From: an archaeon
Lineage (GTDB): Archaea > Iainarchaeota > Iainarchaeia > Iainarchaeales > JAAZKV01
DNA length: 19,698 bases
Direction: 5' to 3'
NCBI GenBank assembly: GCA_036170245.1
Contig: JAVHOV010000012.1
Coordinates: forward strand, 1-19,698
A model generated the notes under the pieces. That model searched no databases. It had not been told where the DNA came from and saw nothing but the letters and a program-made list of their open reading frames with translations. Of this stretch, positions 1 to 19,698 are shown in pieces. The number at the start of each line of letters is the position of its first letter. Within the stretch, counting starts at the first letter, position 1. The translations under genes were made by a program, and so were the position numbers.

Positions 1-20
1 ATAGGAGGGCAACCTCCTAT
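1..20. terminator. Perfect 8-bp hairpin ATAGGAGG-GCAA-CCTCCTAT, possible terminator of an upstream gene
   Basis: Inverted repeat with GNRA tetraloop followed by a T-rich tract; upstream context lies outside the window. Confidence 0.45.
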
Positions 21-114
21 TTATTCCTTTATAAAGGATTTCTACAGAGCCTAAAGAGATTAAAAAATTGGCCATTGGCAGAGTTTATATACTAGTTTTT
101 TCTATTTTATTGTC

Positions 115-411
115 ATGTTTGGCAAAGATTCAAGTGGGAAAGCATCCTTAACAATTCTATTTGGGGTATTTGGAATGGTTGCTCCATTTGTTGCAATTTA
201 TATTGCAACTTTTATGGGAAAGAGTGATATTGCTTTGTTTAATAGTTCAATGTTAATGTTTTTGTCAGTTCTTTTAATGGTTTTTTTGATAATAAATTCA
301 TTCCACAATTTTTTGGAAAATAACAAAAAGACTTTTTTGCTTGGGGTAATTTTCTTATTGATGGCAATGATATCCTTTATCTTGAATTTGTCTTTTTTTA
401 TGAGCCTTTAG
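115..411 (+). CDS. Small membrane protein (about 3 TM helices), function unknown
   Basis: 98-aa hydrophobic ORF; TATA-like TTTATATA at ~84-91 gives leaderless spacing. Confidence 0.75.
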   Translation: MFGKDSSGKASLTILFGVFGMVAPFVAIYIATFMGKSDIALFNSSMLMFLSVLLMVFLIINSFHNFLENNKKTFLLGVIFLLMAMISFILNLSFFMSL

Positions 412-527
412 GTTGAAAAAATAAAAATTGCCTTTAGATTTAAATTTAATTCATTTTTGAGGAACGTTTTTAAACAAGTTGCAGGTCAATTACTATAATT
501 TTTGCCGTTTAGGTAAGGTGGGTTTAG

Positions 528-1733
528 ATGGATCACATAGTCAGAGGAGCAATTGCTCGTGCACAAGCCGAAATGAAAAAAGCAAGCATGCCACAAAAAC
601 CAGCAATGGGTGCAATAAAACCAATTGCGGTTAAGGAAACTGCTAAAGAGAAAAAAGAAAAAGGAAAGAAAAAAGGTAGAAGTCCTACTCATTCAGATAA
701 TGATTTACTTGAAATGCTTGAACATAATAAAGCAAAGATTTTGGTTATAGGGTGCGGAGGAGGCGGATGCAATACTATTGAGCGAATGGCTGAAGTTGGT
801 ATTGAAGGCGCTGTAACTTTGGCACTAAACACTGATGCACAAGACTTACTTACAACAAAATCTGATAAGAAAATTTTGATTGGAAAGAAATTAACTAGAG
901 GCCTTGGAGCAGGTTCTGACCCTAGTGTTGGAGAAAACGCTGCAAGAGAAAGTCTTGAAGAAATAACTGAAGTTTTGAAAGGCTCAGACTTAGTATTCAT
1001 TACATGCGGACTTGGGGGAGGAACAGGAACAGGTTCAGCTCCAGTAGCAGCAGAAATTGCAAAATCATGCAAAGCTCTAACTCTCGCAGTAGTAACATTA
1101 CCTTTCACAGTTGAAGGAAAGAAGAGAATGGAGAATGCTTTGTTTGGTCTTGAAAAATTGCAAGAATTCACTGATACCATAATTGTAATACCAAATGATA
1201 AGATTTTGGAAATTGCACCTGACTTACCAATCAGTGCAGCATTCAAAGTTGCTGATGAAGTATTGACAAACGCAGTTAAAGGAATAACTGAAATGGTAAC
1301 TAAACCTGGTCTGATTAACCTTGACTTTGCAGATTTAAGAACAATATTATCAAGAGGCGGAGCAGCAATGATTGGTCTAGGAGAATCAAGCAGAGGAGAA
1401 AGCGGAGAAGCAAGAGCTCTTGAAGCAATTGAAAACGCTTTAACATCACCTTTATTAGATGTTGATATCTCTGGAGCAAATAGAGCTTTGGTTAACGTTT
1501 GCGGTGGAACTGACATGACTCTAAGAGAAGCAGAGTTAATTGTAGAAACAGTTTCAACAAAAATCCACTCATCAAGCCACGTAATTTGGGGTGCAATGGT
1601 AGATCAGAATTTACCAAAGAACCACATTGAAGCGATGGTAGTAATTGCAGGTGGAAGATTCCCATACCTTGAAGGCGGAAAGAGTGCAAAGAAAGCTGGA
1701 GAAGAAATAGATTTAGGAATTGAATTCACCTGA
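528..1733 (+). CDS. ftsZ: Cell division GTPase FtsZ (FtsZ1 type)
   Basis: GCGGGGCN, NTDAQDL, tubulin signature GGGTGTG, T7 loop INLDFAD, C-terminal DLGIEF tail; lies upstream of secE-spt5. Confidence 0.98.
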   Translation: MDHIVRGAIARAQAEMKKASMPQKPAMGAIKPIAVKETAKEKKEKGKKKGRSPTHSDNDLLEMLEHNKAKILVIGCGGGGCNTIERMAEVGIEGAVTLALNTDAQDLLTTKSDKKILIGKKLTRGLGAGSDPSVGENAARESLEEITEVLKGSDLVFITCGLGGGTGTGSAPVAAEIAKSCKALTLAVVTLPFTVEGKKRMENALFGLEKLQEFTDTIIVIPNDKILEIAPDLPISAAFKVADEVLTNAVKGITEMVTKPGLINLDFADLRTILSRGGAAMIGLGESSRGESGEARALEAIENALTSPLLDVDISGANRALVNVCGGTDMTLREAELIVETVSTKIHSSSHVIWGAMVDQNLPKNHIEAMVVIAGGRFPYLEGGKSAKKAGEEIDLGIEFT

Positions 1734-1756
1734 TTAAAGGGTTGAATTCTTTTTTT
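1722..1756 (+). terminator. Imperfect hairpin plus oligo-T after ftsZ
   Basis: GAATTCACCT...GGGTTGAATTC followed by a run of T. Confidence 0.5.
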
Positions 1757-1814
1757 AATTAAAACGAGGGCTTTTAATAATTGCCCTCCAAGTATTTTTT
1801 ATTGGTGAATCAAA

Positions 1815-2000
1815 ATGAATCCTGTTGAAATGATAACAAACTTTATAGCAGATGCAAAAAGAATATTTACTGTATCAAAGAAGCCAACTATGGAAGAATA
1901 CAAAAGAATGGCCATGGTAGTTGCTTTAGGAATTGTAGTAATTGGAGTAATAGGGTACATAATTTACTTAATCTTTGCCCTAACAGGAATTGGGTTCTAA
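1815..2000 (+). CDS. secE: Protein translocase subunit SecE / Sec61-gamma
   Basis: RIFTVSKKPTMEEY motif plus single C-terminal TM helix; GGTGA RBS; conserved position after ftsZ. Confidence 0.95.
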   Translation: MNPVEMITNFIADAKRIFTVSKKPTMEEYKRMAMVVALGIVVIGVIGYIIYLIFALTGIGF

Positions 2001-2073
2001 ATAAAACTCAATTTCTTTTTCTATTTTTTTTAAAATCAAAACGCTTATTAATCACTTAATTCTTATTATTGTC

Positions 2074-2766
2074 ATGGCAATTAAAGCTAAACCAAAAAAG
2101 ACTTCGGCTAAAAACAAAAAACCAGTTCTTGCAAAATCAGTTAATACAGTTCATTACATTGATACTAAAAAACAAGGATTTTTAGAGAAAAATCTTTTGC
2201 CTTACTCATTTCCCTTGATAGTTGTGGGAATAGTATTTTTGCTTTTACTCATATTAGACTTAGCTTTGCTTATCCAAGATTCTCCTGATTTTTATATTAT
2301 AAGATTCTTGTATGTTTTGCTTTTACTTGGTTTCTTTTTGTGGAGTTTATTGATTTGTGCAATATTTGGTACTTTGACAAATTTTATAATTTTAAATGGG
2401 TTAATGCCTTTATTGAATTGTAGTTTGCAGAAACTTGATCTAAAGAATTATTTTAAAATGCCTTTATTAGTGTTTTTATTTTTATTATTATCTTTAGTTC
2501 TAAGTGCAGGAGTATTATTGCTTAATCCTTTTTTTGGATTAATTAACACAATTAATATTTCTTACTTAGTTATATTTGCTCTATTTTTAGGAAGCATTAT
2601 AATGGTAAAAAGAACTTTAGTTCCTGCTTGCAAATCAAACTTTGCAGGATATTTAGTTTCACTCATTTTTGTTTTGATAAACTATATTCAATTCCTTGTA
2701 ATATTTTCTACACTTTTTTTGGTTTTGCTTTTTACAGTTGCTTTTGTAGTTATAGGATTTGCTTAA
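2074..2766 (+). CDS. Multi-pass membrane protein with basic N-terminus, function unknown
   Basis: 230-aa ORF with about 5-6 hydrophobic segments; TATA-like TTATTAA about 25 nt upstream. Confidence 0.75.
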   Translation: MAIKAKPKKTSAKNKKPVLAKSVNTVHYIDTKKQGFLEKNLLPYSFPLIVVGIVFLLLLILDLALLIQDSPDFYIIRFLYVLLLLGFFLWSLLICAIFGTLTNFIILNGLMPLLNCSLQKLDLKNYFKMPLLVFLFLLLSLVLSAGVLLLNPFFGLINTINISYLVIFALFLGSIIMVKRTLVPACKSNFAGYLVSLIFVLINYIQFLVIFSTLFLVLLFTVAFVVIGFA

Positions 2767-2895
2767 GTCAAAAGATTTTGGCTTATGAGCAGGTTTTTAA
2801 ATCTTTCAAATGCTTGTTTCTTTGTTATTCCTACTTAGCTGGGCGAATACTCCTAAGGTTAAGTAAGAAATATTTTTGTTTAAGGTGATTAAAGA

Positions 2896-3333
2896 ATGAT
2901 ATTCCCAATTAGAACAACAGTAGGACAAGAGCAGTTAGTTGTTGATATTTTAAGCTCAAAAATTGCAAAAGAAGAATTGAATATTTACTCAATCGCAGTA
3001 GTACCAGGACTTAAAGGTTACATATTGCTTGAAGCTGATAATGAAATTACAGTTAGAAGAGGAATAACTGATACACCTCACATTAAGGGAAGCGGAATTG
3101 TTAAAGGGGCAGTTAATATTGAAGAACTTTCAAACTTACTAGAATCAAAGCCACTAATGAAGACTTTGGCAGAAGGAATGCAAGTTGAAATAATTTCAGG
3201 CCCATTCAAGGGAGAAAAAGCTAAGATTACAAGAGTAAACCAAGCTAAAGAAGAAGTAACAGTTGAATTGTTAGAAGTAGCTGTGAAAATCCCAGTTACA
3301 ATCAAAGCTGAGAACATAAAAGTTTCTGCATAA
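2896..3333 (+). CDS. spt5: Transcription elongation factor Spt5 (NusG)
   Basis: NGN domain (RTTVGQE, LKGYILLE) plus KOW motif VEIISGPFKGEKAKI; AGGTGA RBS. Confidence 0.97.
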   Translation: MIFPIRTTVGQEQLVVDILSSKIAKEELNIYSIAVVPGLKGYILLEADNEITVRRGITDTPHIKGSGIVKGAVNIEELSNLLESKPLMKTLAEGMQVEIISGPFKGEKAKITRVNQAKEEVTVELLEVAVKIPVTIKAENIKVSA

Positions 3334-3445
3334 ATTTAATGGTTACGCAAAAGTAAAAAAATTTTGGTGATGCAAATCCAAAGTTTTTTGCTTTGTTTAG
3401 TGAAAAAAGGAAAAGCTTCAAAAGGAAAAAATAAAGGTGAATGAA

Positions 3446-3919
3446 ATGGGTGAACTAAAAGTAATGATTGATGCAGGACACGCTTCTGCTGGAGCACCTC
3501 TAGGACCAGCTTTAGGGCCAACTGGAGTAAATATTGGAGAAGTTGTTGCAAAGATAAATGAAAAGACAGCAGCTTTATCAGGGATGAAAGTTCCTGTAAC
3601 AATAAAGATTAACAAAGACAAATCTTTTGATATTGAAGTTGGATTACCTCCAATAAGTGCTTTGATCAAAAAAGAATCAAAAGCAGTTAAAGGTGCAGCA
3701 AATCCTAAAACTGATGTAATGGGTAACTTGACAATAGCTCAAGTTGTTTCTATTGCAAAAACAAAATACGATAAACTTAACGCAACTTCAATGAAGAACT
3801 GTGCAAAAGTAGTTATTGGTTCATGCGATTCAATGGGAGTAACTATTGAAGGTATGTCTGCAAGAGATGCTCAAAAAGCAATCAAAGCAGGAAAATGGGA
3901 CGCAGAATTAAAAGATTGA
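3446..3919 (+). CDS. rpl11: 50S ribosomal protein uL11
   Basis: ASAGAPLGPALGPTGVN, GMKVPV, GSCDSMGV; start moved to ATG 3446 because GGTGA at 3436-3440 is the RBS. Confidence 0.97.
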   Translation: MGELKVMIDAGHASAGAPLGPALGPTGVNIGEVVAKINEKTAALSGMKVPVTIKINKDKSFDIEVGLPPISALIKKESKAVKGAANPKTDVMGNLTIAQVVSIAKTKYDKLNATSMKNCAKVVIGSCDSMGVTIEGMSARDAQKAIKAGKWDAELKD

Positions 3920-3933
3920 ATCTAAAGTTATTT

Positions 3934-3967
3934 TTGATTAATTGATTTGAAAAAATCAATTAATCAA
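3934..3967. terminator. Perfect 15-bp inverted repeat between convergent genes
   Basis: TTGATTAATTGATTT-GAAA-AAATCAATTAATCAA, followed by a T-run at about 3974-3980. Confidence 0.6.
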
Positions 3968-4017
3968 TTTCCATTTTTTTATTATTCAGCGTTTGTTATT
4001 TACTTTAATTTATTTTT

Positions 4018-4626
4018 TCAAAGATAATCGTATGCAGTGTAAAATACAACTTTTCCTTTGTAGATTCCAGCAGGGATAAAATGGTGTATTTGGGGTGTGT
4101 TTAAGTTTTCATTTGTTGCTGATATTTTTGTAAATATACCATATATTTGGCTTAATGCTTTTTGGCAACCTATAATTTCTTCTTTTGTCTTTGGGGCCCA
4201 TTGGTTTATTTTTTCAAGAAGCAAATAATTTTTGGTTATTCCAAATAATTTAGGGGTTCTTAAAATATAACTTACTTTTTCTCTCATCTTGTTTTTTCTA
4301 AAAAATTCATGGTGCAATTTAATGAACTGCCTGATTTCATTATCTTTTATACTTTTTTTAGAATGCCCTTGATAGTAGCTTCCTTCAGTATCTTTTACTG
4401 CAAATTCAACTCCATTAAATTTAAACACTCTTACAGATTCACTTGATTTTTTATTAGGCATCATTTTAGTAAATTTGTGAAATGATTCTGGATCAGAAAA
4501 ATTATTTTTAATAAACTCAAGTGCTTCTTGTGCAACTTTTGGAGTAGGAAGATTTCTTCTAAAAGCAGGCTGTTTGAAGATTCTTAATGTTCGAACTTTT
4601 CTTCTCCTCAAACTAAGTGGCTTCAT
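4018..4626 (-). CDS. Hypothetical protein, possibly degenerate kinase-like fold
   Basis: Open frame; likely start ATG 4626 (MKPLSLRRRK) with TTAAATA about 25 nt upstream on the minus strand; FAVK and PKLFG..YLLLEKI motifs. Confidence 0.7.
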   Translation of the reverse strand: MKPLSLRRRKVRTLRIFKQPAFRRNLPTPKVAQEALEFIKNNFSDPESFHKFTKMMPNKKSSESVRVFKFNGVEFAVKDTEGSYYQGHSKKSIKDNEIRQFIKLHHEFFRKNKMREKVSYILRTPKLFGITKNYLLLEKINQWAPKTKEEIIGCQKALSQIYGIFTKISATNENLNTPQIHHFIPAGIYKGKVVFYTAYDYL

Positions 4627-4735
4627 AACTATTGAATGATTTAGTAAGTATTTAACATTTTTCAGAGCTAATTTTGGCAAGCTTGCCATCAACCTTTATA
4701 AACCTTTCACAATCATTTTTCTTATATAACAAAAA

Positions 4736-4800
4736 GCCTAAAACTATTTAGGCCGTTGTTCAATTGATTTTGGACAGTACCACTTCGGTGGAAGGTGTTG
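4736..4800 (+). promoter_or_regulatory. Structured 5' leader of the rpl1-rpl10-rpl12 operon
   Basis: TTTATAAA at 4695-4702; hairpins GCCTAAA/TTTAGGC, GTTGTTCAA/TTGGACAGT and CCAC-TTCG-GTGG next to the AGGTG RBS. Confidence 0.5.
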
Positions 4801-4804
4801 AAAG

Positions 4805-5464
4805 ATGAGAAAAGATACAGCTTTAGCAGCATTAAAAAAACTGCACGAAATCGCTCCTAAGAGAAACTTCTCTCAGAGTGTTGAACTAATGATTAATTTT
4901 ACTGGGCTTGATATGAAGAAGCCAACTAACCAAGTTAACTTAAAAATTTCTTTACCTCACCCAACTGGAAAGGGTAGTGGAAAAGTTGCAGTTTTTGCTA
5001 AAACTGATGTAATGGCTGATTCTTTGAAAGGGAAAGTTGATAAAATAATAATGGATAAAGAAATTGAAGGCCTTGTAAAAGACAAAGTAAAAATGGCTGA
5101 ATTGTTTTCTTTTGATGCATTATTTGCTGAAGGACCATCAATGCTTACTGTTGCTAAATACTTAGGACAGCAATTAGCTCCTAAAGGAAAAATGCCAAAG
5201 CCAATTGTAAGTGCTGCTCTATTTGAAGAAGCATTGGCTAAAGCAAGAACTCAAATTACAGTTTCAAATAAGAAAGGAAAGTTCATGCCTGTTGTTCACG
5301 CATTAATTGGTAAAGAAGGAATGAAGGACGAGGACATGGTTGAAAATATGATAACTGTTTATGATGCAGTTATGGCTGCACTTCCTCAGAAGAAGCAGAA
5401 CATAAAGAATGAATATGTTAAACTTACAATGAGCCCAGCAATTAAGGTTGGTGATGCTGAATGA
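4805..5464 (+). CDS. rpl1: 50S ribosomal protein uL1
   Basis: KRNFSQSVELMIN, LPHPTG, LGQQLAPKGKMPKP, VKLTMSP. Confidence 0.97.
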   Translation: MRKDTALAALKKLHEIAPKRNFSQSVELMINFTGLDMKKPTNQVNLKISLPHPTGKGSGKVAVFAKTDVMADSLKGKVDKIIMDKEIEGLVKDKVKMAELFSFDALFAEGPSMLTVAKYLGQQLAPKGKMPKPIVSAALFEEALAKARTQITVSNKKGKFMPVVHALIGKEGMKDEDMVENMITVYDAVMAALPQKKQNIKNEYVKLTMSPAIKVGDAE

Positions 5465-6261
5465 CGTCTCACACAAAGAAATGGAAAGCAAATAAAAGAA
5501 TAGAAATTGCAAAGTTAGCTAAAGATTATCCAGTTATAGCAATAGCTACTCTTAATCAATTACCTGCAAGTATTACTTCAGTTTTGAAAAAGAAATTGAA
5601 AGGAAAAGCAGAAGTTAGAGTTGCAAAGACTAGAGTAATAAGAAAAGCATTTATTGAATCTGGTATTGACACTAAAAAGATTGATGCAATAGTTGCAGAA
5701 AGTGTTTTAGTAATATTTTCAAAAATAAATCCTTTTGAATTGTTCTCTTTTGTTAAGAAAAACAAAGGTAGTGCAGCAGCAAAAGAAAATGATGTAGCTG
5801 ACAATGATATTTTAGTTCAAGCAGGAGACACAGGTCTTCCTCCTGGACCAGTTTTGTCAACACTTAAAGCAGCTGGCCTTGAAGTTAAAGTTGCAGGTCC
5901 TACAATTGCAATTTCAAAAGATAAAGTTGTTGCAAAGAAAGGAGAAGCAATTAAGAAAGAAGTTGCTGATGTTTTAGGAAAATTAAATATCAAACCAATG
6001 AAGATTGGAATGAAAATAATGGGTGTACTTGATAGAACTGAAAATGTATTCTATCCTGCAAGTTCCCTTGATATAGATGAAGAAGAATTGTTCGAGAAAT
6101 TCGTTCTAGCTCACAACCAAGCTGTAAACTTGTCTGTGAATGCAGAAATATATAACGAAGTTTCAACAGAATTGATAGTTGTTAAGGCACAAAGAGAAGC
6201 TAGTGGAGTACAAAAAGCAGTTGATGCTTCTACTCCCAGCGAATCTGGAGCTACACAATAA
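5461..6261 (+). CDS. rpl10: 50S ribosomal protein uL10 (P0), C-terminally shortened
   Basis: DILVQAGDTGLPPGP, LGKLNIKPMKIG; ATGA overlap with the rpl1 stop. Confidence 0.95.
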   Translation: MTSHTKKWKANKRIEIAKLAKDYPVIAIATLNQLPASITSVLKKKLKGKAEVRVAKTRVIRKAFIESGIDTKKIDAIVAESVLVIFSKINPFELFSFVKKNKGSAAAKENDVADNDILVQAGDTGLPPGPVLSTLKAAGLEVKVAGPTIAISKDKVVAKKGEAIKKEVADVLGKLNIKPMKIGMKIMGVLDRTENVFYPASSLDIDEEELFEKFVLAHNQAVNLSVNAEIYNEVSTELIVVKAQREASGVQKAVDASTPSESGATQ

Positions 6262-6281
6262 TTACATTGAGAGGTGAAAGT

Positions 6282-6572
6282 ATGCAATACGTATACGCAG
6301 CTATGTTGCTTCATTCAGGAAAGCAAGAAGTAAATGAGGCAAACGTTGAGTCTGTATTAAAGGCAACTAAGGTTGATTTTGATACAACTAAAGTAAAAGC
6401 AATGGTAGCTTCATTGAAAAATATAAACATAGACGATGCTATAGCAAAAGCAGCAATTGCAGCGGTGGCAGCACCAGCAGCAGGCGCAGCAGCTCCAGCA
6501 GCGGAAGAAAAGAAAGAAGAAAAGAAAACAGAAGAAGAAGCAGCGGCTGGTCTTGGCGCACTATTCGGATAG
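6282..6572 (+). CDS. rpl12: 50S ribosomal stalk protein P1 (archaeal L12)
   Basis: MQYVYAAMLLH start after GAGGTGA RBS; Ala-rich hinge; EEEAAAGLGALFG C-terminus. Confidence 0.97.
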   Translation: MQYVYAAMLLHSGKQEVNEANVESVLKATKVDFDTTKVKAMVASLKNINIDDAIAKAAIAAVAAPAAGAAAPAAEEKKEEKKTEEEAAAGLGALFG

Positions 6573-6787
6573 ATATCCTGAAAAGTATGCACCTTTCACC
6601 AAGTGTTGCTTAAATTGTTAGTTTTAGTTGTGGGTAAAACCACAATTAAAATTCAACAATAACTATTTCTAATAAGCATTTTTTTACTAGAATTTAGTAC
6701 AGTTGTCTAAATTTTTTGACGAAAAATTTGTTTGAGTTAACTAATTCTGGCTAAGTATTTATATAAGTTAAGCACGTTCTATAATTG

Positions 6788-6955
6788 GAAATTAATTCAT
6801 ACAAGTTGTGAGTTAGTTTCAATAGAGAGAGTTGTTACCCAATTTAAGATTGGGTACAGTTAAGGGGAAGCAGTGATGAGGGAATGTGCTCACCAACATG
6901 TGGCGTACCAAGAAAAATGGTTATAATTCTCTTCATTTTCCCCTTGTAGGGGGGT
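6788..6955 (+). ncRNA. Candidate structured non-coding RNA of unrecognised family
   Basis: TTTATATA at 6758-6765, several G-U-containing stems, raised GC relative to flanks, downstream T-tracts, no ORF in the track. Confidence 0.4.
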
Positions 6956-7084
6956 AGTATTTTTAATTTCTAATTTTTCTGATTTTATAATAATTAATGC
7001 TTTTATTTTGTGATTTTTCATTTATTTTTCAAAAATTTTTTAATAGTAGATGGGTTTTAATACTAAAACTTCTTTTATTTTGGC

Positions 7085-9616
7085 ATGGGAAAACAATTTT
7101 TTTCTAAGAATATTTTTCATTTTAGTTTCTTTTTAATTGCATTAATTTTACTAATTTGTCCTACTTATGCAATTCTTCAAAATGGTTCAATAAATATTTT
7201 TGCAGTAACTGAAGACAATAAGGGAATGGCTGCAGAACTTTATATGTACACAATTTTAGGAACAGGAAAATCAGCTTTTATTACTTCAAATTCTTTGGTC
7301 GGAAAAGATACTCAAACAACAGGAAACATTGCACTTGCAATTGCTCAAAAAGAAACAGGAGTAAGTTTAGGGGACAAAGATATTATTTTTGATATAAGAG
7401 CAAATGCTTCTGAGGTTGATGGTCCTTCAGCAGGGGCAGCAATGACTCTTCTTTCTTATTCAATGTTTTCAGAAAAACCTCTTCAAGCAAAAATAGGTTT
7501 GACAGGCACAATTAATTCAGATGGTACAATTGGAATGGTTGGTGGAGTTGGTCCAAAATCAGTTGCTGCAAGCAAAGCAGGAATAAAATTATTTATGATT
7601 CCAAATGGAGAAGCAGTTGCTGATATTCAAGATGGAAAAGACATTCAGACAGTAAACTTGCTGGAATATGGTCCGCAAAAATTGGGAATGAAAGTAGTTG
7701 AAGTTGCAAATATAAAACAAGCAATTGAATATGCTTATTCAAATATTGAAGATATTGTAGTTGATTCAAATTCTTCAACTCAAGTATTTATTCCAAATTC
7801 AATTAGTTACGAGCCTGTTCTAATTCCAATGGTAAGTATTTCAAAGAGTTATATTGATGATGCAAAAATAGTTGTTGATGAATCAAAAAAAGCACTTGAT
7901 GAAAGCGGGTTAAGCGAAAAAATACTGGCTGACTTTTACCAGAAGTACAGCGAAGCTAAGAAGAATGTGGAACTTGCAAAGAGATTTTTAGATCAAAATT
8001 ATTTGTATTCTTCAGCAAATTATGCATTTAATGCAAGGGTTCTTGCAGGAACCATTAAAGAGATTGCCCAAAATCCTTCAATGCTTACAAGTGATGCAGT
8101 AATACTTTCAAAAGTATCTGTACTGAAAAAGGAGCTTGAAACCCAAAAAGCCAAGTCAAATTATATTCCTCTTAATGAATTTGAATGGATTATTGGTGCA
8201 CAGCAAAGATTAGCTTATGCAGAAAATGCTTTAAATGAAATAACTTCTACAGTAATAATTCCTGATGATACTCCCCTTACTGATGCACAGAAAGAATTAG
8301 TTCAACAAAATTTGCAATATGGAAAAGTTTATGATTATGTTTCTGCTCAAGCATGGATTAGTGTTTCAAATGATTTTATAGATCAAGCTAGTAAAGATTC
8401 AGAAAAAGCAGTTGTTTTTTACACTCCTGAATTTAGGGAATTAGTCAACAAGAAGGTTTCTGAAACTAAGCAATTGCTAAAAGATTCAAACTCTTCTAAT
8501 TCAATTTATGAAGATGCTACAAGGAGATACCAATCAGCATTAATTTCAATGGACAATAATTTTCTGTTGGCTGCTTTGTATGATGCTTATTTTTCTGAAT
8601 CCTTTGTAATGGCTGAAACAAATAGACAATTTATTTCAGAAGACAAATTGTTTAATTTAATTCAAGCTGATGTCAATGCCGGTTCAAAATCCGACTCTGT
8701 TTGGGCAAACTTGTTCTTTGATTATGCAAAGTTCTATTATGAGAATGCTTTGTTTAACAAAAAACTTCAACGAGCTGAAGAGTATACTCAAAGTTTAGAA
8801 ACAAGTTATGATTTATTGTTTTTAAGCAAGAATCTTTCAAACGTAAAAGAAATAGTTTCAGAATATGTTAGTTTTACTACTTTTGATACTTACAAAGAAG
8901 AGGAGCCTGTAGTTGAAGTAAAGTATACAAGAGTAGTTGACTCTTCGCAGGTTCTTTTGATTGGAATTCTTTTACTTGCAATTTTGCTTTTGGTAATAAT
9001 TTTGATAATAGGAATTGCTTCTAGAGCAACAAGGCAAAGTTTAACTTACTCTTCAAGAAAAGATAAATTAAAATTAGTTTTAGGCAATCTTGACAAAGCT
9101 TTATCAAGCAAGAAAGTTTCGGATGCAGAATATTTCTTTATGAAGAAAAGATATGAGGACGAACTTTCAAAGAACAGCGATTTAAATGAAGCCCGAAACA
9201 GAAGTGGAGTAAAATTATCTATTGAGGACTTAAGGGCAAAAGAAAGGGCTTTGGAATCAGCTTTGGTTGATCTTAAGCGACATTTCAAAGAAGGATTGAT
9301 AATTCCTGAGGATTATGAACACAACAACAGGCAGCTTGTAAGCGAACTTGATGACATAAAGCTTGACATAAAACAAATACAAACAGATCTTCATGAGCAA
9401 AGAAGAGAAAAATCAACTTTCTCAAAAATAATTTCGAAATTCAAAAAGAATAAAGATGAATTGAAAGGAACTGAAGAACTTGTTGAAGAAGAAGCGAAAG
9501 ACGAACAGAAAGAAAAAGTAAAAAGGAAAAAGATTCTAAGAAGATTTGCTTATGCCAAAAACAAGAAGAAAGAAGATTCTAAAGAAGTTAAATCATCTAA
9601 ATTAGGGTTTGATTAA
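7085..9616 (+). CDS. Secreted, membrane-anchored Lon-type (S16) serine protease without AAA+ domain
   Basis: Signal-peptide-like N-terminus; DGPSAG catalytic Ser with Lys 43 residues later (GGVGPK); long helical region; TM helix at about 8951-9019; charged cytoplasmic tail. Confidence 0.88.
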   Translation: MGKQFFSKNIFHFSFFLIALILLICPTYAILQNGSINIFAVTEDNKGMAAELYMYTILGTGKSAFITSNSLVGKDTQTTGNIALAIAQKETGVSLGDKDIIFDIRANASEVDGPSAGAAMTLLSYSMFSEKPLQAKIGLTGTINSDGTIGMVGGVGPKSVAASKAGIKLFMIPNGEAVADIQDGKDIQTVNLLEYGPQKLGMKVVEVANIKQAIEYAYSNIEDIVVDSNSSTQVFIPNSISYEPVLIPMVSISKSYIDDAKIVVDESKKALDESGLSEKILADFYQKYSEAKKNVELAKRFLDQNYLYSSANYAFNARVLAGTIKEIAQNPSMLTSDAVILSKVSVLKKELETQKAKSNYIPLNEFEWIIGAQQRLAYAENALNEITSTVIIPDDTPLTDAQKELVQQNLQYGKVYDYVSAQAWISVSNDFIDQASKDSEKAVVFYTPEFRELVNKKVSETKQLLKDSNSSNSIYEDATRRYQSALISMDNNFLLAALYDAYFSESFVMAETNRQFISEDKLFNLIQADVNAGSKSDSVWANLFFDYAKFYYENALFNKKLQRAEEYTQSLETSYDLLFLSKNLSNVKEIVSEYVSFTTFDTYKEEEPVVEVKYTRVVDSSQVLLIGILLLAILLLVIILIIGIASRATRQSLTYSSRKDKLKLVLGNLDKALSSKKVSDAEYFFMKKRYEDELSKNSDLNEARNRSGVKLSIEDLRAKERALESALVDLKRHFKEGLIIPEDYEHNNRQLVSELDDIKLDIKQIQTDLHEQRREKSTFSKIISKFKKNKDELKGTEELVEEEAKDEQKEKVKRKKILRRFAYAKNKKKEDSKEVKSSKLGFD

Positions 9617-9651
9617 ATTAAGAAAATTAAGAATTTTTTGAATGATTAGTT

Positions 9652-12600
9652 TTACTGCTGTTTGGTTTCATTATCAAAAGCTTCTTCTTCATTTTCATTC
9701 ACTTTTGATTTGTAACTCTCGCTCTCTTTAAGCTCTTCATCTTTAGTGTTCTTTAATTTTAATCCAATTACAGAACTGTCATCCTTTCCTCTTGCGACCC
9801 CAATTATTTGATCTGCTTTCTTAGTGATAACATCATTATGTGTAATTGCAATGAACTGGCTCTTTTCAGCAATCTTTTCAATTAAGTTACTCATCTTTAA
9901 TGAGTTTTCCTTATCAAGCGCTGCATCAGCTTCATCAAATGCATAGAATGGTGCTGGATGATATAATTGAATTGCAAACATAAATGCTAGTGCGGTTAGA
10001 GTTTTTTCTCCGCCACTCATTGAATCAATGTTTAACAGTTTTCCTGCTTTGTGCTTTGCATCAATTATTAATCCTGATTCAAGAGGCTTATCTGGGCTTG
10101 CAAAACTCAAATTACCCTCTCCGTGGAAAAACTTAAAGAAAATTTCCTTAAAGTTCTTGTTAACTTCATTAAAGCAATCCATGAATACGCCAGTTCTCTT
10201 AACTTCGATTTTATCAATCATATCAAGCACTGCAAGTCTTTCCTCAGTCAGCTTATTTGCTTTATTTTGTATATCATCAACTTCTTTCTTTAGTTCATTA
10301 AAATTATCAACCGCTTTAAGGTTAATCGCACCTATTTCATTTAGCTTCTTTTCTATAAAAATTATTTTTTCCTTACATTCTTCAAGACTCTTTGAAGTAT
10401 AAGGTGCGATTCCATCAAACTCTTTCTTTTCTTCATTCAAATCGTTTTGTCTAACGCCAATTTTACCTTTTTCCATATTGAATTCATTTATTCTAAATTC
10501 AATCTTCTTTACTTTCCCAGAATCGTTCCAAACTTCCTTCTCAAATTTGTCAATCTTCTTATCTTGATATTCTTTTTCATCAGCAAGAATTGCATTTTTC
10601 TTCTTTGCCTCGATTAATTCCTTCTCTTTTGCAACAACAATTGCTTTCATTTCTTCAATATTCTTCTCTTTTTCATTAATTTCCTTATTAAACTCTTTAA
10701 TTTCTTCCTGCAGGGCGTTATTCTCAAAAGCGGCGTCATCTTCTCTGGCTGAAATGCTTTCAAGTCTTGATTTTATTTCATTCAGAGTTGATTCAGTAGA
10801 GTTCTTATTATGTAGAAGTATGTCGCTAGTTTTACTTGTGCTTGAATATTCTTCAAATATATTTTGCTTTCTTAATTCGTGCAAAATATTTTTTGCATCA
10901 TTAAGTTCATTAGTAAGGGTATTTACTTTTGCTTGGGCTGTTTCTCTTTTCTTAAGTTCAGCTTCTATTCCCTTTGCATCCAAATCATTCTTTAATTCGT
11001 TTTTTCTTTTATTTAGTTCCTCAATTCTTGTCAAAATGTTTCTTTCCTGAAGTATTTCAGCACTGATTTTTGAGATTAATACAATTCTTTCCTTTTCTTC
11101 AACTACTTTCTTTTTTATTTCTTCAATTAGGCCCAAATGTTCTGCCTCTTTTTTAGCAAACTCTTTCATTAAAGATTCTTTTTGGGCAATTAAACTCAAT
11201 TTTTTATCTTCTTTTAATTGAGAATCACAAGTAGGGCACTGGGAAGAAGCTTTCTTTAATTCACTAACTCCTTTTTCTTCGTGTAATCTTCTACTCAAAA
11301 AAGAGCTTTTTTCTTCAAACAATTGTGAAAGTTTCTTCTCAAGAGCGTTTAATTCTTTTTCAGGATTCTTGTCCAAGTGCAAGTTAAGTACTTTCTTTTT
11401 TTCTTCAATTTTTTGCATTTCACTGGTTAAGTTCTGTTCTTCACCCAAAAGTTCAGATAATTTCTTCTCATTAAACACTTTTTGTTTTTCCCAGTTTCTT
11501 GCAAATACTTCTAAATCAAACGATTCTTTCCTCAATCTTTCAAGCTCTTTTTCAATTTCTTCAACTTTAATTTCTCTCTTTTGAAGTTCAACATTCTTGT
11601 CTCTGACAATTGTTTCAAGCTGTGCTTTCTTTTTTACTATTTCACTTATTTCACTCTCAATTCTCTTTTTTTCACTTTCAAATTTAATAAGTTTTTCTTC
11701 CAATTCTTTCTTTTCAGTTATTGTCTGTTTTATTGCCTTATTATTTGATTCAATCTTTTCATTATTTTTTGAAATTTGTTTTTTGCTTAAATCAATCTTT
11801 TCTTGTTCTAAGGAAAGTTTTGCTTTCTTTTCTTCAAACTCTCTTCCGATTGTAGTGTAGGTGTGTTCAGAAGCTTTAATCATTTGATTAGCAAGTTCCT
11901 CTGATTTAGCTTTTGATTCCAAAAGTTCTTTTCTGTTTTGAATAATTCTTTCGTCAAGCGTATTCTTTTCAGTATTCATTTTGGTAAGTTCATTGTCAAG
12001 ATCCAAAACCTTCTTTTCCAATGTATAAAGTTCTTTTTCAAGAATAGTTGCTTTAGTTCTCTTTCTTTCTTCTTCAAGCTCCTTAAACTCTTTAGCTGCT
12101 TTCATTTCATCTTCAAGATCAACTAAAAATTCGTTTCTTTCGTTAAGAATGATTGTTGCTTCCTTTATTCTTGAATCAACTTTATCAAGTTCTTTAATTG
12201 CCTCTTCTTTTTTAGCATCAAATTCGCTAAGGCCTGCAATAGAATCAATTATTTCTCTTCGCTGGACTGAAGACATTTCTATAATCCTTGTTATATCTCC
12301 TTGGGTAACAATATTGTGCCCTTCAACATCAATCCCAAGTTCAACTAAAAGGGAACTTATCTCATTTAAAGTAGTTCTTTTTCCATCTAACCTATAAACA
12401 CTTTTTCCTTGCTTGTCAATCATTCTGCTTATTTCGTACTGTTTATCATTATCCTTAAGAAGTAAATCAACTTTAGCATAATTTTCTTTAGCATTGTTAT
12501 TGACTAAATCAGTCAGTTTTCCTGCTCTAAGTGTTTTTAGTGAAGTTATCCCTAAAACAAAAAGGAGTGCATCAAGAGTATTACTTTTTCCAGAACCATT

Positions 12601-12696
12601 TGATCCAACAATTGCAGAAAAACCATTGCTGATAGGTATCTCCGCCTTTTTGAAAGATTTGAAATTCTTTAAAGAAAGCTTTACTAGCCTAGTCAT
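9652..12696 (-). CDS. smc: SMC-family ATPase with central CxxC motif and no recognisable hinge
   Basis: NFKSF, Walker A GSNGSGKS, LRA arginine finger, Q-loop VTQGD, GAINLKA, signature MSGGEK, Walker B/D-loop FDEADAALD, ITH; long coiled coils. Confidence 0.92.
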   Translation of the reverse strand: MTRLVKLSLKNFKSFKKAEIPISNGFSAIVGSNGSGKSNTLDALLFVLGITSLKTLRAGKLTDLVNNNAKENYAKVDLLLKDNDKQYEISRMIDKQGKSVYRLDGKRTTLNEISSLLVELGIDVEGHNIVTQGDITRIIEMSSVQRREIIDSIAGLSEFDAKKEEAIKELDKVDSRIKEATIILNERNEFLVDLEDEMKAAKEFKELEEERKRTKATILEKELYTLEKKVLDLDNELTKMNTEKNTLDERIIQNRKELLESKAKSEELANQMIKASEHTYTTIGREFEEKKAKLSLEQEKIDLSKKQISKNNEKIESNNKAIKQTITEKKELEEKLIKFESEKKRIESEISEIVKKKAQLETIVRDKNVELQKREIKVEEIEKELERLRKESFDLEVFARNWEKQKVFNEKKLSELLGEEQNLTSEMQKIEEKKKVLNLHLDKNPEKELNALEKKLSQLFEEKSSFLSRRLHEEKGVSELKKASSQCPTCDSQLKEDKKLSLIAQKESLMKEFAKKEAEHLGLIEEIKKKVVEEKERIVLISKISAEILQERNILTRIEELNKRKNELKNDLDAKGIEAELKKRETAQAKVNTLTNELNDAKNILHELRKQNIFEEYSSTSKTSDILLHNKNSTESTLNEIKSRLESISAREDDAAFENNALQEEIKEFNKEINEKEKNIEEMKAIVVAKEKELIEAKKKNAILADEKEYQDKKIDKFEKEVWNDSGKVKKIEFRINEFNMEKGKIGVRQNDLNEEKKEFDGIAPYTSKSLEECKEKIIFIEKKLNEIGAINLKAVDNFNELKKEVDDIQNKANKLTEERLAVLDMIDKIEVKRTGVFMDCFNEVNKNFKEIFFKFFHGEGNLSFASPDKPLESGLIIDAKHKAGKLLNIDSMSGGEKTLTALAFMFAIQLYHPAPFYAFDEADAALDKENSLKMSNLIEKIAEKSQFIAITHNDVITKKADQIIGVARGKDDSSVIGLKLKNTKDEELKESESYKSKVNENEEEAFDNETKQQ

Positions 12697-12702
12697 TTGT
12701 AT

Positions 12703-13467
12703 TCACTGTTTAGAGTAAAAATAATTTGTGATTGCGACAATAAAGTATAGACTAGTAAATATTTCGCCGATTGCAAGAATGATTAACTCTAAAACATTGC
12801 CTGCTATAAGTGATGAAATATATGCAATCAAGTTTCCTGCTAAAAGTGAAACTATTGCAACCAAAATTAAATACAAAGTAGCTTTCCAAAATCTCTTTTC
12901 AGTAAATTTCCATGATTTAGCAAATGCTTCTTTTACTTCATTTTCGCTTAATGCAGGAATAACAAATACTGTTTTTACAATTATTACAAATAAAATAATC
13001 ATGAAAAGTATAAATAAGATTAATCCGATTAAATCGCTAATTCCTGTTATTACTCCAATTATTGTTAAAATAAGTAATGCAAATAAAAAAGCTCCCCAAA
13101 ATACAATTGTAACTCCGATTGCTTTTCTAATTTCCATCATTGATTCATTAATTGCAGGAATTAATTTAGTTCCTTGTGCAATTTTTGCAGTGCTAATAAA
13201 TGCAATTACTCCTAAAGCAGTCATCAAGAAAGCCATTAATATTGCAGACAAAATTTCAACAGGGTATTGTGTCAGAAAAACACTCATAATAGTTTCGCTT
13301 GGAAATAAATCTGGGTAAAGAGTAATGTCAATCAGAGGGGCCTGTAAAATAAGACTCATTGCTTGAGTTACAGCCAAAGAAATTAGCATCATTCCTAAAA
13401 GAGGAATCCAAACTTTTAGCTTAAAGATTAATTGTAAAAAACTAGTAACTAAATTTGAAACTATCAT
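12703..13467 (-). CDS. Multi-pass membrane protein (about 6 TM), probably co-transcribed with smc
   Basis: 254-aa hydrophobic ORF with EAFAKSWKFT motif; stop lies 6 nt before the smc start. Confidence 0.85.
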   Translation of the reverse strand: MIVSNLVTSFLQLIFKLKVWIPLLGMMLISLAVTQAMSLILQAPLIDITLYPDLFPSETIMSVFLTQYPVEILSAILMAFLMTALGVIAFISTAKIAQGTKLIPAINESMMEIRKAIGVTIVFWGAFLFALLILTIIGVITGISDLIGLILFILFMIILFVIIVKTVFVIPALSENEVKEAFAKSWKFTEKRFWKATLYLILVAIVSLLAGNLIAYISSLIAGNVLELIILAIGEIFTSLYFIVAITNYFYSKQ

Positions 13468-13674
13468 TTTTCCAGACTCCCCAAAACTTGAAATATTAAG
13501 TAAATGATATTTAAATTACTTTGTGTTGGAATAAAAAATTGATTAATGGTTGAATTATTAATTAAAAATTACTGCAAAAAAATATTTTTTAAAACCTGAT
13601 TTTTACAAATTTTAACCCCTCTACCAACCTTTTAAAACCTTCTCCTTTACTTTTTCTTTATTACTGGTGAGTTT

Positions 13675-13953
13675 ATGAAAGTACCAAAAGACAAGAAGCT
13701 TTATTGTAAAAAATGCAAAAAGCACACTAAGCACAAATTGAAAGAGTGGAAAGCTGCTGCAAAGAGAACAATGGCTGCAGGAAACAGAAGACACGAGAGA
13801 AACACTGCTCATGGATATATGGGTAAATACAAATTTGTTGTTTTTGTTAAGAAACAAAATAAAGTGCCAACATTCATCGCTGAATGTGTTGATTGTAAGC
13901 AAAAAATACCTTATTCTTTAGGAAAGAGAATGAAGAAAGTAACTCAACAGTGA
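13675..13953 (+). CDS. rpl44e: 50S ribosomal protein eL42 (L44e)
   Basis: MKVPK..YCKKCKKHTKH and ECVDC zinc ribbon; GGTGA RBS. Confidence 0.93.
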   Translation: MKVPKDKKLYCKKCKKHTKHKLKEWKAAAKRTMAAGNRRHERNTAHGYMGKYKFVVFVKKQNKVPTFIAECVDCKQKIPYSLGKRMKKVTQQ

Positions 13954-14098
13954 TTGGGTTATTTTCATTTTATTTTTTTTCTTTTTTTATATTTTTTTAA
14001 TTCTTTGCCTGATTTTAAAATGCCTTAGTTTATTTTAAAAAAAGTTCATTTCCTTTGAATGATGAAGTTTATTATACTCCTTTGCTTTTATTTATTTT

Positions 14099-14929
14099 AT
14101 GACACTGAACAATTCAATTCTTCTTTTGATAAAACAGCATCCTGGAATTGATTACAATGATTTGTACGCAAAAATTGCTTCGCGTTACAAGAATCCTGCT
14201 TCAGCAAAATCTGCATTAATGCGCGGGCTAAAGGATATGAGTTCGTTTGGTTTGATTAAAAGGGAAGGAACAAAACTCTTGATTACTGATAAGGGTTTAT
14301 CTTCAATGAGTATTGAAATGAAGGACAAATTGGTTTTGAAGCTAAATTTGGAAATGAAAAAGCCTCTTGATAATTTGGATAATATAGTGAAGTTCTTGGT
14401 AATTTTGTCTCAAAGAGGGGGACAGGATAAGGATTTATTGAACAACGCAAAGGAAAATGCTTCGTTTACCATAAATGATATTATTGAACTTAGAAAAGAT
14501 CTAAGAGCTAGAAGAAAATACTTAAAAAAAATGGGTGAGCTTTTAGAACAACAGATTGAAAAACTAAAGGAACTTGATTTCAATGATTCTTCAATTCTGA
14601 CTTTTGATGAAAGTTTTACGGAAAAAATAATTGATTATTGTGGAGGTAGAAAAATTTCTGCCGAGATTAAAGATGAAACCTTGCTATCAAAAATACCAAT
14701 TCATTGGATAAAGCAAGGGATTACTTCAGTTGAGGGGGAAAATATTCCTTTAGTTATTCAGCTTCTATTAGGTTCTCCTTCTACAAAAGCAGTTCTTTAT
14801 TTGCCTAGCATTAAAATTAGTATAATGGCAGGAAAGGCAACTATTTTTGGTCCGCATAAAGTAGTTCAGGAAATAATTTTTCAAAATCAGTTAAATGATC
14901 TTCTATTGGAACCGAGTTTGGAAAAATAG
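14099..14929 (+). CDS. Hypothetical protein with N-terminal winged helix-turn-helix
   Basis: ILLLIKQHPGIDYNDL...LKDMSSFGLIKR..LLITDKG is a typical wHTH pattern; TATA-like TTTATTA upstream. Confidence 0.75.
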   Translation: MTLNNSILLLIKQHPGIDYNDLYAKIASRYKNPASAKSALMRGLKDMSSFGLIKREGTKLLITDKGLSSMSIEMKDKLVLKLNLEMKKPLDNLDNIVKFLVILSQRGGQDKDLLNNAKENASFTINDIIELRKDLRARRKYLKKMGELLEQQIEKLKELDFNDSSILTFDESFTEKIIDYCGGRKISAEIKDETLLSKIPIHWIKQGITSVEGENIPLVIQLLLGSPSTKAVLYLPSIKISIMAGKATIFGPHKVVQEIIFQNQLNDLLLEPSLEK

Positions 14930-14933
14930 TGTT

Positions 14934-17900
14934 TCATTCCAAAAGTGATTTTACTGGTCTTCCATTAATTGCATCAATTTGAACTATTCTTTCTTCGCCA
15001 GTTTTCTTCTTTAATACTCCTTCCCAAACAGGTAGGAATAAGTGGGTAATTTCCTTAACTGCAACATTTCCCCATAACTTCTTAAGTAATTCAGGAATTT
15101 CTTTTTCGCTCATGATTGGCTGTATTAGTATTGCTGAATCAACTTCAGTAATTGGTCTCTTTCCAATACTTGGCAGAATTTCGTGTAGTGGTGTGGGAGG
15201 AAGTTCCATTTCAATTTTTCCTGGAGCAAAGATTTCATTCTTTCTATCATCAATAAACTTTGCAATCAATCCTTTTTTTGCCAAGGTTTCAAGTACTCTT
15301 TTAGCATTTCCTTCTTCCATTCTCATAAGTGCAGCAGTTTCTTTAGCAGTTCTCTTTTTTTCAGCAATCAATTTTAGAACAGTTGTTTCAGCTTCGCTTA
15401 AATCAAGGAAAATTGGGAGACCCTTACTTTCTTTTAGAGTTCCGCGGTCATCATGAATAAATTCTCCTGTTAAAGAATCAATGAATGCTTCTCCTTCATG
15501 GAAAGCATCTTTGTGACTGAAGTACTTGTATCTAACTTTGTATATTTGTGCATGTTTCAAAGTAAGTCTGTCCAAAATTTCGTTATCAAGGAAGAGGAAT
15601 TTCTTTTCAGCCATTCCCAGTAATAATTTTCTTGCCTGCGGTTCTTCTATTACTTGTTTTAGTGCAGTAAGTTCAACTCTTTCCTCAATTTCATTCAAAT
15701 CGTTTTCAAATTCAAGAACATCTTTTGGCAGTTTCTTTTGTCCTTTTGGATTTGCCACTGCTTCTTTTTCAACTTCTGGATTCTGATCAGCTTCAAGCTC
15801 CATTTCTTTTTCTTTCTCTGCTTTAGCTTCTTCCTCAATTTCTTCAAGAACTTCTTTTGTAAAAACTTTTCCTTCTTTTTCAACAATACCATTTTTGTTT
15901 AACATATCCATTACTGTTGCAAGTTGAATTGATTTCTTGTAAGTGTTGTTTAATGTATCAATAGTTTCCTGCACACTTTCTGTTCTAATACTTGGATCTT
16001 TCTCAAGTTGTCTCTTTACAATATTGACTGCCAGGTTCTCAACTTTGTCAGTATCCATTTCCTGTTTTACTTCAACAGTTTCTGCATCTCTTCCTTCGTG
16101 CTGACTCATTCTTGGTCGAATGTTCATTACAAATGCTCTTGAAGTTGTCTCGCTTCTATCTCCAGTTAATGCAGTTCCAACTGGAAGAGTTTTAATGAAG
16201 TTAGACTTTCTATAAGCTCCGGGAACAATTGTTGGAGTTCTTTTGTAAATCGCTTTAATATCATCATCAAAAACTAACTTATGTGCCATGATTACATCAA
16301 GTTGACTTAAAACTCTTGAATCAATTGCACTTGGCTGCTGGGTAGCAAATACTAACGAGCACCCTGGTCTTCTTCCTTGTTTTACATACTCAACTAAAGC
16401 ACTACTTGCAGGAGTTTTAGCATTTCCTCCAGGAATTAGTGTATGTGCTTCATCAATGAATAACCATGTGGGAGGAATGTTTAATTCAACAAGCTCCGTA
16501 ATATCGGCTTCTGTTTCAAATTGTCCAGCAGCTTCTCTTCTTGTACCAAGTTTTCTTGCTGCAAGTATTCTTCTAGCAAATATTCCTACAACTAGTGCAC
16601 TGACAGAATCGTCCAAGAAACTTGTATCAAGAATAGTCATTTGTCCTGCTCTTGAGAGTAGTCCTAAAGAAGTTCCTTTGTCATCAAAAATTCCCCAATT
16701 CTTTGCAGCATCAAATCTACTTACAAGCGCTCTGATTGAATCTGCCTTGTATCCTTTTTCCTTATCATTTAATTCAGCATCATCTTCAAAGCATTTTACT
16801 AAATCATTTAGTGAGAAAGTGTTTTGTTTTCCTCTAATTTCTCTTGTTCCATCAATGCTAGTGTAACCTGATTTAACTTTTGCAATTCCTTTCTCCATTA
16901 ATAATCCTGTTGGGGAAAATCTGTCAATTCCAAAAGTCAAGCACCAATCTTCAGCAGTTAGTAAAGATGGTTGAATTGAGAACACTGCATCATAAGTGCT
17001 TTTAGGAACAGAATCTTTCATTCCAACTGGAATGAAAACTTTAATGTTGTCAAGGCCTCGAGGCATCATGTCCCATTTTGCCAAAAGTTCAAGTTCTTTA
17101 GCTTCTTTATTTGGGTGCTTCATTGACCAAAATACCCCAATTGGATCAACTACCACAATTCCAACGTTTTTGTTTTTAATTGCAAGTTCTTCAGCAACAA
17201 CACCTAAAACATATGATTTACCGCTCCCTCTTGCACCGCAGACAAACACAACGTGGGGATTTAATCCATCAAGATAAACATCAGTTCCTTCTTTGTCTTT
17301 CTCTTTAACTCTTCCAACATAAAGCCCGCCTTCTTCACCGTATTGTGCCAAAACACTTTTCTTTCTTCCAATATATGCGTGTCCAGTTTTTGCTGTTAAA
17401 AATTCCAAAGATGGTTTTATTTTTCCATCACTACTTGTTTCTTCATTCTCTTCATCTTGCGGCAATTGTGCTCTTGGCATTTTTCTTTTGTCATCATTTT
17501 CCTCTTCACTTTCATCATTATTTTTTTCTTTAATCTCTACTCCTTCTTCCCTTGTTCCTTCTTCGCGCAGCATTGCATCAGCCATTTCATCATGAGTTTC
17601 TTCTCCATGAGGAACATTTTCATTTAATCTAACTTTGTTTAATTTTACTTCTTGCTTTGCACTCATCATTGCTTTATTTTTTATTACACTTTTGATAATT
17701 GTTCTTTCAATTGGCAAAGGTTTACTTTCCTCTTCTTCCTCATCAATAATAACCTTCAAATCTAATTTTCCGCCGTAACCTTTTCCTTCTTTCTTCAAAT
17801 TCTTTTTAGCTGGGTCTTCTGCTCCTTTAATTGATTTTTCAAGCCCGTCTTCTACAATACTTTCAAAATTATTTTTAGTATTAGTTTTCTTTTTTCCGCC

Positions 17901-18179
17901 CGCATCCATATTTTCAAAAGCTTCATCTTTTGATTCAAAATCAGCTGCTGCATTTGGGTCTACAAATAGTTGAGGTTCAGTTACCTTGTCCTCTTCATCT
18001 TCTTCAAGTTCTTCATCAGCATCCTCATCTTCCTCATTTTCTTTTTTTTCAGTGTGAGGTTTTTTTGCATCTTTCTCTGCTAATTTTTCTTTAAGTCGCT
18101 TTAGTGCCTCTTTCTTTTCAGTATCTTCTCCAAAAACATCCTCAAAAGGATCCTTTTCATCAGCTTGCTCTTCAGGCAT
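14934..18179 (-). CDS. Large HerA/FtsK-superfamily P-loop ATPase with acidic N-terminus and C-terminal wHTH
   Basis: Walker A GARGSGKS, VVVDPIG, Walker B LFIDEAH, GRRPG arginine finger, ATQQPS; start ATG 18179 preferred over GTG 18188. Confidence 0.9.
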   Translation of the reverse strand: MPEEQADEKDPFEDVFGEDTEKKEALKRLKEKLAEKDAKKPHTEKKENEEDEDADEELEEDEEDKVTEPQLFVDPNAAADFESKDEAFENMDAGGKKKTNTKNNFESIVEDGLEKSIKGAEDPAKKNLKKEGKGYGGKLDLKVIIDEEEEESKPLPIERTIIKSVIKNKAMMSAKQEVKLNKVRLNENVPHGEETHDEMADAMLREEGTREEGVEIKEKNNDESEEENDDKRKMPRAQLPQDEENEETSSDGKIKPSLEFLTAKTGHAYIGRKKSVLAQYGEEGGLYVGRVKEKDKEGTDVYLDGLNPHVVFVCGARGSGKSYVLGVVAEELAIKNKNVGIVVVDPIGVFWSMKHPNKEAKELELLAKWDMMPRGLDNIKVFIPVGMKDSVPKSTYDAVFSIQPSLLTAEDWCLTFGIDRFSPTGLLMEKGIAKVKSGYTSIDGTREIRGKQNTFSLNDLVKCFEDDAELNDKEKGYKADSIRALVSRFDAAKNWGIFDDKGTSLGLLSRAGQMTILDTSFLDDSVSALVVGIFARRILAARKLGTRREAAGQFETEADITELVELNIPPTWLFIDEAHTLIPGGNAKTPASSALVEYVKQGRRPGCSLVFATQQPSAIDSRVLSQLDVIMAHKLVFDDDIKAIYKRTPTIVPGAYRKSNFIKTLPVGTALTGDRSETTSRAFVMNIRPRMSQHEGRDAETVEVKQEMDTDKVENLAVNIVKRQLEKDPSIRTESVQETIDTLNNTYKKSIQLATVMDMLNKNGIVEKEGKVFTKEVLEEIEEEAKAEKEKEMELEADQNPEVEKEAVANPKGQKKLPKDVLEFENDLNEIEERVELTALKQVIEEPQARKLLLGMAEKKFLFLDNEILDRLTLKHAQIYKVRYKYFSHKDAFHEGEAFIDSLTGEFIHDDRGTLKESKGLPIFLDLSEAETTVLKLIAEKKRTAKETAALMRMEEGNAKRVLETLAKKGLIAKFIDDRKNEIFAPGKIEMELPPTPLHEILPSIGKRPITEVDSAILIQPIMSEKEIPELLKKLWGNVAVKEITHLFLPVWEGVLKKKTGEERIVQIDAINGRPVKSLLE

Positions 18180-18273
18180 ATTAATCACAAAACTTAGTAA
18201 ATACTACAATCAGAAGGTTTTTGTCTTTAAATACTTTTTCGTAAGACCCATTTTGGTTAATTAAATTAGGGGG

Positions 18274-18822
18274 TTAATTAAAACTCAGTGAGTTTATTAA
18301 TTTGTCAAAGTCTTCAAGAACTGCTTTATTTTCTCCATCTGAATTTGGAGTTGCAATGGATATTGTCCACAAAATATTTTTATCTACTGTTAAAATAAAT
18401 GTTGTGCTTCCAGGTCCTATGAAAGCCTCATCAGAAATAACCTTGTAATATTTCGACCCGTTAATCTCAAAAAATTGTCCTTGGTTGATATCTTTTATTG
18501 ATCCATTATTTACATAATACTCTAAATCATAGTATCTCTTTGATTCATCCCAGCCAAATAACTTTAATTCGTAATCATCCAAAGGCATTATTCTACCTGA
18601 TATTGAAGGAGTTGGTAGTTGGGTATTGTTGTTAAATCTGACAGTATATATGCTTGAAGCATCATTAGTTGAAATATTTGCTTTTCCTAAATAATCAGGA
18701 TAAATAAATTTCAAATCAGGATTCTTATTTTCAAAAGTGAGATATTTTGTCTCTTGCTGAGTACACCCTATTAAAGTGACTAAGAAAAGCAAAGCTATTA
18801 GTCCAAAAATAAATTTTTTCAT
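18274..18822 (-). CDS. Putative lipoprotein, possibly PsbP/DcrB-like fold
   Basis: MKK, hydrophobic stretch, lipobox LIGC; KFIYP and FDKLINSLSF end motifs resemble PsbP-like proteins. Confidence 0.75.
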   Translation of the reverse strand: MKKFIFGLIALLFLVTLIGCTQQETKYLTFENKNPDLKFIYPDYLGKANISTNDASSIYTVRFNNNTQLPTPSISGRIMPLDDYELKLFGWDESKRYYDLEYYVNNGSIKDINQGQFFEINGSKYYKVISDEAFIGPGSTTFILTVDKNILWTISIATPNSDGENKAVLEDFDKLINSLSFN

Positions 18823-18952
18823 TTTTTCATAATTGTTAAGTAATTGAACTATAAAAACCTTTATTTTTCCAACAATTCGTGTTTTTTGTCCGAGTATTGT
18901 GAAAAATTGGTTTTTGAAAATAAGTATTTAAACTAAATGCTCTTTCATGTAA

Positions 18953-19073
18953 GCAGTGTTGGGAGTTACACTTTGTAAAATGCAAACATTTTGCGGGTGC
19001 ACGAAATAGCTTTAATGCTGTTTGGTGGAGGGGGCAAATCATACCGCTTGCGGATCCCTGGTTTGCTTCTCTT
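18953..19073 (+). ncRNA. Candidate structured RNA or 5' leader upstream of the CYTH gene
   Basis: TTTAAACT at 18927-18934; four or five stems with G-U pairs; G-CUUG-C tetraloop; GC-rich relative to flanks. Confidence 0.35.
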
Positions 19074-19102
19074 ATTCTTATAATCTAATTTTGGTGATTG
19101 AT

Positions 19103-19633
19103 TTGGCTATTGAATTAGAACGGACTTTCCTTGCAAAAGAAATTCCTAAAGGACTAAAAGCTTGTAAATCAAAAGAAATCAAGGATATTTACATTCCAAA
19201 ATCCATTGAAAAACATGCTCAAATAAGAATTCGAAAAAACGGGGACAAATATGAGATTACTAAAAAATCCCCAATAATTGAGGGAGATCACTCGCAAATG
19301 CTTGAACAAACTATTGTTCTTACCAAAGATGAGTTTTTAGAGTTAGAAAAAGAGATTTCTGGAAGAAAAGTATCAAAAATGAGGTACTATTACCCAGTAA
19401 ATGGGAGAATGGCAGAAGTGGATGTATTTAGTGAAGCACTAAGTGGACTTGTTTTAGTTGATTTTGAATTTGGAACAAATAAAGAAAAAGAATCCTTCAA
19501 GATGCCTTCTTTTTGCTTGGCTGAAGTGACTCAAGAAGATTTCATTGCTGGCGGAATACTTTGCGGAAAAGAGTACGCTGATTTAGAAAAAGATTTATCA
19601 AAATTTAATTACAAAAAATTGTTTTTGAAATAA
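19103..19633 (+). CDS. CYTH-domain (triphosphate tunnel metalloenzyme) protein
   Basis: IELERTF (ExExK-like), IRIRK, ITKK, KMRY, EVDVF, LVLVDFEF, EVT; TTG 19103 follows GGTGA at 19093-19097, so the track start 19022 is too early. Confidence 0.9.
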   Translation: MAIELERTFLAKEIPKGLKACKSKEIKDIYIPKSIEKHAQIRIRKNGDKYEITKKSPIIEGDHSQMLEQTIVLTKDEFLELEKEISGRKVSKMRYYYPVNGRMAEVDVFSEALSGLVLVDFEFGTNKEKESFKMPSFCLAEVTQEDFIAGGILCGKEYADLEKDLSKFNYKKLFLK

Positions 19634-19637
19634 TAAT

Positions 19638-19697
19638 TTACTTGGCTTTAGCAAAACCATTTAATATTGTTCTAACTCTTCTTTTATTGATGGCTAG
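19638..19697 (-). CDS. Possible 3' end of a gene entering from the right edge
   Basis: Open frame LAINKRRVRTILNGFAKAK-stop, convergent with the CYTH gene; too short to verify. Confidence 0.35.
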   Translation of the reverse strand, partial: LAINKRRVRTILNGFAKAK

Positions 19698-19698
19698 A

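What the first reader, a model, noticed from the sequence alone, without database searches (positions are those of the whole stretch)
9652..12696. Condensin-type SMC with a Rad50-like zinc hook in place of the hinge
Seen: both head halves are canonical Smc (LRA arginine finger, GAINLKA, MSGGEK, PAPFYAFDEADAALD). The protein is only 1014 aa, shows no glycine-rich globular hinge, and has C487-P-T-C490 (nt 11227-11238) in the context QCPTCDSQL near the coiled-coil midpoint. Established: canonical Smc proteins are about 1150-1200 aa and dimerise through a hinge, whereas Rad50/SbcC and some divergent archaeal SMC-like proteins such as ClsN use a CxxC hook but have different heads. Inference: this is a hinge-to-hook swap, a condensin-class motor dimerising via Zn, which bears on whether the hinge is needed for loop extrusion. 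I cannot check whether it is already described.
Basis: partly seen in the sequence, partly recalled or inferred. Interest (0 to 1): 0.85.

Follow-up and report, generated by a model that had tools for sequence, protein, structure and literature searches.

The report
Natural condensin with a zinc hook
In this tiny archaeon and most of its order, the chromosome-folding Smc motor has lost the globular hinge that normally joins two copies and carries a short Rad50-type two-cysteine hook in its place, which likely binds zinc to join them: a natural version of a swap I found described only as an engineered protein.

Summary
Confirmed. The 1014-aa ORF (9652-12696, minus strand) has Smc heads, no hinge, and C487-P-T-C490 in a predicted hairpin at the arm tip. 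The apex profile hits the Pyrococcus Rad50 hook (E 1e-15). CxxC is kept in 119 of 120 homologues, whose labelled records are mostly Diapherotrites/Iainarchaeum. Heads group with hinge-bearing archaeal Smc, not with Rad50 or ASRP. The genome has ScpA, ScpB and separate Rad50 and Mre11 genes.

The swap is order-wide. A hinge was found in 2 of 196 genomes of the order (one a likely bacterial contaminant), against 17 of 19 in sister orders and 59 of 61 in a Micrarchaeota-centred sample. Hook and hookless forms form one clade (99). Seven families have neither hinge nor hook. Shortened forms lost 89-110 residues per strand at least three times, matching the arm period measured in Bacillus; one intermediate form exists.

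Zinc binding and dimerisation are inferred, not shown. An engineered B. subtilis Smc with a Rad50 hook already grows normally (Burmann 2017), which lowers the mechanistic surprise. Seven searches found no natural case in print. This scan noted the same swap before on other DNA (six notes, plus one on a hookless relative).

The parts
9652..12696 (-). Smc gene with zinc-hook apex, 1014 aa
   Evidence: best NCBIfam model TIGR02169 SMC_prok_A, 533 bits in two stretches, cut-off 729
12229..12696 (-). N-terminal half of the ABC ATPase head (residues 1-156): Walker A at 12583-12606, LRA at 12523-12531, VTQGD (Q-loop, label recalled)
   Evidence: Pfam SMC_N 4-125
11257..12228 (-). N-terminal coiled-coil strand (residues 157-480), collinear with the arm of hinge-bearing Smc
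   Evidence: model helices; profile-profile alignment
11212..11256 (-). hook hairpin (residues 481-495) replacing the hinge domain
   Evidence: match to 1l8d/6zff; shared pattern L-x6-C-P-[VT]-C-x3-L-x4-K-x2-L with archaeal Rad50
11227..11238 (-). C487-P-T-C490, predicted zinc ligands
   Evidence: CxxC in 119 of 120 homologues
10126..11211 (-). C-terminal coiled-coil strand with joint/neck region (residues 496-857; GAINLKA at 10312-10332)
9754..10125 (-). C-terminal half of the head (residues 858-981): signature MSGGEK 10003-10020, Walker B/D-loop 9913-9957, ITH 9838-9846
9655..9753 (-). low-confidence acidic tail (residues 982-1014), variable among homologues
   Evidence: pLDDT under 50
7085..9616 (+). 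neighbour: Lon-type S16 protease-domain protein, a synteny marker (not part of the complex as far as shown)
   Evidence: Pfam Lon_C; beside the Smc gene in 42 of 67 loci of the order, including the hinge-bearing Smc of G031
12703..13467 (-). neighbour: hydrophobic, probably membrane protein, ending 6 bp upstream on the same strand; a synteny marker
   Evidence: found in 29 of 67 loci

Best explanation
This gene is the cell's Smc condensin ATPase with its hinge replaced by a Rad50-type CPxC hairpin, which likely binds one zinc ion with the hairpin of a second Smc and so would join the two arm tips. SHOWN: Smc-type heads; arms collinear with those of hinge-bearing relatives up to a few residues from the tip; about 160 hinge residues replaced by a 15-residue hairpin homologous to the Rad50 hook; the same chromosomal position as the hinge-bearing gene of the nearest hinge-keeping family; co-occurrence with ScpA, ScpB and a separate Rad50 and Mre11. 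INFERRED: two CPxC motifs share one Zn, as in Rad50; ScpA bridges the heads and ScpB binds ScpA; the ring folds and segregates the chromosome by ATP-driven loop extrusion, as proposed for other Smc-ScpAB complexes. INFERRED HISTORY: one swap near the base of the order, the hook copied from an archaeal Rad50 (probably the resident one), then several secondary losses of the hook and several one-turn shortenings of the arm.
For: Heads: 42-53% identical to hinge-bearing Iainarchaeota Smc (8 rows), 39-48% to Micrarchaeota Smc (10), 20-27% to Rad50 (11) and 17-20% to ASRP (3) over 325 columns. PDB profile search: Pyrococcus-type Smc heads 400-500 bits, best Rad50 head 71. Head tree of 89 rows: Rad50 and ASRP are each a separate clade at 100; a hook+Rad50 clade is rejected at p-AU 0.0375 on 48 of the 89 rows. 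Own genome: this is the only Smc and there is no hinge match. ScpA, ScpB above the TIGR00281 cut-off, a Rad50-like protein with its own CPTC and an Mre11-like gene all lie on other contigs. Order: Rad50 in 188 of 196 genomes, ScpA in 180 of 196 and ScpB in 173 of 196, both in 55 of 55 genomes at least 90% complete. Hinge in 2 of 196, one on a 1.6-kb contig whose best match is a Bacteroidota Smc. Tree of 584 columns with the apex left out: 29 hook and 15 hookless rows form one clade at 99 that excludes all 34 hinge rows. Hook profile scores: Hadarchaeum and two Micrarchaeota-type Rad50 hooks 45-48 bits, 53 Rad50 hooks of the order 11-43, 4 ASRP hooks 3-5, 12 coiled-coil controls at most 6.6. 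Arm spacing is 847-868 in 163 of 170 distinct hook proteins and 646-682 in 6, i.e. 89-110 residues shorter per strand; the Bacillus period is 91 aa (PMC5344682 section 9). An engineered Smc with this hook works in B. subtilis (section 12).
Against: There is no experiment on this protein; zinc binding, dimerisation, ScpA binding and loop extrusion are untested. Seven of the 28 families examined in the order have neither hinge nor CxxC, so the hook can be lost, which weakens the claim that it is essential. The scpA and scpB genes are not next to smc (0 of 67 loci). The Pfam hook score of this protein alone is below cut-off. The Foldseek match of the apex model to 1l8d is weak (E 0.03, rank 3; no match at E<=0.001). 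With the CxxC masked in the targets, the hook profile scores the 56 closest Rad50 flanks at no more than 11 bits against controls of up to 6.6, so the donor cannot be named. The AU rejection is modest, and both trees are quick searches without bootstrap (the careful search did not finish). One hook protein, P0147, has an intermediate spacing of 813, which does not fit the period.
Confidence: 0.82

Rival explanations
1. The CPxC hairpin is mainly a structural turn that caps the coiled coil. The complex would hold together through arm-arm packing, head engagement and the ScpAB bridge, with tip dimerisation weak or dispensable.
For: Hookless, hingeless Smc occurs in 7 of 28 families examined. Several are nested among hook forms with strong support (f2 clade 99; f29 within a 95 clade). 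Most of those genomes keep ScpA and ScpB; f18 is the exception, with no ScpB match in 7 genomes. Hingeless Smc without CxxC also occurs in Hadarchaeum (753 aa) and a Saccharibacteria genome (761 aa) and in marine Actinomycetes (PMC12153180 passages).
Against: Both cysteines are kept in all 31 hook rows from 20 families, whose apex region is only 15-54% identical to this protein. One chain offers only two cysteines here, so a four-cysteine Zn site needs a partner (established Rad50 chemistry; PMC6969161 passages).
Confidence: 0.11
2. The hook lets Smc pair tip-to-tip with the resident Rad50, coupling chromosome folding to DNA break repair, or the protein has been repurposed for repair.
For: The two hooks of the same cells share the pattern L-x6-CP[VT]C-x3-L-x4-K-x2-L and show opposite charges at +4 (Smc E/D 87%, Rad50 K/R 56%) and +18 (Smc K 52%, Rad50 E 59%). 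The arms of Smc and Rad50 would be free to mix if expressed together (inference).
Against: The heads are plain Smc. Rad50 and Mre11 are present separately. The arm lengths differ (Walker A to hook 456 against 383 in this genome). ScpA and ScpB are kept in 55 of 55 near-complete genomes and have no other Smc to serve.
Confidence: 0.05
3. The gene is an assembly chimera or a one-off deletion, or a Rad50/ASRP-family protein mistaken for Smc.
For: The source is an 86%-complete genome in 43 contigs, and the protein misses the TIGR02169 cut-off.
Against: There are 170 distinct full-length hook proteins with near-constant spacing, from many independent assemblies. The ASRP model scores 74 bits against a cut-off of 300, and the Rad50 models at most 124 against 700 or more.
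Confidence: 0.01

Closest known systems
Prokaryotic Smc of Smc-ScpAB (TIGR02169; Pyrococcus Smc structures 5xei, 5xns, 4i99)
   Same: head motifs, neck/joint motif, arm register and length, co-occurrence with ScpA and ScpB, orthologous locus
   Different: no hinge domain; about 160 residues replaced by a CPxC hairpin; below the model's cut-off (533 against 729 bits, while the hinge-bearing relative L088 scores 830)
Engineered B. subtilis Smc(Zh) (Burmann et al. 2017, PMC5344682)
   Same: Smc heads and arms joined to a Rad50 zinc hook; functional arm lengths come in steps of about 91 aa (sections 9 and 12)
   Different: natural, archaeal and order-wide, with natural short-arm and hookless derivatives; no functional test exists for the natural protein
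Rad50/SbcC (hook structures 1l8d, 6zff, 5gox)
   Same: the hook and its flanking helices (E 1.2e-15)
   Different: heads only 20-27% identical; a separate Rad50 and Mre11 exist in the same genome
ASRP family (ClsN, Sph; Yoshinaga et al. 2022, PMC9389158)
   Same: archaeal SMC-related ATPases with a zinc hook (passages; CWTC in the fetched members)
   Different: separate clade (100) with SESE-type signature, 17-20% head identity, about 650 aa; hook scores only 3-5 bits
Hinge-less SMC of marine Actinomycetes (Watson et al. 2025, PMC12153180)
   Same: Smc heads without a hinge
   Different: bacterial, and the paper states that the CXXC motif is absent (passages)

Membership tests
Prokaryotic Smc (Smc-ScpAB) | split ABC head with Smc-type Walker A, R-loop, signature, Walker B/D-loop | tested here: met
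Prokaryotic Smc (Smc-ScpAB) | head phylogeny inside the Smc clade | tested here: met
Prokaryotic Smc (Smc-ScpAB) | long antiparallel coiled-coil arm of canonical length | tested here: met
   model; collinear with hinge-bearing arms; spacing 863 against 1034 in L088, a difference about equal to the hinge
Prokaryotic Smc (Smc-ScpAB) | SMC hinge dimerisation domain | tested here: not met
   no PF06470 in the protein or genome; hairpin only. Filed as an Smc orthologue with a variant architecture, not as a canonical member.
Prokaryotic Smc (Smc-ScpAB) | TIGR02169 curated cut-off | tested here: not met
   533 bits against 729.4
Prokaryotic Smc (Smc-ScpAB) | kleisin ScpA and kite ScpB encoded in the genome | tested here: met
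Prokaryotic Smc (Smc-ScpAB) | physical ring with ScpAB, DNA loading and loop extrusion | not testable with these tools
   needs biochemistry
Rad50/SbcC | CxxC zinc hook at the arm apex | tested here: met
   by sequence and model only; zinc binding not measured
Rad50/SbcC | Rad50-type heads | tested here: not met
Rad50/SbcC | partnership with Mre11 | tested here: inconclusive
   the Mre11-like gene is on another contig, as is the true Rad50; binding untested
ASRP (ClsN/Sph) | NF045487 cut-off and membership of the ASRP clade | tested here: not met
   74 bits against 300; separate clade; ClsN itself was not available for the tree

The most novel reading that the evidence does not exclude
A whole order of DPANN archaea runs its only condensin without a hinge: it took the zinc hook of Rad50 once, kept the roughly 90-100-residue arm period through at least three independent shortenings, and in several descendants dropped even the hook. 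Smc-ScpAB would then need tuned arms but no dedicated tip domain to fold chromosomes.
Probability: 0.55. Interest if true: 0.8.

Novelty: new variant of a known kind. Interest (0 to 1): 0.68.

Why it matters
Reviews define SMC by the hinge and Rad50 by the hook (PMC10586767 passages). Lab swaps in both directions work (PMC5344682, PMC6969161), which left open why the hinge is so widely conserved. One proposal is that it serves traversal of one complex past another, or cohesion (10.1101/2020.12.04.411900 discussion passage). This lineage offers a natural series at one orthologous locus: hinge, hook, short-arm hook and bare tip. These can be put as apex swaps into B. subtilis or compared in single-molecule loop-extrusion assays. 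The natural short forms also give an independent check of the arm-length rule. In practice, surveys that collect Smc by the hinge domain (as in PMC5344682 section 26) would miss the whole group.

Tried and rejected
Complex prediction of two apex copies with Zn gave no answer (score 0.02, controls not folded); it counts neither for nor against. The wide structural search with the apex model never ran, so only Foldseek was used. The careful bootstrap tree did not finish; trees are quick searches with SH-aLRT only. Idea that families f3 and f18 keep a shrunken hinge: their tips hold a conserved non-coiled insert (about 110 aa in f3, shorter in f18) that resembles the hinge by eye. Profile comparison gave probabilities of 0.2-1.5%, no better than a reversed control, and a 33-sequence hinge HMM scored them no higher than reversed sequences. 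The shuffle test timed out, so this is left open. The hinge match in G014 was set aside as a probable bacterial contig (best hit a Haliscomenobacter Smc). An operon with scpA/scpB was not found (0 of 67 loci). A second origin of the hook outside the order was not found among the 150 best representatives at 50% identity (of the 139 new ones: 100 hinge, 25 hook, 14 neither by motif; the four hook rows put in the tree fell inside the clade), nor in 25 of 25 Micrarchaeota-centred loci. Other DPANN phyla were not sampled by genome. The donor of the hook could not be resolved. The scan of named genomes covered 1 of 64 parts of the collection.
Full report
Observation. The ORF at 9652-12696 (minus strand) encodes 1014 aa. 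Pfam finds SMC_N (188.5 bits), no SMC_hinge, and a sub-threshold Rad50_zn_hook at 478-516. NCBIfam ranks TIGR02169 SMC_prok_A first (533 bits in two stretches, cut-off 729), far above Rad50 (124) and ASRP (74). An AlphaFold model built on 79 homologues shows helix to residue 480, a 15-residue hairpin and helix from 496. The apex alone folds the same way at mean pLDDT 95.

Source. The window holds archaeal-type FtsZ, Spt5/NusG and ribosomal genes (FtsZ by Pfam, the other names from my own knowledge). The labelled homologues read mostly Candidatus Diapherotrites or Iainarchaeum, one Micrarchaeota. I therefore take the host as Iainarchaeota; the order name Iainarchaeales is recalled and comes from no call.

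The heads are Smc. A profile of the 79 proteins scores Pyrococcus-type Smc head chains at 400-500 bits and the best Rad50 head at 71. Over 325 head columns the protein is 42-53% identical to 8 hinge-bearing Smc of its phylum, 39-48% to 10 Micrarchaeota Smc, 33-41% to 8 bacterial Smc, 20-27% to 11 Rad50 and 17-20% to 3 ASRP. In the 89-row head tree, Rad50 and ASRP are separate clades at 100 and the hook proteins sit among Iainarchaeota Smc (the Hadarchaeum Smc row dropped out for lack of the anchor motif). Forcing hook proteins together with Rad50 costs 39 log-likelihood units, p-AU 0.0375, on a 48-row subset; this is a modest rejection.

The apex is a Rad50-type hook. CxxC is present once, at the same place, in 119 of 120 listed homologues. 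A 31-row apex profile hits 1l8d and 6zff (P. furiosus Rad50 hook) at E 1.2e-15 over 100-125 residues; the best non-Rad50 chain scores 21.6 bits. Anchored on the cysteines, 31 Smc hooks and 34 archaeal Rad50 hooks share L(-7), P(+1), V/T(+2), L(+7), K(+12) and L/I(+15). A 54-column hook profile scores Hadarchaeum and two Micrarchaeota-type Rad50 hooks at 45-48 bits, 53 Rad50 hooks of the order at 11-43, ASRP hooks at 3-5, a halobacterial Rad50 at -1, and 12 coiled-coil controls at most 6.6. With the motif masked the margin shrinks to 11 against 6.6, so homology to this Rad50 type is supported but the donor is not identified. Foldseek places 1l8d third (E 0.03, rmsd 2.2 over 103 columns), with three more Rad50 hook chains at ranks 4-6; nothing reaches E 0.001.

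The swap is clean. Profile alignment shows both arm strands collinear with those of 33 hinge-bearing archaeal Smc up to the tip. In the search of 1.84 billion representatives, full-length hook proteins mostly match the profile in one stretch, while hinge proteins break near position 484 and resume near 500-515. Walker A to signature is 863 residues here and 1034 in the hinge-bearing L088; the difference is about the size of the hinge, so the arms are nearly unchanged in length.

Partners. The genome (867 kb, 86% complete) has no other Smc and no hinge match. It has ScpA on C33 and ScpB on C31, an 814-aa Rad50-like protein with its own CPTC on C32 and an Mre11-like gene on C25. Across the order, Rad50 is found in 188 of 196 genomes, ScpA in 180 and ScpB in 173, the last two in 55 of 55 genomes at least 90% complete. 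No scpA or scpB lies within the 67 smc loci examined.

Distribution. Of 215 genomes in the phylum, 191 match the N-head and 19 match the hinge: 17 of the 19 in other orders, G031 (family f8) and a fragment in G014. The G014 fragment best matches a Bacteroidota Smc. In a sample centred on a Micrarchaeota genome, 59 of 61 have the hinge (this tally and that include one unpublished genome, G248), and 25 of 25 loci fetched have a hinge and no apical CPxC. I examined 28 of the 32 families of the order, mostly one to four genomes each: 20 have the hook, 7 have neither hinge nor CxxC, and 1 has the hinge. The hinge-bearing gene of G031 has the same neighbours as the window's gene (S16 protease-domain gene, a 273-aa gene just upstream, winged-helix gene), so the forms are positional orthologues. 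In a 584-column tree without the apex (80 rows, one dropped), 29 hook and 15 hookless rows form one clade at SH-aLRT 99 that excludes all 34 hinge rows. Two other hookless rows fall among hinge proteins, as separate losses. The base of the clade is unresolved among f7 (hook), f3+f18 (insert of unknown nature) and the rest, so one gain of the hook is compatible with the data but not proven.

Arm length. Among 170 distinct hook proteins the Walker A-to-signature distance is 847-868 in 163, 646-682 in 6 and 813 in 1. The six short forms lose 89-110 residues from each strand and arise in at least three places, each beside a long form (f5 99, f30 group 99, f32 100). Burmann et al. measured a 91-residue period of functional arm lengths in B. 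subtilis and saw a similar pattern with the hook chimera (PMC5344682 sections 9 and 12). The agreement suggests that the arms still work as in Smc; P0147 (813) is a counter-example, and kin are not independent.

Mechanism. The most likely reading is an Smc2-ScpA-ScpB2 condensin whose arm tips are joined by Zn between two CPxC motifs. The architecture, phylogeny, locus and partner genes are shown. Zinc binding, dimerisation, ScpAB binding and loop extrusion are inferred from Rad50 chemistry (PMC6969161 passages) and from archaeal Smc-ScpAB work (PMC11840125 passages). The main rival is that the tip link is weak or dispensable, since several nested lineages lost the cysteines and mostly kept ScpAB. 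A mixed Smc-Rad50 dimer is possible but unsupported.

What is known. The engineered B. subtilis Smc(Zh) grows normally (PMC5344682: I read the abstract, sections 8, 9, 12 and 26, and passages of the text and supplements). The reverse swap works in fission yeast Rad50 (PMC6969161, passages). Two Gruber-lab preprints call the hinge replaceable, and one speculates on why it is conserved (passages). Hinge-less Smc without CXXC is reported from marine Actinomycetes (PMC12153180, passages). ASRPs have hooks but other heads (PMC9389158, passages). Two archaeal SMC phylogenies contain neither 'zinc' nor the phylum's name in their main text; their supplements were not seen and may bear on novelty. A review of crenarchaeal chromosomes has no 'hook'. 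Seven full-text searches listed no paper whose title, abstract start or passages read describe a natural hook-bearing Smc; I opened 11 of the listed papers, and subscription journals are largely outside the library. Earlier notes of this scan report the same swap in six other genomes and a hookless relative in one; they are not independent evidence and I formed my reading before seeing them.

Verdict. This is a real, lineage-wide new variant of Smc. Interest is 0.68: the domain swap crosses the textbook line between SMC and Rad50 and comes with a natural series of tip and arm variants, but the engineered precedent anticipates that it can work, and nothing has been measured on the natural protein.

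Noticed in passing
L054-L056, L075, L076, L077, L097 (families f2, f28, f17, f6, f29): Smc of 884-961 aa (after intein removal) with neither hinge nor CxxC; most are shorter by about 60-80 residues around the tip, and several are nested among hook forms. Likely repeated secondary losses of the hook.
   Followed up: partly
L061 residues about 490-605 (family f3; also L094, L318-L322) and L095/L096/L323-L328 (family f18): Conserved non-coiled insert at the arm tip that resembles a shrunken hinge by eye; profile tests did not support this. Family f18 also has no ScpB match in 7 of 7 genomes.
   Followed up: partly
L109:3992-6250 (Hadarchaeum yellowstonense) and L136:3995-6277 (Saccharibacteria): Short Smc (753 and 761 aa) with both head halves, no hinge match and no CxxC; P0157 and P0193 are similar and fall among hinge-bearing proteins. 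Hinge loss seems to recur.
   Followed up: partly
L089, L097, L098 (also the long L034, L069, P0092, P0105, P0122): Intein with LAGLIDADG endonuclease inserted in the Smc Walker A motif (GK|C...HN|S), in hinge, hook and hookless forms.
   Followed up: partly
window 10174-10176 (C841): A third cysteine in the head-proximal coil is invariant in 79 of 79 aligned hook proteins and present in many hookless ones, but absent from the six hinge-bearing relatives of alignment A1. Role unknown.
   Followed up: no
window 11185-11226 against L104 (own Rad50) hook region: Opposite charges at +4 and +18 from the first cysteine in Smc and Rad50 hooks of the order; they might keep the two hooks from mixing, or favour it.
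   Followed up: no
L248-L297: Rad50 arms of the order also fall in two length classes (Walker A to hook 316-323 or 373-384), even within one genus.
   Followed up: no
window 7085-9616 (+): 843-aa protein with an N-terminal hydrophobic stretch, a Lon-type S16 protease domain (GPSAG at 113), a second hydrophobic stretch and a long charged tail; convergent with smc in 42 of 67 loci of the order.
   Followed up: partly
window 14934-18188 (-): 1084-aa HerA/DUF87-type ATPase with a long acidic N-terminal region and a C-terminal winged-helix hint.
   Followed up: no
window 4018-4692 (-): 224-aa ORF without a Pfam match, on the opposite strand between the two ribosomal protein genes I read as L11 and L1.
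   Followed up: no
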